The notes under the pieces: model-generated
Databases searched by the model: none
What the model was told of the DNA's origin: nothing
Seen by the model: only the letters and a program-made list of their open reading frames with translations
Position numbers and translations under genes: made by a program
Source of the DNA: Bacteroidia bacterium
Lineage (GTDB): Bacteria; Bacteroidota; Bacteroidia; Cytophagales; Cyclobacteriaceae
Assembly (NCBI GenBank): GCA_043785125.1
Contig: JAYVXP010000212.1
Coordinates: 923 to 64,922 of the forward strand
Reading direction: 5' to 3'
Length of the DNA stretch: 64,000 nucleotides
Shown: positions 1 through 64,000 of the stretch, piece after piece
Position numbering within the stretch: the stretch's first letter is position 1
Layout of the letters: the number at the start of each line of letters is the position of its first letter

Positions 1-311
1 TGGCGTTGCGGTTGAGTAGAAAAGGTTATTTGACCTATCTCGTTCCGGGTGCAAAGTATCAACACTTTGTCAGCAAGAGTACGGAAAAAGACAAGGCTAT
101 AAATTTGGTGTTCCTGAAGGAATTTTATATTTCTTTTCTTTATTTCTACCGCAAAAACTATGGCGTCATTACCTGTTTAGCAATTCAACTCCTTTATTTC
201 TTTAAAATGGTTAAGAAGTTTTATAAGAATTGGGACTATGTGAAACTTGCTTTCTTTATTCTTGGGGGCGCCCACCGGAAACACAGTTTACGCTTCATAC
301 AGAAAATGGAC

Positions 312-340
312 CAGGATTTATAGGATTTAGGTTAGCAGGA
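312..340 (+). repeat. GGATT periodic array (AGGAT at 313 and 322, AGGAA at 337)
   Basis: CAGGATTTATAGGATTTAGGTTAGCAGGA with 9-nt spacing of the first two units. Confidence 0.7.
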
Positions 341-423
341 AACCCTGATTCGTTGCGGTAAGTTGCTTTATTATTAAGTTCATTGTCCTAAAATACTGCC
401 CATTCCGACTTTTGTTGTTGGTT

Positions 424-449
424 AATCCTTAAAATCCCGTAAATCCTGA
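424..449 (-). repeat. GGATT periodic array, inverted relative to 312-340
   Basis: The plus strand reads AATCCTTAAAATCCCGTAAATCCTGA, three units at 9-nt spacing, ending 18 nt before the ECF sigma ATG. Confidence 0.7.
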
Positions 450-466
450 TTATTTTTGGAGCCTTT

Positions 467-1051
467 ATGGAAGAACCCCACCGTCAGAGTTATTCGGAAA
501 ATGAGAGAAATGAGATATTCAACAACGAATTTCTTCCACACATTCATTCGATGTACAATTTTGGGTATCGCCTCACCCTTGACCAGGATGATGCGAAAGA
601 CCTCGTACAAGACACCTATCTCAAAGCCTATCGCTTTATAGAATCATTCCAAAAGGGAACTAATGCCAAGGCCTGGCTGTTCCGCATTTTGAAAAACAGT
701 TTCATCAATGATTATCGCAAGAAGAGCAAGGAACCATCAAAAGTCGATTATCAGGAAGTAGAGACATACTACAATTCGGAAGATGTCGACCGCCAGATTA
801 CACCTGACTTACGGGTGGAGTCACTAAAAGACATGATTGGTGATGAAATTTCCAATGCGCTGAACGCTTTGGATGTTGATTTCAGAACGGTCATTATCCT
901 GTGTGATCTGGAGGGCTTTAAATATGAAGAGATGGCCAAGATTCTGGATATTCCCATCGGAACTGTGAGGAGCCGATTGCATCGGGCGCGGCAGTTGTTA
1001 AAGGAGAAATTGAGCGAATACGCCAAAGAAATGGGTTATAAAAATACGTAA
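467..1051 (+). CDS. RNA polymerase sigma-70 factor, ECF subfamily
   Basis: 194-aa ORF with ATG start. Sigma region 2 (DAKDLVQDTYLKAYRF) and region 4 HTH (YEEMAKILDIPIGTVRSRLHRARQLL). Confidence 0.9.
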   Translation: MEEPHRQSYSENERNEIFNNEFLPHIHSMYNFGYRLTLDQDDAKDLVQDTYLKAYRFIESFQKGTNAKAWLFRILKNSFINDYRKKSKEPSKVDYQEVETYYNSEDVDRQITPDLRVESLKDMIGDEISNALNALDVDFRTVIILCDLEGFKYEEMAKILDIPIGTVRSRLHRARQLLKEKLSEYAKEMGYKNT

Positions 1052-1055
1052 GCTT

Positions 1056-1325
1056 ATGAGCCAACAATCCAACCCCTTCATTTACTCCGATGGCACCAAG
1101 CCCTCTTGCATGCAAATGCTGCAAATCATTATGGATGGAGAAGCTACCACGGGTCAAAAGGAATACTTCAGGCATCACATGGATAAATGCATGCCATGTT
1201 TCAAAACCTACGAGGTTGATATGACCATCAAAGAAATGCTGAGAATTAAATGCTGCGGCGATGAAATACCAAAAGAATTGGTCGAGCAACTGAAGAACCA
1301 GATAAAACAGAAAATAGCTTCCTGA
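1056..1325 (+). CDS. Zinc-binding (ZAS-type, H-x3-C-x2-C) anti-sigma factor, soluble
   Basis: 89-aa ORF starting 5 nt after the sigma gene. Motif HHMDKCMPC fits H-x3-C-x2-C. No transmembrane segment. Confidence 0.7.
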
Positions 1326-1894
1326 TGTCTGGCAAGGCGCTGATCTTCTCTGCCCCTTCCGGCTCTGGAAAGACCACGATCGTAAAACACCTCCTGCAAA
1401 ATAACCCCGAACTTGGATTTTCAATTTCTGCCTCTACCCGCGATAAGCGAGGGCGGATAGAACAGAATGGCAAGGACTATTATTTTCTCAGCCCTGCAGA
1501 GTTCAAAAAAAAAATTGATAACGATGCCTTTATCGAATGGGAAGAAGTGTATGAAGGAAATTTCTATGGAACGCTCAAATCTGAAATTGAACGCATATGG
1601 GGCGAAGGGAAGAATGTAGTCTTTGACGTGGATGTTAAAGGCGGGATCAATCTAAAGAAATATTTTGGAGACAAAGGGCTGGCGGTTTTTGTAAAAGTTC
1701 CGTCGCTGGAAGCCTTGCAGGCAAGACTTCAGGATAGGGGGACCGAAACCCCGGAAAGTTTATCCCGCCGGCTGTTTAAAGCTCAGTTTGAAACGACGTT
1801 TCAGGATAAGTTTGATGTCGTTTTGCTGAACGAAGATTTGAAACAATCGCAGGCCGAGGCGCAGCGGTTGTATGATGAATTTAAGAAAAGGTGA
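1325..1894 (+). CDS. gmk: Guanylate kinase
   Basis: P-loop APSGSGKTT and [20 protein letters not shown]. The ATG overlaps the anti-sigma stop (TGATG). Confidence 0.95.
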
Positions 1895-2463
1895 AAATCG
1901 GGCTCTTCTTCGGTTCTTTCAACCCCATCCACATTGGGCACATGATTATTGCCAATGTCATGGCAGAGAATGCAGACCTCAATAAAGTCTGGTTTGTTGT
2001 TTCACCTCAAAATCCGCTCAAGCCTAGCAAAGGACTTTTGCATGAGTTTGATCGGTATGACCTTGTCAAGGCAGCAATTGCTGATAATTTCAAGCTCGAA
2101 GTTTCAGATGTAGAATTCCATTTGCCCAAGCCCAGTTATACCATTCATACCCTTGCGCACCTCAGCGAAAAGCATCCCGGAAAGGAATTCAAACTAATTC
2201 TTGGTGAAGATAATCTGGCAAATTTCAGCCAATGGAAAAACCATGAGCAGATCCTGGAACAATATGGCTTGTATGTTTACCCCAGGCCACATGTAACAAA
2301 TTCAGATTTGAGACGTCATCCACATGTGACCATGATCGATGCGCCTCTGCTGGATATTTCAGCCACCTATATCCGGAATTGTGTAAAAAACAATAAATCA
2401 ATACGCTACCTCGTTCCAGAAGCTGTGGACAATATGATCCAAACAAAGCAGTTTTACCGTTAA
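1891..2463 (+). CDS. nadD: Nicotinate-nucleotide adenylyltransferase
   Basis: [14 protein letters not shown] (H-x-G-H nucleotidyltransferase motif) and ISATYIR. The GTG start overlaps the gmk stop (GTGA). Confidence 0.9.
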
Positions 2464-2512
2464 CCATAGATGTGACAACTTTTGTGTATTCCATCACGAT
2501 AGGGAGAGGAAA

Positions 2513-5188
2513 ATGAATTTGATTTCAAGGCCAAAGCAAACTCCGTTATTCAGAACAAGAAACTTGATTTCGGCGATGGCCCTTGTGGTTTGCGTCAATG
2601 CTGCTGCCTTGTCCGGCGGAATACGAGGGATCATCAAGGCACAAGATGGTAGCGCTTTGGGTTATGCCACCCTTTATGTAAAACAAACCGGCACAGGGGT
2701 CATCAGCGATCTACAGGGGCATTATGATGTAACGCTCCCGCCGGGACTGTATGACATCGTCTTTCAGTATCTCGGGTACGAAACAGTTTCCCGAAAAGTA
2801 GAAATAGGAAAAGACTTTTTGGAGCTGGATATCACCCTGAAGATTCAGGTAATGCTGCTGCCCAGTGTGACGGTAAAAGCGGATCAGGAAGACCCGGCGT
2901 ACACCATCATGCGCAAGGCCATTGCCAAAGCGAATTATCATATTCAGCAGATTGACAAGTACGCTGCCAAAGTTTACATGAAAGGAAAGGGAAAGCTCAC
3001 AGATTATCCGTGGCTTGCAAAAAGGACTCTCGAGAAGGAAGGCATTACCAAAGACCGGTTATTTATTTCCGAATCGGTAAGCGAAATAAAATATACGCGC
3101 CCAAACAAGTTTGAAGAGAAAGTCATTGCCGTGTACACGAGTGGAAAGGACCGCAATACGGCGTCACCCAATGCCTATGTGTTTGGCAGCATCTATCAAC
3201 CTGAAATTGCGGAAACCATTTCACCTCTTTCACCAAAAGCATTTTCCTATTACCGCTTTGAGTACCTGGGCACATTTAAAGATCAGGAATATGATATCAG
3301 CAAAATCAAAGTCACACCCCGTTCGAAAGGTGACAATGTAATCGATGGTGTCATTTACATTGTCGAAGACTGGTGGAGCGTTCATAGCGTCGATTTTAAA
3401 GTCACCAAACTGGGGGTGAGTATGCAGGTCAAGCAGATTTACAATCCGATTGAAGGCAAAGCGTGGCTTCCCGTTTCACATCAGTTCAAAGCAGATGGTA
3501 AAGTGTTTGGGTTTGAATTTGAATTCAGCTACCTCGCCACGGTTAAAGACTACAAGATTACCCTTAACCCGGACTTGCCGCAGGAGGTGATTGTCATTGA
3601 TGAGAAAGTCGATAGGGAGGCAGCCAAACAAGTGAAAAGTAAGTTCAGCCAGAAAGGACAGCAATTGCAACAACGCTTGGAGAAAGGGAAAGAGGTGACC
3701 AATAAGGAATTGAAACAGCTGGTAAAAGAATATGAAAAGCAGGAGCGGAAACAAGAAAAACAGCCCGAAGTGATTTCTGAAACGAGTTTCAAAGTGGACT
3801 CAATGGCGTATAAAAAGGATTCAACTTTTTGGGCTGAAGTCCGAACAGCGCCACTGGACAAGGAGGAGATAAGAGGGTATAAGAAAAACGATAGCCTCTC
3901 GGAAGTGCAACGGAAAAGAGATGAAGGTGATTCGTTAAAGCCCTCCAAAAACAAGGGCTTCCAGGTTCTTGATCTCTTGCAAGGCGACCGGTACAAGATC
4001 GGCAAGAACTCAGACTTTGAAATCCACACACCGTTTGGCGGATATAATACCGTGGAGGGCTGGAACCTGATTTACAAAGTGAGTTATTATAAGCGTTGGG
4101 TAAAACGCGATTCTCTGGATATGAGCAAGCGCCCCGATGTAAAACGGCTGGAAATCACTCCGGTAGGTCGTTATGCGTTTTCACGCGATGTCTTTTCAGG
4201 CTTTTTGCGGACGGATTACCGCACCCGGAATACAAGACTTACCCTGGAGGGCGGGCGCTATATTCAGCAATATAATGACAACAATCCGATCCATCCTGTT
4301 GTTAATTCGCTGACAACACTTTTACTGGGAGACAATTTAATGAAGCTCTATGAAAGGGATTTTGTTGACCTGAAGTATCGCCAAAGGATCGATGAAAAAT
4401 ACACCATCACCTTAAGCCTTTCGTGGGCAAGACGCCATGAACTCTTTAACAACTCTAACTACACGGTTTTTAATATTAACAAAGATCAATTTACAAGCAA
4501 CAGACCAATAAACAATGAGCTGTCCAACACGGGCTTTGATCCCAATACGGCATTGATTGGGACCATCGGTTTTGAAGGAAGACCGTGGCAGAAATATTAC
4601 ATCCGCAATGGCCGTAAATTTCGCGCAGAAAATACATCACCACTTTTCACCCTTGACTACCGCAAAGGGTTTAATGGTGCGCTGGGAAGTAACGTGAAGT
4701 TTGATCAAATCGAAGTGGGGCTCAAACACGGTATTCGCATGGGCATCCGCGGCAAGCTTGATGTGGCTCTCAAGGCCGGAAAATTTCTGAATGCCGATAA
4801 ACTTTATTTTATGGACTACCAGCATTTTCTGGGCAACCGCACGCCCCTCGTGACTACTGATCCCGTGGGGAGTTTCCGCTTGTTGGATTATTATCGCTAT
4901 AGCACCAGCCAACAATATTTTACCGCCAATGTCCATTACCATTTTAGGAAGTTCCTGGTTACCACCATCCCTTATGCGAGACTACTGGGGATCACAGAAA
5001 ATATTTTTGTCAATTACCTTGCCACACCTACTTCCAAAAATTACACGGAAGTGGGCTATGGCATCGATGGTATTTTGCGCATATTCCGTCTTGAATTTGC
5101 AGCCGGATTTCGAGATGGCCGGTATGTTGATTATGGAGTCCGGCTTGGCGTTGCCACCAGCATCTCTGTGAATTTCAATGATAGATAG
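2513..5188 (+). CDS. Large outer-membrane protein with an N-terminal carboxypeptidase-regulatory-like domain (DUF5686-type)
   Basis: 891-aa ORF with a signal-like N-terminus. CarboxypepD_reg-like GIIKAQDGSALGYATLYVK..GHYDVTLPPGLYDIVFQYLGYE. C-terminal beta-barrel-like alternating pattern. Confidence 0.7.
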   Translation: MNLISRPKQTPLFRTRNLISAMALVVCVNAAALSGGIRGIIKAQDGSALGYATLYVKQTGTGVISDLQGHYDVTLPPGLYDIVFQYLGYETVSRKVEIGKDFLELDITLKIQVMLLPSVTVKADQEDPAYTIMRKAIAKANYHIQQIDKYAAKVYMKGKGKLTDYPWLAKRTLEKEGITKDRLFISESVSEIKYTRPNKFEEKVIAVYTSGKDRNTASPNAYVFGSIYQPEIAETISPLSPKAFSYYRFEYLGTFKDQEYDISKIKVTPRSKGDNVIDGVIYIVEDWWSVHSVDFKVTKLGVSMQVKQIYNPIEGKAWLPVSHQFKADGKVFGFEFEFSYLATVKDYKITLNPDLPQEVIVIDEKVDREAAKQVKSKFSQKGQQLQQRLEKGKEVTNKELKQLVKEYEKQERKQEKQPEVISETSFKVDSMAYKKDSTFWAEVRTAPLDKEEIRGYKKNDSLSEVQRKRDEGDSLKPSKNKGFQVLDLLQGDRYKIGKNSDFEIHTPFGGYNTVEGWNLIYKVSYYKRWVKRDSLDMSKRPDVKRLEITPVGRYAFSRDVFSGFLRTDYRTRNTRLTLEGGRYIQQYNDNNPIHPVVNSLTTLLLGDNLMKLYERDFVDLKYRQRIDEKYTITLSLSWARRHELFNNSNYTVFNINKDQFTSNRPINNELSNTGFDPNTALIGTIGFEGRPWQKYYIRNGRKFRAENTSPLFTLDYRKGFNGALGSNVKFDQIEVGLKHGIRMGIRGKLDVALKAGKFLNADKLYFMDYQHFLGNRTPLVTTDPVGSFRLLDYYRYSTSQQYFTANVHYHFRKFLVTTIPYARLLGITENIFVNYLATPTSKNYTEVGYGIDGILRIFRLEFAAGFRDGRYVDYGVRLGVATSISVNFNDR

Positions 5189-5255
5189 GGTTCGGTCCCC
5201 ACATCGGTTAAGGTTAATCGAATATTTCCGAACTTCGGCTTTCTTAAGTTAAACC

Positions 5256-6257
5256 ATGTCGCTTTCGGTCAATGATTTTATTCGTCTTCGTGAAGATCAT
5301 CCCATCGTGGACGTTCGCTCACAGGGCGAATTTGAATCCGGACATATTCGTGGAGCAATCAACATTCCGCTGCTGAACAATGACGAAAGGGTTGTGGTCG
5401 GTACAGCTTATAAAATGCAAGGTCAGAAAGAGGCGATTAAGGAAGGATTTCGCCTGGTGGGGCCGCGTCTACGAGACATCATTAACAAAACAGAAGAGGT
5501 ATCACGAGGTAAAGAGATTCTTGTTCATTGTTGGCGTGGAGGAATGCGTTCCAACAACTTCACCGAGTTCGTCAGGATGGCCGGCATCCGGTCGCAGGTG
5601 TTGGAAGGAGGTTATAAGGCGTATCGGCATAAGGCGATGGAATCGTTCTTGGCGCCTTTATCGATCGTCTTACTGGCGGGGTTTACCGGGAGTGGTAAAA
5701 GCGAGATATTACGCGCATTAAAAGTGCGTGGGGAACAGGTTTTGGATCTGGAGGCACTGGCCAACCACAAAGGTTCTGCCTTTGGCGGTCTTTTCATGCC
5801 ACCGCAGCCGACAACAGAACAATTTCAAAATGAATTATTTGAAGAAATTTTGAAATTGGATTTATCCAAACGCGTGTGGGTGGAAGATGAATCATTGGCT
5901 ATTGGAAAAATATTTTTGCCCGATAATTTTTGGTTGCGCATGAATCAAAGCCCACTTGTGCAAATGGAAGTTTCCAAAGAAATTCGGATCACCCGATTGG
6001 TGAAGGAATATGGTGATGCCGACCGAGAAATATTTTTGGAAATCATGGGAAGGATAACCAAAAAACTGGGTGGCCAGCATTTCCAGATGGCGAAAGAGAA
6101 ACTGTTGGTGGGTGACATGGCATCCACAATTGATATACTGCTTACCTATTATGACAAAGCATATCTTGAAAGCATGAATAGGAGAAGGAATAGACTTATC
6201 AAAACGATAGAATGGAACGGCGAAAGCGCGATTGATTTTACGCATCGTCTCATCTAA
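5256..6257 (+). CDS. selU: tRNA 2-selenouridine synthase
   Basis: Rhodanese active-site loop HCWRGGMRS followed by P-loop GFTGSGKS. Lies immediately upstream of selD. Confidence 0.85.
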   Translation: MSLSVNDFIRLREDHPIVDVRSQGEFESGHIRGAINIPLLNNDERVVVGTAYKMQGQKEAIKEGFRLVGPRLRDIINKTEEVSRGKEILVHCWRGGMRSNNFTEFVRMAGIRSQVLEGGYKAYRHKAMESFLAPLSIVLLAGFTGSGKSEILRALKVRGEQVLDLEALANHKGSAFGGLFMPPQPTTEQFQNELFEEILKLDLSKRVWVEDESLAIGKIFLPDNFWLRMNQSPLVQMEVSKEIRITRLVKEYGDADREIFLEIMGRITKKLGGQHFQMAKEKLLVGDMASTIDILLTYYDKAYLESMNRRRNRLIKTIEWNGESAIDFTHRLI

Positions 6258-6273
6258 ATTATTTGACTGATTT

Positions 6274-7305
6274 ATGGAACAAATCAAATTGACCCAATAT
6301 TCTCACGGTGCCGGTTGCGGTTGCAAGATTTCTCCCGCTGTTTTGGAGTCGATGCTTCATTCCAATTTGCCCAAAGCACAATTTGCAGCATTGTTGGTGG
6401 GCAACGAATCAAAGGACGATGCGGCTGTATTTGATTTGGGAGATGGCACTTGCATTATCAGCACCACCGATTTTTTTATGCCCATTGTTGATGACCCGTT
6501 TACGTTTGGTGCAATCGCTTCGGTGAATGCCATCAGCGATGTCTATGCGATGGGAGGGGAGCCTTTAATGGCGGTTGCGATATTGGGTTGGCCCATAGGT
6601 AAAATTGCCCCGGAAGTAGCCCGGGAAGTACTGGAGGGAAGCAGAAAAATCTGCGCTGAAGCTGGAATTCCGTTGGCAGGAGGGCACAGCATCGATTGTC
6701 CAGAACCGGTTTTTGGTTTGGCTGTAACGGGTAGCGTAAGAAAAGAACATCTCAAAAGAAACGATACGGCAAAGAAAGGCTCATCATTGTATCTCACAAA
6801 GCCGCTTGGCATCGGTATCATTACAACGGCGCAAAAAAGAGGCATTGTACAGGAGGAACATTTGAATAAAGCAATCGAGACCATGCTCACCCTAAATAAG
6901 CTGGGAGCAGAATTCGGCAAGCTTGCTTACGTCAACGCGCTAACCGATGTGACGGGCTTTGGTTTGCTTGGCCATTTGTGCGAAGTCTGTGAAGGGAGCG
7001 GTCTTTCGGCGGAAATAGAATTGATGAAAGTTTCCAAATTTGATTTTTTGGACGAATACATCCAGCAAAAATCCTTGCCGGGTGGTACGCAACGCAATTG
7101 GGAAAGTTATGGACATAAAATAAGCAGGTTGGGAGAATGGCAACGCGCTATTCTTGCTGACCCACAAACGAGCGGAGGATTGTTAGTATCCGTGGATGCC
7201 GGGAAAGAGTCTGAGTTTGAAAGTTTCGCAAACGACAACGGATACACGTTTAAACCTTTTGGAAAACTTCTGCAAAAAAACGATTTGGTCGTTAGGGTAA
7301 ACTAA
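6274..7305 (+). CDS. selD: Selenide, water dikinase (selenophosphate synthetase), Cys-type
   Basis: N-terminus LTQYSHGAGCGCKISP is almost identical to the canonical SelD active-site loop. AIR-synthase-like body. No in-frame TGA. Confidence 0.92.
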   Translation: MEQIKLTQYSHGAGCGCKISPAVLESMLHSNLPKAQFAALLVGNESKDDAAVFDLGDGTCIISTTDFFMPIVDDPFTFGAIASVNAISDVYAMGGEPLMAVAILGWPIGKIAPEVAREVLEGSRKICAEAGIPLAGGHSIDCPEPVFGLAVTGSVRKEHLKRNDTAKKGSSLYLTKPLGIGIITTAQKRGIVQEEHLNKAIETMLTLNKLGAEFGKLAYVNALTDVTGFGLLGHLCEVCEGSGLSAEIELMKVSKFDFLDEYIQQKSLPGGTQRNWESYGHKISRLGEWQRAILADPQTSGGLLVSVDAGKESEFESFANDNGYTFKPFGKLLQKNDLVVRVN

Positions 7306-7330
7306 GACTTGGTGCACGTGGGAGGCGAAG

Positions 7331-7750
7331 TTACTTCCCTAGTCGCTCCACTTTGTTTACAAAATATTTCGTTTCCCCACGCCAGGAAAATGCTCCGTAC
7401 CGCTTGATGAAGTACAAATTAACCCGCTCACCGCTTAAAGCGACTTCCTGCAATTCCTTGATCACCTCTGCCTGGTCTTTCTCCACTGAAAAATCAAAGG
7501 ACTCAGCAATAGGGCTGGCGCCCTTCAAGGCACCAAAAGTTTCGAGATTAAGTTTACCCTCAAAGGTTTTGAAAATAATCCCCTTTTCGCTTAGTCGTAA
7601 AACTTTACCCGCCATGACACCGCGTTCATACACGGCCCAATACATAAATGAAAATATACCGATCCCAATGATCAGGCCGAAGACCAAGACCCTGATCAAG
7701 ATCTTCCTGACCGTCTTTTTTGCTTTCTGTCCAAAACTTTCGGGTTCCAT
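7331..7750 (-). CDS. Hypothetical membrane-anchored protein
   Basis: 139-aa ORF with ATG start and one N-terminal TM helix (ILIRVLVFGLIIGIGIFSFMYWAV). No family recognised. Confidence 0.5.
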   Translation of the reverse strand: MEPESFGQKAKKTVRKILIRVLVFGLIIGIGIFSFMYWAVYERGVMAGKVLRLSEKGIIFKTFEGKLNLETFGALKGASPIAESFDFSVEKDQAEVIKELQEVALSGERVNLYFIKRYGAFSWRGETKYFVNKVERLGK

Positions 7751-7854
7751 TATTTTGCCATTTCATGCAAGTTAGTCAAAAACAAAACTATTGGGAGGGT
7801 GTTAATGATGGGATTTGATTGGGGTATGTGGTCTGCAAATAATTGGCTAATTAA

Positions 7855-8631
7855 TTAATTCGACAATTGCTGTGATCTCTTTTTAAGGCGGATATAAAAA
7901 TAGATCGACGCGCTAATAATCAGGAGAGAGACCACCTGCGAATTGGAGAGCAAGCTGCCAAAAACAAATCCTCGATCCAGGTCACCCCTGAAAAGTTCAA
8001 GCACCCCTCGACCTGTGGCATACGCAATCAGATAGATCAAAAACAACTGGCCGTCAAATTGTTTTCTATTCTTGAGGAGGAGAAGAACAATAAGAATCAA
8101 AAAAATAAATCCGGATTCATAAAGTTGTGTCGGGTACAAAGGAATATTTTTCGGTTCGGCCTGACATACCGGATCGGTGAACACCATGCCGAAAGAACTC
8201 AAAGATGGTTTACCATAACAACAGCCGGCCATAAAACAACCAATGCGTCCAAAACCATGGACAATGCATGTCACTGCAGCCATCACGTCCAACATGCCCA
8301 GCGTGGATATCTTGTGTTTCTTAAAGAACCACAGCATGGTAGGGATGGCAAAAATCAAGGATCCATAGAAAACAAATCCGCTACCGGAAAGTAACCGGAT
8401 GGGATAAGAGAGGTAATAGGAAGGATCTTCAAAGATCATGAAGAACTTTCCACCGATCACCCCCGCCAGCACTAGAAAAATGAAAAGGGTATTGCTCTGA
8501 TCGAAAGTCATTCCGAACAATTTCTTTCCCTGCCACGCCATGTACGAAAACCCCAACAACGCACCGACAGCAATACAAAAGCCATAACTGTAAATGGTAA
8601 TGGGGCCAGCTTCAAATAGGATGGGGTGCAT
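7855..8631 (-). CDS. lgt: Prolipoprotein diacylglyceryl transferase
   Basis: Polytopic membrane protein with HGFGRIGCFMAGCCYG and an Lgt-like N-terminus (ITIYSYGFCIAVGALLGF). Confidence 0.9.
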   Translation of the reverse strand: MHPILFEAGPITIYSYGFCIAVGALLGFSYMAWQGKKLFGMTFDQSNTLFIFLVLAGVIGGKFFMIFEDPSYYLSYPIRLLSGSGFVFYGSLIFAIPTMLWFFKKHKISTLGMLDVMAAVTCIVHGFGRIGCFMAGCCYGKPSLSSFGMVFTDPVCQAEPKNIPLYPTQLYESGFIFLILIVLLLLKNRKQFDGQLFLIYLIAYATGRGVLELFRGDLDRGFVFGSLLSNSQVVSLLIISASIYFYIRLKKRSQQLSN

Positions 8632-8634
8632 GAC

Positions 8635-8671
8635 CAGGATTTTTAGGATGGGGAGATAGGATTGCAGGATT
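8635..8671 (+). repeat. GGATT periodic array directly upstream of lgt
   Basis: AGGAT at 8636, 8645, 8658 and 8666, giving two dyads 22 nt apart. Begins 4 nt from the lgt start codon. Confidence 0.7.
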
Positions 8672-8746
8672 ACTATCTGTCAGCGTGGTGAGAGTCAGAT
8701 TCTGTTGATTTTCAAAGTTATCCCATGAATTGCGAAAGCCTTGAAT

Positions 8747-8766
8747 TCATCCTTGAATCCTGATTC
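8747..8766 (-). repeat. GGATT units, inverted relative to 8635-8671
   Basis: The plus strand reads TCATCCTTGAATCCTGATTC and overlaps the frr stop codon. Confidence 0.6.
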
Positions 8767-9319
8767 AGACCGTCATGATTTCAATTTCTTTTCTCTTCAT
8801 CAACGCATCCACTTTGTTGATGCTCTCATCGGTGAGTTTCTGCACTTGCTCTTCAGCGTCCAAGAGGTCGTCTTCCGCAGCGCCTTTGATTTTTTTCAAT
8901 GATTCATTGGTCTCCTTTCGTATTGCGCGGATGCCTACCTTGCCATGCTCACACTCTTGTCCCACTTGCTTTACGAGTTGTTTTCGTCTTTCTTCTGTCA
9001 ACATGGGAATATTGATGATTACGTGTTGACCGTCATTTTGCGGATTAAGCCCCAGATTGGCACCTAAAATCGCTTTTTCAATTTCCTGGATTAAACTCTT
9101 CTCCCATGGCTTAATAAATATCGTGCGGGCATCAGGTGTGTTCATCGACGACACCTGGTTAAGCGGGGTCATGACACCGTAGTATGATACCATGATGCCG
9201 TCCAGCATGGAAGGATTGGCTTTGCCGGCACGAATCTTGGTGAGCTCATGAGCGACATGATTGAGGGCCTTGTTCATCTGGTCCCTGGCTTCGTCCAGAA
9301 ATAATTCAATTTCTTCCAT
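8765..9319 (-). CDS. frr: Ribosome recycling factor
   Basis: 184 aa with full-length RRF-like sequence (KIRAGKANPSMLDGIMVSYYG..TPLNQVSS, LTEERRKQLVK). Confidence 0.95.
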   Translation of the reverse strand: MEEIELFLDEARDQMNKALNHVAHELTKIRAGKANPSMLDGIMVSYYGVMTPLNQVSSMNTPDARTIFIKPWEKSLIQEIEKAILGANLGLNPQNDGQHVIINIPMLTEERRKQLVKQVGQECEHGKVGIRAIRKETNESLKKIKGAAEDDLLDAEEQVQKLTDESINKVDALMKRKEIEIMTV

Positions 9320-9334
9320 TGATCAGTATTTAAA

Positions 9335-9364
9335 TCAGGATATTCGGGATTTACAGGGATTAAT
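9335..9364 (+). repeat. GGATT periodic array upstream of frr
   Basis: AGGAT 9337, GGGAT 9346, GGGAT 9356 (9-10 nt spacing), 16-45 nt from the frr start. Confidence 0.65.
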
Positions 9365-9412
9365 ACCAATTACAGATTCCGACTCATCAAACTTTTCTTG
9401 CAAACAGTTTTT

Positions 9413-10117
9413 TCAACTAATCAGCGTTCCCGCTTCTTCTCCTTTGGCGATTTTCAACAAGCTTCCTTTTTTGTTCATGTCAAAGACAATGATCGGTAAT
9501 TTGTTTTCCATGCACAAGGTAAACGCCGTCATGTCCATGATGTTGAGATTTTTCTCGTAGGCCTCCTGGAAAGACAACGTTTTGTAACGCACGGCGTCAG
9601 GAAATTTTTCGGGGTCTTTGGTATAAACGCCATCCACCCGCGTACCCTTCAGCACGACATCGGCTTGAATTTCAATGGCCCGTAAACTGGCCGTTGAGTC
9701 GGTCGTGAAATAAGGATTGCCGATACCCGCCCCAAAAATAACAATCCGTCCTTTTTCCAGGTGACGAATCGCCCTGCGTCGGATAAACGGTTCGCACACT
9801 TGCTCCATTTTCATTCCCGACATCAACCGGGTGTACATACCATGCCGCTCGAGCGCACTTTGCAAGGCCATGGCATTGATTACCGTGGCCAACATCCCCA
9901 TGTAGTCCCCCTGCACGCGGTCAATTCCAAGGGCTTCAGCTTGCCCTCCCCGGAAAATATTTCCACCTCCAATAACAATGGCCACCTCAATTCCCTCCTC
10001 TTTTACAGCCTTAATTTCCGAACTGTACTGCTCCAGCACGGCGGGATCAATATTACTGTGTTTCGAGCCGGTCAGCGCTTCGCCGCTGAGTTTGAGGACA
10101 ATGCGTTTGTAGTTCAT
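9413..10117 (-). CDS. pyrH: UMP kinase
   Basis: [41 protein letters not shown]. Canonical frr-pyrH adjacency. Confidence 0.95.
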
Positions 10118-10157
10118 AGAGGGGGTTTAGTGGCGGACAAAACCTCGCAAATATGAC

Positions 10158-10222
10158 TAGGATTTTTAGGATTAAAAACAGGATTTTCAGGATTTTGGAC
10201 CAGGATTTTCAGGATCGTTGAC
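10158..10222 (+). repeat. Three tandem 21-22-bp units, each holding a GGATT dyad, upstream of pyrH
   Basis: TAGGATTTTTAGGAT / CAGGATTTTCAGGAT / CAGGATTTTCAGGAT starting at 10158, 10179 and 10201. The last two 15-mers are identical. Confidence 0.8.
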
Positions 10223-10276
10223 CAAAGGAAACTTAAACTTCAAAACCTAAAAGAGAAACGATCACTCGTTGTGAAG

Positions 10277-10771
10277 TCAGAATTCCAAAAGGACCTGACC
10301 CTTTTCTACACTATCTCCCTTTTTCACTTTCACATTTTTTACGGTGCCTTCTCCCGGGCTTTTGATAATATTTTCCATTTTCATCGCCTCCAGGATGAGG
10401 AGTTGGTCTCCCTGTTTTACGCTGTCTCCTGGTTTTACTTTTAGGTCGATGATCAGACCGGGCATGGGGGCTTTGATGTTGTTGACTTTATTTCCCGCCG
10501 AAGCGTTCATGCCCATCTTTTCCAGGAGCAAATCAAATTTGTCTTTGAGTTCGACTGAATAGAGACGACCATTGATTTTGATCGTGAAAGTTTTTGTTGC
10601 TTCATCCGTTTTAACAATCTCGGCACGGTATCCTTTATGCTCATGAAGAATGTGAAAATAGCCATCGGCAATCCTCACACGATCCCAATTTAGTGGCTGA
10701 CCATTGACTACAAATCCGCCCTCTGCCGAATCAATTTCAAATTTCTTCCCATTGACCTTAGCCTGATACAT
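10277..10771 (-). CDS. Biotin carboxyl carrier / biotin-lipoyl attachment domain protein
   Basis: C-terminal biotinyl domain with the EAMKMEN motif. Start moved to the ATG at 10771 (MYQAKVNG). The 94 upstream codons of the tracked ORF overlap a riboswitch on the other strand. Confidence 0.8.
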   Translation of the reverse strand: MYQAKVNGKKFEIDSAEGGFVVNGQPLNWDRVRIADGYFHILHEHKGYRAEIVKTDEATKTFTIKINGRLYSVELKDKFDLLLEKMGMNASAGNKVNNIKAPMPGLIIDLKVKPGDSVKQGDQLLILEAMKMENIIKSPGEGTVKNVKVKKGDSVEKGQVLLEF

Positions 10772-10853
10772 ATTGTAAAAATAGAATTTAGATTCCAGAT
10801 TCCAGAGTCCCGATTCTCGTTTCTTGATTCTCGCTTCTTTTGCACTACCTTTA

Positions 10854-10941
10854 TGCCGTCGTGAGACAGGGGTGCCTAAAAAACAAGGGCTGAGATTATA
10901 CCCAATGAACCTGATGCCGGTAATGCGGACGAAGGGAGGCA
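10854..10941 (+). promoter_or_regulatory. TPP (THI-box) riboswitch aptamer
   Basis: CAGGGGTGCC..GGGCTGAGATTATACCC..GAACCTGATGCCGGTAATGCGGACGAAGGGAGGCA matches the conserved cores GGGGUGC, CUGAGA, ACCUGAU, UAAUGC and AGGGA. Possible P1 pairing TGCC(10854-10857)/GGCA(10938-10941). Ends 62 nt upstream of the receptor ATG. Confidence 0.8.
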
Positions 10942-11003
10942 AAATAAACACGTAAGTAAGGTACATTCCCCGGTGTGCCTGCGGGTTTAAAACTAGAATC
11001 ACC

Positions 11004-13451
11004 ATGTTCAAATTTATTTTGACTGGAGCATTGGGCTTGCTTTCGCTTAGCACCTGGGCTCAGTTTACTGTTTCGGGCATCGTACGCGATGCCAAAACCA
11101 AAGATGCTTTAATCCTCGCGTCGGTACAGGCAGATGGTCTCAATAAGGCGACCAGCACAGATGAACGTGGCCGATTCGAACTAAAAGGCATGCCTGTTGG
11201 TGTTTACATTTTGCGTTTCAAATTTCTGGGATACCTTGAAAAAACCGACACCGTTTCTGCCAACGGAAATGTAACGGTGGATATTTTACTCGATGAGTCG
11301 ACGCAGCTCACGGATGAGATTGTTGTTACCGCTACCCGGGCGACGGAAAAAAGCCCGACTACCTACACCACGGTGAACAAGCTTGCCATTCAGAAACAAA
11401 ACTTTGGACAGGACTTGCCTTTTATTCTTAACTGGACCCCATCCTTGGTTACCACTTCGGATGCGGGGGCCGGTGTAGGATATACAGGATTGCGTATTCG
11501 CGGAAGCGATGCCACGCGAATCAACGTTACCATCAATGGCGTTCCATTCAACGACAGTGAATCGCAAGGCGTTTATTGGGTGGATGTACCTGACATTGCC
11601 ACGTCGTCGCAAAGCATACAGATTCAGCGGGGTGTGGGAACTTCCACCAATGGGGCGGGCGCCTTTGGGGCCTCCATCAATCTGCAAACCAATACGCGAA
11701 ATGATAAACCTTATGCCGATATGATCAACTCTATTGGGTCGTTCAATACCCATCGGCATACGGTAGGATTTGGTACGGGGTTAATCAATAACAAATTTGT
11801 ATTGGATGGAAGGGCGTCTCTGATCAAATCCGATGGCTTTATTGATCGCGCTTCCTCCAACCTAAAGTCCTATTATTTCTCGGGCGGATATTATGGAAAG
11901 AAGACCATCATCAAGGCGATCGTTTTTGGCGGCAATGAAGTGACTTACCAAAGCTGGAACGGGGTACCCGAATCGCGACTAAAGAATGACGTCAATGGCA
12001 TGATGGCGACTGCTTCGGCGGAGGGTTGGGATGCTAAGCAAACCAGTAATTTATTGAATTCAGGCAGGACCTTCAATGCTTATACATACAAGAATCAGGT
12101 AGATAATTACAGTCAGGACAATTATCAACTTCATTTTTTACACCAATTTAATTCCGCGCTCACCGCCAATGTGGCGGCTCATTATACGTACGGACGTGGC
12201 TACTACGAAGAATATAAAGACTCAGCGAAATTTGCAGACTATGGTGTTTCCAATCCGATCATTGGCGCCGACACCGTCAAGAAATCCGATCTTGTGCGAA
12301 GGCTTTGGCTGAATAATAATTTTTACGGCACGACCTATTCATTGAAATACGATAAAGACAAACTTATCTCAATGTTGGGCGGCGGATGGAATCATTATCA
12401 AGGGGACCACTATGGAGAAATTGCCTGGGCAAAAATTGCACTGACTACGCCAAAAGATTATCGTTACTACTTGAACCGTGGAAGCAAGTATGATTTTAAT
12501 GTATTCTGGAAAAACAACTATGAGCTGACAGATAAATTAAACGGCTTTGTCGACTTGCAATACCGGAGAGTCACCTATCATGCCGGGGGAACTGAGGACA
12601 CCGCTTTTGATTTTAAGGTGATGTATGATTTCTTCAATCCAAAATTTGGTTTGACCTACGAATTGGCACCCAACAATCAACTTTACGCCTCGTACAGTGT
12701 GGGCAACCGGGAACCCATTCGGGAAGATTTTGTGAATGCGCCGGTTGGGGGGAAACCCAAGCATGAAACCCTGCACGACATTGAAGCCGGGTGGAGGGTA
12801 CGCAACAGTAAATATGCACTCAACATTAATTACTATCGGATGGACTATAAAAATCAGCTCGTGCTTACGGGAAAACTGAATAATGTCGGGTCAGCGCTGC
12901 GTACCAACGTTGACAACAGTTTTCGCGAAGGAATTGAAATAGACGGAGGAATTAAGTTGGGGTCTAAGTTTACCTGGAATGCCAATCTTACCCTAAGCCG
13001 CAATAAAATTCGCAACTTTACCGAGGTACTGTACGATTATGGTGTCAATTATGATCAGTATCTGATCGTCGAGAAAACGCACCATAACACGGATATTTCA
13101 TTTTCGCCGAGCGTGATCTCGGGCTCATCATTTAGTTATTTTCCCATTCGTGCGCTGGACATTACTTTGCTGGCAAAATATGTGGGCTTGCAATTCCTGG
13201 ACAATAATTCGGATCCGGGAAGGAAGATTGATGCCTATTTTATTAATGATCTGCGGTTCCGATACACCTTAAAGCCACAGGGAATAAGGGAAATTTCTTT
13301 GGGTATTTTAGTCAATAATATACTGGATGCAAAATATTCTTCCAATGGTTATACGTATGGCTATTTCGGAGGGGGATCGGAGGTGAGACAGAATTATTAT
13401 TACCCTCAGGCCGGAAGAAATTTTCTGATCATGATGACGATTCGATTGTAG
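11004..13451 (+). CDS. TonB-dependent receptor with N-terminal carboxypeptidase-regulatory-like domain
   Basis: 815 aa. Signal peptide, CarboxypepD_reg (TVSGIVRDAKTKDALILASVQ), plug region (DEIVVTATRATEKSP..), long beta-barrel with Y/F-rich strands. Confidence 0.9.
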   Translation: MFKFILTGALGLLSLSTWAQFTVSGIVRDAKTKDALILASVQADGLNKATSTDERGRFELKGMPVGVYILRFKFLGYLEKTDTVSANGNVTVDILLDESTQLTDEIVVTATRATEKSPTTYTTVNKLAIQKQNFGQDLPFILNWTPSLVTTSDAGAGVGYTGLRIRGSDATRINVTINGVPFNDSESQGVYWVDVPDIATSSQSIQIQRGVGTSTNGAGAFGASINLQTNTRNDKPYADMINSIGSFNTHRHTVGFGTGLINNKFVLDGRASLIKSDGFIDRASSNLKSYYFSGGYYGKKTIIKAIVFGGNEVTYQSWNGVPESRLKNDVNGMMATASAEGWDAKQTSNLLNSGRTFNAYTYKNQVDNYSQDNYQLHFLHQFNSALTANVAAHYTYGRGYYEEYKDSAKFADYGVSNPIIGADTVKKSDLVRRLWLNNNFYGTTYSLKYDKDKLISMLGGGWNHYQGDHYGEIAWAKIALTTPKDYRYYLNRGSKYDFNVFWKNNYELTDKLNGFVDLQYRRVTYHAGGTEDTAFDFKVMYDFFNPKFGLTYELAPNNQLYASYSVGNREPIREDFVNAPVGGKPKHETLHDIEAGWRVRNSKYALNINYYRMDYKNQLVLTGKLNNVGSALRTNVDNSFREGIEIDGGIKLGSKFTWNANLTLSRNKIRNFTEVLYDYGVNYDQYLIVEKTHHNTDISFSPSVISGSSFSYFPIRALDITLLAKYVGLQFLDNNSDPGRKIDAYFINDLRFRYTLKPQGIREISLGILVNNILDAKYSSNGYTYGYFGGGSEVRQNYYYPQAGRNFLIMMTIRL

Positions 13452-13493
13452 TGGCCGTAGCAAAGTGTATGTGCTGATTCTTACCTTTGCAGC

Positions 13494-14348
13494 ATGTCCC
13501 AGCAACCGATGCAGCCCTTTACTTTTTCCGCTTTGCTGCGACTTACCCGGTTTTGGAACCTGGTGATCATCGCCTTTTCACAATACGCAACAGCAGGTTT
13601 GCTGATGGGACTTCAACACCTCCGGGACTACCGGCTTTTATTGCTTTCTTCTTCTACCGTACTCATCGCCGCCGCCGGATATATTATCAATGATTATTAC
13701 GACATCAAAATCGACTTAATCAACAAGCCGGAGCGGGTGGTGATTGGCAAAAGCATCACCCGCCGGTATGCCATTCTATTCCATACTATGCTTTCTTTTT
13801 TGGGTGTGGGTATTGGCATTTTTCTCAATTGGAAAATAGGGCTTATTAATTTTCTGTCCGCTTTTCTCCTTTGGTGGTATTCCAATAGCCTCAAGCGCCA
13901 GCCTTTTGTGGGGAACCTTACGGTGGGCATCCTCACGGGTCTTTCGATCGAATTGGTGAATGTCTTCTATGAGGTCAACAATCATTTAGTGATCATCTAC
14001 GCCATTTTCGCTTTTTTCATGACACTGGTACGGGAGATTATTAAAGACATGGAGGACTTAAAGGGAGACAATACCTTTGGCTGCAAAACGCTGCCCATTA
14101 TTTGGGGTCTTCGAAAAACAAAAGTGTTAGTCTACTTATTGCTATTTGTATTCAGTGTTTTGGTGATCGTACTGAACCAACTGATGGTGAGTATGCCGAT
14201 TTATTACTTCATTGTATTCCTCTTCTTACCCCTGGGCTGGCTGCTGCTGAAATTAAGCCGAGCTGACACGATCCGGGATTTTTATCAACTTAGCCTATTT
14301 TGTAAAGTGATCATGCTGTTGGGGATCTTGAGCATGGCCTTTGTGTAA
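13494..14348 (+). CDS. UbiA-family prenyltransferase
   Basis: Polytopic membrane protein with the first Asp-rich motif NDYYDIKID and the second DMEDLKGD. Confidence 0.85.
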   Translation: MSQQPMQPFTFSALLRLTRFWNLVIIAFSQYATAGLLMGLQHLRDYRLLLLSSSTVLIAAAGYIINDYYDIKIDLINKPERVVIGKSITRRYAILFHTMLSFLGVGIGIFLNWKIGLINFLSAFLLWWYSNSLKRQPFVGNLTVGILTGLSIELVNVFYEVNNHLVIIYAIFAFFMTLVREIIKDMEDLKGDNTFGCKTLPIIWGLRKTKVLVYLLLFVFSVLVIVLNQLMVSMPIYYFIVFLFLPLGWLLLKLSRADTIRDFYQLSLFCKVIMLLGILSMAFV

Positions 14349-14448
14349 TTCACGAAAATCTTTCCGTTCTTTACGAACGACCTCACGCAAAGGCCGCAAA
14401 GTTTTTTCGCAAGGGACTAAATGAAATTGAGGTTTCTAGTTATCAACA

Positions 14449-15036
14449 ATGTCTTCTCCGTTACGCAAAACACCCCACATCGCCGTTTTTGCCTCCGGCA
14501 ATGGCTCCAATGCAGGAGAGATTTTCAAGTATTTCCAACAACACCCATCTGTCAAAGTGAATCTCTTGTTGAGCAATAACCCGAAGGCATATGTTCTGGA
14601 GCGGGCTAAACCATTTGACATTCCTTCAAAAATTTTCAACCGGTACCAATTTATGGAGAGCGACGAGGTTTTGAATTGGTTAAAGGAATATCAGGTGACC
14701 CATCTCGTATTGGCCGGATTTCTTTGGCTGCTTCCACACAATATACTGACAGAATTTCCTGACCGAATCATCAACATTCATCCAGCACTGCTGCCCAAAT
14801 TCGGAGGTAAGGGCATGTATGGAATGAAAGTGCATGCAAGCGTGAAATCGTCAGGAGAAAATGAGACCGGTATTACGATTCACCTGGTGAATCAAAAGTA
14901 TGATGAAGGGAAAATCCTGTTTCAGGCAAAATGCCCGCTAAATATTGAGGATTCAGCTGAACAGATAGCGGTCAAAGTAAATCAACTTGAGCGTGCATAT
15001 TATCCGAGGGTAATTGAGCAGTGGATTAACGGATGA
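14449..15036 (+). CDS. purN: Phosphoribosylglycinamide formyltransferase
   Basis: IAVFASGNGSN, VLAGFLWLLP, NIHPALLPKFGG, ETGITIHLV. Confidence 0.9.
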   Translation: MSSPLRKTPHIAVFASGNGSNAGEIFKYFQQHPSVKVNLLLSNNPKAYVLERAKPFDIPSKIFNRYQFMESDEVLNWLKEYQVTHLVLAGFLWLLPHNILTEFPDRIINIHPALLPKFGGKGMYGMKVHASVKSSGENETGITIHLVNQKYDEGKILFQAKCPLNIEDSAEQIAVKVNQLERAYYPRVIEQWING

Positions 15037-15057
15037 GCTCGCTAAATGAATTCCATG

Positions 15058-15516
15058 TCACAGCCCCGGACCTTGCTTGCGCGGGATCAATTCATAATCA
15101 GGCGTTTTGGGGAATGAAGCAAAAATCCGTTGTACCAATTCATTGGGAACAACCAATTTGCGTTTGATCAGATCCATCCATGCGCCGTCAATGTTGAGGC
15201 TGGCAACAATCGTTCCGTCTTCTTTGATAAAATGATGACGTAAACTCCACCGCGCGAAATCCGCTGTTGATTTTACTAAAACGACATCCACGGTAATTTT
15301 GTCATCCAACCGGATTTCGCGCTTGAAGATCGCCTCTTCGCGAAACAGGATGGGGCCGATTTCGAACTCTTCGAGTTTCTTGAGGGTAAGACCGCTATCG
15401 CTAAAAACCATGATGCGCATGGCAGCGCCGTAATCGTAATAAGCCGAATGACGAAGATGTCGGTTGGCGTCCATATCTGACCACCTAATTTGAATTGTAC
15501 GCGAGAAGTCTTCCAT
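15058..15516 (-). CDS. Acyl-CoA thioesterase (hotdog fold, 4HBT-like)
   Basis: 152 aa. N-terminus IQIRWSDMDANRHLRHSAYYDY is typical of YbgC/4HBT thioesterases. Confidence 0.7.
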   Translation of the reverse strand: MEDFSRTIQIRWSDMDANRHLRHSAYYDYGAAMRIMVFSDSGLTLKKLEEFEIGPILFREEAIFKREIRLDDKITVDVVLVKSTADFARWSLRHHFIKEDGTIVASLNIDGAWMDLIKRKLVVPNELVQRIFASFPKTPDYELIPRKQGPGL

Positions 15517-15522
15517 ATTTAA

Positions 15523-16713
15523 TCAGGGTGTATTCACCTCATTAAACCCGTCTGTATTTTCCGTCCAGCTCATGGGGTATTTTGGATCAATAAATTCCAA
15601 CGCATCGGTAGTTGGCCAAAGAGGGTGGAAGGTATCGATCATAACAGCTAGCTCGTGCGTTTCTTTTGCTCCGATACTTTTTTCCACGGTTCCGGGATGT
15701 GGGCCATGAGGAATTCCGCCGGGATGCAATGTAAATGAACCCCGTTCAATTCCTTTCCGACTCATGAAATTTCCCTCCGCATAATAAAGGACTTCATCTG
15801 AGTCGATGTTGCTGTGATTGTACGGAGCTGGTATTGACAATGGATGATAATCGAACAAGCGCGGCACAAACGAGCAGATAACAAAATTGCGCCCTTGAAA
15901 GGTTTGGTGGACAGGAGGTGGTTGATGAATTCGGCCCGTGATGGGCTCAAATTCATGTATGGAAAAAGCATAGGGCCACAGAAAACCATCCCATCCGATA
16001 AGGTCCAATGGGCTGAAGTCGTAAAGGTAATGATGAAGGTATCCTTGTTTTTTAATTTTCATGAGAAATTCGCCCTTGCTGGTATCCGTCACCAACTCAT
16101 ACGGTGGTCGAATATCACGTTCGCAGTACGGTGCATGTTCAAGCAGTTGACCGAGTTGGTTGCGATAGCGTTTTACGGTCTCTACGGGAGATGTCGATTC
16201 AATGATCAGCAATCGCAAGGGCCCTTCTTCAAATTCCAGTTTGTAGATCACCGTGCGTGGAATGACAACATAGTCGCCTTGACGGATTTCAAGTTTTCCA
16301 AACTGTGATATCAACGTTCCTTTGCCGTCGTGCACAAATAACACTTCATCTCCTTCGGCATTTTTATAAAAGTAATCCATCTTCCTTCGGCGGGGTGAAC
16401 AGATTGAAATCGAACAATCACTATTCATGAGCAGCACTTTCCGCGCACTTAAATAATCCTCACCGGTGATCGTTACTTTGGACGTATTCAAGTGTGTATG
16501 GCGCAGGGAATAGTCTGTTGTTTTTGTAGGGCCATACGGAACCGCTTCCTTTAAGGATTTGATTCGGGTCGGTGGATGGATATGATATAAATTAGAATAA
16601 ATTCCAGAAAATCCTTCTGAGCTAACTAATTCCTCTTTGTACAAACTTCCATCCGGTTGACGGAATTGTGTGTGGCGTTTTGGGGGTATCTTTCCAAGCC
16701 GATGGTAATACAT
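15523..16713 (-). CDS. hmgA: Homogentisate 1,2-dioxygenase
   Basis: MYYHRLGKIPPKRHTQF.., HPGGIPHGPHPG. Start moved to the ATG at 16713. The first 55 tracked codons run through the divergent promoter and into the rocD start. Confidence 0.9.
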   Translation of the reverse strand: MYYHRLGKIPPKRHTQFRQPDGSLYKEELVSSEGFSGIYSNLYHIHPPTRIKSLKEAVPYGPTKTTDYSLRHTHLNTSKVTITGEDYLSARKVLLMNSDCSISICSPRRRKMDYFYKNAEGDEVLFVHDGKGTLISQFGKLEIRQGDYVVIPRTVIYKLEFEEGPLRLLIIESTSPVETVKRYRNQLGQLLEHAPYCERDIRPPYELVTDTSKGEFLMKIKKQGYLHHYLYDFSPLDLIGWDGFLWPYAFSIHEFEPITGRIHQPPPVHQTFQGRNFVICSFVPRLFDYHPLSIPAPYNHSNIDSDEVLYYAEGNFMSRKGIERGSFTLHPGGIPHGPHPGTVEKSIGAKETHELAVMIDTFHPLWPTTDALEFIDPKYPMSWTENTDGFNEVNTP

Positions 16714-16792
16714 GCGTGTTGATTTTTGATGCGAAGTAAAGTTATGAAACTTACGGTTCATGTGAGCGGCAATAGCTATCTTTGTCGTTCCT

Positions 16793-18055
16793 ATGAATGC
16801 AAAAGAGATTCTTATTGTGGAAATGGTAGCCAACGGAAGCGATGCTATTTTGCTTGAAGAAAAGTTTGGGGCCCACAACTACCATCCACTACCTGTGGTG
16901 CTCAGCAAAGGCGAAGGTGCTTTTGTTTGGGATGTATCTGGGAGGCGATATTATGATTTTCTTTCCGCATACAGCGCAGTAAACCAGGGACATTGTCACC
17001 CCAGAATTGTCAACGCATTAATCCACCAGGCTAAAGAACTCACCCTCACTTCGCGCGCGTTTTATAACGACAAACTTGGCCTTGCGGAGAAATATGTTTG
17101 TGAAACATTTGGCTATGCAAAAGCGCTTTTCATGAACAGCGGGGCTGAGGCAAATGAAACTGCGATCAAACTCGCACGCAAATGGGGATATACCAAAAAA
17201 GGAATTGCGGAAAATCAGGCCGTGATTGTGGCGGTGAAACATAATTTTCATGGCCGCACCACGACAATTATTTCCGCGTCCTCGGATGATTCGGCAAGAA
17301 AGGATTTTGGGCCTTTTATGCCAGGTTTTGAAATCATTGATTACAACAACATTCCAGCGTTGGAGCAGGCGCTTAGCAATCCCAATGTATGTGGATTATG
17401 GATAGAACCCATCCAGGGGGAAGCGGGAGTATATATTCCCGATGAAGGATACTTAAAAGCTGCTGAGCGACTTTGCCATCGCAATAAAGTGCTTCTGATG
17501 ATGGATGAAATACAAACCGGTATCGGCCGTACAGGAAAGATGCTCGCATCGGACTATGAAAATGTCCGTGCTGATTTATTGATCTTGGGAAAAGCGTTAT
17601 CGGGGGGAATGATGCCTATTTCTTTGGTGCTCGCCGATGATGATGTGATGCTGGTATTGAAGCCGGGCGAACATGGTTCAACGTTTGGAGGGAATCCCCT
17701 CGCCGCTGCGATTGTGATCGAAGCGCTGAAAGTGATAAAAGAGGAAAAACTTGCTGAAAATGCTTTCCAACTTGGAAATCTTTTCCGTGAACGAATGAAA
17801 TTGTTGATTCAGAAAACAAGTCTTGTAACCCAGGTTCGTGGCAAAGGTTTATTAAATGCCATCGTTATTAATGACACACCCGAAAGTGATACAGCCTGGA
17901 ATCTGTGTTTGATGTTTGCGGAGAAGGGACTTTTGGCAAAGCCCACGCATGGAAATATTATTCGGCTTGCGCCTCCGCTGGTTATTAATGAAGAACAACT
18001 GCATGAATGCTGCGACATCATTGAGCAGTGTATTTTGAATTTTGAAAAATTATGA
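16793..18055 (+). CDS. rocD: Ornithine--oxo-acid aminotransferase
   Basis: [45 protein letters not shown]. Class-III aminotransferase with PLP-Lys context [10 protein letters not shown]. Confidence 0.88.
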
Positions 18056-19353
18056 TGAGCTTATTCTTCTTTTTGAATTTTTTTCTTCTTCAGATTCAGG
18101 GGCCATCGATTACCGATGGGTATTCTTTTCCGCTATCGGTATTACCTGGTGATTCGCTGAACGTCTATCTGAATTCAAACGAAAAACTGAAGGATCATGC
18201 CATAAAGTTGTATGATCTGGAGGGAAAAGAAGTTGCCAGTTTCAAGGGGAATCTTTTCCCTCAGGAAAGGGTTGGACAAAAACCATGGGAAACTGGTTTT
18301 GGCTATAAACCATCGCTTAGGATTGTTGCCCCCCATCTTAAAAGCGGAGTGTACCTTTGGGAAAATAAGGTTCCCATAATTATCCGTGCCGACAATCCAA
18401 AAATAATTGTGGTCTATACCGCCAACAGAGAAAATGCTTATTGCAATGCGGGTGGCAAGGGTTTGTATGCCTATAATTCATCTGATAAAAAATCTGCGCC
18501 CATCGTTTCTTTTAAACGCCCTATTAACTTACCCAAACATTCAGAAGCCTTTTTGCGGTGGTTTGCAAAGCAGCATTACAAAGAAGTAGGCTATATCATT
18601 GATTCTGATCTGGATAATTATGCAGTGTTGAAAAAGGCAGACTTATTGCTTATTGTTGGGCATAGTGAATACTGGACACTGGCGGCGCGAAGGAATTTTG
18701 ACCGCTTTGTCAATGATGGGAAAGATGCATTGGTGCTTTCTGGCAATACGATGTGGTGGCACGTACGATACAGCAAGGATAAAGATCAGTTAATCTGTTA
18801 CAAACTCGTGCCGGACCCCATCAAGTCAAAGAAACTGAAGACCGTTAATTGGGTAGATCCTCAACTGGAGTATCCCATCACCAGTTCTGTTGGAGTAGAA
18901 TTTCCCAGAGCGGGGTATGCCACAAAAGAGGATAAGGGCTGGGATGGATATAAAATTATAACAAAATCGCCTTTGCTTGAAGGAACAAAGCTGAAGCCTG
19001 GGGATATTCTTAGTTTACGCAGTGATGAAACGGATGGAGCACCCTTGCTGGGGTTTGACAGCAAAGGATATCCCATCATTGATCAACAGTCGCTTGGATT
19101 TGAGAAAGTGGAGATCATCGGATTTGACCATGTATTCCGGACAAAAGATGGAGTTGCAACCTGGATTGTTTTCAAAAAGACAAAATCATCGGGCATTATC
19201 ATCAACACGGCTTCCACCGATTGGTGCTCATCACAGGGCATGGGAAATGCCGACATTCAAAAGATCACATTGAACATGATCAACAAATTGCTTCACAACG
19301 AGAACGTATTCTCGACGAAGGAAGACAACGCAAGTCAGCGGACGCAACCGTAA
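18052..19353 (+). CDS. Hypothetical protein, possibly with an N,N-dimethylformamidase-beta-subunit-like (GATase1-like) domain
   Basis: 433 aa. The ATG overlaps the rocD stop (ATGA). The GHSEYWT motif resembles one I recall from the DMFase large-subunit-like family. The product call is tentative. Confidence 0.55.
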
Positions 19354-19363
19354 CGGACCACTT

Positions 19364-20353
19364 TCATCCATTTAATGTCTTCATGCTGGCTTCCGCATAG
19401 CGCTGCCCCGCTGCTGCTCCCTTTGGTGAAATGAGATCGATTTCTTTTATTTCCTCTTTTGTAAACTTTACCGTCAAAGCCCCAACATTTTCTTCGAGGT
19501 ACTTGATTCGCTTTGTACCTGGGATGGGGAAAAGATAGTCACCTTGTGCAAGCACCCATGCCAACGCAAGTTGTGAGGGGGTGCATCCTTTTTTTCGAGC
19601 CTGGTCTTCGAGTCTTTTTACCAGGTCTAGATTCTTTTGAAAATTGTTTCCCTGAAAGCGCGGTGAATAGCGTCGGAAATCATTGGCATCAAAATCTTCC
19701 AGCTTCTTGATTTGTCCGGAGAGAAATCCGCGACTCAGTGGACTGTAAGGGACAAATGCAATTCCCAATTCTTTGCATGTGGCTAGAATTTCCTCTTCCG
19801 GTTCGCGGCTCCAGAGCGAATATTCACTTTGCACAGCGGTAATCGGATGCACTTTATGGGCCCTGCGCAGCGTAGCAGCCGAGACTTCCGAAAGCCCCAC
19901 AGCTCGGATCTTACCTGCTTTGACCAGGTCACCCATTGCGCCAACCGTTTCTTCAATGGGTGTTGATGGATCGACACGATGCAAATAATACAGATCAATG
20001 ACGTCGATGTTGAGCCGTTTCAAACTTGCATCGCAAGAAGACTTTGCATATTCCGGTGTTCCATTAATACTCCGCTGGGTTGGGTCTGCCGGGTTTCGCA
20101 CAATGCCAAATTTTGTGGCGATGGTTAGCTCATGGCGTTTGCCGGCTACGGCTTTGCCGACTAGCACTTCATTGGTAAGGGGCCCGTAACTGTTGGCCGT
20201 ATCCAGAAATGTTACACCCAGATCAAACGCACGGTGAATAACCCGAATCGATTCGACATCATCTGCCGCCCCGTAAAATTCGGACATCCCCATACATCCC
20301 AAGCCGAGTTGAGATGCTTTCAATCCCTGCGATCCAAGATTTCTGATTTGCAT
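19364..20353 (-). CDS. Aldo/keto reductase
   Basis: [31 protein letters not shown]. Start set to the ATG at 20353 (the tracked ORF begins at an upstream TTG). Confidence 0.9.
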
Positions 20354-20477
20354 AATGGTATGGTTCAATTATTAATTTAATGACTAACAAACCCGTTAAG
20401 GTAAAGTTCATTTTTTTGACCGACTCGGAAATTAGTCATATCGGCATCATCAATTATGATGGGTAGCAACTTCGTTG

Positions 20478-21470
20478 TTAAAAAACAATTTCGAGCAATG
20501 CCAGGAGAAGGGGAATCAATAGAGCAGTGATTAATTGCCAGAGCGTATTGATATTAAAAGGCCATTCGTTCATGTTTTTCAGGTGTTCCTGAAGTTCAAA
20601 TAATTCCTTGAGCCGTTGCATATTTTCAGAAGACGGATCGTCGAGTGATTTTTCAAGGGCTTGTTCGAGGTGATGAGAAAAGGAGAGAATTCGTTGTTCC
20701 TTCTCGTTTGACATGATCCGGTGAATACCGATTTGCGGAAGCAGGAAAAAGCAAAAAATCAATATTGCACCTAACCCTTCCCACAGCAACACGGTGAAGT
20801 TGTTGCCCTGGCCCGCCAGAATAGTCGTCATGATAATCAACACAAAGCTGGAAGTGATGGCAATGGACATCTTAAAAAAGGACGCCCCCAATGCCTGCAA
20901 TCCTCTGCCAGAAAGTTGATTGAGCCGTATCCTCACACGGAATTGGATCAGTTGCATGGGGATTATTAAAACGTTAACCAGTGCCCACAAACTCATGCCC
21001 ACAAAAAAGAAACCCACGATGCGGTATCCGCTGCGCAAATTTTGAAGAATGGAATCATCGGGTGTGAAGGACCGTGCCAAATCGCCAATGGTGAAGTCTT
21101 CCAGCAAGGCAAAAAGGATTCCGGCCAACAACGGCCAAACACCCTGATAGCACCATTTTAGTTTCTGTTCATACCAGCTTCGCAATTCATGCTGATCGTG
21201 GTCAATGAAAAGGGCCAGGTCGGGATAGAGGTTGACCAGGACTTTGGAGCAATACACCACGTTGATGCAAATGGAAGCAAAGAACAATGAAATCGTGCCG
21301 AACGCGGCAATGTGATGGTGCCCGCCTGGAATGTTAAAAGAGTAAATGTAATCCGCGAGAAAAATGATTTCCCATAGGATAAGCAACGACATCCAATAAG
21401 GCAATGGGATTTTGTCGACCAGTCTGGCCGGATAAGACTTGATTGAAAGTGGGGTGGGTTCGGGGTCCAA
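20478..21470 (-). CDS. Hypothetical polytopic membrane protein
   Basis: 330-aa ORF with about 6-7 hydrophobic helices and a charged helical stretch before the last helix. TTG at 21470 or ATG at 21392, so the start is uncertain. No family recognised. Confidence 0.55.
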   Translation of the reverse strand: MDPEPTPLSIKSYPARLVDKIPLPYWMSLLILWEIIFLADYIYSFNIPGGHHHIAAFGTISLFFASICINVVYCSKVLVNLYPDLALFIDHDQHELRSWYEQKLKWCYQGVWPLLAGILFALLEDFTIGDLARSFTPDDSILQNLRSGYRIVGFFFVGMSLWALVNVLIIPMQLIQFRVRIRLNQLSGRGLQALGASFFKMSIAITSSFVLIIMTTILAGQGNNFTVLLWEGLGAILIFCFFLLPQIGIHRIMSNEKEQRILSFSHHLEQALEKSLDDPSSENMQRLKELFELQEHLKNMNEWPFNINTLWQLITALLIPLLLALLEIVF

Positions 21471-21557
21471 GGCAGTAGTTAAATGCGATGATAATAAAGT
21501 AAACTACAAGGTAAGATGACAATTAGTTTCCTTTCCTTTTCAAGCAAAGTAACAAAT

Positions 21558-21587
21558 AAAAAAAGGCTCCATAAGGGGCCTTTTTTT
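21558..21587. terminator. Rho-independent, potentially bidirectional terminator
   Basis: AAAAAAA-GGCTCC-ATAA-GGGGCC-TTTTTTT. A 6-bp stem (one G-U pair) with a tetraloop, flanked by A and T runs, 35 nt downstream of the stop of the 21622-22683 gene. Confidence 0.6.
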
Positions 21588-21621
21588 ATTGTTCTTATCG
21601 AACTCAAAACGGGTACCGGAC

Positions 21622-22683
21622 CTAGTCCAGCGCGACATATGCATTAAGCGGCAGGAATTCCATCATATCATCAAAGTATTGCCCTTGAAATCCTGTTGCA
21701 ACAAAACCTTGAGATTTATGGGTCTCATCGCCTATTACAAAAGCAACGGCCTGCGATCTTGCGGCCCGCTCGAATGGGGTCATAAGCGTATAGGTTTGAT
21801 TAGAAGGATCATACTGCCAGGTTGTATTGAGAATTTGTCCATTCGACCCTGTGGAAATGTATCCCAAATTATTAAGCGAAAAGGCTACAGCGTCATACCG
21901 CGTTACGGCAGCTCTGAAATTGTTGTACTGTGCGTCAGTCGTAAGCGGGGTACGCTCTACCCAAATTGAATCCACAATTCCACGGGTCAGAGCAGAAGGG
22001 TCAAACTCCCAGATGTCGTATGTGAAAGATCCATTGTTTACTCCGCCAAATAGATAAGTCTTTCCTTTGATGGTCATGGTGGCGGCTTGCTGACGTTTGT
22101 CCCCACGGATCGATTGGATTGACTTCCAGGTATCCAGGGTAGTATTGTACTGCCAAAAGTCGCCAAAATAATTACCGTTAGAGCCGGTTCCAAGGTAACC
22201 AAAAGTGCCATCGTCAAAGGCCACTGCATTGGAACGTGCCTCACCCGCAAAATCGTTTAGCTGTTTCCATTTGTAAGTAGTCGGGTCGTATTCCCAGAAG
22301 TCCCGGAGCTGTCTGACCGAATCGCGGTTATATCCGGTGCCAACATACCCTTTGCCATTTACGCTAAAGGCCACCGCCTGCTCGCGTCCCAGCCCCGGAA
22401 ATGGGGTAATGGAATCCCAAAGAAGTTGGGTCTGATCATAGACATAAAAATCTTTAGGGTAATCGACCAGAACGTTGTTAACATAGTTGTTAGCGTTGTA
22501 GCCAAGACCAACAAAAGCCTTGGTTCCAATCGTAAATGCTACTGCACCCGCCCTTGGATTACCCCTGTACGGGGATTGCTTGGTCCAATCTCCGAGGATA
22601 GCCGTAGGGCTTGATTTATTACACGAAGGAAAAATAAGTAAACTGCTAATGCAGAATATTCCGGCAATACGCAAAATTTTCAT
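21622..22683 (-). CDS. Kelch-like beta-propeller lipoprotein
   Basis: Lipoprotein signal (..LLIFPSC). Repeated units with A(V/A)AF..G.KG(Y/F)(V/L)G(T/L)G and W.YDP. Confidence 0.65.
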   Translation of the reverse strand: MKILRIAGIFCISSLLIFPSCNKSSPTAILGDWTKQSPYRGNPRAGAVAFTIGTKAFVGLGYNANNYVNNVLVDYPKDFYVYDQTQLLWDSITPFPGLGREQAVAFSVNGKGYVGTGYNRDSVRQLRDFWEYDPTTYKWKQLNDFAGEARSNAVAFDDGTFGYLGTGSNGNYFGDFWQYNTTLDTWKSIQSIRGDKRQQAATMTIKGKTYLFGGVNNGSFTYDIWEFDPSALTRGIVDSIWVERTPLTTDAQYNNFRAAVTRYDAVAFSLNNLGYISTGSNGQILNTTWQYDPSNQTYTLMTPFERAARSQAVAFVIGDETHKSQGFVATGFQGQYFDDMMEFLPLNAYVALD

Positions 22684-22699
22684 GACACCTAAGGTTTAT

Positions 22700-23983
22700 T
22701 CATTGATTGGATAACGAGATAAAATACAGTTTGATCTTCATTGCAAATTGACTCCTTTGATCGCCGATATAAAGACGGTTAAAGGTTGAGCGATATTGTT
22801 TATCATCCAGCAAAATTAGTAAACCGTTAATATTAAATGCATCGGTTTGGATTTGTGAGTTGACAAAACTGGTGACATCCGCCACATAGTGCGTATTTTG
22901 ACCCAATTCCAAATCCCTGGCCAGGGTTGCTCCTTGGGGAGAGGCAGTCAGAAGACGGTTTTGTCCGTCAACGCGAAAAATATACAATACTGGCGGTAGT
23001 GCACTTTGGCTCTTAAACTCTTTTATTGGGCTGAGCTCGAGCAGGGCACGGCTACAAATAAAATTCCGATTGTTGTATAGTAGATTCCTTAAGTAAGGCA
23101 TTTCAATGCGCATACCCAATCCTGTGCCGCACTGCAGGTACGCTTCATGATCGGAGAGATTGGAACTAACGAATTCATTCTTTTTTTTGATGGTGCTCAA
23201 TGGGGTTCCGTTACGGTTGACATGGACGTTGGTGAAATAGGCGTTGGGACCCACAATAAAAGAGACATGTTTATTATTAGACGATGCCGAGGTAAGATCG
23301 CGATAGTATAGCCGCATTTCAAGTGACTTAAACCCAATCATATTTCGGCTGCTTGTTGAATCCGGAATAAGTGCCAGACCTCTGAAAAAATTGATAAAAT
23401 TGGCATTAGTGGCCAGTCGATAATCAGCCGATTGTGCCATGGTCATCAGTTCCTGGCCAAGGGCATCCGGCAATATAATTTCAAGACTGTCTGAATGATG
23501 GGGGCGTGGCATAAATGTAAGCGTGCCGAGGGGTGTGCTGTCAATTGTAAATTTGCTGGTGTTGTAAAGGTAGCCCTTATTTAATCGGATGTCTTTCGAA
23601 AGTTGATAGACCGATATCGTTTGAGTTTGGGTTGTATCGTAATAAGAGTAGCCGTCCTTTTTAAGAAACAATCGAAGAGAAACGTACTCAGTAGAATGTA
23701 GACCCAGCCTGATGGGAATGTTTGTGCCCACTTGAAAAATACATTTTGCTGTCACCGCCCCCAATTTTTCATCTTCATGATAGCCCACCAGCAGGCGACC
23801 CGTATTGGAAGTAACCAATGAATCGGTGAGTATAGTTGAAACTTTTAGGGTGACGGAATCAACGTAGTTGATGTTAAATAAATTATTGACAAAAAGAGAT
23901 GATCCGATTTCAGAAACGCTGTTATGGCATCCGATCAACCCAACCTGAAAAAGAAGTAAAAAGACAATTATTTTTCCGCGCAT
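22700..23983 (-). CDS. DUF4270-like lipoprotein
   Basis: Signal plus lipobox (LIGC). Start set to the ATG at 23983. Assigned to the Bacteroidota-specific DUF4270 family from overall resemblance only. Confidence 0.55.
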   Translation of the reverse strand: MRGKIIVFLLLFQVGLIGCHNSVSEIGSSLFVNNLFNINYVDSVTLKVSTILTDSLVTSNTGRLLVGYHEDEKLGAVTAKCIFQVGTNIPIRLGLHSTEYVSLRLFLKKDGYSYYDTTQTQTISVYQLSKDIRLNKGYLYNTSKFTIDSTPLGTLTFMPRPHHSDSLEIILPDALGQELMTMAQSADYRLATNANFINFFRGLALIPDSTSSRNMIGFKSLEMRLYYRDLTSASSNNKHVSFIVGPNAYFTNVHVNRNGTPLSTIKKKNEFVSSNLSDHEAYLQCGTGLGMRIEMPYLRNLLYNNRNFICSRALLELSPIKEFKSQSALPPVLYIFRVDGQNRLLTASPQGATLARDLELGQNTHYVADVTSFVNSQIQTDAFNINGLLILLDDKQYRSTFNRLYIGDQRSQFAMKIKLYFISLSNQ

Positions 23984-24217
23984 AGATTCCAACACACCAC
24001 CTAAGAGAGCAAAGATTGACAGGCTTTAAAAAATTATCCGCAAAAGTAGAGATTTTAAGAACAAAAAGCACAATTTGCCCGCGGAAAGGTAAATCAAAGC
24101 CGAAATCGATTTTTTACAGGTATTGTTTGGCGATTAAACGTTAGAGTGAGTCATGTCATTGCCCGGTTTATGAACATAATTTCCGGTTTATTCCGGTGCA
24201 GGTTGTTGGGGAAGTTG

Positions 24218-25471
24218 ATGAATAATCTACTATTGATAGGCGTGCGGGCCATTATTGCCGTCATATTGTTTTTTTCCGTGACTTCGGTTGGTGCTCAAAC
24301 CATTACCGGCTCTGTCTATTCCTATTTCGGTATCGGACCATTGCAAGGAAGGTCCTCAGCCTACAACCGGGCATTGAGTTATACAGGGGTTGGTGTACGG
24401 GACGATTACAATATTAATGGAATGAATCCGGCTTCTTACAATGCCATAGTTAAACCGTTTACCACACTTTTTGAGATCGGTGGAAATTATGAATCGACTT
24501 TTCACGAAACCAATGTTGCGTCTTCCACATCTAAAACGGGAGGACTCAATGGTATTAATTTTATGGTTAGGCCTTCTGCGAAGTTAGGTTTGATGTTGGG
24601 CGCTACACCCCTAAGCAACATTTCATACAGGGCCTCCGCTACCACACAGTTTCCCGCTATCAGCGCCCCGGTTCCAGTTCTATACGAAGGATCAGGAGGT
24701 ATCAATCAATTTTATTTTGGGGCTGCTTATGAACTGTTCAAAAACTTTTCTTTCGGGGGAAATTTATCGTACTATTTAGGTACTATCAAAAAGATAGAGA
24801 CCGTTTCTCCCACGGCAGTGTCACCTCAACTGATTGTCAACAACCGAACGACCGCCCATAACTCAGGTTTTGATTTGGGAGCGCAATATTCCATCAATAT
24901 AAAGAAGACCAAGATTATTCTGGGCGCTACCTGGGATCCTGGAGCTTTCCTGAGCGGTTACCAGGCAAGTTCCGTGGTTAATCTGAATCTGGATACGCTT
25001 TCCAAGACGCTTCCCATTTACACGAGCTATCGCCTGCCACCAACGTATGGAGCGGGTTTTTCTTTGAAAACCAAGCGGTCAACCATTGCTGCGGATTTTC
25101 ACTTCATCGATTGGAAAAAAGCAGTGATGAATGATATCAGTAGCGTATCGTATCAAAATAGTATGAAGTATTCCTTCGGTTATGAGTTCCGAGGGGACCC
25201 CTACGCAATGAAGTACCTCAATTTAATTTCTTTCCGTGGCGGATTTTTTATTCAGGATTATCCGGTTGCTGTACCGACTTCATTTAAGACCTGGGGATAT
25301 ACATTCGGAATAAGTTTGCCGCTTGAAAACTACCGGTCATCTGTTAATGTCAATTATTCCTTCACCCAGGTGGGCACTACACAAGGCGGCCAGGTCAGAG
25401 AGCAATCGGGCAAGCTGGTGATCGATTTTATCATTCGTGATATTTGGGGCATCAAACGGAAATTTGACTAG
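24218..25471 (+). CDS. Putative outer-membrane beta-barrel protein
   Basis: Start set to the ATG at 24218, which gives a signal peptide (..FFSVTSVGAQ). Alternating aromatic/small residues and a C-terminal ..RKFD. No family recognised. Confidence 0.55.
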   Translation: MNNLLLIGVRAIIAVILFFSVTSVGAQTITGSVYSYFGIGPLQGRSSAYNRALSYTGVGVRDDYNINGMNPASYNAIVKPFTTLFEIGGNYESTFHETNVASSTSKTGGLNGINFMVRPSAKLGLMLGATPLSNISYRASATTQFPAISAPVPVLYEGSGGINQFYFGAAYELFKNFSFGGNLSYYLGTIKKIETVSPTAVSPQLIVNNRTTAHNSGFDLGAQYSINIKKTKIILGATWDPGAFLSGYQASSVVNLNLDTLSKTLPIYTSYRLPPTYGAGFSLKTKRSTIAADFHFIDWKKAVMNDISSVSYQNSMKYSFGYEFRGDPYAMKYLNLISFRGGFFIQDYPVAVPTSFKTWGYTFGISLPLENYRSSVNVNYSFTQVGTTQGGQVREQSGKLVIDFIIRDIWGIKRKFD

Positions 25472-25511
25472 CCTGTCCTTTACTGTCTTATTGAAATAAA
25501 GGAATTGCATA

Positions 25512-25973
25512 ATGATCAAACTGGGAATTTTCATTGTAGCCATCATTGGGTTTGCCCAGTCCTCATTCTCCCAGCAGGTTTACATGGAAAAAACCCTTGG
25601 CGGTGCCCGGTTTGAAACAGATACCTTGACACTCAGCTTGCGCCAGGTATCGGAATTGATTCAAGACAATCCTGCGGCCTATCGGGAGTTCAAAAAAGCA
25701 AAATTGAATTATAGTATATCAGGGGTGTTTGGATTTGCCGGAGGGGTGCTGGTAGCATTGCCGCTGGTTACAGCGGTTATCGGTGGCAAACCGGAATGGG
25801 GTTTTGCTGCCGCAGGGGGTGCCCTGATTCTGGTTTCGATTCCCTTCACACGCGGCTTTCACAAAAGAGCCGAGAATGCTTTAGAGGATTACAATGCAAA
25901 ATATCAGTCCCATCACATGAAGACGAATTTTTACTTCACCGGGGTGGGGGGCAAACTGGTGATTCGATTCTAG
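25512..25973 (+). CDS. Hypothetical membrane protein
   Basis: 153 aa with a signal peptide and two Gly-rich TM helices. Overlaps the ribD stop by 4 nt (convergent). Confidence 0.5.
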   Translation: MIKLGIFIVAIIGFAQSSFSQQVYMEKTLGGARFETDTLTLSLRQVSELIQDNPAAYREFKKAKLNYSISGVFGFAGGVLVALPLVTAVIGGKPEWGFAAAGGALILVSIPFTRGFHKRAENALEDYNAKYQSHHMKTNFYFTGVGGKLVIRF

Positions 25974-27016
25974 ACTCGCCGAAAGCCATTACCCCCTGAC
26001 GTCAGGATTTTTAATTCATCCGAAAATATTTGTTGTCCTGCTTTAAGGCTTCCTTTTATGTCCGGTGCAGCAATACCGGAGCCAAACGAATCAGGAGAAT
26101 AAAAAATGCGGGCCTCATCCCAATTTTCTGAATCAATAAAAAGCTGGAGCGTTTGGGCCCCGCCCTCTATGATCACCGATTGAATATTCCGTCTGTGTAA
26201 ATCACGAATTATTTGAAAGATAAAATCTTTTTCCTCCAATCGAATGAAAAGCAAATTCTTATGATCTTCGTTAATTAACAAGTTATAGCAAATCGTTTTT
26301 TGGGAGCCATCCCAAACCTTCAGAAGCTTTGGCAATCGGAGAGAGCGATCCAGCACAATGCGAACCGGATCCCTTCCTGACCATTCCCGCACATTGAGTT
26401 GGGGATCGTCGTGGGCCGAAGTATTTGTTCCTACCAGTACCGCGTCCTCTTCACTCCTCCACCGATGAACCAGCATTCGGGAATATTCATTGCTGATCCA
26501 TCTCGAATCATCATTGGCCCGTGCCACAAACCCATCAGAAGTTTGTGCCCATTTCAAAATAATATAAGGCCTTTGTTTTTCGATAAACGTGAAAAACCGT
26601 TTATTCAATTCGCGGCCCGCCTCTTCCAAAACACCGGTGACCACCTCAACACCGGCATCGCGTAATCTTTTGATTCCCTTGCCTGCGACCAACGGATTGG
26701 TATCCTTGTTGGAAATAATAACCTTTTTTACGTCGTGTTGAATTAGCAAATCTGCGCAAGGCGGCGTTTTTCCAAAATGAGCGCAAGGCTCAAGGTTGAC
26801 ATAAACGAAGCTGTTGATCAAAAGGCTTTTGTCGGCAACCGATTGGAGGGCATTTACTTCTGCATGGGCCCCACCGAAGTGGTGATGCCATCCTTCACCG
26901 ATAATTTTTTCATTGTGCACAATCACACAGCCCACCCTCGGATTGGGACTTACCATTCCAGCTCCAAGTTGGGCCAATTCGAAGGCCCGACGCATAAAAA
27001 GTTCGTCCTGTATCAT
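25970..27016 (-). CDS. ribD: Bifunctional riboflavin biosynthesis deaminase/reductase
   Basis: Deaminase zinc motifs HAEVNAL and PCAHFGKTPPC. C-terminal reductase domain. Confidence 0.92.
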   Translation of the reverse strand: MIQDELFMRRAFELAQLGAGMVSPNPRVGCVIVHNEKIIGEGWHHHFGGAHAEVNALQSVADKSLLINSFVYVNLEPCAHFGKTPPCADLLIQHDVKKVIISNKDTNPLVAGKGIKRLRDAGVEVVTGVLEEAGRELNKRFFTFIEKQRPYIILKWAQTSDGFVARANDDSRWISNEYSRMLVHRWRSEEDAVLVGTNTSAHDDPQLNVREWSGRDPVRIVLDRSLRLPKLLKVWDGSQKTICYNLLINEDHKNLLFIRLEEKDFIFQIIRDLHRRNIQSVIIEGGAQTLQLFIDSENWDEARIFYSPDSFGSGIAAPDIKGSLKAGQQIFSDELKILTSGGNGFRRV

Positions 27017-27051
27017 GAGGAATTCCTATCATTGCAAAGATCAATTTCGCG

Positions 27052-27924
27052 ATGACCAATTCCAAAGAACTATTCAGTCGACTGGTAAATAAAATTGTTT
27101 TGAATGAAAGCAAGGAAGAGGTCAAAAGCATCGCCTTTCTTCTGCTTGAGAATCAATTTGGGTTGACAAAAACCGATGTGCTGTTGGGGAAGGCATTGGA
27201 CAATTCCGATCCTGCCAAATTAGAAGAAATTATTTTGCGCATTAACCGTCAAGAGCCGATTCAATATATTTTGGGAGAAGCATGGTTTTATGGAAGAAAA
27301 TTCAAAGTAGATGCGGATGTATTGATTCCAAGACCCGAAACGGAGTTGATTGTTAAGGAATTAACCGGCAATCAATTTATTCCGCAGGCCGGCGGTTCTA
27401 TTCTGGATATCGGAACCGGGAGCGGTTGTCTTGCTGTCACACTCGCCAGGGAATTGCCCGGCAGGAAGGTAATTGCTACGGATGTTAGCGGGAAAGCGTT
27501 GAAGATTGCCATGGAAAATGCGAAACGGAATAAAGCATCTGTGGATTTTCTCCATCACAACATCCTTGTAGATGACCTTTCATTAATCGGAATTGAATTT
27601 ATTGTGAGCAACCCACCGTACATAACGCAAGCGGAAAAAAGTAAAATGAAGAAGAATGTTCTGGATTATGAGCCCTTCATTGCATTGTTTGTCCCCGATG
27701 AAGATCCATTGGTTTTTTACAAAGCCATCGCCCAAAAGGGAAGAAGAATATTGACCTCTGGCGGAAAGATCATCGTAGAGATCAATGCGCAATTCGGAAA
27801 AGAGACTGCCCAGCTATTTGCCAATGAAGGGTATCTGGATGTATTAATTAAGAAGGATTTTGCCAGCAAAGACCGTTTTGTGTTGGCCACGTCGATGGGC
27901 ATGGCCATGACGGGTGAGTTCTGA
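27052..27924 (+). CDS. prmC: Release factor glutamine N5-methyltransferase
   Basis: ILDIGTGSGC (SAM motif I) and SNPPYI (NPPY). Confidence 0.9.
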   Translation: MTNSKELFSRLVNKIVLNESKEEVKSIAFLLLENQFGLTKTDVLLGKALDNSDPAKLEEIILRINRQEPIQYILGEAWFYGRKFKVDADVLIPRPETELIVKELTGNQFIPQAGGSILDIGTGSGCLAVTLARELPGRKVIATDVSGKALKIAMENAKRNKASVDFLHHNILVDDLSLIGIEFIVSNPPYITQAEKSKMKKNVLDYEPFIALFVPDEDPLVFYKAIAQKGRRILTSGGKIIVEINAQFGKETAQLFANEGYLDVLIKKDFASKDRFVLATSMGMAMTGEF

Positions 27925-27947
27925 ACACATGGAATAGATAGGAAGTA

Positions 27948-29141
27948 TCAAGGCTCAAAAAAACAAACTGATCCACCAACCCATGTTTTGTCTTTGTTAA
28001 ATTTTACGCCGATCATTTCTCCGCGGCTGAGACGAGCCAGATTGGTGACCAGTTCAGGACGGGCTTTCCCATCTTCCCACAAAAACAACAACCGGATCTC
28101 TGCTTTGATAAGACCATCTGGAGCCTGGATCACTGGCGCGTACTGAACCTTTCGTTGCAAAATAAAATTGGCCCGCTCCGTCAACGGAATCAGGTCAAGA
28201 TCTTTTTGGGTAAGATGAAAAATAACACCGCTCCCGGAAAAAGAGAAAAGTGGTTTGAGCACATAGTTTTCGAGGTCGGAAGGAAAGGATGTAAACTCAT
28301 TTAGGAATTTGCACTCAGGGACATATCGGCTATGAATAAACGGCATCATGAATTTACTGATGCGATAAAACCAATTTGGGTGTCCAGCCCATTCGACATC
28401 CACGTCTTCCGTAAGATGGAACTGAAGATTCAGATCAGTTTGTTTTAACAGTTCGTCAAAAATCACCCTATTGTATATTCGATGAATCGGAATACGCCGG
28501 CCCTCTTTGCGATAAAACAATTTCCTTCCTTCCCGCTCTACGTCAGCGAGGTTTACGGGGTCAATACCAGTGAGTTGCTGCGTAATGATAAAGTCGATAG
28601 CGGTGGTTTGTTCCATCGGATTGATTTCCAGCAAGATCACATTTTCGGGTTGGTGGTTACCCAACAAGACTTTCTTGATTTTGTACTGGTAGGCATCTCT
28701 TGACAAACCAAAATGATTCGAAAACGCGGGTGGTATTTCAAAGTGCGCCCGGAATTTTCTGCCGACAAAGTCCTGAAATCCAAAGAGGGAAGGGAATCCC
28801 TGCATTTCTATCAGCTGTGGTTCAATTTCTCCTTCTTCATTTTTTACGATTGCGAAGTCCATGGCCAGAAAAAGTGTGTGTGCCGTTTCATTGGGCACCA
28901 CCAAATTTTTAGGAATTGCCTTCGCAGTCAATTTCTTCAGGTCATTCGATACCAGGAAATCAATGATTTCATCCGAGGCCCTGATTAAATTTTCTTTGAC
29001 AGACCGGGGGACAAAAATGGGGGTTTCTGCTATACGAAATTTAATCTTAAAATCGAAAGATTGGTCGAGGTCTTTCAGGAAGGCCAGGTATTTTTCCTCC
29101 GTAAACAACTGATTGTATCGCTGCCGGACGTATGGGATCAT
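27948..29141 (-). CDS. Hypothetical protein, possibly a divergent (circularly permuted-type) ATP-grasp amidoligase
   Basis: 397 aa, last gene of the amidoligase operon. The ordered motifs IHRIYNRVIFDEL, HPNWFYRISKFMMPF, YVLKPLFSFSGSGV, ILQRKVQYAPV, AEIRLLF and LARLSRGEMIGVKFNKDKTWVGGSV parallel the motif order I recall for COG2308-type ATP-grasp proteins. Confidence 0.45.
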   Translation of the reverse strand: MIPYVRQRYNQLFTEEKYLAFLKDLDQSFDFKIKFRIAETPIFVPRSVKENLIRASDEIIDFLVSNDLKKLTAKAIPKNLVVPNETAHTLFLAMDFAIVKNEEGEIEPQLIEMQGFPSLFGFQDFVGRKFRAHFEIPPAFSNHFGLSRDAYQYKIKKVLLGNHQPENVILLEINPMEQTTAIDFIITQQLTGIDPVNLADVEREGRKLFYRKEGRRIPIHRIYNRVIFDELLKQTDLNLQFHLTEDVDVEWAGHPNWFYRISKFMMPFIHSRYVPECKFLNEFTSFPSDLENYVLKPLFSFSGSGVIFHLTQKDLDLIPLTERANFILQRKVQYAPVIQAPDGLIKAEIRLLFLWEDGKARPELVTNLARLSRGEMIGVKFNKDKTWVGGSVCFFEP

Positions 29142-29151
29142 TTGGCGGTAA

Positions 29152-29952
29152 TTATTGATTCAAGGCTATGCGAAGGAAAGTAGGGATGATGGTCTTATAG
29201 GTCAACTTGAGTTTGTCTGGCTCATTGACCATCACCAACATTTGTTGATATTTTCCTTCTCCATGTTTTTCAACGATCATTTTCTTTTTGTCTTCGCGGA
29301 TGAGATATTTATACATTCCATCGGAGTCCGCTTCGGGATGAAATTGCGTTCCAATGATGGCTTCATTAAAACGAATGGCCATGATGGCGCGCTCCAGGGC
29401 CACAAAGGGGCGGTATTTCTCAAGACAAATAATTTGCCCTCCGCCGGACCAGATTTTTCCTTCATCGGGCTGCACAATCTGATAATCGCGCGAATCAACA
29501 GAATAGAATGGGTCATCCAAATGTGAAAATAAAGGTTCCTTTTGACCTTGTTTTGTTTTATGGATTGGCATTACGCCAAAGGCTGTGCTCTTGCGTTTTG
29601 TAATCCGGGCATAACCATAATAGCGGCAAAAGACCTGGAAGGAATGACAAATGAGAAAGAGATGCTTGCGCTGAAAGGGATTGCTTCGATTGTGGCTAAG
29701 AATACCATCGATCAGCCCAAAATAGTTTTCTTCCCACAAGGAGCCCTCACTGGCCAACGGACTTCCCGGCCCGCCTGAGGAAATATAAGCATCGAATCTG
29801 AGGTCGGCGATTTCATTTTTCAACCTCACATCAAACACCTGAAATTCAACAGTGACGGGAGATTCGGCTTTGAATTGTTCTACGAGCTGAATAATGCACC
29901 GCATCCCCTCATTGATTTCGCCTTCATAGAGATCGAGAATCGCAATACGCAT
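29152..29952 (-). CDS. Class-I glutamine amidotransferase-like protein
   Basis: SSGGPGSP, nucleophile-elbow-like LFLICHSFQ (Cys-His), and GTQFHPEAD (His-Glu of the triad). Confidence 0.75.
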   Translation of the reverse strand: MRIAILDLYEGEINEGMRCIIQLVEQFKAESPVTVEFQVFDVRLKNEIADLRFDAYISSGGPGSPLASEGSLWEENYFGLIDGILSHNRSNPFQRKHLFLICHSFQVFCRYYGYARITKRKSTAFGVMPIHKTKQGQKEPLFSHLDDPFYSVDSRDYQIVQPDEGKIWSGGGQIICLEKYRPFVALERAIMAIRFNEAIIGTQFHPEADSDGMYKYLIREDKKKMIVEKHGEGKYQQMLVMVNEPDKLKLTYKTIIPTFLRIALNQ

Positions 29953-30019
29953 AAGTGGGATAGGTGGTTAAGTGTTGCAATTTGCTGAACAGCAAATCGA
30001 TCTGCAAGCCGTACAAAAA

Positions 30020-31117
30020 TTAGGTGCCTACGAGCGTCTGATCCAGGATGTAGTCGACGACGCTTTCCAGATTTCCGGTTTTCTCATACACCGCCAACTG
30101 CCGGTCTGCCCCTGTGCCTTTGTCCAAAATAGTCTTGACGTATTCCAGTGCATGACGGCTTCCCAAATCATCTACGACATCATCAACGAAATCAAGCAAC
30201 TCCAGGATCAATCCACGGGTGTCAAGCTCTTCCTGTTTGCCAAAGTCAATTAGTTTGCCATCCAAACCATATCGTGAGGCTCTCCATTTATTTTCATTGA
30301 TCAAAGCACGGTTATACATAATGAAACTCATGTTTTTTAGACGGAGCCGATAGAGCTTTACGACCAGGGCCTGAAAAATGGCAGTGATGGCAATCGTCTC
30401 ATCAATCAACATGGGCACATCGCAGATGCGGAATTCGATGGTGTCAAAAAAGGGATGAACGCGCACGTCCCACCAGATTTTCTTGGCGTTATCAATACAC
30501 CGTGTTTTGATCAACAGGTTAACGTAATTCTTAAAGTCATCCCAGTCGTTAAAGTAATCGGGAACTCCCGTACGGGGAAATTTATCAAACACTTTTGTCC
30601 GAAATGATTTGAACCCTGTATTACGGCCTTCCCAAAAAGGAGAATTAGTAGAGAGTGCATAAACATGTGGAAGAAAGTAGCGCACCGTATTCATGATGTG
30701 GATCGCCATGTTCTTGTCGGCAATGCCTACATGAACGTGCAACCCAAATATCAGATTGGACCGCGCAGCCTCCTGCATTTCATTGACAATCTCGTCATAA
30801 CGCGGGTTGGGAGTGATCAATTGTTTACTCCAATGTGAAAATGGGTGTGTGCCGGAAGCTCCGATCTTCAGGCCCAGCCCACCGGCCACATCGCTAACCA
30901 GTTTGCGCAATTTGCGGATGTCCTCATAGGCATGGTCTACATCTTTACAAATGCCTGAACCGACTTCGACAACCGCCTGATGCATTTCAGCCTTCACATG
31001 ATCTTTCAGTACTTCCGATGCAATATCAACGATTTTCTGATCATGCGAAGTCAACTCCCGGGTGGTGGGGTCGATGACCATGTACTCTTCTTCAACACCC
31101 AATGTAAATTTTTCCAT
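30020..31117 (-). CDS. Carboxylate-amine ligase, glutamate-cysteine ligase family 2 (YbdK-like)
   Basis: N-terminus FTLGVEEEYMVID, GTHPFSHW, HVHVGI. Typical GCS2 length of 365 aa. Confidence 0.88.
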   Translation of the reverse strand: MEKFTLGVEEEYMVIDPTTRELTSHDQKIVDIASEVLKDHVKAEMHQAVVEVGSGICKDVDHAYEDIRKLRKLVSDVAGGLGLKIGASGTHPFSHWSKQLITPNPRYDEIVNEMQEAARSNLIFGLHVHVGIADKNMAIHIMNTVRYFLPHVYALSTNSPFWEGRNTGFKSFRTKVFDKFPRTGVPDYFNDWDDFKNYVNLLIKTRCIDNAKKIWWDVRVHPFFDTIEFRICDVPMLIDETIAITAIFQALVVKLYRLRLKNMSFIMYNRALINENKWRASRYGLDGKLIDFGKQEELDTRGLILELLDFVDDVVDDLGSRHALEYVKTILDKGTGADRQLAVYEKTGNLESVVDYILDQTLVGT

Positions 31118-31152
31118 ACTTCACCTTTTGCCTCTCCCGAGAGAAGAAAAAA

Positions 31153-32181
31153 TTATTTTCCTGTTGCTTTCGATTTTGTTTTCTTTTCCGGGCTTGACAC
31201 GACCCCTGCTGCGGGTTTGGTTTCCGCGGTTTTCAAAAATGCTTCGGCCGAATTGATTACAAAGGTTCCCCAGGTAAGGTTATCGCCGCCAGGTTGCTGC
31301 GCCTGAGCGCGATCCACTGCCATCTTTGCGGCATGCTCTACGACCCAATCAAAATTTTCCTGTCCTACGGATTTCAATTCTGCATCGGGTGCCGGATTGC
31401 AGAAGTCGATGGCGTACGGTATGCCATCACGCACTGCCATTTCTACGGTATTAAAATCATAACCGAGAGCCTTATTGAGCGCCAGCACATCGGTGTGTAC
31501 TTTTTTGAGTAATTTTTCTGAGGCAGGTCCTTTGTTTACCACGTAGCGCAGGTGGTGGGGGTTCCGGGGTTCGTATTGCATAATACGAACGTATTTTTGA
31601 CCCAGGCAATAGCACCGGAAATAGTCGTCAAAAACAATTTCTTCTTGCAGCATCATCACCAATTGAGCAGTCTCACGGTAGGAATTAAAAAACTCTTCCA
31701 TATTGCGAAGCTTGTAAACGCTTTTCCATCCGCCTCCAGAGTGTGGTTTCATGTAGGCCGGCCAACCGATGTATTCAAAAATGGTTTCCCAGCTAAGCGG
31801 AAATTTCAAATTACTAAATGAAGCGTCCGTCGTGTCGGGTGGGCGTTCGTGAGAGGGTAGGATTACAGTCTTCGGAACCGCGACTCCAATTTTTACGGCC
31901 AGTGCATTGTTAAAAAACTTTTCATCGGCACTCCACCAAAACGGATTGTTGAGCACGGCTGTTCCGGCGATCGCAGCGTTTTTCAGATAAGCCCGGAAAA
32001 AGGGAACATCTTGTGAGATGCGATCGATGATGACGGCATACTGATCCCCAACTCCCTGCTGCACCATATCTACCATTACCGGCTCAGCCTTAATGTCTTT
32101 GAGGCCCATTTTATTGATGCGCTCAGCAAAGGCAAGTGGAAAAGAGCGCTCCATGCCATGCAGTATCCCTATCTTTTTCAT
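31153..32181 (-). CDS. ATP-grasp domain protein (RimK/glutathione-synthetase-like)
   Basis: WPAYMKPHSGGGWKSVYKL (ATP-binding Lys-Gly loop), MMLQEEI, TVEMAVRDGIPYAIDFCN. Disordered K/S/T-rich C-terminal tail. Confidence 0.75.
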   Translation of the reverse strand: MKKIGILHGMERSFPLAFAERINKMGLKDIKAEPVMVDMVQQGVGDQYAVIIDRISQDVPFFRAYLKNAAIAGTAVLNNPFWWSADEKFFNNALAVKIGVAVPKTVILPSHERPPDTTDASFSNLKFPLSWETIFEYIGWPAYMKPHSGGGWKSVYKLRNMEEFFNSYRETAQLVMMLQEEIVFDDYFRCYCLGQKYVRIMQYEPRNPHHLRYVVNKGPASEKLLKKVHTDVLALNKALGYDFNTVEMAVRDGIPYAIDFCNPAPDAELKSVGQENFDWVVEHAAKMAVDRAQAQQPGGDNLTWGTFVINSAEAFLKTAETKPAAGVVSSPEKKTKSKATGK

Positions 32182-32191
32182 ACGCTATATT

Positions 32192-33127
32192 TCATTTGGA
32201 TAATATCTGATCGATAATAATTTTCTGCATTTTACCCGGTTCCGTAAGAATAACGAGATGTGCTGAATTGGTAAACCAAAATAACTCTTTTTTGTCGGCT
32301 TTTACCTTCCTAAAGTAGTCTTCCGTGATTTTAAAATAAGTCTGATAGTCTTTTGATCCAAGAAAAAAGTAAAGGGGACACCGGATTTCGGGAGCGACGA
32401 CAAAAAAATTCACCATAGAGGCTTCATTAAACAGGTTTAGCCATGTTTTTGACCACGCTTCAACGTAAGCTTTTGGAGGTGGCTTTTGTCCCATCCAGAT
32501 CGCCAGCCATTTCCGATGATAAAAAAGTTGCTCGCCATTCTCAAAGGGTATCCTTACTTTTGCCAACTCCACTATCTCTTCCTGATTTTGGGTCTCTTGT
32601 GCCTTGCCTTTCATTAACGCGAGGGAATTTCTTTCACTTTCCAACTGATAGATCATAGGGCTGACTGCAATGTAGCCGGCCAACAAATCAGGATGCCGGG
32701 CCGCGATGGTCATCCCAAGAAAACCTCCCCAGGAATGCCCCATCAAATAAATCTTATCCTGTGCAAAACGGGATCTCAGATAATTAATCAGTTCTACGGC
32801 ATCTTGCTCAAAAAGCGCGACCGTTAAAGGCACCGGTGAGGCATTGAGCCTTAGCGTTGTTCCACTTTCACGCTGATCCCATTGCACCACCACAAAATGT
32901 TTTTGAAGATCTGCGGTAAATTTTTGGGAGTAGCCAATCGCCGAACTTCCTGGCCCGCCATGCAGAAAAAGCAATACTGGATTGTTGTCACCGAGGCCCT
33001 TTATATTAATCCATTGTTTGATTCCACCAATCATCACCGCCTCACTCACGTTGATTTTATTTATTCCGGATCCCGAAAAGGAGATGGCCATCAGAATAGA
33101 AAGCGTAACAAGGCGACTCATGATCAT
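32192..33127 (-). CDS. Secreted alpha/beta hydrolase (proline-iminopeptidase-like)
   Basis: Start set to the ATG at 33127, which gives a signal peptide. LFLHGGPG oxyanion motif and nucleophile elbow GHSWGG. Confidence 0.8.
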   Translation of the reverse strand: MIMSRLVTLSILMAISFSGSGINKINVSEAVMIGGIKQWINIKGLGDNNPVLLFLHGGPGSSAIGYSQKFTADLQKHFVVVQWDQRESGTTLRLNASPVPLTVALFEQDAVELINYLRSRFAQDKIYLMGHSWGGFLGMTIAARHPDLLAGYIAVSPMIYQLESERNSLALMKGKAQETQNQEEIVELAKVRIPFENGEQLFYHRKWLAIWMGQKPPPKAYVEAWSKTWLNLFNEASMVNFFVVAPEIRCPLYFFLGSKDYQTYFKITEDYFRKVKADKKELFWFTNSAHLVILTEPGKMQKIIIDQILSK

Positions 33128-33135
33128 GGGCTTGA

Positions 33136-33846
33136 TTACTTGATCAATGAGAGATAGTGTGGAAACATTTCTTTCCACGCCGGCCAGTCGTGGGGGGCAT
33201 CGGCTCTTACATCCAACCAATGGTGTATCCCTTTTGCCCTCAGGATATCGGCCATCTTTTCGTTTGCATCCCAGCAAGAATCGTGTGTGCCGGTGCCCAA
33301 CACGACAAATAAGTCTCCATAAAATGGATTTTGTGCCCCGGGAATAAAATCCGGCGGATTATTGAAGTAAACATTGTCGTCATAATATCCATCCATCTGA
33401 CCTTTGATGTCGAATGCTGCCCCCATATTGAAAACATACTTAACCACCTCGGGATGTTTGAAGGCAAAGTTTGTGGCGTGATAGCCGCCGAAACTGCAAC
33501 CCGCAGTAGCAATGCGGCCTACGCCGGTTTCGCGCTGCATCAGGGGTAGCAGTTCCTGAAGTAGCATCTGATCATACCAGATGTGATTAAGCACCCGGTC
33601 AGCAGGATGGATACTTTTGTTGTACCAGCTATCCGCGTCAATCCCATCGGGACAATAAATTTTAACCAATCCGTTGTCCAGGAACCAGGATACACTGTCA
33701 ATCAATTTAAAGTCTTTGTTTTCATTGAACCTGCCCATGGACGTAGGGAAAAGCATAACCGGATAGCCTTGATGTCCAAAGGCCAACACTTCGATGTCGC
33801 GGCTAAGTCGGGGTGAATACCACCGATGATATTGCTCGTGGGGCAT
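33136..33846 (-). CDS. Esterase-family alpha/beta hydrolase (putative-esterase/esterase-D-like)
   Basis: Start set to the ATG at 33846. Nucleophile elbow GCSFGG and C-terminal H in ..APHDWPAW. Confidence 0.75.
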   Translation of the reverse strand: MPHEQYHRWYSPRLSRDIEVLAFGHQGYPVMLFPTSMGRFNENKDFKLIDSVSWFLDNGLVKIYCPDGIDADSWYNKSIHPADRVLNHIWYDQMLLQELLPLMQRETGVGRIATAGCSFGGYHATNFAFKHPEVVKYVFNMGAAFDIKGQMDGYYDDNVYFNNPPDFIPGAQNPFYGDLFVVLGTGTHDSCWDANEKMADILRAKGIHHWLDVRADAPHDWPAWKEMFPHYLSLIK

Positions 33847-33959
33847 GGTTGAAATTTTATTTTGTCGTGCCAGGATATTTCCCTCGGAATAACCTCTATT
33901 TTTGAAGTCCGGCAATCAATACAGCAGGAAGCTAATTCAAAATTTGAGACAATAAAACA

Positions 33960-34796
33960 GTGACCCAGCCTATTTTAAAGGACGCTTCCGCGGATTATAC
34001 TTATCAGGTTGAAAAACTGTCGGGTATTTATTCCAAACTCCTTGACCGGAATGTAGAAGTGGAGATTTTTTTGCCACCTGGTTTTGCTGAATCAGGAAGG
34101 AAATACCCATTACTACTACTCAATGATGGTCAGGATAGCGAAGCCGTTGGACTAAAGGATACCCTGGAGAAATTAGTGGGTGAAAAATCCATCTTGGAAA
34201 TTATCGCAGTGGGCGTGACGGCGGGAGACCGCATGCAGGAATATGGGGTCGCGTCAAAAAATGATTATCAGGGTCGTGGGCGGAAAGCAAAAAAGTATTC
34301 GAAGTACATCATCAGTGAGTTGATACCCTATTTAATATATCGTTATCCCATTTCGCCAATAGCAACGGACCATGCCATGGCAGGGTATTCCCTGGGTGGT
34401 TTGTCGGCAATGGATATAGTTTGGAATAACCCAGAGGTATTTACCAAGTTGGGTGTTTTCAGTGGATCATTTTGGTGGCGCAAACGCGACACGCAAAGCC
34501 GGTTTTACTCCGACTATCGCGATCGATTGATGCACCTTCAGGTGCGGAAGGGTAAATTAAAACCAGGTCTGAAGTTCTGGTTTCAAACCGGCACACAAGA
34601 CGAGTGGGGTGACCGAAATGGGAATGGCATCATTGACTCCATCGATGATACCCTTGATCTGATTGCTGAACTGACCAAAAAGGGCTATCGTCCTTTTCAG
34701 GATATAGGCTATCTGGAAATCCAAGATGGCAAACACAATCCCGAGACGTGGGCTGAGGCCCTGCCCATATTTTTGATCTGGGCATTTAAATGCTGA
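33960..34796 (+). CDS. Esterase-family alpha/beta hydrolase (enterochelin-esterase-like)
   Basis: GTG start. YPLLLLNDGQD, nucleophile elbow GYSLGG, FSGSFWW, GKHNPETW. Confidence 0.75.
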   Translation: MTQPILKDASADYTYQVEKLSGIYSKLLDRNVEVEIFLPPGFAESGRKYPLLLLNDGQDSEAVGLKDTLEKLVGEKSILEIIAVGVTAGDRMQEYGVASKNDYQGRGRKAKKYSKYIISELIPYLIYRYPISPIATDHAMAGYSLGGLSAMDIVWNNPEVFTKLGVFSGSFWWRKRDTQSRFYSDYRDRLMHLQVRKGKLKPGLKFWFQTGTQDEWGDRNGNGIIDSIDDTLDLIAELTKKGYRPFQDIGYLEIQDGKHNPETWAEALPIFLIWAFKC

Positions 34797-34800
34797 AATC

Positions 34801-35412
34801 ATGCAGAATCTTGACACCATTATTTTTGACCTGGGTGGCGTACTCATTGATTGGAATCCTCGGCACCTGTACCGCAAGATTTTTAAAACCGAGAAAGAGA
34901 TCGACTGGTTTCTGGAAAACGTTTGCACAACTGAATGGAATGATCAGCAAGATGCCGGCAGATCATTTGCAGAAGCGACGCAAGAGTTGCTTCAGAAATT
35001 TCCGCAACACAAAGAACCCATCATGGCCTGGTTTGGGCGATGGACCGAGACGATCAGTGGCCCGATTCAAGAAACGGTTGAGATATTAAGATCCATACGG
35101 GAGTCCAAAAAATATAAACTCTATGCGCTCACCAACTGGTCTGCGGAAACATTTCCGTGGGCATTGGAAAATTTCGAATTTCTACGGTGGTTTGAAGGCA
35201 TTGCCGTTTCCGGAATCGAAAAAACACGGAAGCCGCATCCTGAGTTCTATCAAATTTTATTTGATCGGTATGCCATACAACCTTCGCGGGCGATATTGAT
35301 TGATGACAACCTTAAGAATATTGTGGGAGCCAACCGTCTGGGTTTGGGAACCATACATTTTCAATCGCCGGAACAATTAAGAGGGGAATTGAGAAGGAGG
35401 GAAATTGTTTGA
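34801..35412 (+). CDS. HAD-superfamily hydrolase
   Basis: Motif I IIFDLGGVLIDW, LTNWS, and the late DD in LIDDNLKN. Starts 4 nt after the esterase stop. Confidence 0.8.
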   Translation: MQNLDTIIFDLGGVLIDWNPRHLYRKIFKTEKEIDWFLENVCTTEWNDQQDAGRSFAEATQELLQKFPQHKEPIMAWFGRWTETISGPIQETVEILRSIRESKKYKLYALTNWSAETFPWALENFEFLRWFEGIAVSGIEKTRKPHPEFYQILFDRYAIQPSRAILIDDNLKNIVGANRLGLGTIHFQSPEQLRGELRRREIV

Positions 35413-35475
35413 TTTTCAAAGCGATGACCCCGCAGGAGAAAAGTAGTATACATAGCACACGGGTCGCCGTGACGG

Positions 35476-36342
35476 TTAATCGGGTTCGATATGGATCAGA
35501 ACATTTCCGAGTTCAGGTATTGCTGATTTCAAAGTATCCTTCAGTTGATGGGCTATTGCGTGTCCCTGCTTGACGGAGATGTCAGCACTCACCGTAGCGT
35601 GTAAATCGACGTGATAGATCATACCCGCTTTTCGAACTAAGCATTTCTCCGTACCGACAACTCCATTCACTTCTTGTGATACCTTCCGGATATCCCTCAC
35701 CAGGTCATCATATACATGTTCATCCATGATTTCTCCAAGCGCGGGTCTGAAGATGAAGTAACAATTGTAAAGAATAAACCCGGATGCAAACAAGGCCGCC
35801 CAGTCGTCGGCTGACTCGTAGCCTTTGCCTAATATGAGAGCGATGGAAATTCCGATGAACGCTGCAATGGAGGTAATTGCGTCACTTCGGTGATGCCATG
35901 CGTCAGCTTTTAGGGCCGAACTATTTGTTTCCTTGCTTTTTCGCATGACTAACCGATAGGAAAGTTCCTTCCATAGGATGATTACTCCAAGAATGATCAG
36001 CGTATAGGCTTTGGGTAACTCGTGTGGCGTGCCGATATTTTTGATGCTTTCATAGGCAATAACTGTTGCAGAAGTAATCAGAAAGCCCACGACCAGAAAA
36101 GTAACAAGGGGTTCGGCACGACCATGTCCATAAGGATGATTGTTGTCGGGAGGACGGCTTGCATATTTCAGTCCGAATAGAACAAGCAGGGAAGAGAAGA
36201 TGTCCCCGGTCGATTCGATGGCATCGGCGATTAAAGCGTAAGAATTACCAAAGTAGCCCGTCAACCCTTTAATAATGGCCAGACCGGTATTGCCGAATAT
36301 GCTGAAATACGTTGTCTTGATAGCGGTCTGATCTTTATTCAT
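35476..36342 (-). CDS. Cation diffusion facilitator family transporter
   Basis: Six TM helices with ALIADAIESTGD and HHRSDAITS metal-site motifs. C-terminal cytoplasmic domain. Confidence 0.9.
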   Translation of the reverse strand: MNKDQTAIKTTYFSIFGNTGLAIIKGLTGYFGNSYALIADAIESTGDIFSSLLVLFGLKYASRPPDNNHPYGHGRAEPLVTFLVVGFLITSATVIAYESIKNIGTPHELPKAYTLIILGVIILWKELSYRLVMRKSKETNSSALKADAWHHRSDAITSIAAFIGISIALILGKGYESADDWAALFASGFILYNCYFIFRPALGEIMDEHVYDDLVRDIRKVSQEVNGVVGTEKCLVRKAGMIYHVDLHATVSADISVKQGHAIAHQLKDTLKSAIPELGNVLIHIEPD

Positions 36343-36376
36343 GACGATCGTTGCTCACAGCATTCAAATGACCATT

Positions 36377-36943
36377 TTATCTTGTACGGATTCCAATTTT
36401 TATTCCCCTGTCGAAAAGCCCGTCGGATAAGCCATCCTGTCTATCGATCAAAAAGGAATGAAGATTTAAATATGGAATCATTTGTATGATCAATTTTTTA
36501 GAGATGGGTATTTCAAAACCAAAACCCATTCCTGCCCCAAGACCGGTTTGATTTCGAATGGATTGAGCGGTTCGCAGGTCGACATCGGCCAAGAATCCGC
36601 CATGAAAGAAAAAATGTTTTGAAAAGTTCAGTCTCATAAATAAGGGGACATAAACCAATCCTACATCATAATGACTGTGTCCAAATGGAGGCTCTGATGA
36701 ATGAGTAGTTAATTGAAGTCTGTGCCAAACTATTCCGCTTTCAAATTTTACTTTTTTAGCGAGCTGGCGATAATAATTGAATCCCAACTCAAAATTATTT
36801 CCACTTACGGATGAGCTCCCCGTGAATTGGATTGTGACGGGCTGGCCAATTCCCATGCTGACTCCAAAACTATTTTTCCGTTGATCCTGGGCATAAAGAT
36901 GAAATGAGATCATCCACAGGAAGACTAACAAAAATATTTTCAT
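36377..36943 (-). CDS. Small outer-membrane beta-barrel (porin-family) protein
   Basis: Signal peptide ..FHLYAQ, alternating beta-strand pattern. Start set to the ATG at 36943. Confidence 0.6.
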   Translation of the reverse strand: MKIFLLVFLWMISFHLYAQDQRKNSFGVSMGIGQPVTIQFTGSSSVSGNNFELGFNYYRQLAKKVKFESGIVWHRLQLTTHSSEPPFGHSHYDVGLVYVPLFMRLNFSKHFFFHGGFLADVDLRTAQSIRNQTGLGAGMGFGFEIPISKKLIIQMIPYLNLHSFLIDRQDGLSDGLFDRGIKIGIRTR

Positions 36944-37359
36944 CAAAACTTAATTTTATGGGGGGGATGATCACAGTTGACTCTATGCTTCAAATTTAAC
37001 GAATAAGTATGGTGAGGATTGCCTCTTTTTTGTGGTTTGTTTTATGGGTCGAAGCAATAACATTGAGTTATCCCTTGTTTGAAGTGTGCTTGTTGTTGAA
37101 TTTTGTTGAATCAATTGATCCGTTATGTTGCCCGCGTCACAAATTGATTTATGGCATCTCTAAAAACCCTGCCTCTTATGGCTTCAACCCGTCACCCTTC
37201 TCCAGAAGTGATACAAGGAGTTTTTCTGACACAGTACAACATCAACGTTACTTCTTGCAGAAGGTACAGTGCCACGGTCAGGGAGTACATTTAAAATAGT
37301 TGTACTTCTTACAATTGGGATAGACTAAATAAGGTAATTTTGTAAAAAATAACAACGGT

Positions 37360-38364
37360 ATGGTGGAGACGGATATTTGCATCATTGGGGCCGGACCCGT
37401 CGGTTTGTTTGCGGTCTTTGAAGCGGGCTTGCTAAAAATGCGCTGCCACGTTGTGGATGCACTTCCAGTTGTGGGTGGGCAGCTTTCCGAAATCTATCCT
37501 AAAAAGCCGATCTATGATATTCCGGGTTATCCTGAAATCAAAGCCGAGGAGCTTGTCCAAAAACTACAACTACAAATCACGCCGTTTGAACCGACCTTCA
37601 CTTTAGGCGAGCGTATTGAGACACTTAAAAGGCTGGAAAACGGAAGTTTTTTTTTAGAGACTTCGGATCATACAGAAATACACGCCAAGGTCATTGTGAT
37701 CGCAGGCGGACTTGGCTGTTTTGAGCCACGAAAACCCGAACTGGATAAACTGGAAAGTTTCGAAGGCAAGGGCGTGGTGTATATGGTAAAGGACCCGGAA
37801 AAATTCCGTGATAAAAAATTGCTCATAGCGGGTGGTGGAGACTCCGCTTTGGATTGGACCATTTACCTGGCCGATATTGCAAAAGAAATAACACTGGTGC
37901 ACCGCAACGAATCCTTCCGTGGTTCGCCGGATTCGGCCCAAAAAGTTTCTGATCTGGCAAAGGCCGGAAAAATTAACTTGTTGCTAAGTACCAATTTGCT
38001 CTCCGTTCACGGTAACGGTGCGTTGAATTCGGTTCGCGTGTCCAACAAGGCGGGTGTGATCCGGGAAATCAAAACTGATTTCATGATTCCATTGTTTGGA
38101 CTAAGTCCGAAGCTGGGACCGATCGGAGAGTGGGGTTTGAACCTCGACAAGAATGCGATCGAAGTAAACACCCTTGATTATGCAACGAACATTCCTGCGA
38201 TTTTTGCCATTGGAGATATCAATACCTATCCTGGTAAACTTAAACTGATACTTAGTGGATTTCATGAGGGTGCCCTTATGGCACAAAGTGCATTTAAATT
38301 TGTCTACCCCAATCAAAAACTCAGCTTTAAATACACTACAGTAAACGGTGTCAATCCTTTTTAA
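37360..38364 (+). CDS. Ferredoxin--NADP reductase, thioredoxin-reductase-like type
   Basis: FAD motif IIGAGPVGLFA, NADPH motif IAGGGDSALDW, and AIGDI. Confidence 0.85.
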   Translation: MVETDICIIGAGPVGLFAVFEAGLLKMRCHVVDALPVVGGQLSEIYPKKPIYDIPGYPEIKAEELVQKLQLQITPFEPTFTLGERIETLKRLENGSFFLETSDHTEIHAKVIVIAGGLGCFEPRKPELDKLESFEGKGVVYMVKDPEKFRDKKLLIAGGGDSALDWTIYLADIAKEITLVHRNESFRGSPDSAQKVSDLAKAGKINLLLSTNLLSVHGNGALNSVRVSNKAGVIREIKTDFMIPLFGLSPKLGPIGEWGLNLDKNAIEVNTLDYATNIPAIFAIGDINTYPGKLKLILSGFHEGALMAQSAFKFVYPNQKLSFKYTTVNGVNPF

Positions 38365-38367
38365 TTC

Positions 38368-38685
38368 ATGATTCATTTTGAAGTAATAGACCGAACGGGC
38401 GAAAAAAAACCAGTGGAAGTCCCGGAGGAGATAAGCCTGAGTTTAATGGAAGTGCTTAAGGCATGGGATTATCCTGTATTGGCAACGTGTGGAGGTATGG
38501 CTTTATGTGCAACCTGCCAGGTGGAGGTGGTGTTCGGATTTGAAAAATTATTGGACCCTTCGCAGATAGAGTTAGCGATGCTGGATCAGCTTCCTCACGC
38601 CACACCAGTCAGCCGGTTGGCTTGTCAGATCAGGATGGTTGAAAATCTCAATGGGGCGGTTTTTACTTTAGCGGATGAGGATTGA
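38368..38685 (+). CDS. 2Fe-2S ferredoxin (adrenodoxin/putidaredoxin-like)
   Basis: Cys ligand pattern CGGMALCATCQV ... LACQ. Starts 3 nt after the reductase gene. Confidence 0.85.
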   Translation: MIHFEVIDRTGEKKPVEVPEEISLSLMEVLKAWDYPVLATCGGMALCATCQVEVVFGFEKLLDPSQIELAMLDQLPHATPVSRLACQIRMVENLNGAVFTLADED

Positions 38686-38789
38686 ATAGGTATCCAAGAA
38701 TGTGCGGAAGGCCGGAATGGGGCTAAGAACACGAAACCAATTGGTTGCACAAATATTGCCTGATGAATATCCGGGGCAATTTCAAAAAA

Positions 38790-40337
38790 TTATTTTGTTA
38801 CACTTTTTTGCATGACCCCGATGCTGGTGTCAATATCTGCCTGCATTCCATTTTCGAGAAAAATTGAAAAAGCCTTTGCATTGATTGGGGAAGCTGTGCC
38901 TTTGAAATTGTTGATCCGCAAATCCTTAAAATGAGCCACCTCAATGCCATGTGTGAAGTACGGCATTCTTGTGCCGGTCCATTCCAGTCGAAAATTTTCA
39001 ATGGTCAACCCGTTAACATATTGCGCATAAAACGCAGGTATATCCCGCTGAAATAGTTTATTTTTTTCTCCGGAACAGCCCCGGAGATCAATGTTTCCCC
39101 CGGCCACCTCGTTCAATCTTGAATCGACCAACTCAAATGTGACATCGCGGAAGGTTACATTTTCTATGATGCTTTCATCACTTCCAAAAAGTAAAAATCC
39201 GTTCTCCCCTTTGCAGGTGATGTTATCGAATTTTACATTTTTTATTTTTCCCAATTTTACGCTGTCATTTCCACGCACCGCAGAAATGTGGATGGGTTCA
39301 CCGTTTCCCCACCAATCTCCTGTCCGGAGTTTTGTTTCAATCGTCATATTGGAGATGTTGATATTTTCCAGAGAACCTTCATCCCTCAGGAAGATTCCGA
39401 TGCCACGGGTAGAGTTGGTAATATGACAATTGGATATATTAATATTGCGTACGGAATTTTGATCTAGAAAACCGATGCGAATACCACTCGAGTAGGACTG
39501 TAAATTGCAATTGGACACGGTGATGTTTTCAGAAAGATGGCGCAGTTTTTTGAAACCCGGAATCTCAAAATAATGATCGTAACCAACAATAGCAATTGCA
39601 TCATCACCAGACCGGATATCGCAGCTGGTGATAATCACATTATTACAGCTTGTTATATCAATTCCGTCGGCATTGGGAGCAAGCATATTAGTCCAGAGAC
39701 GAATTCCATCCACTTTAACGCCATCACAATCCGCAAAGTGCATCGTCCACATGGGAGCACGCGTAACAAAAACATCCTTGATGGTAACCCTTTTGCACTG
39801 GCTGAAGATAAACATTTGGTATGGGCGATCCTTGGGTGTCATCGGGCCATCACCTATTCCGCCATCCAAGACCTTTCGAAAATTTTCTTTTTGACGTGTA
39901 TATTGTGTGCCACCCCATTCAATTTTTTCTGCCTTGCCATGATCAAAGAAATTATCTCCGTTACCATCAATATTTCCAAACCCTGAGATATTAATGTTTT
40001 CGGCATTTTCAGCATAAAGCATTCCGTATCGGACCTGGTTGTAGGGTGTATAGTCTTTCAGATTCGGACTTCCGCGAAGAACGGCCCCGGCTTCCAAATA
40101 CAAATGAACGTTGCTCTTGAGATAAACCGTTCCAATGATAAAGATGCCTGTCGGAACAATAACCTTACCGCCACCATATCGATAGCAAGTATCTACCGCT
40201 TTCTGAACTGCCATGGTGTTGACCGTTTTGCCATCGCCGATGGCTCCGTATTTTGTAATATCAAATGATTGAGCATTGGTTTTCTGTGACCCTGAAAGAA
40301 TGCCCACAAGGAGCAAGCAGTATTTTATTGTGTTCAT
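38790..40337 (-). CDS. Right-handed beta-helix glycoside hydrolase, GH28-like
   Basis: Signal peptide, NADGIDITSCNNV, RSGDDAIAI, repeated ..NI.ISN.. coils. Confidence 0.8.
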   Translation of the reverse strand: MNTIKYCLLLVGILSGSQKTNAQSFDITKYGAIGDGKTVNTMAVQKAVDTCYRYGGGKVIVPTGIFIIGTVYLKSNVHLYLEAGAVLRGSPNLKDYTPYNQVRYGMLYAENAENINISGFGNIDGNGDNFFDHGKAEKIEWGGTQYTRQKENFRKVLDGGIGDGPMTPKDRPYQMFIFSQCKRVTIKDVFVTRAPMWTMHFADCDGVKVDGIRLWTNMLAPNADGIDITSCNNVIITSCDIRSGDDAIAIVGYDHYFEIPGFKKLRHLSENITVSNCNLQSYSSGIRIGFLDQNSVRNINISNCHITNSTRGIGIFLRDEGSLENINISNMTIETKLRTGDWWGNGEPIHISAVRGNDSVKLGKIKNVKFDNITCKGENGFLLFGSDESIIENVTFRDVTFELVDSRLNEVAGGNIDLRGCSGEKNKLFQRDIPAFYAQYVNGLTIENFRLEWTGTRMPYFTHGIEVAHFKDLRINNFKGTASPINAKAFSIFLENGMQADIDTSIGVMQKSVTK

Positions 40338-40616
40338 AGACCAAGCAATATATCCGAAAGCAAAGATACCGATTTACTTTTTAGAATGAACCATAGCATG
40401 TATTCCTGAAGACTCCGGATAGGCGTGAATGGTATTCAAATTTTAAGCAGTGGCACAGTTCTAGGAACAAGTCTTCTTTCTTGCTGGAGTCGAGTTGAAG
40501 CTTAGAGTAAATTACCTTGAGGCCTTTCTGGGAGAAAAACAAGCCAGCGGTGCTGTATAAGTTTACGGACTTACTTATTATTGGGTTCCCATGAATTCCC
40601 GCTCCCAAAGCATGAC

Positions 40617-40958
40617 TTATTTTAGACTGGCCTGCTTTTTTTTTGAAAGTTTATTCCTGACCAAATTATATGATTGATAAACATAATGCTCCCATTTTAG
40701 CCTATTTAGTACTGTTGTATCTTCTACTAAAACCCATTTGTATCTTGCCGAATAAGGCGCGGGGATAATTCCGATCGAGTTGGACAACTCAGCAAATTCT
40801 TCGTCTGGCACTTTGAATGAGACTTTGATCGGGCTGTCAAGTAAGACAACACAAAACATTTTCTCCCCTACCATAAAACACAGATCATTGTCCCATTTGA
40901 TTTCTTCGGTTACCGAAGGCAGCCCTTTGCAAATATCTCTTATTGTTTCAGTGTCCAT
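40617..40958 (-). CDS. MmcQ/YjbR-family protein
   Basis: 113 aa. LPSVTEEIKWDNDLCFMVGEKMFC and YSARYKWVLV are typical of YjbR. Confidence 0.8.
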   Translation of the reverse strand: MDTETIRDICKGLPSVTEEIKWDNDLCFMVGEKMFCVVLLDSPIKVSFKVPDEEFAELSNSIGIIPAPYSARYKWVLVEDTTVLNRLKWEHYVYQSYNLVRNKLSKKKQASLK

Positions 40959-41020
40959 TGTCAGAAAATAAGTTGCAATTAGGTCAGGAGGGCAGTAGAT
41001 GTTACCCCGTACGGCTCTTG

Positions 41021-41977
41021 TTATTTCTTTTCGTCATCAAGCCAAACCACGTGCTGTTCCGATTTATGATCTTGCCCAATAATGTCACGGTATAATTCTG
41101 GGCGTCTCGCTTTGATATATCTATGGCCTCCTGCCTGAATCGTTTTTTCAAATGTAATGGCCGAGGTTACAAAACTATCCTCGAAGGAACGACATTCAGC
41201 AATTACGTCCCCAAATGGGTCGATAATCATAGAGCAACCATTCTTCAACTGATCATCATCCATGCCAATGGGATTGGAGAAAACAACATAAATGCTATTA
41301 TCATAAGCCCTTGCCGGTAACCATTTCATTAACCAATCTCGTCCCTTCATTCCATCAAACTCCAATCGCAACGAAGTAGGATCATTTTCACGGTTTACCC
41401 AAAGTCCAGGATCTACAAAACCTGCACCCGGTCGCGGGGAGGGTGTGCACATCGTGACGTGAGGCATAAAAATGATGTTGGCTCCTAAAATCGTTGTCGC
41501 TCTCACGTTTTCAATAATGTTGTTATCGTAACAAATCAGAATTCCGCACTTCCAACCATACAGATCAAAAACACAATAATGATCACCGGGTGTAAGGTAT
41601 GGACTAATGAAAGGATGTAGTTTTCTATATTTAGCGATCATCCCGTTTTTACCTACACAGACATAGGCTTTGTATAAATAATTGTTTTCATCCTTTTCGA
41701 AAAGCCCAGCCAGGATTACAATATCATACTGTTTTGCTATCGCTGTCAGTTTTAGAATACTTTCTCCATCGGGAATAAATTCCGCCAGATCAAGCATCTG
41801 TTCCTTTGAAAGATTTCTGGCAAAGGTGTAACCAGTAATGGAGCATTCATGAAAAGCAATGACGGCGGAACCTTCACTCGCCGCCTTTTGGGCGAGTTGT
41901 TCTATCACAGAAAGATTATAGTTTTTGTCACCACTTCTGTTTTCAAATTGTGCTGTTGATATTTTTAATTTGTCCAT
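41021..41977 (-). CDS. Carbon-nitrogen hydrolase (nitrilase superfamily)
   Basis: Catalytic triad contexts AFHECSITGY (Glu), YRKLHPF (Lys) and CGILICYD (Cys). Start set to the ATG at 41977. Confidence 0.85.
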   Translation of the reverse strand: MDKLKISTAQFENRSGDKNYNLSVIEQLAQKAASEGSAVIAFHECSITGYTFARNLSKEQMLDLAEFIPDGESILKLTAIAKQYDIVILAGLFEKDENNYLYKAYVCVGKNGMIAKYRKLHPFISPYLTPGDHYCVFDLYGWKCGILICYDNNIIENVRATTILGANIIFMPHVTMCTPSPRPGAGFVDPGLWVNRENDPTSLRLEFDGMKGRDWLMKWLPARAYDNSIYVVFSNPIGMDDDQLKNGCSMIIDPFGDVIAECRSFEDSFVTSAITFEKTIQAGGHRYIKARRPELYRDIIGQDHKSEQHVVWLDDEKK

Positions 41978-42074
41978 AAGCAAACGGGCTATTCAAGCTG
42001 TCTTAATATCACCCGCGATCCTTCCATCAGTCTACCCAAGATAACTTTTAGCTGAAAGAATTGACGTATCTCGC

Positions 42075-42512
42075 TTATTGCTTAGACTTGGCAATAGTAT
42101 ATTTATAGATACAATGATCAATTGAAAATGTGTCCCATTCTTTTGGAAAAATGAGTAAGGAAATTACCAATATTGTACGGTACATCACATGTGACAAATC
42201 CCAAATCGGATCAGCTAAACCATGTCCGAACGAAACTATAACCAACACAGAAGCTAACGCATAAAGGGCATAATCCCTTTTAAAACCTAAAACAAGAAAC
42301 AGTCCTCCAATTAGCTCGACATAAGACGTGTAATAAGCTGTTGCATATGTTATATAATCTGGTAGCAAATTTTTGTATGTTTCGTGGAAGAACTCCATAT
42401 TATATACCTTTTCGACACCCCATGTAAAAACTTTGCCAAAGCCTTGCATTAGGAAAATAAACCCCAAAATTAATCGAGTCACTAGTACTGCTATAGTTCT
42501 ATTTAGATTCAC
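42075..42512 (-). CDS. DoxX-family membrane protein
   Basis: 145 aa, four TM helices, LRLILGFIFLMQGFGK-type N-terminus. GTG start. Confidence 0.7.
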   Translation of the reverse strand: MNLNRTIAVLVTRLILGFIFLMQGFGKVFTWGVEKVYNMEFFHETYKNLLPDYITYATAYYTSYVELIGGLFLVLGFKRDYALYALASVLVIVSFGHGLADPIWDLSHVMYRTILVISLLIFPKEWDTFSIDHCIYKYTIAKSKQ

Positions 42513-42908
42513 GTGTTTTGATCATAGATAATCGGTGGACTGCGAGCCGTGGCGGGTTCTTGAAGCCACGATTTTCTCTATGTGTCTGAACGAAATTAAG
42601 AAACTAAAGCCACAAATCAACATCTTTTCGTTATCAGCGGACTCGGGACTTTCGGAGCGCGCGTTGGGGCATTTTTGAAACTCACTCTTCCTACTTACGA
42701 TACTCTGGTATAAAAAATGCCTGCCTGCCGGACAGGGAATGTTTCCAAAAGCCCCTTTGGCGGTCCGGCATGTAGTGGAGTATTTGGGGAGGTACACCCA
42801 CAAGATAGCCATCTCCGGCCACCGCATTCTGAAGGTAAAATATGGATTTTTTTTATTGTGGCTAGTGATGAGCTCGTTAGCTACTATTGGTTACGAAAGG
42901 TTTTATTT

Positions 42909-45746
42909 CTAACGGCTCCTCACTAACTGTAATGTTTCTTTAAGCGATAATTTCCTCCCGGACTCTATTGCTTCATCCAATTCTACTTTTGATAATTTGG
43001 TTTTAGCGTCATCCAGGTAAATTTTGCCTTGAAATCCTTCTCCGTAATTGTTTACGATGCCTTCTTGCTCTGTAAAAAGTTGAGCCGCTGTTGCAATTTC
43101 AATGGCTTTGGCGGGACGACGCTCAACGGATTCTACGCCGGCAATTCCGAAAAGAGCTATTCCAATTCCGCGTACACTCCCAACATCTTCATAAGCACGG
43201 ATGGAATCCAGAAAATGTTTACGAGCTTCTTCCGCATTTTCAGCTTTTAAAAATACCCAGGCCATTTCTTCTAATATGCGGGCTTCTTCCGCACGATCCC
43301 CGATGGTGACAAATGAACTTAATGCAGCTTGGTATAAATCAATGGATTCCTGAGAATTTCCTCGGATAGAAGAAAGCAAAGCCAGTCCACCTTGCGAAAG
43401 CCCTCCACCCTCTCGGTCCGGAATTTTATTTTGAATAGCCAGCGCCAGGTCAAAAGATTTTTTTGCATCATCCAACTCTCCCTTTACCGTATGCATGATA
43501 CCAGCAGCACTGTGGGCAAAACCTATTTCAAAATCGGTTCCTGTCTCGAGACTCAGTTGAAGATATTCCTTCACACAGTTACTTGCTTCCGCTATCTTTC
43601 CTAATCCTAAATTGGCGATGAACATACTTAACATGGAAAATGCCATTGTTGATCTTTCGTTCAGCATCACGGCAATTTCATAAGCGCTTTGGTGTTCTTT
43701 TATACTTTGTTTACCCTTACCCAGGGTAGATGATGCAAGCCCCACTGTGTTTAAACACAAACATTTGCCTATGCTGAACGCCGGACAATTTGGTAAAGTA
43801 AGGAATGAATTGGAGTAATGTCTGGCTATAATATGCTTACATCGGATGTGCCAGAAAAAATATAATTGTCCGCAAATCGTTAAGCCAATTTCTACTGCTT
43901 CTTCATTACCACCCTTCCCTTCACTAAATAGAAAATCCAAAACGGATTGTAAGTTACTCTCTTCTAAAATTCCGTGATGCATTTCTTCGAGCTGATCTTT
44001 GCTTTCCAGACCTTGACGAATCTGGTTGGCGATCTTCAAAAAGTGTCGCGCCTGGCGGAGTTTTACTGTGTTGGTCTCCGAAATTGTGTCTAACCGTTCA
44101 AGGGCATATTCTTTAATGGTTTCAAGCATCATGAATCGGTCCGAGGATCCAACATGTTGTACCAATCCTTTATCAACCAGTGATTCTAGTTCGTCAAAAG
44201 CCAACGATGAATTTTCTTCATAACATGTTTCTTCAATGGCTTCCAAGGTGCATCCTCCAGAGAATACGGCCATTCTACGAAATAATTTTTTTTCATAATC
44301 AGTTAACAGGGAGTGGCTCCAATCAATGGTTGCTCGTAAGGTTTGATGTCGCTCGGGAAGATCCTTCGCACCGCTCGTGAGCACATCTAAAGCATGTTCT
44401 AAGCGTTGTAACAACTGTTTAGCGGACATCATTCGAATTCGCGCAGCAGCGAGTTCCAGGGCAAGGGGCAGGCCATCCAAGCGTTGACATATTTGAATAA
44501 CCTCGGCCGCATTTTCGCTGGTTAGCTGAAATGCATTGCTTACTTTTTTAGCCCGATCAACAAACAATGAAACAGATGGAAATTCCAGGAGAACGTCAAT
44601 AGATTTTAAATCCTTATTTGAGGGCAGTAAAAGTGGCTTCAGGGAGTACTCATATTCCGCACTTATCTTTAAAGGCGTGCGACTTGTCGTCAGTATTTTT
44701 AGATTTGGGCAAGTTGAAATTAACTCAGCAATCTGAGGAGCTACGGCAATGACTTGCTCTAGATTATCTAACACCAATAAAGCTTTTCGATCGCCAATAA
44801 CTGATGTGATTCCTTTCATTAAAGTTCTTCCTTCGGCCTCCTTAATTCCCAACGTATTCGCAAGTGTTGGGATCATATCTTCAGCCGCAGTAAGTGCGGC
44901 CATGGAAGCGAAGACAACATTTCCCGAAAACTTATCCTTCAGGCGATGAGAAAGTTCTAGTGCCAATCTTGTTTTGCCCATTCCACCCGAACCAACAATA
45001 GTGATAACCCTGTTCTCCTTTAGTAGTTCAGTGAGTTCAGTGAGTTCTTTGTCCCTACCAAATAAAGTTGTCGCGGGAATAGGAATGATGTTATTCATTC
45101 CTAGAAAACGTTCTGCTTTATTTTGAACAGGGTCACGAGAGGAGCTACCGACTTTTAAGGCATCCAAAATTTCTTTAATTGCATTGGCAACCTTATTGAT
45201 TTGATCTCTGTACGAAGTTTTGTTAAAATTCTCGTTCTGTTTATCACTTCTAATCAGCGGCCGATTAATCCCCGTTGACTTAAAAGTAAAATCAATCGCT
45301 CTCAGAATACCTCCCAGTTCTTTTTCAAGAGTACTCACATCGTTATTGTCTAACGCATGAATGCGAACTGGTAATATTCTGCTTGCTACATTGCCATTGG
45401 CAACTCTCACCTTTAATCCAAATTGATCTGTGGAGGCTAAATCCTGAAAAGGCAGGAGCTCATTTTTCCAGGCAAAACTGTTTGGATCACAATAGGTTTG
45501 GGAGACGATGGGGATTAGAATTAGCGACTTTATTTTTTCTCTTAAACTCAGATCAACATCGTGATGATCACTTAATCCATCGTGTAGGTTCGTATCAAAA
45601 TAAATAGAGATGTCTTCTTTGAAGGTAGCTTCGAGTTCTGTACGTAAAGCACTGACAAACTCCGTTACCCAATGATCGCCCTTGTTATCCTTATGGCGAT
45701 AAGAGATGAAGATATCATATCCAAAGTCAGGTATTATTGAAGGCAT
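42909..45746 (-). CDS. TIR-NB-ARC-TPR STAND NTPase (TIR-domain effector fused to an AP-ATPase and TPR sensor)
   Basis: 945 aa, ATG start. TIR: DIFISYRHKD and NSFAWKNEL. NB-ARC: VGSGGMGKT, LLVLDNLE, ILTTSR, DGLPLALE. Winged helix LFRRMAVFSGGCTLEAIE. About 380-aa helical-repeat C-terminus. Confidence 0.85.
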   Translation of the reverse strand: MPSIIPDFGYDIFISYRHKDNKGDHWVTEFVSALRTELEATFKEDISIYFDTNLHDGLSDHHDVDLSLREKIKSLILIPIVSQTYCDPNSFAWKNELLPFQDLASTDQFGLKVRVANGNVASRILPVRIHALDNNDVSTLEKELGGILRAIDFTFKSTGINRPLIRSDKQNENFNKTSYRDQINKVANAIKEILDALKVGSSSRDPVQNKAERFLGMNNIIPIPATTLFGRDKELTELTELLKENRVITIVGSGGMGKTRLALELSHRLKDKFSGNVVFASMAALTAAEDMIPTLANTLGIKEAEGRTLMKGITSVIGDRKALLVLDNLEQVIAVAPQIAELISTCPNLKILTTSRTPLKISAEYEYSLKPLLLPSNKDLKSIDVLLEFPSVSLFVDRAKKVSNAFQLTSENAAEVIQICQRLDGLPLALELAAARIRMMSAKQLLQRLEHALDVLTSGAKDLPERHQTLRATIDWSHSLLTDYEKKLFRRMAVFSGGCTLEAIEETCYEENSSLAFDELESLVDKGLVQHVGSSDRFMMLETIKEYALERLDTISETNTVKLRQARHFLKIANQIRQGLESKDQLEEMHHGILEESNLQSVLDFLFSEGKGGNEEAVEIGLTICGQLYFFWHIRCKHIIARHYSNSFLTLPNCPAFSIGKCLCLNTVGLASSTLGKGKQSIKEHQSAYEIAVMLNERSTMAFSMLSMFIANLGLGKIAEASNCVKEYLQLSLETGTDFEIGFAHSAAGIMHTVKGELDDAKKSFDLALAIQNKIPDREGGGLSQGGLALLSSIRGNSQESIDLYQAALSSFVTIGDRAEEARILEEMAWVFLKAENAEEARKHFLDSIRAYEDVGSVRGIGIALFGIAGVESVERRPAKAIEIATAAQLFTEQEGIVNNYGEGFQGKIYLDDAKTKLSKVELDEAIESGRKLSLKETLQLVRSR
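42912..44069 (-). other. TPR-like helical repeat sensor region (aa ~560-945)
   Basis: Repeated A/L/Y-rich helix pairs (e.g. AEEARKHFLDSIRAYEDVG). C-terminal cap ..ESGRKLSLKETLQLV resembles the end of AfsR/LuxR-type STAND-TPR proteins. Confidence 0.65.
44217..45074 (-). other. NB-ARC / AP-ATPase module plus winged helix (aa ~225-510)
   Basis: Walker A codons at 44970-44993 (GSGGMGKT, Lys258), Walker B Asp327, TTSR, GLPLA (aa 425-429). Confidence 0.8.
45297..45722 (-). other. TIR domain of the STAND protein (aa ~9-150)
   Basis: Beta-A motif FISY, LIPIVSQTY, and W-K-N-E-L with the putative catalytic Glu96 (codon 45459-45461). Confidence 0.75.
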
Positions 45747-45759
45747 TTGGTAAAAATAG

Positions 45760-45767
45760 CAAATTTA
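45760..45767 (-). promoter_or_regulatory. Candidate Bacteroidota -7 promoter box for the TIR-STAND gene
   Basis: The reverse complement reads TAAATTTG, an exact fit to TAnnTTTG, 14-21 nt upstream of the ATG at 45746. Confidence 0.4.
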
Positions 45768-45892
45768 TGCTGACCCTTTACTGGCTTAAAGTGTCAGGCC
45801 CAGTTAAATCAAAGCGAAAAGAAGTTCATCACTTCCTCAGGGCTTTTCGTCTACTCGGCTTATTGTTGCAGCCAGTACTTTGTTCGTTTGTT

Positions 45893-47677
45893 CTACTTCT
45901 TTTTCGTGAACACAACTGTCTTACCGTCATAGGTCAACTTAAACCCGGTAGCAGTTTCTGATTTGTCAAGAATGAACTCTATAGACTGATCTGAGAATTC
46001 ACGAATTCTGAAAGTTGTTCCTTTGTAAGGTTCAAGATGTTGAGGTGGCGAAGAGGTGATTACCAACGCTTTATCACTAATCACGAAATTCAATGTGCTT
46101 CCATTTAGTTCATAAGAACCCTCTAAGTTCTTTAGGAATACAGGATCAGAAAGCTTCTCATCAGCTTTTCTTATAAACAAAACTTCCTTTTCATCTTGAC
46201 TAGTTTTTACATTCTGAATTGTCCCTTGGGCATCAATTGTAAATAAAAGAGACCATTTCCCGTCAATTTCATCATCCGTTGAGACAAACCTATCATAATG
46301 ATAGTGTTGAAGTGGAAGAGTTGTATTGTTATAGGTAAAATTTAGTTCTCCGCCTTTCTCATTTATTTCCATTACACCATAGGCGGCATCTTCATATTTG
46401 CCAATATAATCGGCAATAGCATGTGATGGCTTTGTATTTAGTACCCTATCCACATCAGGCTTTTTTCGGGCTTCCCTTTCTGTGGCCTTGTTTTTTAAAT
46501 ATTCTTTTAAGGCCCTCTCGCTCCAAGCAGTTTCTTCTAAACCTAAAAGTCTATCATAAACAGTATTGGCAATTATTTGTGGAATTCTCCCCGCATGTGC
46601 TCCATTTGAAAAAACAATTATTCCCACACTATCGGCAGGCAAAAATGATATCGAAGAGTATATTCCACCTATTGCGCCCCCGTGTTCAGCCCTGTAGTGG
46701 CCTTTGTAACTTGAAGTACCCCTGCCCATTCCATAAATTGAGTTGAGGTTCTCAAAATACTTATCAGGCACAGATGCTGTAAGGCTTGCAGGTTGCAATG
46801 TCTCGTTTATTATTCTTGATGGAATTACCTGTTTATTATTATACTTGCCACCGTGCATTTGCGCTATTAGCCACTTTGAAAGATCATTAATGTTAGAAAT
46901 AATCGAGCCTGCTGGTCCTATCCCCTGCTGTTTGGTATAGAAAGGGAATGGAAGCAAAACTGTTGTGTCTCTCTTTTCATAATATGGAGTCGCAAAATCA
47001 ATTTGCTTCTTCATGTCTTCTACAATAAAGATAGAATGAGACATATTTAATGGCGTGAAAATTTTATCTATTACATATTGTTCCCAAGTTTTACCGGATA
47101 AATATTCTACAATTTGTCCAGAGGCTGCGTACATTAAATTATTATATAGGAAACCCTGACGCAATGGAATACTTGGCTCTAAGTATTTTAGCCTATCAAA
47201 TAACTGCTGGCGTGTGAAATCTGATTTGTACCAAATATTATCGTGCCGTGAAATACCCGTCCTGTGGGATAGCATGTCCCGAATGGTAACATTGGCATTT
47301 AATTCCTCATTGAAAAACTCAATCTGGGGAACGTATTTTTTTATGGGCTTGTCCCAATCTAATTTTCCTTCTTCAACGAGAAACCCCATAGCTGTAGCTG
47401 TAAAAAGTTTACTATTTGAGGCAATCTGAAAAAGCGTATTAGGAGTAACCGGTAATTTATTTTCTAAGTCACGATAACCGTATCCTCTGGCGAATACCAA
47501 TTTGTCTTTTACAACCACACCAACGCCACAACCTGGGACATTCCAGTCTTTAAGGATCTTGTTGATCGTAACATCAATCCCTTTCAGCTTTTGATCCACA
47601 TTGCTATTTTGTGCTTTTAAGCAAATGTTTGTGGTTAAGACTAACCATGAGTAGAAAATTAAACGTGCTGCATTCAT
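45893..47677 (-). CDS. Serine hydrolase, beta-lactamase/PBP-like fold, with an extra C-terminal domain
   Basis: Signal peptide, S-x-x-K in FQIASNSKLFT, Y-x-N in FLYNNL. About 200-aa C-terminal extension. Confidence 0.85.
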   Translation of the reverse strand: MNAARLIFYSWLVLTTNICLKAQNSNVDQKLKGIDVTINKILKDWNVPGCGVGVVVKDKLVFARGYGYRDLENKLPVTPNTLFQIASNSKLFTATAMGFLVEEGKLDWDKPIKKYVPQIEFFNEELNANVTIRDMLSHRTGISRHDNIWYKSDFTRQQLFDRLKYLEPSIPLRQGFLYNNLMYAASGQIVEYLSGKTWEQYVIDKIFTPLNMSHSIFIVEDMKKQIDFATPYYEKRDTTVLLPFPFYTKQQGIGPAGSIISNINDLSKWLIAQMHGGKYNNKQVIPSRIINETLQPASLTASVPDKYFENLNSIYGMGRGTSSYKGHYRAEHGGAIGGIYSSISFLPADSVGIIVFSNGAHAGRIPQIIANTVYDRLLGLEETAWSERALKEYLKNKATEREARKKPDVDRVLNTKPSHAIADYIGKYEDAAYGVMEINEKGGELNFTYNNTTLPLQHYHYDRFVSTDDEIDGKWSLLFTIDAQGTIQNVKTSQDEKEVLFIRKADEKLSDPVFLKNLEGSYELNGSTLNFVISDKALVITSSPPQHLEPYKGTTFRIREFSDQSIEFILDKSETATGFKLTYDGKTVVFTKKK

Positions 47678-48138
47678 TCGTAAAATTGTTTAGTTAATTA
47701 TTTTGTTTTGATGTATGTCGTTGGATCTCGAAGTATTGGCTATAACAGCCTGTGTTTATTTCGTGCTGAGATTTCGAAGCTGCGTCCTGTCCCACAAACC
47801 AGAACGAAATTAGTAAAACTAAGCTTTATACCAACACTTCACCCCAGCATGGAATAGACGCTATGTACCGTCCGAAAATGTCGGATAACCTTTTAATGCC
47901 ATTTCAAATCCTCAGAGTAAAGGTAAAGTTGAAAGCCTGGTGAAGTATTAAGCAAAACTTTCTTTACAACGACTCATGAGTATGAGTTGTATCAAACTTT
48001 CAGTGGTGCTTTGAAAATAGGTCAGCTCGGTTTCGATAGGGTGTGGAATTCCGAAAGGGTTGGCCTTTCTTATTAATTAAATTTAAATTGCTCCCTGTTG
48101 AATGGCTAAATTTGAAATGGCGGGATGAATTACTAACC

Positions 48139-49974
48139 ATGGTGAAAGAAGATTATTCGAGCGAAGGAAACAATCAGATATCAACCCATCGTAACAAAAA
48201 GCGGTTGCTTATGATTAGCGGTTTGGCTGTTTTGGTAGCAGTTGCAACTTCATTCGTTGCAAGATTGTTGATTTATCTTATCGATTTCTTTACCAACATC
48301 GCCTTTCACGGGAGTTTTTCTTTGATGCACACCGGCCCGGAATCAAACAATTTGGGGGTTTTTGTCATTATAGTTCCTGTGCTTGGTGGCTTGGTTGTAG
48401 GTTTAATGGCACTGTATGGTTCGAAAGCGATTCGCGGTCACGGAATTCCTGAGGCTATGGAGCAAATTTTAACGAACCAAAGTAAAATCAAGCCTTTAAT
48501 TGTAATTCTGAAGCCATTGTCTGCAGCAATATCAATCGGGACGGGCGGACCATTTGGCGCAGAAGGTCCGATAATTTCAACCGGAGGAGCATTAGGTTCT
48601 ACCATCGGACAAATACTAAAGATTACTCACTATGAACGAAAGATATTGTTGGCTGCTGGAGCTACGGCCGGGATGTCAGCAATTTTTGGAAGCCCATTAG
48701 CTGCTATTTGTTTAGCAATAGAGTTGTTGCTTTTTGAATTTTCTCCACGATCTATTATTCCAATTGCGTTAGCATGCATCACAGGTGCTGCGGGACATCA
48801 TTTCTTGTTTGAACCTGGACCAGTATTCCCCGTGAACAGTTCAATTGAATTTCCCAGTAACGCAGCCTTGGCAATGTACAGTCTTATCGGCATCCTTATC
48901 GGGCTATTGTCGGTGGTCGTAACAAAAGCCGTTTATTTCATTGAAGATGGGTTCGAAAAATTACCAATACACTGGTCTTGGTGGCCAGCCATTGGTGGAA
49001 TTGCTGTTGGGATTATTGGCTATTTCGCTCCGAGAACTCTCGGTGTAGGCTATGAAAATATAATAGACGTTCTGTCTGGAGCTTTGCCCCTGCAAATTGT
49101 TTTCTCACTATGTATTCTAAAATTTGTTTCTTGGGCAATCTCCTTAGGAAGCGGAACTTCGGGCGGAACACTTGCACCCTTACTGACAATAGGAGGAGCA
49201 ACAGGAGCATTACTTGCAACGATAATTATTAACACGTATCCTGGATCAGGTATTACACTAACGCTTGCTGCACTTATTGGAATGTCAGCCATGTTCGCTG
49301 GAGCTTCAAGGGCAGTTCTTACTTCAATCATTTTTGGGTTGGAAACCACATGGCAATCCAATGCTTTGCTTCCCCTTTTGGCGGCTTGCACGGCCTCTTA
49401 CTTCGTCTCTTTCTTCATGATGAAGAATACAATCATGACAGAAAAGATTGCACGCAGAGGTGTAAAAACTCCGCACTCATATGAGTCAGATATTCTCGAA
49501 CGAGTTACGGTTGGGCAAATAATGAAGCCGAATGGATTAGTTTTAAGTGAGGATAGTACTATTCAAGAAACGAGAGCACGCCTTAAAAACAGCAGATATA
49601 CTGACTACTATTTCATTGTTGCAAACAAAGGTGAGTTTAGCGGAATAGTAAGTTCGTCAAGCCTGTTTGATAATCTTCAAAATCCACAGAACTTGTTAAG
49701 AACGCTCTCCAGACGAGCAGACGTTTCAATTAATGTTGAACAGAGTTTGCGTGCCGCTACTGAAATAATGGCTAAAGAGAAAATATATGTATTGGTCATT
49801 CACGCAGCAGAGGATAATAAAATCCTGGGCACTGTTTCTTATAGGGACATCATCGATGCTATTCAAAGCGGAGATGATCATGAATTAAAGAATATAAGCA
49901 TTTCACTTAAAAGGCATGCGCTTAAAATTGCAGTTCACGGAAAGAACTTATTTAAGAAGCGTAATAAAGCGTAA
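48139..49974 (+). CDS. ClC-family chloride channel/antiporter with C-terminal CBS pair
   Basis: GHGIPE, GTGGPFGAEGP and GSGTSGGTLAP selectivity motifs, plus two CBS-like repeats. Start set to the ATG at 48139. Confidence 0.9.
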   Translation: MVKEDYSSEGNNQISTHRNKKRLLMISGLAVLVAVATSFVARLLIYLIDFFTNIAFHGSFSLMHTGPESNNLGVFVIIVPVLGGLVVGLMALYGSKAIRGHGIPEAMEQILTNQSKIKPLIVILKPLSAAISIGTGGPFGAEGPIISTGGALGSTIGQILKITHYERKILLAAGATAGMSAIFGSPLAAICLAIELLLFEFSPRSIIPIALACITGAAGHHFLFEPGPVFPVNSSIEFPSNAALAMYSLIGILIGLLSVVVTKAVYFIEDGFEKLPIHWSWWPAIGGIAVGIIGYFAPRTLGVGYENIIDVLSGALPLQIVFSLCILKFVSWAISLGSGTSGGTLAPLLTIGGATGALLATIIINTYPGSGITLTLAALIGMSAMFAGASRAVLTSIIFGLETTWQSNALLPLLAACTASYFVSFFMMKNTIMTEKIARRGVKTPHSYESDILERVTVGQIMKPNGLVLSEDSTIQETRARLKNSRYTDYYFIVANKGEFSGIVSSSSLFDNLQNPQNLLRTLSRRADVSINVEQSLRAATEIMAKEKIYVLVIHAAEDNKILGTVSYRDIIDAIQSGDDHELKNISISLKRHALKIAVHGKNLFKKRNKA

Positions 49975-50344
49975 TAATAAGTAAAATCTCACCTGTCTTT
50001 CGACCCCCAATCGGTTAGATTTTAAATGGACTGGGCTAACATGATTTCGGGTTTATCAACAGAAGAATCAGTTTAGATATCCACGCAGGGGCAAGCGCGA
50101 TATCGTGTCTGAGATCGGCTTGATTTTCTCGCATGAGCAGCGATTTGATCTTATCCAAAGTCTCTTCCTTATACGCTACCAAGGTGACGGAGACTTTGAC
50201 ACCGAAAGTGTTCATCCAATAGAGGTGTAGCGTGGCGGCTGGCAAAGCATTCTCGACAACTTTAAAAAATACGTTACGGGAAACCAGTGATTAAAAATGG
50301 AAGTTGGCGCGTTTGCAAATCAATTTTTAAAGTTTGCGATCAGA

Positions 50345-51415
50345 TTATGCCGCTCCAAGCTTCCTTAAGAAGATCAAATGGGACATGAATGCCTTGAGCA
50401 TAGAAGAATGTTCATGGTAGGCAATGTTGTATTCTGCACAGGCTTCTTTCACAAAACGACTGATGACAGGATAATGCACGTGACTGATGCGGGGAAATAA
50501 ATGATGTTCGATCTGAAAATTCAAACCTCCCAGTAGCCAAAACAAAAGCTTATTGTGGGTTGCAAAATTGGCTGTGGCTCCCACCTGATGGATAGCCCAT
50601 TCTTCATGAATTTTCTTTGTTTCTTTATCGGGCAAAGCAAAATGTGTTTCCTCCACCACGTGCGCAAGCTGAAATACAATACTGATCGCCAGGCCGGTAA
50701 CAAAGGTGATAACAAAAAATCCGATCAATGCTTTCACAAAGCCAACGATCAAAATGGGTAACACGAGGTAGAAAAAAGTGTATCCGATTTTTGTCGACCA
50801 GAAAATGAAGTGCTCTTTGGCGTCCCATTTCTTGGCCGTCATGTGCTCACCGATTTTTCCTGAGAAATATTTTAGTGAATCATCCCAATAGACCCACACC
50901 ACATAAGAGATGCCATATAGAAACACCCAGTAGAAATGTTGAAAGCGGTGAAGTTTGTAACGAGGCTGATCGCGATGAAGACGCATAAATGGACGCACGT
51001 CTATATCTGAATCGACTCCTTCAATATTGGTGAAGGTGTGGTGGTTGACGTTGTGTTTTATTCTCCAGAAGTCGGCGTTGCCACCCAGTACATTGAGAAA
51101 GTAGGCCGAAGCCATGTTTAGCCATTTGTATTTGGAAAAACTTTGATGTCCGCCTTCATGCATCACATTGAATCCAATGATCGCCAGGTCGAGGCCCAAC
51201 AACACACACAAACTCAGCGCTATCCATGTCGACGGTGTAAAAAAAACCAGGATCGTGTAAAGCACAGGTGCTAACAAGACATGTATTATGCTCTTGAAAT
51301 AGAGCTTGCTGTTTCCCGTCGGGTCGATTTGACGTTCCGAGAAATAATGATCTACCTTTTCTTTTATTGAAATAAAAAAGGAGTTCTGTTTTGTATCAAA
51401 GGTGATTTTCTGCAC
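50345..51415 (-). CDS. Membrane fatty-acid desaturase, front-end (DesD/delta-6-like) type without a cytochrome b5 domain
   Basis: Histidine boxes HEGGH, HNVNHH and QIEHH (Q-x-x-H-H third box). GTG start. Confidence 0.85.
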   Translation of the reverse strand: MQKITFDTKQNSFFISIKEKVDHYFSERQIDPTGNSKLYFKSIIHVLLAPVLYTILVFFTPSTWIALSLCVLLGLDLAIIGFNVMHEGGHQSFSKYKWLNMASAYFLNVLGGNADFWRIKHNVNHHTFTNIEGVDSDIDVRPFMRLHRDQPRYKLHRFQHFYWVFLYGISYVVWVYWDDSLKYFSGKIGEHMTAKKWDAKEHFIFWSTKIGYTFFYLVLPILIVGFVKALIGFFVITFVTGLAISIVFQLAHVVEETHFALPDKETKKIHEEWAIHQVGATANFATHNKLLFWLLGGLNFQIEHHLFPRISHVHYPVISRFVKEACAEYNIAYHEHSSMLKAFMSHLIFLRKLGAA

Positions 51416-51675
51416 AAATTCAAAAATTGCTTCTATAAATAATACTCAACGCAACTATGCATGGGCTAGTTGCAACCCAGATGAAAATAATTTTCAGCGA
51501 AAACGAACGGGGCAGATGAATTTCCTTGAAGGCAGGGCTGGATTCACAAGAACAGAATGATTTGGGCTAAAAACTAATGTAAAGATACGTTGGTTTTTTT
51601 CGCTAACCAAACCCTGGAATCGGATAACCCTATTTGTTTAATTTTGAAGATTATTTTACGGATTAGAATAATAAA

Positions 51676-52671
51676 TCAGCGATATGCCTTATCAATCCTT
51701 TTTGTTCTCCGGTGCAAGTCGATCGCTGCCACTTTGCGGCCGTAATGAAGGCTGGCATTAATTTCATATCCGATCAATAGTACCAGGGTCAGCAATTGAA
51801 CCCAGACCATCAACGCTATCAGTGTGCCAATGGAACCATACACTTTGTTGTAGCTGGCAAAATTACTGACGTAAAAAGAAAATCCATAAGAGATACCCAG
51901 ACAGCCCAGTGTGGCTACAAACGAACCAATCGAGAAAAAATTCCAGTTGTAATGTACAGCAGGGCCAAAGTAGTAGATGAAGGAAATGGCAACAAAGAAG
52001 ACAACAAAGATGACCAAAAACCTTAAGAGGATGAGAAAGTATATCGTGTAGTGATCAAGCCGGAAATGACTCAGCTCGGAAACATCAATTGTTATTTTAT
52101 TCAACAGTATTTGCCCCACGATCAGTAAGGCAGTGGCCGAAAACAAAACAACGGAAAGCATAATCGTAAGGCCTATTGCAGTAAGCCGCATTTTGAACCA
52201 GTTCCTTTTCTCTACAGTGCGGTAGCAAGCATTGAAAGTGTTCATTAAGGTCATCATGCCATTCGTAGCCAAATAGAGGGCCAAGACAAAACCAAAGGTG
52301 AGCAGGCCTCCCCGTTGATTACTTACGATATCCAAAATAGTGGATGAGAATACACCGTACATACTTGCCGGTAGGAGATCAGCCATGAAATTCATAATGC
52401 TGTCCTTATTAATATCCGGGAAATAGTCGGAGATATATGGAATGAGCGTAAATAGGAAAATTGTCGTGGGGAAGATCGCCAGAATGAAATTATACGCGAC
52501 ACCATTCGACCGGTCCACAATTTCATCTTCGTTGATGTTGTGAATGAAAATTTTCAGAAAACGGTAAAGAGAAAGATGATCATGACGCTTGAATTTTATT
52601 TTCTTCAGCCAGCTTCGTCCGGTGCGGGCTGCGGGAATGTTCAGGATTCGCTTGCGGAAAGTGTACTTCAT
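51676..52671 (-). CDS. YihY/BrkB-family membrane protein
   Basis: 331 aa, six TM helices, SNGVAYNFILAIFP and YGSIGTLIALMVW. The ATG overlaps the upstream stop (ATGA). Confidence 0.85.
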   Translation of the reverse strand: MKYTFRKRILNIPAARTGRSWLKKIKFKRHDHLSLYRFLKIFIHNINEDEIVDRSNGVAYNFILAIFPTTIFLFTLIPYISDYFPDINKDSIMNFMADLLPASMYGVFSSTILDIVSNQRGGLLTFGFVLALYLATNGMMTLMNTFNACYRTVEKRNWFKMRLTAIGLTIMLSVVLFSATALLIVGQILLNKITIDVSELSHFRLDHYTIYFLILLRFLVIFVVFFVAISFIYYFGPAVHYNWNFFSIGSFVATLGCLGISYGFSFYVSNFASYNKVYGSIGTLIALMVWVQLLTLVLLIGYEINASLHYGRKVAAIDLHRRTKRIDKAYR

Positions 52672-53075
52672 AGAAAATAAGGATGAAGTAGTTTCATAAA
52701 AACTTCAGGTGGACGGCAAGGTTTTCTGCTATTTTTATTGACAAAGGCCAGCAGTGTTTCGCCCTGATGGATCAGCTTTCCTTCACTATTGTAAATGTCG
52801 TACTCAAACTTAATCCTAACCGTGGGCTTAGTCCGAACAAACGTGATCACTTTAATCTCATCATCATAAAGGGCCGGTGAATAGTATTTTGAATTGTTTT
52901 CCAGTACCGGCATGATCGTCCCCTGGGCCTCCAGTTCTTTATATGTCATTCCCAACTGTCGCAAACTTTCTACTCTGGCCACCTCGTAGTACATCGCATA
53001 ATATCCGTAATAAGCGTGCCCCATCTGATCGGTTTCGGCATAACGGATTCGCAGGCGGGTTTCGGAGGTAAACAT
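52668..53075 (-). CDS. Acyl-CoA thioesterase, YbgC/4HBT family
   Basis: RIRYAETDQMGHAYYGYYAMYYEVARVE hotdog-fold motif. Confidence 0.8.
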   Translation of the reverse strand: MFTSETRLRIRYAETDQMGHAYYGYYAMYYEVARVESLRQLGMTYKELEAQGTIMPVLENNSKYYSPALYDDEIKVITFVRTKPTVRIKFEYDIYNSEGKLIHQGETLLAFVNKNSRKPCRPPEVFMKLLHPYFL

Positions 53076-53124
53076 GTTAGCGTAAATTAATCCAACGGAT
53101 CAATGTAATCATTAAAACAATGGG

Positions 53125-54177
53125 TCAGTTTTTGTGTTCGGCAGCCTTCTTCATCTCCGCGGCCAGGGCGCGTTGATATCGCCTGGCGTTTTGATTGTGC
53201 TCATTCAACGTTGACGCAAAATTGTGATAGCCAGAGAAATCTTCTTTGGCACACATGTAAAAGTATTTGTGTTTTTCATAGTGAAGAACCGCGTCAATCA
53301 TGGCGATCTCCGGCAAGTTAATCGGACCTGGAGGCAGCCCGGGATATTTGTAGGTATTGTAAGGCGAGTCAATTTCCTTGTGTCCGTTGAGTACGCGTTT
53401 TAAAGTAAAGTCGCCCACAGCAAAAACCAATGTCGGATCGGCCTGCAAGGCGATATCCCTTTTCAATCGATTGATGTATAACCCTGCGATGATGGGGGCC
53501 TCATCCAGTTTCACCGATTCGGCCTGCACGATGGAAGCCAGAATCGAAATTTCAATCGGGGTTAACCCCACTTCTTTGGCTTCGGCTCTCCGCGTTCCAT
53601 TCCAGAATTTTTCATATTCCTGGTGCATTCGCTCAACCAAATCCTCCGGATTGATATTAAAATAAACCTGGTAGGTATTGGGAATAAACATCGTGAGGAT
53701 GTTGTCTTTTGTAAATCCCTCTTTATTGGAAGCGATGAATGCATCCATTGCCGCATCAAACTCTGCTGGCTTCGTACCGATATTTTTTGTGATTTTTTCG
53801 GACAGATCACTGCGCAGCCGGACATAAGTGAAAGTAATGTTTACGGGTTCCTGTTTTCCACTCTTCAGCGCCTTGATTGCCTGAATGTTGGTCATATTGC
53901 GATGGAGATAATACCGTCCGGGCCGGATTTCTTTATCGTAATCCATGAGGCGCGCCAGAAAACTGAATGAAACCATATCGTTGACAAAACCACCATGGTC
54001 GAGGTCCTCCTGAACACTTCGGAAGGTAGCCCCGGAACGCACGATGAATAGCTTGTCGTTTCTATCAACCAATATATTGGCAGTGAAAACGATCTGGTAA
54101 CCGTAAAAAACAAAAGTGATAAACAGGGTCGAACTGACAAGAAATAAAATAAGTCGTGTGCGCGAAACTTCAGCCAT
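53125..54177 (-). CDS. mltG: Endolytic murein transglycosylase
   Basis: N-terminal TM anchor. YceG-like body with ILASIVQAE, DPTLVFA and YNTYKYPGLPPGPI. Confidence 0.9.
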   Translation of the reverse strand: MAEVSRTRLILFLVSSTLFITFVFYGYQIVFTANILVDRNDKLFIVRSGATFRSVQEDLDHGGFVNDMVSFSFLARLMDYDKEIRPGRYYLHRNMTNIQAIKALKSGKQEPVNITFTYVRLRSDLSEKITKNIGTKPAEFDAAMDAFIASNKEGFTKDNILTMFIPNTYQVYFNINPEDLVERMHQEYEKFWNGTRRAEAKEVGLTPIEISILASIVQAESVKLDEAPIIAGLYINRLKRDIALQADPTLVFAVGDFTLKRVLNGHKEIDSPYNTYKYPGLPPGPINLPEIAMIDAVLHYEKHKYFYMCAKEDFSGYHNFASTLNEHNQNARRYQRALAAEMKKAAEHKN

Positions 54178-54285
54178 AAGAGAAAAAAGTCTTCAAAAAT
54201 ACGAAATAGTTGGCCGATAGTCTAAAGGCAGATGGTCCATTGTCCAATGACCATGGTCCATCGATTTAGATTAGTTTTGCAAAAT

Positions 54286-54915
54286 ATGCCAGCTGAGTTA
54301 CTTACTATTCACCCCATCAATCCCGAGCCACGAAAAATCGAGCGCGCGGCGGAAGTATTAAAAAATGGCGGTATTGTGGTTTACCCGACTGACACCATTT
54401 ACGGAATTGGTTGCGATCTGATGAACCGCCGGGCTGTCGAGCGACTTTGCCAGATCATTGGTATCAAGCCGCAGAAGCTTAATCTGTCTTTTATCTGTCA
54501 CGACCTGAGCCATATTTCCGAGTACCTGCAGCGGATTGATACACCCGTATTCAAGATTCTCAAGAAGGCACTGCCGGGGCCGTTTACTTTTATTTTTGAA
54601 TCCAGCACCAACGTTCCAAAAATTCTGGGTATCAATAAAAAAACAGTCGGCATCCGGATCCCCGATCACAATATCCCACGCGCAATGGTTGCTTTGTTAG
54701 GCAATCCCCTGATCACTTCATCCATCAAGGACGACGATGGGATAAAAGAATATACAACTGACCCAGAAGAGATCTATGAGGACTTCAAGCATAAAGTTGA
54801 TCTGGTGATTGACGGAGGACCGGGCGGGAATGTACCTTCTACCATCGTAGATTTTTCCGAAGGTGAACCGGTTGTAACCCGACAAGGGTTGGGAGACTTT
54901 GAACAGTACCGATAA
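54286..54915 (+). CDS. tsaC: L-threonylcarbamoyladenylate synthase (YrdC/TsaC family)
   Basis: [35 protein letters not shown]. Start set to the ATG at 54286. Confidence 0.88.
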
Positions 54916-54939
54916 GAAAAAACTTCTACCTTTTCCATC

Positions 54940-55569
54940 ATGAAGATAGGGTTGATTGAGCCCCACTACCTGCCCTCGCTCGAATACTTTAGTGCGCTCC
55001 TTCCTTTTGAGAAAATTATCCTGGAGAAACAGGAGCACTATGTCAAACAAAGCTATCGCAATCGCTGCTACATCAATACTGTCAATGGCCCGGTGATGTT
55101 AGTGGTACCCTTGACGGAAAAGCGTGGCAAAGTTCCGTTTCAGGATGTCCGGATTGACCAAAGCGTGAAGTGGCAGAACAATCATTGGAGATCAATCCAG
55201 TCGGCTTACGCCAAAGCACCCTTCTTTGAACATTATCTCGACGATCTGAAGAAAGTGATTTATGGTAACCATTTCTTTCTTCTTGATCTCGACCATCATT
55301 TACTGTCATTCTGTCTTCGAAGCCTGGGACTGGAAAAGGAACTTTCGGAAACTGTGTCTTTTGAAAAAGAGGTTGGTGGGGAAATTTCAGACCTGCGTTC
55401 TCAAATAACACCTAAAAAGCCCTTTTCGGGTCGATCCTACTACCAACCTCAACCTTACCATCAAGTTTTTGGCAATGCTTTTGCAAGTAATCTGAGTCTT
55501 ATCGACTTGCTGTTCTGCGAAGGGCCTCGTGCCCTGACCCTACTCAAGGCTTCAAGAAAGGAGAATTGA
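54940..55569 (+). CDS. WbqC-family protein
   Basis: PHYLPSLEYF.., QSYRNRCYI, and HWRSIQSAYAKAPFFEHY are typical of WbqC. Confidence 0.8.
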   Translation: MKIGLIEPHYLPSLEYFSALLPFEKIILEKQEHYVKQSYRNRCYINTVNGPVMLVVPLTEKRGKVPFQDVRIDQSVKWQNNHWRSIQSAYAKAPFFEHYLDDLKKVIYGNHFFLLDLDHHLLSFCLRSLGLEKELSETVSFEKEVGGEISDLRSQITPKKPFSGRSYYQPQPYHQVFGNAFASNLSLIDLLFCEGPRALTLLKASRKEN

Positions 55570-55710
55570 ACAAATAAAATTCAATTGGTGTTTTTCACCG
55601 TATATAGGGTGTGCGAAAGCAGGGAAAATGAATGCACTCCATCCACGGTCTTAAACAACGCCCGGCTTTTGAATTATCAATGCTAAAACTTTACATTTAC
55701 AATACTCAAT

Positions 55711-58269
55711 ATGGCAAATATGGAAGCAAAATTTTCTAACCGCGTGAAGGAAGTTATTTCTTTAAGTCGGGAAGAAGCCCTACGGTTAGGCCATGACTAC
55801 ATCGGCACAGAGCACCTCCTGCTCGGGATGATCCGGGAGGGCGAAGGTGTGGCCGTTGCCGTCTTGAAGAAACTCGGGGTACCGCTGGACGACCTTCGTG
55901 GTGAAATTGAAAAAGTTTCCAAAGGAACGGCAACACATGAAATCAAGAATCTGGCGAATATTCCATTGACCCGTGCTTCCGAGAAAGTACTTAAAATTAC
56001 GTATCTCGAAGCCAAAATATTTAAAGCGCAACTCATCGGCACAGAACACCTGTTGCTTTCTATTTTACGTGACCCCGACAATCTCGCAACTCAAATTCTA
56101 AACAAATTCGATGTGGCTTACGATGTGGTAAAAGAAATGCTCGAGTACCAGGACAAGACGCCCATGGCCTCGCAAGACACCGACGACCCGGATGAGGATT
56201 CGTCAAAAATGTTTGGTGGTGGTTCGGGGTCCGGACCTTCCGGCAAGGAGAAAAAAGGAAGTGCCGAAAAATCAAGGACACCTGTGCTGGATAATTTTGG
56301 ACGTGACCTGACCAAACTGGCGGAAGACAACAAACTGGACCCGATCGTTGGCCGCGAGAAAGAGATTGAACGCGTAGCTCAGATTCTGAGCCGCAGGAAG
56401 AAAAATAATCCAATTCTCATTGGAGAACCCGGTGTGGGAAAAACCGCTATTGCTGAAGGGCTGGCGCTCCGCATTATTCAGAAAAAAGTTTCTCGCGTGC
56501 TGTTTGGCAAGCGTGTGGTTACGCTGGATCTCGCTTCTTTGGTGGCCGGTACCAAATACCGCGGCCAGTTTGAAGAGCGCATGAAAGCAGTGATGAATGA
56601 GTTGGAGAAATCTCCGGATGTCATCCTTTTCATTGATGAATTGCATACCATCGTTGGCGCTGGCGGAGCTTCGGGCTCACTGGATGCTTCCAATATGTTT
56701 AAACCGGCACTGGCGCGCGGAGAGATTCAATGTATTGGAGCCACCACCCTGGATGAATACCGCCAGTACATTGAAAAAGACGGAGCCTTGGCCCGCCGGT
56801 TTCAAATGGTCTTGGTGGATTCGACATCGGTGGACGAAACCATTCAGATTCTGGACAACATCAAAGAAAAATACGAGGACCATCATCATGTTACATACAC
56901 CAAGGAAGCCATTGATGCCTGTGTAAAACTTTCTGACCGCTACATCAGCGATCGCTTTTTACCCGACAAGGCCATTGACGTATTGGATGAAGCCGGTGCA
57001 CGTGTGCACATCAATAACATTCACGTGCCCGATGACATCGTGAAATATGAAGACGCGATAGAAGAAGTAAAGAAAGAAAAGAACCGTGTCGTCAAGAGTC
57101 AGAAATATGAAGAGGCGGCCCAACTGCGGGATAAAGAAAAGAAATTGATTGAACAGCTTGATCTTGCGAAAGCGCGCTGGGAAGAAAAGACCCGCACTGA
57201 AAAATATACAGTGACGGAAGACAATGTGGCGGACGTGATTGGTATGATGACGGGTATTCCGGCCAACCGCATCGCGCAAAAAGAAAGCAATAAATTGCTG
57301 GGTATGGCCGACCAGCTCAGTGGCCGCGTGATCGGGCAAGTGGAGGCGATTGGCAAGTTGACCAAAGCCATTCAACGCACGCGCGTGGGATTGAAAGACC
57401 CCCGCAAACCAATAGGTTCATTTATTTTTCTGGGTCCTACCGGCGTTGGCAAAACCGAATTGGCGAAAGTATTGGCATCCTACCTTTTTGATAAGGACGA
57501 CGCCCTGGTGCGCATTGATATGAGCGAGTACATGGAAAAGTTTTCTGTATCGCGACTGGTGGGTGCACCTCCTGGATACGTAGGCTACGAAGAAGGAGGC
57601 CAGCTTACCGAAAAAGTAAGAAGAAAGCCGTACAGCGTCGTGTTGCTTGATGAAATTGAAAAAGCCCATCCGGATGTTTTCAATATCTTATTACAAGTGC
57701 TGGATGATGGGATTCTGACAGATGGTTTAGGACGGAGGGTAGACTTCCGCAACACGATCATCATCATGACCTCCAACATAGGAGTTCGTGATCTGAAGGA
57801 TTTTGGCAGCGGCATCGGTTTTGCAAGCAAGGCCAAACAACAGAACGATGAAGAGAATATGAAGAGTACGATTCAAAGTGCCCTCAAGCGTGCATTCTCT
57901 CCTGAATTCCTCAACAGGCTGGATGATGTGATTGTGTTCAATTCGCTTAAACGTGAAGACATTCATAAGATCATCGACTTGTCACTAGGCAAATTGTTTA
58001 CACGAATCGTGGCATTGGGTTACACAGTTGAGCTGAGTGATAAGGCGAAGGACTTCCTCGCAGAGAAAGGCTACGATCAGCAGTTTGGCGCCCGGCCGCT
58101 CAATCGTGCGATACAGAAATACCTGGAAGACCCGGTCGCGGAAGAAATTCTCAAAGGAGACGTCGAACAAGGCGGAACCATAACGGCCGACTACCTGGGT
58201 GAAGGTGATGTGCTGACGATCAAAACCAAAAAGGCAAAGGCATCTTCGAAAGAGAAAAAAGCCGAATAG
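55711..58269 (+). CDS. clpC: ATP-dependent Clp protease ATP-binding subunit (ClpC-type class I AAA+)
   Basis: Two Clp_N repeats ([16 protein letters not shown]). Walker A GEPGVGKT and [11 protein letters not shown]-like linker [13 protein letters not shown]. ClpB_D2-small domain. Confidence 0.93.
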
Positions 58270-58300
58270 GATTGGTGGATTTCAGGATTGTGGGATTAAT
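58267..58300 (+). repeat. GGATT periodic array between the convergent clpC and WG-repeat genes
   Basis: TAGGATTGGTGGATTTCAGGATTGTGGGATTAAT, four units at 8-nt spacing, overlapping both stop codons. Confidence 0.7.
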
Positions 58301-60422
58301 CAATGGGCAGGCTTTTCCACATTGATTTCTTCCAGGCGAGGTATTGATTTCTTTCTGGATCATAAACCAGTTTGTCATACATCATCGGCACAGTGCTCAG
58401 TCCCTGAAGTGTCAGCAATCCGAATTTTCCTTCACGCCCTGCAATAAGATAACCATTTTGCAAATTTTGCAGGTGATCAAACCGGGGTTCAATTAATACA
58501 TTTCCATTTTGATCGGCCAAACCGTATAGTCGGGCAGTCATAATTAGAAATGTCTGATCCGGCAAACGGCTGATCGAGTCATAACGTAACGCCAAAATTA
58601 CATTTCCCTCCTTATTGATTAAACCGGCCTTTCCGGTCCGATGTACGATGGCGATGGTGTTGACAAAAGGTTGAACCGATTCATAATTGGGGTTGATGAT
58701 GATTTGATCATGGATGGAAACATAGCCCCACTTTCCGATCAATTTTATGGGAGCAAGCCCTTCGTGAAATTCTCCGATATCGTCATACCGGTTTGCAACA
58801 CGCAATCGTCCACGGGAATCCACAAACCCATACTTTCCGTCTTTCTGGATGCCGCGCATTCCCTCACTCGCTGCAAAAGTTCTCTGAACGGGCAGGACGC
58901 TGGCAGTTTCTTCTTTGGGAATCATTTCCGACCCTTGATAGCTTATCTGTTTCTCAGCGCCGGTGGTAACCGTTTCTTTCAAATAGTCGCGTTCAGCTAT
59001 GATTGGATTTGAAGTAAAGTAGATTATTTCTCCCTTGAAGTTTTTTAGAAAGGTATTGCTGTCCCCTTTTTCAAGGAAAAGATTTTCATTTACCAGGGCA
59101 ACCCGTTGAGGCTGCGGTGGCAGAAGCCATTTTTCTTCTTTGTCAATAATACCAAACTGGCTCCGGAATTTTACGGCTACCTGGTCTGCCTTAAATTCCA
59201 GCAAGGAATCGAAAACGCAATTGATGAATTCTTCACCATACCGGTTCACGGCACCCCAATAGCCTCTTTTTTTGACAGGAAAAAATTTTCCGTTGTACGG
59301 ACCCAGGAATTCGTAATACGAACGTGTCTTTTGAATTCCGAATGTGTCGTACAATGACCAGGACATCTTGTGGTTAATAGATTGGGCAGCCCGAATGAAA
59401 TTTCTATCGAGGGCCAACGAATCGAATTCGATAGGAAGAATATTAGAATTGTTCTTTTTAATAATTCCGTAATGTTTTTGGGTGCCTACCACCCGGTTTC
59501 CATGGTCTGCATGGCCAACAAAATCGTAGCCAACGGGCAAGATGATTTTTAATTCGTTATCTGCTAACCCCGATTTGCCCGCCAGGGTTATGAGGTAAAC
59601 GCCCGGTTCCGATTTTTCCAAATGATCAGCCCGGACTTTTTGAATTTCATGGTTCTCGCCATCCAGAATTTTCCATTCATCAAAGTCACGTGCGGCGATT
59701 GCCCCCTCTTCATCAACTTTCAATTCACGATAACCGGGCTTGATTTTGATTTCACCTTCCCGGCCGATAAGACCTTGAGCAAAGTCCTGATAAATGATGG
59801 CCATGCCATGGTGAAAAGCGGAAATGCTGTCAATTTCAAAATTGGTGAGCTGGTTTCCTTGTTCTGAAAAAAGCGCGGTTTTCAACGCGCGGTTTTCAAC
59901 AGCATAGCGAAGTGTTCCAATCGGATAAATCTGACGGTAACGCAGCGGAATAATTCCCTTGTCGTACAGATCAATCAATCCATATTCAAACAAGGGTCCG
60001 TTCTTGATAAAGACAACAGCGCGTAGTCCGGAGATATTTATTCCATCATAGCGAAACGGCACTGTCATCTTGCCGGTCAGGTCAAGACAACCATACTTTA
60101 TCGTAAAAGGATTTGTTTTGCGGGAAGCAATAATCCGGTCGCCGCCCTGATAGGTGAGGCTTTCAAAATCGGCTTGCGTGATAAATTGTTTCTGAAGGTT
60201 GATAATTCCCCAGTGATCTTTCAATTTATAACCCGTCACCTGTCCAATCACTGAAAAATTTCCATCCGACCAGCCGAGGGCTTCAAAGGCGGCAGGAATC
60301 AAAACTTTCCCTTTTTCGTCCTTGAGTCCAACCTTCCCTTTTTCCTCAAAACGCACAAAGGGGTCAGCCATGGATTGAACAACAGCACAAAGTACAAACA
60401 GGACATGGACCCAAAAACGCAT
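58296..60422 (-). CDS. WG-repeat (KWG) protein, secreted
   Basis: 708 aa with a signal peptide. About 15+ repeats of the type G.(K/H)(W/Y)G(L/I/V)I(D/N)..G..(V/I)IP..Y. Confidence 0.8.
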   Translation of the reverse strand: MRFWVHVLFVLCAVVQSMADPFVRFEEKGKVGLKDEKGKVLIPAAFEALGWSDGNFSVIGQVTGYKLKDHWGIINLQKQFITQADFESLTYQGGDRIIASRKTNPFTIKYGCLDLTGKMTVPFRYDGINISGLRAVVFIKNGPLFEYGLIDLYDKGIIPLRYRQIYPIGTLRYAVENRALKTALFSEQGNQLTNFEIDSISAFHHGMAIIYQDFAQGLIGREGEIKIKPGYRELKVDEEGAIAARDFDEWKILDGENHEIQKVRADHLEKSEPGVYLITLAGKSGLADNELKIILPVGYDFVGHADHGNRVVGTQKHYGIIKKNNSNILPIEFDSLALDRNFIRAAQSINHKMSWSLYDTFGIQKTRSYYEFLGPYNGKFFPVKKRGYWGAVNRYGEEFINCVFDSLLEFKADQVAVKFRSQFGIIDKEEKWLLPPQPQRVALVNENLFLEKGDSNTFLKNFKGEIIYFTSNPIIAERDYLKETVTTGAEKQISYQGSEMIPKEETASVLPVQRTFAASEGMRGIQKDGKYGFVDSRGRLRVANRYDDIGEFHEGLAPIKLIGKWGYVSIHDQIIINPNYESVQPFVNTIAIVHRTGKAGLINKEGNVILALRYDSISRLPDQTFLIMTARLYGLADQNGNVLIEPRFDHLQNLQNGYLIAGREGKFGLLTLQGLSTVPMMYDKLVYDPERNQYLAWKKSMWKSLPID

Positions 60423-60625
60423 ACAACAAAGGTAAAGTCATTTCCGGGAAATGGCCATAGTCAATTCGTCCAAATGCAGATAACGCCAGGCTTAAGGCTG
60501 GGTTATGGAATCGGGAATTTTTATGAACTTTAATCCGTTTAAGGACTGATCGCCGAATGAAGCCGGTTTGGCAAGTAAAAATGCCTAAATTGGATGTTCA
60601 GACTTGTCCATTTTTTTATTGATTT

Positions 60626-62002
60626 ATGTACATCGAGCAACTCTATACAAATTGCCTGGCCGAAGCGGCCTATTACATTGAATCGGAGGGGGAAGCCGCC
60701 ATCATTGATCCTTTGCGTGAAACAGCACCCTATGTTGAGCTTGCGAAAAAACGTGAGGCAAAGATTAAGTACGTACTTGAAACCCATTTTCATGCGGATT
60801 TTGTTTCAGGTCATATTGATCTTGCCCGCAAAGTCAATGCTGAGATTGTCTTTGGTCCCAGGGCCAATACAGATTATATAGTACACAACGCCAAAGACGG
60901 CGAAGAATTAAAAGTGGGAAAAGTAAAATTCCGCGTGCTGCACACACCGGGACACACCCCGGAGTCATCCTGTTACTTGCTGCTCGATGAAAAGGGTAAG
61001 GAATATGCGATCTTCACAGGAGACACCTTGTTTGTCGGGGATGTTGGTCGACCGGACTTATTGGATGGTGTGATGACGCAGGAGGAGTTGGCGAGCATGT
61101 TGTATGATTCACTCAACAACAAGATCAAAACGCTTCCCGATGACGTTATCGTTTATCCGGCGCACGGTCCTGGTTCTGCTTGTGGAAAAAACATTGGAAA
61201 GGAAACACACTCCACCATCGGAGAACAAAAGCGATTTAATTACGCGCTCAAGCCGCTGAGTCGTGCAGATTTTATAAAGGAAGTGACGGAAGGTATCCTG
61301 CCGCCGCCGCCGTATTTTTTTGAAGATGCCCGGATCAATAAAATGGGATACAACCCAATTGATGAGGTGATTCGCGACAACAAACGTCCACTTTCCCTTT
61401 TGGAATTTAGAAAGATGATGAGTAGTGGGGCTTTAATTCTGGATACGCGCCAAACCGATGATTTTGAAATGGGCTTTATTCCAGGTTCACTCAACATAGG
61501 ACTGGATGGTCAGTATGCGGTGTGGGTAGGAACGCTGCTTGATATTAAAAAACCTTTGCTTTTGATTACTGACCCGGGCAAAGAAGAAGAATCGGTGCTG
61601 CGACTGGCCCGCATCGGATATGAAAATGTAGTTGGCTATTTGGCAGGTGGCATTGGTACCTGGAATGAGCCATTGGAAACCGTGACTTCGATCACGGCCG
61701 GTCAAATGAAATCTGAAGTGGATAAGGGCGTGGAGGTATTGGATGTGCGCAAGCCGGGTGAATGGAATGTCAGTCATTTAAAGAATGCGCAATTCTATCC
61801 CCTGGCGAATATGCCCCATAACCTGGAGTTACTGGATAAAAGCAAACCGTATGTGGTTCATTGCGGCGGGGGTTATCGTTCGATGATTGCCATATCACTG
61901 ATGAAGCAACACGGTTTTAAAAACCTGATCAATGTGTCGGGTGGCTTTGGGGCCATGCTCAATGCCGGACTCGAAATTGTATCGGAAGCCATGATTGCCT
62001 GA
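60626..62002 (+). CDS. MBL-fold hydrolase fused to two rhodanese domains (persulfide-dioxygenase/sulfurtransferase-like)
   Basis: THFHADFVSGH metal motif, HTPGHTPES, and a C-terminal rhodanese active loop HCGGGYRS. Confidence 0.85.
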   Translation: MYIEQLYTNCLAEAAYYIESEGEAAIIDPLRETAPYVELAKKREAKIKYVLETHFHADFVSGHIDLARKVNAEIVFGPRANTDYIVHNAKDGEELKVGKVKFRVLHTPGHTPESSCYLLLDEKGKEYAIFTGDTLFVGDVGRPDLLDGVMTQEELASMLYDSLNNKIKTLPDDVIVYPAHGPGSACGKNIGKETHSTIGEQKRFNYALKPLSRADFIKEVTEGILPPPPYFFEDARINKMGYNPIDEVIRDNKRPLSLLEFRKMMSSGALILDTRQTDDFEMGFIPGSLNIGLDGQYAVWVGTLLDIKKPLLLITDPGKEEESVLRLARIGYENVVGYLAGGIGTWNEPLETVTSITAGQMKSEVDKGVEVLDVRKPGEWNVSHLKNAQFYPLANMPHNLELLDKSKPYVVHCGGGYRSMIAISLMKQHGFKNLINVSGGFGAMLNAGLEIVSEAMIA

Positions 62003-62017
62003 TGGGCCAGGATCATT

Positions 62018-62629
62018 TCAGCCTTTCTCAATAAAATTCTGGTAATCCGATAACGTATCCAGATCGATTTCCCCGCCATCAAAACGCACCGTTTGTGTTA
62101 AGTCCTGAAAATGGCCAAGGATTTTTTTAGCTCCCTGACCGTCCTCCAACGCAAATAAATTTTGAAAAAGAGATTTGTCAAAAAGTGCCGGTACGCCGGT
62201 GGTATGGGAATAGTAAGATGCCACAATCTTGCTTTTAGATTTGCGGTATTGCTGGATTAGATTTTTCAAGTGTGCAGAGGTAAGCCGGGGTTGGTCACAA
62301 ACCATTACCATCACGGCTTCGGCATCGGGGGCCATTTTCAAAACATGACGCAACCCTCCTTTGATTGTATTGCCCATCCCTTTTTGCCAACCGGGATTGT
62401 GAACGATGGTCAGAGGTAAATCCTGAATAATATTTCTGTGGGCTTTTTCATTTGCCCCCAGCACGACTACTACATTTTCAACCCCTGAATCCAATGCAGC
62501 CATGGATGATCTCAACAAAAGTGGTTCTCCATTCACCCTCAGCAACTGCTTGGATTCCCCCATTCGGGAGGAGGATCCGGCAGCGAGAATTACAATGAAG
62601 ATCTTATGTCCGATATTTATTTGCTTCAT
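62018..62629 (-). CDS. MobA/MocA-like nucleotidyltransferase (NTP_transf_3)
   Basis: IVILAAGSSSRMGESKQLL N-terminal signature and MVCDQP. Confidence 0.75.
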   Translation of the reverse strand: MKQINIGHKIFIVILAAGSSSRMGESKQLLRVNGEPLLLRSSMAALDSGVENVVVVLGANEKAHRNIIQDLPLTIVHNPGWQKGMGNTIKGGLRHVLKMAPDAEAVMVMVCDQPRLTSAHLKNLIQQYRKSKSKIVASYYSHTTGVPALFDKSLFQNLFALEDGQGAKKILGHFQDLTQTVRFDGGEIDLDTLSDYQNFIEKG

Positions 62630-62700
62630 ACTTCCATGTTGTCAAAAATGTATTCCAAATTGGTTTTTGCCCACCAAGGCATTAAGGCAATAGCATTGCA

Positions 62701-64000
62701 TTAATTCGTTCTTAAGTTTCGTCGAGGTCCTTCATGCGAAAGTGAAAACGCCACATAAGTATCCCCGGATTTTGTTCCCAGCTTTCCGCCACCACACGCT
62801 ATGACTAAATATTGTTTGTTGTTTATTTGGTAGACTGCCGGCGTAGCATAGCCCGCCGCCGGTAAGGAATATTCCCAAAGGATACTGCCGTTATCTTTAT
62901 CAAAAGCCCTGATTTTTTCATCGCTCGTGGCAGCGATGAAAATGATTCCACCGGCCGTGACGACCGGCCCACCGTAATTAGCCGTGCCTGTGGGGGGGAA
63001 ATTCTGTTTCATCAGTTCTTCATACTCACCCAGCGCAACCTGCCAGGTTTTTATTCCCCGATTCAGATCAATGGCGGTCAGTGTTCCCCACGGAGGGGAG
63101 ACGGCAGGGTAACCTTCTTTGGTGAGGAATCGGGTGTAGCCCGTGTTCGAAAATAAAATGTCAGGATGGCGTTCGAAGATGCCTTTCTTTTCTTCTGCCG
63201 TTCTTTCTTCCAGGTCGAGGACATAGCGTGAAATAGCGTCAATATCGATATTACTTAAATGGGAAAAGGACGGCATCCCGCCTTTCCCTTTGGAGACAAA
63301 CGCTTTCAGGTTTTCCTTTGAATATTTTTTTTGAAGATGATCAATGGCCGGGTAGGTCTTGCCATCACCACGGCGGTCAAGTCCATGACACGTGGCGCAG
63401 TGGGTGCGATATAAACTAATGCCGGCCCAACTTTTTTCATTCATACGTACATCAACCATGGTAAGGAGACAGGGGACTTCATTTGCATTGACATAAAGCA
63501 TACCTGAATTGGGATCAAAAGTAGGACCGCCCCACTCTGCGCCGCCGTCAAAGCCCGGAAAAACAACCGTGCCCTCTTTGCTGGGGGGAATAAACGGTTC
63601 ACCCGATTTGTACCCTCTAAATTTTTCTTTCAATTCTTTTGCATCGAGCACCATGGGATTAATCATCGATTCCGTAAACACCTGCCGGGTGAAAGGTGGC
63701 GGTTTAACTGGGATAGGCTGTGTTTTCCAAGCTTCTTCTCCTTCCAGCGAGGAAGCGGGGACTGGAGTTTCTTTTATGGGGTAAAGTGGTTCGCCGGTTT
63801 CGCGATCGAAGAGATAAACATACCCGCTTTTGGTGACCTGGGCTACTGCATCCATTTTCTTTCCATTGTGATCCATGGTCACCAGCACCGGCGCGGCTGG
63901 AAGATCGCGGTCCCATAAGTCGTGATGAATGATTTGAAAATGCCATTTCCGTTTTCCCGTCAGGGCGTCCAGTGCCAACACGCAGTTGGCAAAGAGATTT
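62701..64000 (-). CDS. PQQ-type beta-propeller dehydrogenase with an embedded c-type cytochrome domain (N-terminus outside the window)
   Basis: The frame stays open to the window edge (..NLFANCVLALDALTGKRKWHFQIIHHDLWDRD). Heme motif CATCH. Terminal propeller blades (AFDKDNGSILWEY). Confidence 0.8.
   Translation of the reverse strand, partial: NLFANCVLALDALTGKRKWHFQIIHHDLWDRDLPAAPVLVTMDHNGKKMDAVAQVTKSGYVYLFDRETGEPLYPIKETPVPASSLEGEEAWKTQPIPVKPPPFTRQVFTESMINPMVLDAKELKEKFRGYKSGEPFIPPSKEGTVVFPGFDGGAEWGGPTFDPNSGMLYVNANEVPCLLTMVDVRMNEKSWAGISLYRTHCATCHGLDRRGDGKTYPAIDHLQKKYSKENLKAFVSKGKGGMPSFSHLSNIDIDAISRYVLDLEERTAEEKKGIFERHPDILFSNTGYTRFLTKEGYPAVSPPWGTLTAIDLNRGIKTWQVALGEYEELMKQNFPPTGTANYGGPVVTAGGIIFIAATSDEKIRAFDKDNGSILWEYSLPAAGYATPAVYQINNKQYLVIACGGGKLGTKSGDTYVAFSLSHEGPRRNLRTN

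Follow-up and report, generated by a model that had tools for sequence, protein, structure and literature searches.

A conserved Bacteroidota gene cluster of predicted amide-bond-forming ligases with a possible role in small peptide assembly

Gene content of the locus

We analyzed a 64,000-nucleotide stretch of a Cyclobacteriaceae genome (hereafter the window) and identified a cluster of eight genes. Six are encoded on the minus strand, in the transcription order Est1, ABH2, AGr, GCS2, GAT and U397, with intergenic gaps of 8, 10, 35, 67 and 10 nt. Est3 and HAD are transcribed divergently from the plus strand, across a 113-bp spacer (33847-33959) that is presumed to be a shared control region. 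Recomputing from the ORF coordinates reproduced every reading frame, position, strand and gap given in a first-pass annotation of the same DNA. The spacer has no match in Rfam, and promoter-like and terminator-like sites are about as frequent as chance would give. The cluster has an unremarkable GC content and is flanked here by ribD, prmC and other housekeeping genes. One transcript for the whole operon is consistent with the data, and we saw no sign of separate transcription, given the very short gaps, the lack of any excess of terminators and the overlap of GAT with U397 in many genomes.

GCS2 (30020-31117, minus strand) is a YbdK-type carboxylate-amine ligase with a glutamine-synthetase fold (Pfam accession PF04107, 219 bits, 8.8e-65). 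It exceeds the cut-off of the NCBIfam 'carboxylate-amine ligase' model PRK13515 (533 bits vs 371) and falls under the cut-offs of all NCBIfam glutamate-cysteine ligase equivalogs. Residues 7-11 (GVEEE) match the GhExE signature, and Escherichia coli YbdK is 29% identical (E 1e-57).

AGr (31153-32181, minus strand) was first described as a RimK-like ATP-grasp protein. It has no Pfam match, and its placement among the classical ATP-grasp ligases (RimK/LysX/Ddl-like assemblage) rests on a weak TIGR00768 match (24.9 bits, 1.1e-5) and a fold search. The TIGR00768 match lies far under the family cut-off of 143.4 bits. Weak PDB sequence matches are to Ddl and biotin carboxylases. Foldseek retrieved Ddl, MdnC, PsnB, ArgX/LysX and RimK (E 6e-10 to 1e-8) with a low-confidence model (pLDDT 62), for which the fine ranking of structural neighbors is unreliable. 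AGr orthologs (57-91% identity) have a variable, Lys/Ser/Thr-rich C-terminal tail and are variously labeled 'RimK family', 'glutathione synthase' or hypothetical.

GAT (29152-29952, minus strand) has a class-I glutamine-amidotransferase fold (Pfam accession PF00117, 35.1 bits vs a cut-off of 22.8). Its Cys-His-Glu triad is intact in the context ICHSFQ...QFHPE, and the motifs SGGPG (SGGPGSP), ICHSFQ (C..Q) and QFHPE are conserved in 67 orthologs. The nucleophile elbow, LICHS, deviates from the canonical GxCxG. Its best matches in PDB profile searches are 2vdj (9e-5), a MetA acyltransferase, and 3l7n (1e-3), a COG0518 protein of unknown function. No match to peptidase C26 or other peptidase families was found at E<=0.01.

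U397 (27948-29141, minus strand), a 397-aa protein encoded by the last operon gene, has no match in Pfam, NCBIfam or a PDB sequence search and belongs to a very large family for which neither Pfam nor NCBIfam has a model. The first-pass annotation suspected a cryptic ATP-grasp protein, and structure and profile searches agree. The AlphaFold model (pLDDT 89.4, pTM 0.89) has yeast and human glutathione synthetase as its best Foldseek matches (E 8e-13, TMq 0.61-0.65), followed by 3n6x and Cp1B, and a family profile built from 58 diverse members reaches YgiC (E 8.6e-5) and 3n6x (1.5e-3). The hhalign comparison of the family with YgiC gives a probability of 93.8%; U397 misses the threshold of Pfam GSP_synth (PF03738, E 0.2), and its alignment to GspS is insignificant. 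An alignment at 27-52% identity shows D95, E112, R225, K263, E348, R350 and R370 to be invariant in the family and K296, G303 and G305 nearly so. Since these include ATP-grasp-type Lys, Glu and Arg residues, U397 is probably catalytically competent. On this modeled evidence, U397 is a predicted permuted ATP-grasp carboxylate-amine ligase of the eukaryotic-glutathione-synthetase/GspS-YgiC assemblage.

The remaining four genes encode hydrolases. Est1 (33136-33846, minus strand), the first operon gene, and Est3 (33960-34796, plus strand) are serine esterases of the PF00756 family (28.8 bits vs a cut-off of 22 for Est1; 101 bits, 8.3e-29 for Est3). The GCSFGG nucleophile and HDW histidine of Est1 are conserved in 37 orthologs, and the GYSLGG motif of Est3 is likewise conserved. 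PDB relatives of Est3 include feruloyl esterases, an IroE-like hydrolase, enterochelin esterase and, weakly, S-formylglutathione hydrolase. ABH2 (32192-33127, minus strand) is a predicted exported alpha/beta hydrolase, S33 and proline-iminopeptidase-like (Abhydrolase_1, 1.2e-16; TIGR01250, 4e-18, under cut-off), with a conserved GHSWGG motif. All 16 of its orthologs examined have an N-terminal hydrophobic signal-like segment, in which they differ from the other cluster proteins; its start is ambiguous by two codons (309 aa in the public gene call, 311 aa in the first-pass annotation). HAD (34801-35412, plus strand), 3' of Est3, is an HAD-IA phosphatase-like hydrolase (Pfam accessions PF00702 and PF13419).

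Profile searches against Pfam and NCBIfam thus bore out the GCS2, GATase and PF00756 domain calls, and the three hydrolase motifs and the GAT triad that were first described are present, with conservation in 37-67 syntenic orthologs. The enzymes appear catalytically competent, given the invariant U397 residues, the GVEEE signature of GCS2, and the conserved GAT triad and nucleophiles of both esterases.

Conservation of the cluster in Bacteroidota

We surveyed the neighborhood in 80 reference-genome loci; the denominators below are the loci assessable for each question. The full set, Est3 | Est1-(ABH2)-AGr-GCS2-GAT-U397, occurs in 36 of 60 loci, in Cyclobacteriaceae, other Cytophagales, Hymenobacter, Dyadobacter, other Spirosomataceae and some Chitinophagales. 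Many carriers are soil and freshwater Bacteroidota; cultured ones include Dyadobacter jiangsuensis DSM 29057 and Hymenobacter polaris. Order and orientation (Est3|Est1-AGr-GCS2-GAT-U397) hold down to roughly 50% identity between proteins, in several families and in two or more orders, while the flanks change completely; the divergent Est3|Est1 arrangement is kept in at least 36 loci. Because dozens of genomes in several families share this gene order, the adjacency is far beyond chance, and the coincidental neighborhood that the first-pass annotation had allowed for is not what we see. An extension of the cluster to Cyanobacteria, where that annotation had proposed looking as well, found no support in anything surveyed.

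The cluster is modular, with a [GAT-U397] core, [GCS2] and [Est3|Est1-AGr]. GAT lies directly upstream of U397 in 67 of 74 loci (91%), most commonly with a 4-nt stop/start overlap, and in one distant genome the pair stands alone (44% and 40% identity to the window proteins). No GAT-U397 fusion was found among the 150 family representatives listed. GCS2 is present in 54 of 71 loci and AGr in 48 of 69; one or the other is absent from about a quarter of neighborhoods. Six of 60 loci have GCS2-GAT-U397 without AGr or esterases, and in 4 of 60 U397 lacks GAT. Given these absences, the four enzymes need not share one molecule in every lineage.

Est1 (40 of 66 loci) and Est3 (41 of 64) were never seen without AGr. 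ABH2 (15 of 66 loci) and HAD (15 of 60, all close relatives) are each limited to about a quarter of the loci and to one lineage. ABH2 is a lineage-specific insertion and HAD a lineage-specific neighbor, and both probably lie outside the pathway.

Orthologs are 50-90% identical between families. Together with the ordinary GC content, the housekeeping neighbors and the lack of any conserved transporter or regulator in the neighborhood, this argues for a place in core metabolism rather than for a sporadic secondary-metabolite cluster.

Two further associations of U397 were observed. Distant relatives adjoin an amine oxidase and MFS transporters, and in Spirosomataceae, and in that lineage only, a class-III aminotransferase follows U397. 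The two groups of aminotransferases seen near U397 are different paralogs.

A possible peptide-assembly pathway and its alternatives

We propose, with a probability of roughly 45%, that this genuine, vertically conserved Bacteroidota operon assembles a small amide-linked, γ-glutamyl-type peptide in the cytoplasm, independently of the ribosome or an NRPS. The fold and family assignments come from the searches above, and the substrates and order of steps are inferred. GCS2 would phosphorylate a carboxylate, by family precedent the gamma-carboxyl of glutamate, and join it to an amine. AGr would attach another residue via an acyl-phosphate, and U397 would activate the remaining (C-terminal) carboxylate. 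Translationally coupled to U397, GAT may form a two-protein unit with it, perhaps as a glutaminase whose ammonia would give the end product a terminal carboxamide. Est1 and Est3, predicted active serine hydrolases, might cleave some derivative of the product, be it an ester, a thioester or a peptide, and ABH2 and HAD would be lineage-specific passengers. Carboxylate-amine ligases beside GAT-like proteins have been predicted to make glutathione-like peptides (PMC2588565), and the U397 fold class ligates peptide or acid carboxylates to amines (PMC12568646).

The glutaminase step is only weakly favored. A score above the PF00117 gathering threshold and the motifs SGGPGSP, C..Q and QFHPE, typical of triad amidotransferases, lean toward a glutaminase; however, the MetA profile matches and the LICHS elbow leave glutaminase, amidase and acyl-transfer roles undistinguished. 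In the same biosynthetic pathway, GAT could instead be a thiol amidase undoing the ligation made by U397; the two would then act as a synthetase/amidase couple controlling how much of a peptidyl-amine conjugate, such as a peptide-polyamine, is present. We regard this as somewhat unlikely, though it is the alternative to be taken most seriously. The only characterized U397 relative detectable by sequence, YgiC, is a peptide-spermidine ligase (PMC12568646), the annotation of E. coli gss, a fused amidase/synthetase, offers a precedent for coupled antagonistic activities, and Iyer et al. (2008) took GAT-like proteins beside carboxylate-amine ligases for thiol peptidases (PMC2588565). The amine oxidase and transporters near distant U397 relatives and the Spirosomataceae aminotransferase would also fit. 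Yet GAT matches no peptidase family at E<=0.01 and its motifs look like those of true glutaminases, U397 resembles neither GSP_synth nor GspS significantly, and the association with aminotransferases is limited to a single lineage and involves separate paralogs.

It is improbable that the ligases furnish a protein or ribosomally made peptide with an amino-acid tail or tag at its C terminus or side chains, with GAT and the esterases trimming, in the manner of RimK on ribosomal protein S6 and LysX/ArgX on the carrier protein LysW. The enzymes closest to AGr in structure act on proteins or peptides (RimK, LysX/ArgX and two macrocyclases, MdnC and PsnB), some sources label its orthologs as RimK family, and the closest relatives of the Pup ligase are GCS2-type enzymes (PMC2588565). 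But the 8-67 nt gaps leave no space for a small tag, carrier or precursor ORF, the RimK-family score and the hhalign comparison with RimK are too weak, the neighbor ranking comes from the unreliable model, and U397 relatives work on small molecules.

Less probable still is a catabolic role in amine utilization, in which GCS2 would gamma-glutamylate an amine and GAT would later strip the glutamate. The PuuA/PuuD system combines a carboxylate-amine ligase and a GATase1-fold hydrolase, a logic that the GCS2 and GAT pairing fits, as do the six loci with only GCS2-GAT-U397. Against it, the neighborhood conserves no oxidase, dehydrogenase or amine transporter, two extra ATP-consuming ligases are hard to reconcile with catabolism, and GAT has its constant partner in U397 rather than in GCS2. 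That unrelated enzymes are held together by phylogenetic inertia is very improbable: each module does occur without the others and ABH2 and HAD are evidently passengers, but the genes overlap or stand close and keep their order and orientation while the flanks turn over.

Comparison with known systems

RimK, the ribosomal protein S6 poly-glutamate ligase, is linked to AGr by structural resemblance and by database labels. E. coli RimK, however, aligns insignificantly (hhalign E 0.021, 2% probability) and has a different genomic context. No ligase of the cluster reaches the curated cut-off of RimK or of a GshA-type glutamate-cysteine ligase, which argues against the housekeeping assignment that the first-pass annotation had kept in view.

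Among circularly permuted ATP-grasp proteins, bacterial 3n6x (Mfla_0391) matches U397 by structure (E 5.5e-12) as well as by profile. In operons of this type, as Iyer et al. are said to have described in 2009, the neighboring genes specify a protein with an alpha-helical domain, one that is transglutaminase-like and either an NTN-hydrolase or a proteasome-like protein. The eight cluster proteins include no such partner; here the permuted ligase instead accompanies GATase1, GCS2, classical ATP-grasp and esterase proteins. Eukaryotic glutathione synthetase (1m0w, 2hgs, 8fbz) and the fungal E-64 ligase Cp1B (9cjn) share the permuted fold and are collinear with U397 over the whole chain (Foldseek E 8e-13 to 1e-9, TMq 0.58-0.65). 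Through an acyl-phosphate, they couple the carboxylate of a peptide or acid to an amino acid (PMC12568646). U397 is about 80 residues shorter, only 12-14% identical and without a family-level sequence match to them. YgiC/YjfC (PDB 7uk8) are the only characterized proteins reached by U397 sequence profiles. The match spans the near-invariant Lys296 and a Gly-rich stretch (YVLKPLFSF-G-GV vs YVVKPIFSREGANV), but the homology is local (about 70 of 397 residues), and YgiC adjoins ygiB and lacks a GATase partner.

The tight coupling of the GAT and U397 genes fits a recognized pattern. In CarA/CarB carbamoyl-phosphate synthetase and MurT/GatD, a GATase1 protein is encoded beside the gene for an ATP-dependent enzyme making an acyl- or carboxy-phosphate. 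GAT is not an ortholog of CarA or GatD, having only weak sub-threshold NCBIfam matches, and U397, unlike CarB and MurT, is a predicted permuted ATP-grasp.

The E. coli GshA/GshB/GspS pathway to glutathionylspermidine offers a one-to-one logic: GCS2 would correspond to GshA (glutamine-synthetase superfamily), AGr to a classical ATP-grasp, U397 to a GspS/YgiC-related ligase and GAT to a coupled cysteine-nucleophile amidase. None of the four is an ortholog, however. GCS2 falls short of GshA, AGr similarity to GshB is insignificant, U397 fails PF03738, and GAT has a GATase1 fold, not that of the amidase domain fused in GspS. The E. coli genes are scattered, whereas those of the cluster lie together. 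Bacteroidetes have been reported to lack gshA and gshB and are predicted to use bacillithiol (PMC6282198). The product of the cluster is probably a small peptide-like metabolite, and the cluster itself appears to be a variant of amidoligase gene neighborhoods that are already known as a class.

Gene content of the cluster

All eight ORFs of the cluster were found in the window on the strands and at the coordinates proposed by the first-pass annotation. The minus-strand operon encodes, in order of transcription, the esterase Est1 (33136-33846; Pfam accession PF00756), the alpha/beta hydrolase ABH2 (32192-33127; Abhydrolase_1, proline-iminopeptidase-like), the classical ATP-grasp-like protein AGr (31153-32181; a sub-threshold match to TIGR00768), the YbdK-type ligase GCS2 (30020-31117; PF04107 and NCBIfam PRK13515), the class-I glutamine-amidotransferase-like protein GAT (29152-29952; PF00117) and U397 (27948-29141), a 397-aa permuted ATP-grasp-like protein. 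A second esterase, Est3 (33960-34796; PF00756), and the HAD-IA hydrolase HAD (34801-35412) are transcribed divergently from the plus strand. The operon gaps of 8, 10, 35, 67 and 10 nt and the divergent spacer of 113 bp were likewise confirmed, as were, by Pfam and NCBIfam profile searches, the GCS2, GATase, esterase and hydrolase domain classes. Gene calls on a public metagenome contig with identical proteins match those of the window. The ABH2 ORF is present, with a start uncertain by two codons: the public gene call gives 309 aa, the initial reading 311 aa.

Directly downstream of U397 lies a convergent prmC gene. Terminator-like sites are not in excess across the operon, whose gaps span 8-67 nt, and a scan of the cluster region found promoter-like and terminator-like sites to be no more frequent than chance. 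Neither the control region and operon nor the rest of the window yielded a riboswitch, tRNA or other RNA family. The GC content of the cluster (0.44-0.47) is on a par with its surroundings, leaving a horizontal-transfer island unsupported. The one transporter gene close to the cluster is an ORF beside HAD (35476-36342, minus strand) whose sequence resembles that of a cation diffusion facilitator. It is not co-conserved, other genes standing there in related genomes.

Both Est3 (101.5 bits) and Est1 (28.8 bits) belong to PF00756 (cut-off 22 for both) and conserve the serine nucleophile (GxSxG) and histidine. Their solved relatives are feruloyl esterases and IroE/Fes-type hydrolases. S-formylglutathione hydrolases are weak PDB matches (E 0.006-0.23), and Est3 scores 16.9 bits against the 281.7-bit cut-off of the S-formylglutathione hydrolase model TIGR02821. 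An N-terminal hydrophobic, signal-like segment is found in all ABH2 orthologs and is lacking from the other cluster proteins. ABH2 is a putative exported S33-type hydrolase whose gene interrupts an operon that otherwise encodes cytoplasmic proteins.

Protein families of the ligases and GAT

Sequence searches with the window U397 found nothing in Pfam, NCBIfam or the PDB, with GSP_synth (PF03738) as the sole Pfam match at E<=10 (11.3 bits, E 0.2, below the cut-off of 29.3). We obtained a confident AlphaFold model (pLDDT 89.4, pTM 0.89; 32 homologs in the alignment). Among solved structures it is matched best by the glutathione synthetases of yeast and human (E 8e-13 to 2e-10, TMq 0.59-0.65), including 1m0w (E 8.2e-13), 2hgs (E 2.4e-10) and 8fbz (TMq 0.65). 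This whole-chain match to eukaryotic-type glutathione synthetase structures assigns U397 to the permuted ATP-grasp fold. Other structures among the best matches are nematode effectors that resemble glutathione synthetase, 3n6x (deposited as a ‘putative glutathionylspermidine synthase’) and Cp1B, a fungal ATP-grasp enzyme that makes an amide bond in E-64 biosynthesis (PMC12568646). Classical ATP-grasp structures match the model marginally (E>0.1, TM 0.13), as expected if U397 shares its permuted topology with eukaryotic glutathione synthetase.

A U397 family profile built from 58 diverse members (27-52% identity) has seven invariant residues (D95, E112, R225, K263, E348, R350 and R370) and three near-invariant ones (K296, G303 and G305). 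This pattern of Lys, Glu and Arg residues with a glycine-rich stretch fits a working, though here predicted, ATP-grasp site. Searches with this profile recover Escherichia coli YgiC (E 8.6e-5) and 3n6x (E 1.5e-3), and hhalign gives the YgiC match a probability of 93.8%, over a segment that pairs YVLKPLFSF-G-GV with YVVKPIFSREGANV. This homology is local and remote. YgiC has been annotated and published as a peptide-spermidine ligase (PMC12568646). PDB sequence and profile searches from U397 reached no glutathione synthetase, placing it outside that sequence family, and an hhalign-type comparison with GspS gave no significant alignment. Being below the GSP_synth threshold and lacking a significant alignment to GspS, U397 constitutes a new family by sequence, inside a known fold and mechanistic class. 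The suggestion of a ‘cryptic ATP-grasp-like ORF’ was correct, given the fold match and the YgiC profile match.

The U397 homolog search returned at least 8000 candidates, and a search of 50%-identity representatives gave 1278 family clusters at E<=1e-3. Named proteins among the matches listed are all labelled ‘hypothetical’. We considered whether long homologs are GAT fusions. One is instead an SSF-transporter fusion; the others carry signal-peptide-like N-terminal extensions dissimilar to every cluster protein, and hence are not GAT fusions. The former (P0124, 870 aa) joins the U397 homolog to a sodium:solute symporter (PF00474), or the two were called as one gene. This arrangement could reflect a small imported substrate in some lineages, but may be an artefact of gene calling. 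One U397 subfamily (P0140, P0141, P0184 and P0200) has an Ala-rich N-terminal extension of ~160-190 aa that starts with a signal-peptide-like segment, an odd feature for an ATP-dependent ligase. At the P0140 locus (L085), the neighbouring gene encodes a large PGM1-like ATP-grasp protein.

GAT scores 35.1 bits against PF00117 (cut-off 22.8), which places it among the triad GATases. C102, H205, a near-invariant E207 and SGGPG are kept in 31-67 orthologs, and the SGGPG, ICHSFQ and QFHPE motifs in 67, which shows selection on the Cys-His-Glu triad. In the PDB, profile searches with GAT best match MetA-type homoserine O-acyltransferases and 3l7n, an uncharacterised member of COG0518. MetA enzymes share the GATase1 fold and use the triad to form an acyl-enzyme. 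Given this likeness, glutaminase, amidase and acyl-transfer chemistry are all conceivable for GAT. A Puu-like catabolic route is a rival to a biosynthetic reading of the cluster; it would leave two additional ligases unexplained, and its oxidoreductases are missing from the cluster. GAT had no Pfam or NCBIfam match at E<=0.01 to Peptidase C26 or gamma-glutamyl hydrolase (PuuD-like). At one locus (L031), U397 is found without its usual GAT partner, and the divergent upstream gene (9310-9876, minus strand; 188 aa) resembles in sequence a canonical PabA/TrpG-type GATase1, probably by coincidence.

GCS2 matches PF04107 at 219 bits (cut-off 21) and the NCBIfam ‘carboxylate-amine ligase’ model PRK13515 at 533 bits (cut-off 371). 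Over 328 aa it shares 29% identity with E. coli YbdK (E 1e-57). The GhExE Mg/ATP-site signature, as defined for GCS2/YbdK ligases (PMC2588565), is GVEEE at residues 7-11. GCS2 falls under every cut-off of the glutamate-cysteine ligase equivalogs (PRK13517.x, PRK13518, TIGR02048 and TIGR01436), the best of these models scoring 357 bits against a cut-off of 409.

AGr has no Pfam match even at E<=10 and no match to the NCBIfam glutathione-synthase model at E<=0.01. It scores 24.9 bits against the RimK family alpha-L-glutamate ligase model TIGR00768 (cut-off 143.4), and hhalign comparisons with E. coli RimK (E 0.021) and GshB (E 0.37 over 96 columns) are not significant. Its structural model is of low confidence (pLDDT 62), and we drew no specificity from it. 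Foldseek matches to this model (E 6e-10, TM 0.4-0.5, to Ddl, MdnC, ArgX and RimK) fall among neighbours that are all classical ATP-grasp ligases (Ddl, MdnC, PsnB, ArgX/LysX and RimK). Such neighbours of a low-confidence model suggest that the ligases could tag a protein or peptide, a reading weakened by the failure of AGr to reach the RimK threshold and by the lack of any small ORF in the cluster. The invariant AGr motifs KPHxGGGWKS, QEE and DFCN were assigned by eye to putative ATP-grasp sites. With GCS2 below the curated glutamate-cysteine ligase cut-offs, and AGr below that of RimK and lacking a significant GshB match, neither is assigned by these models to a known housekeeping role.

Orthologs of AGr are 57-91% identical and are variously annotated as RimK family, glutathione synthase or hypothetical. 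The C-terminal ~22-40 residues of AGr (31153-31220, minus strand) form a low-complexity Lys/Ser/Thr/Pro-rich tail (...KPAAGVVSSPEKKTKSKATGK) that differs from ortholog to ortholog and, with pLDDT below 50, is predicted to be disordered. An AGr homolog deposited under the cyanobacterium Oscillatoria amoena (P0369) is 79% identical to that of the window. Because of this identity level, it probably comes from a Bacteroidota contig in a non-axenic assembly and is not evidence for the cluster in Cyanobacteria.

Conservation and modularity across Bacteroidota

We identified at least 600 matching stretches in a scan of one genome per species and analysed the best 80 of these at least 600 loci. The 80 loci come from Cyclobacteriaceae, other Cytophagales, Ohtaekwangia, Hymenobacter, Dyadobacter, Spirosoma and relatives, Chitinophagales, Saprospiraceae and Lewinella. 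Gene presence was scored by tblastn of the window proteins, with loci that have enough upstream sequence as denominators. GAT is present in 67 of 74 loci (91%), GCS2 in 54 of 71, AGr in 48 of 69, Est1 in 40 of 66, Est3 in 41 of 64 and HAD in 15 of 60. ABH2 is confined to a Cyclobacteriaceae-like subset (15 of 66 loci).

An architecture census of the 60 loci in which 7 kb or more of sequence precedes U397 found the full set in 36, either as Est3, Est1-AGr-GCS2-GAT (23 loci) or as the same arrangement with ABH2 (13 loci). Smaller sets consist of GCS2-GAT (6 loci), GAT only (5 loci), AGr-GCS2-GAT (4 loci) and U397 alone (4 loci), with other single cases in the remaining 5. Est1 or Est3 without AGr was never seen in this census. 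Most often, the GAT stop codon and the U397 start codon overlap by 4 nt. In one relative (U397 40% and GAT 44% identical), the GAT-U397 pair is kept alone between recF/dciA and thiS/thiC. Genes flanking the cluster are wholly unrelated from lineage to lineage.

Presence counts, architectures, spacing and changing flanks together establish that the cluster is real and modular, with a GAT-U397 core to which GCS2 and an Est3|Est1-AGr module are usually added. ABH2 and HAD are passengers of one lineage. The operon proposed in the first-pass annotation thus holds up across Bacteroidota, the order Est3, Est1-(ABH2)-AGr-GCS2-GAT-U397 recurring amid differing flanks, and coincidental adjacency is excluded by these synteny data. 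The cluster is well conserved in environmental Bacteroidota, and several cultured strains carry it, among them Dyadobacter jiangsuensis DSM 29057, D. soli DSM 25329, Larkinella humicola and Hymenobacter polaris, making the question of its product directly testable.

Several loci carry further genes near the cluster. A conserved ~190-aa ORF (c9), which lacks a Pfam match and is absent from the window, directly follows U397 in the same orientation, at ~+1190 relative to the U397 start, in 10 related loci (L016, L017, L020, L022, L025 and others). In Dyadobacter and other Spirosomataceae (L039, L040, L041, L043, L048, L054, L056, L068 and L074), a class-III aminotransferase (PF00202) directly follows U397 on the same strand (~+1160 to +1240 from its start). 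Another, ornithine-aminotransferase-like paralog occurs near the cluster in Cyclobacteriaceae, in the window at 16793-18055 (plus strand). We do not take these genes as general evidence for a link to ornithine or polyamine metabolism: the two groups are different paralogs (32% identical), and the window copy is ~11 kb from the cluster. Some Chitinophagales have extra genes between GCS2 and GAT, for proteins that appear exported on inspection and resemble a metal-dependent amidohydrolase, an amidase and a repeat protein (one each). We judged these to be unrelated insertions.

The neighbourhoods of still more divergent U397 relatives are small-molecule contexts of other kinds, with an MFS_3 transporter, a PGM1-like ATP-grasp protein and the SSF transporter fusion among them. 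Two relatives at 30-37% identity have surroundings that look like natural-product-type contexts. The first (L086) is beside a radical-SAM protein and an uncharacterised 346-aa protein, and the second (L089), set among IS elements, has an amine oxidase, an O-methyltransferase and an MFS transporter as neighbours.

Proposed pathway and candidate products

The cluster brings together three enzymes from classes that form amide bonds via acyl-phosphates, a triad GATase1 protein locked to U397 and two predicted active esterases linked to AGr. We infer that GCS2, AGr, U397 and GAT act sequentially on one small cytoplasmic molecule. GCS2 would form the first bond, gamma-glutamyl by family precedent; AGr would then extend the molecule, and U397 would activate the remaining carboxylate. 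The predicted functional coupling of GAT to U397, based on their 91% adjacency and overlapping stop and start codons, could take two forms. GAT may supply ammonia from glutamine to give a terminal amide, or it may hydrolyse the U397 product in a synthetase/amidase couple comparable to the fused E. coli GspS. Its amidotransferase-type motifs and Pfam score slightly favour a glutaminase role, against which stand the similarity to MetA and the absence of GAT-U397 fusions among the matches listed (50%-identity representatives).

The product is more likely a physiological metabolite than an antibiotic-type compound, given that the cluster is highly conserved, has housekeeping neighbours and lacks transporter, regulator and resistance genes. 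One specific candidate is a glutathione-like cysteinyl peptide with an amidated or polyamine-joined C-terminus, an analogue of glutathione amide or glutathionylspermidine. We give this identity a chance of roughly one in eight. Bacteroidetes have been reported to lack gshA and gshB and are predicted bacillithiol users (PMC6282198), and this predicted reliance on bacillithiol argues against a thiol product. So do the scores of GCS2 under all glutamate-cysteine ligase thresholds and the lack of conserved thiol-specific genes nearby, no disulfide reductase or glutaredoxin being a conserved neighbour in the loci examined.

If the product is nonetheless such a cysteinyl peptide, U397 and GAT would be the two proteins of a hitherto unrecognised glutamine-dependent amidoligase with a permuted ATP-grasp as its scaffold, and the eukaryotic glutathione synthetase fold would have in U397 a relative that is widespread in bacteria. 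A glutathione-like or peptidyl-amine product would fill a gap in the redox or polyamine biochemistry of a phylum currently regarded as dependent on bacillithiol. Ammonia transfer from GAT to U397 would be a new way to build a glutamine-dependent amidoligase. The conservative outcome is a defined ATP-grasp family with a fixed GATase1 partner, which would improve the annotation of thousands of ‘hypothetical proteins’. The operon is common, with at least 600 reference genomes matched and at least 8000 U397 candidates, and its most conserved central enzyme, U397, lacks any family model.

Amidoligase neighbourhoods that combine ATP-grasp and GS-fold ligases with GAT-like proteins have been predicted to make glutathione-like peptides (PMC2588565; PMC4431377). 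In the literature on GCS2/YbdK with ATP-grasp and amidotransferase proteins, a scope that excludes the 2009 amidoligase survey, we found no description of this cluster. Three features appear to be new: a very large permuted ATP-grasp family that lacks a family model, the near-obligate pairing of its members with a GATase1 protein, and the six-gene architecture across Bacteroidota. Glutathione amide occurs in purple sulfur bacteria (PMC6282198), and the literature searched named no enzyme for its amidation. The cluster would correspond to the synthesis of a glutathione-amide-like peptide if GAT were the ammonia donor. Its enzyme set corresponds one to one with that of the glutathione-to-glutathionylspermidine pathway.

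Follow-up and report, generated by a model that had tools for sequence, protein, structure and literature searches.

Background

Bacterial TIR domains have been studied almost solely as anti-phage effectors or signal generators. Anti-phage STAND proteins of the Avs (AVAST) and bNACHT kind are single polypeptides that combine an N-terminal effector, a STAND NTPase, and a C-terminal repeat sensor; TIR effectors are present in some Avs proteins. TIR, NB-ARC, and TPR domains are joined in the plant TNP proteins (TIR-NBARC-TPR, formerly XTNX), of which maize ZmTNP-IIa causes a cell death that requires both the TIR catalytic Glu and the P-loop (PMC9806590), and in bacterial TIR-AP-ATPase-TPR proteins, e.g., those of FxSxx-COOH peptide systems (PMC7159879).

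Here, we followed up a gene in a 64,000-nucleotide stretch of Cyclobacteriaceae DNA (the whole stretch is called the window hereafter), for which the original prediction was a stand-alone TIR-NB-ARC-TPR STAND NTPase acting as a candidate immune or abortive-infection sensor. The novelty thereby implied for the architecture was overstated, as bacterial TIR-AP-ATPase-TPR proteins had already been described (PMC7159879, PMC9806590). In the literature that we surveyed, this architecture is known from bacteria, while we found no description of the TIR subfamily reported here or of its exchange with class III cyclases.

Results

A complete TIR-NB-ARC-TPR gene

The expected 945-aa minus-strand ORF was present as described, a public protein collection contains an identical protein (P0001), and all quoted motifs were found at the predicted residues when checked in the translation. 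One coordinate needed correction: the Walker A motif and its Lys258 stood, while the span given for it (44970-44993) fell short of its nine codons (44970-44996). The features of the gene are as follows:

42909-45746, minus strand: complete ORF, 945 aa, with ATG start and stop codon at 42909-42911; TIR-like / NB-ARC / winged helix / TPR STAND NTPase
45252-45722, minus strand: TIR-like domain, residues ~9-165, from AlphaFold2, Foldseek, and hhalign, with TIR_2 below threshold
Residues 11-20: TIR strand-A motif DIFISYRHKD
Residues 89-97: NSFAWKNEL, which contains E96
45459-45461, minus strand: Glu96 codon; this candidate catalytic residue follows the invariant Trp93 by three positions and falls within the second turn of helix C
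45087-45239, minus strand: long helix (~180-199) and low-confidence linker (200-220) from TIR to NTPase in the model
44307-45074, minus strand: NB-ARC (AP-ATPase) nucleotide-binding and helical domains, residues ~225-480 (Pfam NB-ARC 239-477)
44970-44996, minus strand: Walker A VGSGGMGKT, residues 251-259, with Lys258
44763-44780, minus strand: Walker B LLVLDN, residues 323-328, with Asp327, followed by the invariant Glu330
Residues 351-356: ILTTSR
44454-44477, minus strand: GLPL motif DGLPLALE, residues 424-431
44079-44306, minus strand: winged-helix domain, residues ~481-556, from a weak Pfam WHD_ROQ1 match (483-546) and the helix/strand pattern of the model
Residues 488-505: winged-helix stretch beginning LFRRMAVF
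42912-44075, minus strand: TPR-like alpha-solenoid, the presumed sensor, residues ~558-945, with TPR_12 and paired helices (pLDDT ~90)
Residues 930-942: C-terminal cap GRKLSLKETLQLV

The nucleotide-binding module and the repeats both passed their Pfam thresholds with motifs in place (NB-ARC, 39.7 bits vs. a cut-off of 23.5; TPR_12, 47.5 vs. 30.1). Residues of Walker A, Walker B, TSR (sensor-1), and GLPL were invariant in 39 homologues, and G252, G254, G255, G257, K258, and T259 were invariant across TIR-type and cyclase-type homologues alike. Foldseek matched the full-length model to the STAND-TPR protein 6mfv, plant NLRs and resistosomes, Apaf-1, and CED-4, and the TPR region resembled the NCBIfam AfsR and HaaT TPR models. 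The proposed placement in the AfsR-type NB-ARC-TPR clade agrees with the sequence comparison to solved structures, in which AfsR came closest (E = 1e-6). Identity among orthologues was even across the domains, TPR included (64-74%), and lowest in the helix and linker segment (51%). The predicted sensor-switch-effector architecture is supported, with TIR, NB-ARC, and TPR in one polypeptide and in the order of plant TNP, a correspondence at the level of architecture only.

A TIR fold with an invariant glutamate

The claim of a TIR domain failed at the Pfam threshold and held at the level of fold and profile. With the N-terminus scanned alone, TIR_2 reached 18.2-18.5 bits vs. a gathering cut-off of 28 (E = 0.004); the full-length protein had no TIR_2 match in the Pfam scan, and the family has no precomputed Pfam domain on record. 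TIR_2 gave E < 0.01 in 12 of 21 family members (best 7e-6), all under the cut-off. In the AlphaFold2 model (pLDDT 87.6, pTM 0.87), the BB loop is extended (50-65) and an inserted beta-hairpin (108-122) separates helix C from strand D; the top Foldseek matches of the model were the TIR domains of RUN1, SNC1, RPP1, TLR10, SARM1, BtpA, and ThsB1. The best of these was RUN1 7rx1 (E = 3e-5, probability 1.00, TM-score (target) 0.59), nearly all of the top 10 in the PDB were TIR domains, and flavodoxin-like nucleotide-binding folds appeared at lower rank. When aligned by hhalign, the family profile matched the plant TIRs L6/RUN1/RPV1 with a probability of 82% and a pairwise E of 1.1e-5 over 117 columns, and the best match of the HMMER family profile in the PDB was the L6 TIR, a weak one (E = 0.28). 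The strand-A DIFISYR corresponds to DVFISYR of SARM1. The N-terminal domain is, as modelled, a TIR fold.

The FISYR motif, Trp, and Glu line the NAD+ pocket in SARM1 and plant TIRs. Both Glu96, nominated earlier as the catalytic residue, and Trp93 were invariant (Glu96 in 42 of 42 family members), and hhalign paired Glu96 with the L6/RUN1 catalytic Glu, a site marked by the RUN1 E-to-A entry 7s2z, so that it stands as a candidate. This alignment has a posterior of 0.3-0.5 and requires that one residue be deleted between Trp and Glu, which lie three residues apart here and four in canonical NADase TIRs (W-x-x-x-E); in MAFFT, Glu96 falls one residue ahead of E642 of SARM1.

TIR-like and class III cyclase domains on shared scaffolds

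Thousands of cyclase(PF00211)-NB-ARC-TPR proteins matched residues ~200-945, i.e., ~78% of the protein, at 47-50% identity, in line with the earlier remark that a cyclase usually holds the N-terminal slot in this clade; the N-terminal 200 aa of our protein had no cyclase match in Pfam. In at least 559 clusters of Bacteroidota membrane receptors, formed at 50% identity, the same TIR-like domain stands at the N-terminus and is followed by TM-TolB_N-TPR or TM-PD40; such receptors are where the domain mostly occurs. Across 40 of these receptors, its mean identity was 69% vs. 22% for the sensor parts, and it is not a fast-evolving defence TIR. TIR-bearing paralogues number several per genome, often in tandem arrays. 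In one TIR receptor, the whole length of the periplasmic part aligned at 50-57% identity with Bacteroidota membrane proteins that carry a class III cyclase. Since both the NB-ARC-TPR body and receptor sensor parts have cyclase-bearing twins, sequence comparison identifies a swap of TIR and class III cyclase on two sensor scaffolds, and this interchangeability with an enzyme suggests an enzymatic output for the TIR-like domain.

Distribution, neighbourhood, and flanking sequence

About 16 orthologues were found in the protein collection, in Cytophagales/Cyclobacteriaceae. The gene stands alone, as had been noted, without a conserved partner ORF, and its neighbours within the window are metabolic or housekeeping genes; those at four orthologue loci examined varied and were also metabolic or housekeeping. 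Two features flank it:

45760-45767, minus strand: promoter-like box TAAATTTG, 13 nt upstream of the ATG, which fits the Bacteroidota -7 consensus TAnnTTTG, a consensus match only
42720-42736, minus strand: terminator-like hairpin followed by a T-run, ~170 nt past the stop codon, from a pattern scan only

The 146-bp upstream spacer and the position of the box were as predicted, whereas the 396-bp downstream spacer, taken to be non-coding, contains a 101-aa ORF (42522-42827). Because this ORF had no Pfam match and the hairpin lies within it, it is probably not a gene. Motifs of the TAAATTTG type occurred 61 times in the window vs. 54.5 +/- 7.5 expected, i.e., at chance frequency. Several other start codons within the window likewise have this -7-type motif directly on their 5' side.

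Discussion

A proposed signalling switch and its alternatives

We lean, tentatively and with slightly less than even confidence, towards the reading that the gene encodes a cytosolic ligand-gated STAND signalling switch whose clustered TIR domains process NAD+ as output, and not a dedicated anti-phage suicide gene. The C-terminal TPR solenoid would bind a ligand and thereby free the NB-ARC module for exchange of ADP for ATP and oligomerisation, which would cluster the N-terminal TIR domains into NAD+-processing active sites centred on Glu96. The output would be an NAD+-derived nucleotide signal (ADPR or cyclic ADPR type) with a signalling rather than a killing consequence, a functional counterpart of the cNMP from the far more numerous class III cyclase paralogues. 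The protein would then belong to a large family of Bacteroidota receptors that have one highly conserved TIR output domain in common, and in which cytosolic members like it are rare.

Several points count against this signalling reading. The bacterial TIR-STAND and TIR systems experimentally characterised in the literature surveyed are all immune, and both Avs-type and plant TNL receptors kill cells via STAND-driven TIR clustering. Single-gene defence genes also occur outside defence islands, a conserved effector with diversified sensors and tandem paralogue arrays typifies immune receptor families as well, and cyclase domains may be immune themselves (Pycsar). The posterior of the Glu96 alignment is moderate, with the one-residue offset in MAFFT, and a receptor candidate for a TIR-made signal was found adjoining neither the gene nor its paralogues.

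The strongest of the alternatives, unlikely in our estimate but serious, is the immune function first proposed, i.e., a single-gene abortive-infection sensor in which the TPR detects a phage protein, the NB-ARC oligomerises, and clustered TIRs deplete NAD+ so that the cell is killed or arrested. It draws on the sensor-switch-effector architecture that Avs proteins and plant TNLs also have, the TIR fold with its conserved candidate catalytic Glu, the stand-alone gene with its own promoter-like box and a context that differs between genomes, the sparse distribution of orthologues, and the precedent of the maize protein, with its dependence on catalytic Glu and P-loop (PMC9806590). Neither the gene's surroundings nor searches directed at defence lent it support. 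No defence-island or mobile genes were seen in the window or at the four orthologue loci, and PADLOC gave no system match and no Avs model among its matches. NCBIfam Avs4 scored 11.9 bits vs. a cut-off of 1500 and covered the P-loop alone, and Pfam NACHT scored 17.3 bits vs. 26.7, below the better and significant NB-ARC match. For Thoeris, the PADLOC ThsB match was weak and partial (E = 0.0046, residues 9-83), and no effector-like neighbour lies in the window. Phage, plasmid, and viral-contig collections held no relatives of the TIR part; the nearest plasmid-borne NB-ARC-TPR relatives (~30% identity) were PknK kinases, LuxR, and SARP/BTAD proteins, and the nearest relatives of the scaffold are cyclase, kinase, LuxR, and SARP regulators. 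The presumed effector is, moreover, a module conserved at ~69% identity across hundreds of membrane receptors, whose periplasm-facing sensors would be oddly placed to sense phage proteins, and it is swappable with class III cyclase on two scaffolds. The even conservation of all domains among orthologues, TPR included, likewise argues against an immune sensor.

An alternative that we consider quite unlikely is that the TIR-like domain serves, without catalysis, for assembly or as an adaptor: once activated, it would form homotypic TIR-TIR contacts, either among copies of itself or to the many TIR-bearing membrane receptors in that cell, and thereby recruit or regulate a common partner; the TIR domains of animal TLRs and MyD88 are precedents for such action. 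An identity of ~69% over deep paralogues exceeds the usual catalytic demand and would suit an interaction surface that they have in common, genomes encode several paralogues, frequently in tandem, TIR_2 is sub-threshold, and the W-to-E spacing is one residue off that of canonical NADase TIRs. Against this, Glu96, Trp93, and FISYR, the NAD+-pocket residues in SARM1 and plant TIRs, are invariant, the domain is interchangeable with a cyclase enzyme on two scaffolds, and a stand-alone adaptor-like TIR partner was not identified.

Finally, the domain might act catalytically on a substrate other than NAD+, for example by releasing the base of a nucleotide or nucleoside, like the related enzymes DNPH1 and SLOG, or by processing nucleic acid with formation of 2',3'-cNMP, an activity reported in some plant TIRs. 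STAND effectors with a divergent TIR-like domain and unusual pockets are known (TeTIR preprint, 10.64898/2026.09.21.753143), and the subfamily has insertions of its own in the extended BB loop and the 108-122 hairpin, an altered W-E spacing, and lower-rank Foldseek matches to flavodoxin-like nucleotide-binding folds, but its best sequence and structure matches are all NAD+-cleaving TIRs (RUN1, SARM1, RPP1, AbTIR-type) and nothing points to one specific alternative. We consider this reading very improbable.

Wider significance

Extending the signalling reading beyond this gene, it is possible, if rather doubtful, that the conserved TIR subfamily is the cytoplasmic output of many receptors in a Bacteroidota phylum-wide signalling system that makes an NAD+-derived second messenger and is not dedicated to immunity. 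If so, hundreds of TLR-like membrane receptors, whose sensors on the periplasmic side are TPR or beta-propeller domains, would share their TIR output with a few cytosolic NB-ARC-TPR STANDs, the TIR product would take the role that cAMP/cGMP has in the cyclase-bearing twins of the same receptors, and TIR-derived nucleotides would be ordinary bacterial second messengers. A conserved TIR stands in for class III cyclase on two sensor scaffolds that are unrelated to each other, across the phylum and in ordinary chromosomal surroundings, and this swap offers a concrete test of NAD+-derived nucleotides as routine second messengers. Should the gene instead serve defence, the single-gene STAND defences would gain a Bacteroidota TIR-NB-ARC-TPR type, and the cyclase-STAND family, with its thousands of members, would merit testing for immunity. 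Either outcome informs how NLR-like architectures are assembled by output-domain swapping.

Comparison with known systems

Relative to the Avs and bNACHT proteins, whose single-polypeptide logic it shares, the window protein is without a model match or a defence-island context. Its best structural matches, the TIRs of plant TNLs (RUN1, L6, RPP1, SNC1) and SARM1, align in strand A, strand C, the W...E helix C, and strand D, at ~15-18% identity, and the window protein differs from them in its extended BB loop, an extra beta-hairpin past helix C, and a long C-terminal helix. Plant TNP and bacterial TIR-AP-ATPase-TPR proteins have the identical three-domain architecture, a likeness of architecture only, whereas the TIR subfamily of the window protein is specific to Bacteroidota; as for the FxSxx-COOH systems, NCBIfam FxSxx_TPR (NF040586) scored 61.8 bits vs. 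a cut-off of 300, and no peptide-processing or vWA-MoxR neighbours were present.

Among solved structures, Streptomyces AfsR (8k60) is nearest by sequence, and the likeness lies in the NB-ARC-TPR body only: compared with AfsR and the MalT/PknK-type regulators, the window protein is without a SARP/BTAD, LuxR HTH, or kinase domain (Pfam, NCBIfam) and has a TIR output. Its TIR-like domain is 55-70% identical to that of the Bacteroidota TIR-like-TM receptors (annotated as "TolB-like protein" or "TPR repeat protein"), where it always starts from residue 1; those receptors are membrane-anchored with periplasmic sensors and no NTPase switch, whereas the window protein is cytosolic and predicted to be NB-ARC-gated. 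The class III cyclase-NB-ARC-TPR STANDs ("predicted ATPase/class 3 adenylate cyclase"; Bacteroidota, Actinomycetota, and others) are of equal length and domain order, with a like body including the C-terminal cap and ATPase motifs invariant in both types. In place of their PF00211, the window protein has the TIR-like domain, a type that is rare (~16 sequences) whereas the cyclase type is abundant (thousands).

The gene and its flanks

The gene under study and the one small reading frame next to it that had to be judged are as follows:

42909-45746, minus strand: STAND gene, ATG-initiated, 945 codons, encoding TIR-like, NB-ARC, winged-helix and TPR regions
42522-42827, minus strand: 101-aa ORF lying between the STAND and DoxX genes, no Pfam match

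The predicted ORF is thus present, and all motifs quoted in the original prediction were found in place, except that the Walker A motif, given as 44970-44993, has nine codons that occupy 44970-44996. The G+C content of the gene is 41.6% versus 44.0% for the window. A pattern scan placed a terminator-like hairpin (42736-42720) 3′ of the STAND gene and within the 101-aa ORF, so that this ORF is probably spurious, and the 396-bp downstream spacer that had been described is therefore reasonable; no family matched there. As a partner gene the ORF was rejected, as it bears no similarity to a similarly placed small ORF beside an orthologue. An Rfam scan of the whole window returned no RNA family.

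The box TAAATTTG sits 13 nt 5′ of the STAND gene ATG. Boxes of the form TAnnTTTG occur 5-35 nt before many predicted starts, many of them directly 5′ of the start codon, though their whole-window count is at chance level (61 observed vs 54.5 ± 7.5 expected). This placement is consistent with Bacteroidota promoters with short leaders.

TAnnTTTG boxes near predicted starts in the window
451-458, plus strand
13482-13489, plus strand
16777-16784, plus strand
37335-37342, plus strand
7783-7790, minus strand
36991-36998, minus strand
40361-40368, minus strand
60427-60434, minus strand

A divergent TIR domain on a conserved ATPase switch

The N-terminal TIR domain claimed from motifs stood as a fold, by AlphaFold2, Foldseek and profile-profile comparison, but not as a Pfam assignment. 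Pfam reported no TIR model on the full-length protein, and residues 1-219 scanned alone gave TIR_2 at 18.2 bits (E = 0.004), under the 28-bit cut-off; across the family, 12 of 21 members matched TIR_2 at E < 0.01 (best 7e-6), PADLOC gave a weak, partial ThsB match to the window protein, and none of the source annotations of family members names a TIR. An AlphaFold2 model of this part, built on an alignment of 42 relatives of the first 200 residues, reached a mean pLDDT of 87.6 and a pTM of 0.87, and its best Foldseek matches in the PDB were TIR domains, namely RUN1 (E = 3e-5, TM 0.59), SNC1, RPP1, TLR10, SARM1, BtpA, and ThsB1.

Elements of the TIR model, in residues
10-15: strand A
26-42: helix A, followed by a short strand B
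50-65: BB loop, long and poorly predicted
66-72: helix B
74-81: strand C
91-106: helix C
112-122: extra hairpin
134-144: helix D, followed by strand E
179-202: long C-terminal helix

Sequence comparisons were uneven. Profile-profile alignment of the family with L6, RUN1, and RPV1 gave 82% probability across residues 6-149 (L6 and SARM1 sequences were checked against the PDB; those of RUN1 and RPV1 were taken from that PDB search), and a trimmed family profile matched L6 weakly in the PDB. Searched against the PDB as a single sequence, the TIR part returned chance-level non-TIR matches only (best E = 0.064), and neither its 66-167 sub-fragment nor the family profile before trimming found a match there. 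Against SARM1 alone, hhalign aligned no more of the family profile than the DxFISYR strand, whose motif DIFISYR is near-identical to SARM1 DVFISYR. We conclude that the N-terminal domain is a TIR, genuine but divergent, which escapes Pfam at its current thresholds.

The remainder of the protein is more readily recognized, with Pfam matches to NB-ARC at residues 239-477 (39.7 bits vs a cut-off of 23.5) and TPR_12 (47.5 vs 30.1), and a weak Roq1-type winged-helix match at 483-546. The ATPase is likely functional, because the motif residues are invariant in an alignment of 39 homologues: those of Walker A, L326, D327, N328, and E330, T354 and R356 of TSR, and G425, P427, L428, and A429 of GLPL. 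The full-length model (pLDDT 76.9; about 90 in the TPR region) best matched the archaeal STAND-TPR protein 6mfv (E = 2e-14), followed by plant NLR resistosomes, Apaf-1, CED-4, and Roq1. By sequence, only two solved chains are related, both Streptomyces AfsR, which agrees with the AfsR-type placement proposed earlier; the TIR/NB-ARC/TPR interpretation of the architecture was likewise right.

TIR and cyclase exchange on two sensor scaffolds

Full-length orthologues number about 16, of which 13 are at 65-77% identity and three at about 46%; those that could be placed belong to MAGs of Cytophagales or Cyclobacteriaceae, and sample sets of the glacier-fed-stream type account for several of them. 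The domains of the closer 13 are conserved to a similar degree (mean identity 74% for TIR, 73% for NB-ARC, 65% for the winged helix, and 64% for TPR). The next relatives are thousands of proteins with 47-50% identity to residues about 200-945, in which the N-terminus is a class III nucleotide cyclase (PF00211) and which carry the JGI name "predicted ATPase/class 3 adenylate cyclase". Given these numbers, the STAND gene is a rare output-domain swap inside a very large cyclase-STAND family.

The TIR-like domain itself is far more common on membrane proteins. With the first 200 residues as query, more than 1,000 proteins were found at 60-70% identity, and a precomputed Pfam domain is recorded for none of them; a TIR profile run against 1.84 billion cluster representatives matched 1,488 clusters at E ≤ 1e-3, of which 559 reached E ≤ 1e-30. 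Almost all of these are proteins of 680-830 aa in which the domain begins at residue 1, and the STAND type accounts for only two of the best 150 clusters. Source annotations of members read "hypothetical", "TolB-like" or "TPR repeat protein", and two layouts were seen:

Layout 1: TIR-like domain, one TM helix, TolB_N/FlgO-like domain, TPR repeats
Layout 2: TIR-like domain, one TM helix, PD40 beta-propeller

For 40 such receptors representing separate 50%-identity clusters, pairwise identity averaged 69% in the TIR domain, 26% in the linker and TM helix, and 22% in the periplasmic part. Several copies per genome are common, frequently in tandem; the window holds a single copy of the domain. Arrays of 2-4 TIR paralogues lie at five loci of relatives (L016:2710-9393, L021:3536-13409, L023:7404-12188, L031:5599-12514, and L002:880-9406), and at L002 a PD40 fragment lies immediately upstream of a STAND orthologue, with a 719-aa membrane paralogue 3.5 kb downstream of it. 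Several genomes also encode an Amidohydro_1 protein (about 420-480 aa) no more than a few kb from membrane-type receptor genes (L021:1021-2280, L022:2213-3658, and L031:13900-15348, and also L023, L026, and L027); it is absent beside the STAND gene. On Chryseolinea contig JASGJX010000026.1 (L026 and L027), receptors of 794 aa and 444 aa share their first ~430 residues and differ at the C-terminal end; by contig coordinates these are the same stretch on opposite strands.

The same exchange recurs on this second scaffold. The periplasmic TolB_N+TPR part of one receptor (L013:8001-10163), used as query, had as closest relatives membrane proteins of Bacteroidota that carry a class III cyclase at the N-terminus (50-57% identity at full coverage; P0391-P0509 of the public collection), from Flavihumibacter, Maribacter, Chitinophagaceae, and Saprospiraceae. 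The TIR motif is present in 23 of the best 120 matches and absent from 97, most of which carry PF00211, and both versions run from a cytoplasmic output domain (about 190 aa) through a single TM helix to "KSIAVLPF...". From these comparisons, TIR-like domain and nucleotide cyclase are interchangeable on two unrelated sensor scaffolds, which is our main reason for reading the TIR as a signalling output. We therefore tentatively favor a ligand-gated STAND protein whose clustered TIR domains would act on NAD+ as a signal, equivalent to the cyclase of its paralogues.

Genomic context and the defence question

The original prediction had instead proposed a single-gene immune or abortive-infection sensor, which is possible but unsupported by what surrounds the gene. 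The window resembles an ordinary Bacteroidota chromosome (TonB-dependent receptors with CarboxypepD_reg, DUF5686, DUF4270, a Clp ATPase, and metabolic enzymes), in which the analysis identified no gene for defence, an integrase or a transposase, and the genes around the STAND gene encode a beta-lactamase-fold hydrolase, a CLC channel, a DoxX protein, a CN-hydrolase, YjbR, and a GH28 enzyme. Elsewhere in the window are a 441-aa ORF (24146-25471, plus strand) matching no Pfam family at E ≤ 1e-8 and a 708-aa protein of WG_beta_rep repeats (153.5 bits; 58296-60422, minus strand) adjoining the Clp-type double-AAA ATPase gene (55711-58269).

The few orthologue loci compared are unlike the window and one another (CO/xanthine-dehydrogenase clusters, methyltransferases, peptidases, and a fatty-acid desaturase). 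The gene is not syntenic core, and in this small set no defence association is visible either. Neighbours at 18 loci, compared all against all, included no conserved partner of the STAND gene and no signal receptor linked to it; the comparison recovered only paralogous TIR receptors and the amidohydrolase near some membrane-type paralogues.

Membership of Avs, bNACHT, Thoeris, and FxSxx systems was rejected on model scores under cut-off (NCBIfam Avs4, 11.9 bits vs 1500; FxSxx_TPR, 61.8 vs 300; Pfam NACHT under threshold) and, for Thoeris, on the weak, partial ThsB match with no effector-like gene nearby; besides ThsB, PADLOC returned only a generic TPR match and weak P-loop matches, no system. 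Searching 72,556 plasmids and 50,697 phages by tblastn yielded nothing over the TIR part, only NB-ARC-TPR bodies at about 30% identity annotated as PknK kinases and LuxR or BTAD regulators, and the TIR profile found no relative in 2.9 million viral contigs. Abortive infection by NAD+ depletion is in our judgement the less likely reading.

A candidate catalytic glutamate and known TIR systems

Glu96, like Trp93, is invariant in every family alignment made; the two share one face of helix C within its first two turns. Profile-profile alignment paired Trp93 and Glu96 with the Trp and the Glu, respectively, of the plant "WCLxEL" motif, with a one-residue deletion between them and a posterior there of 0.3-0.5, and MAFFT against SARM1 aligned the tryptophans and left Glu96 one residue ahead of E642. 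In the RUN1 chain of PDB 7s2z the motif reads "WCLDAL" versus wild-type "WCLDEL", which marks that Glu as catalytic. Glu96 is thus a good candidate for the catalytic residue, not a proven one. That the TIR is a non-catalytic scaffold, for which the offset at Glu96 would leave room and its invariance less so, seems rather improbable, and action on a different substrate more so.

Proteins combining TIR, AP-ATPase (NB-ARC) and TPR are known from bacteria; among the places from which Kaur et al. (2020, PMC7159879) reported them is the downstream side of FxSxx peptide systems. Johanndrees et al. (2023, PMC9806590) named the plant architecture TNP and noted bacterial and fungal TIR-NB-TPR proteins, and cell death by maize TNP-IIa requires the catalytic Glu and the P-loop (PMC9806590). 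Avs TIRs and stand-alone TIR genes were purposely left out of a systematic survey of TIR signalling in bacteria from 2025 (10.64898/2025.12.03.692087). In the part of the literature we covered, which is incomplete, neither this Bacteroidota TIR subfamily nor its membrane-receptor architectures nor the cyclase swap was found described. NADase activity was recently shown for divergent TIR-like domains carried by NACHT-WD40/TPR proteins (10.64898/2026.09.21.753143). Alone, the STAND gene is unremarkable in architecture; the family pattern that it exposed merits a targeted experiment.
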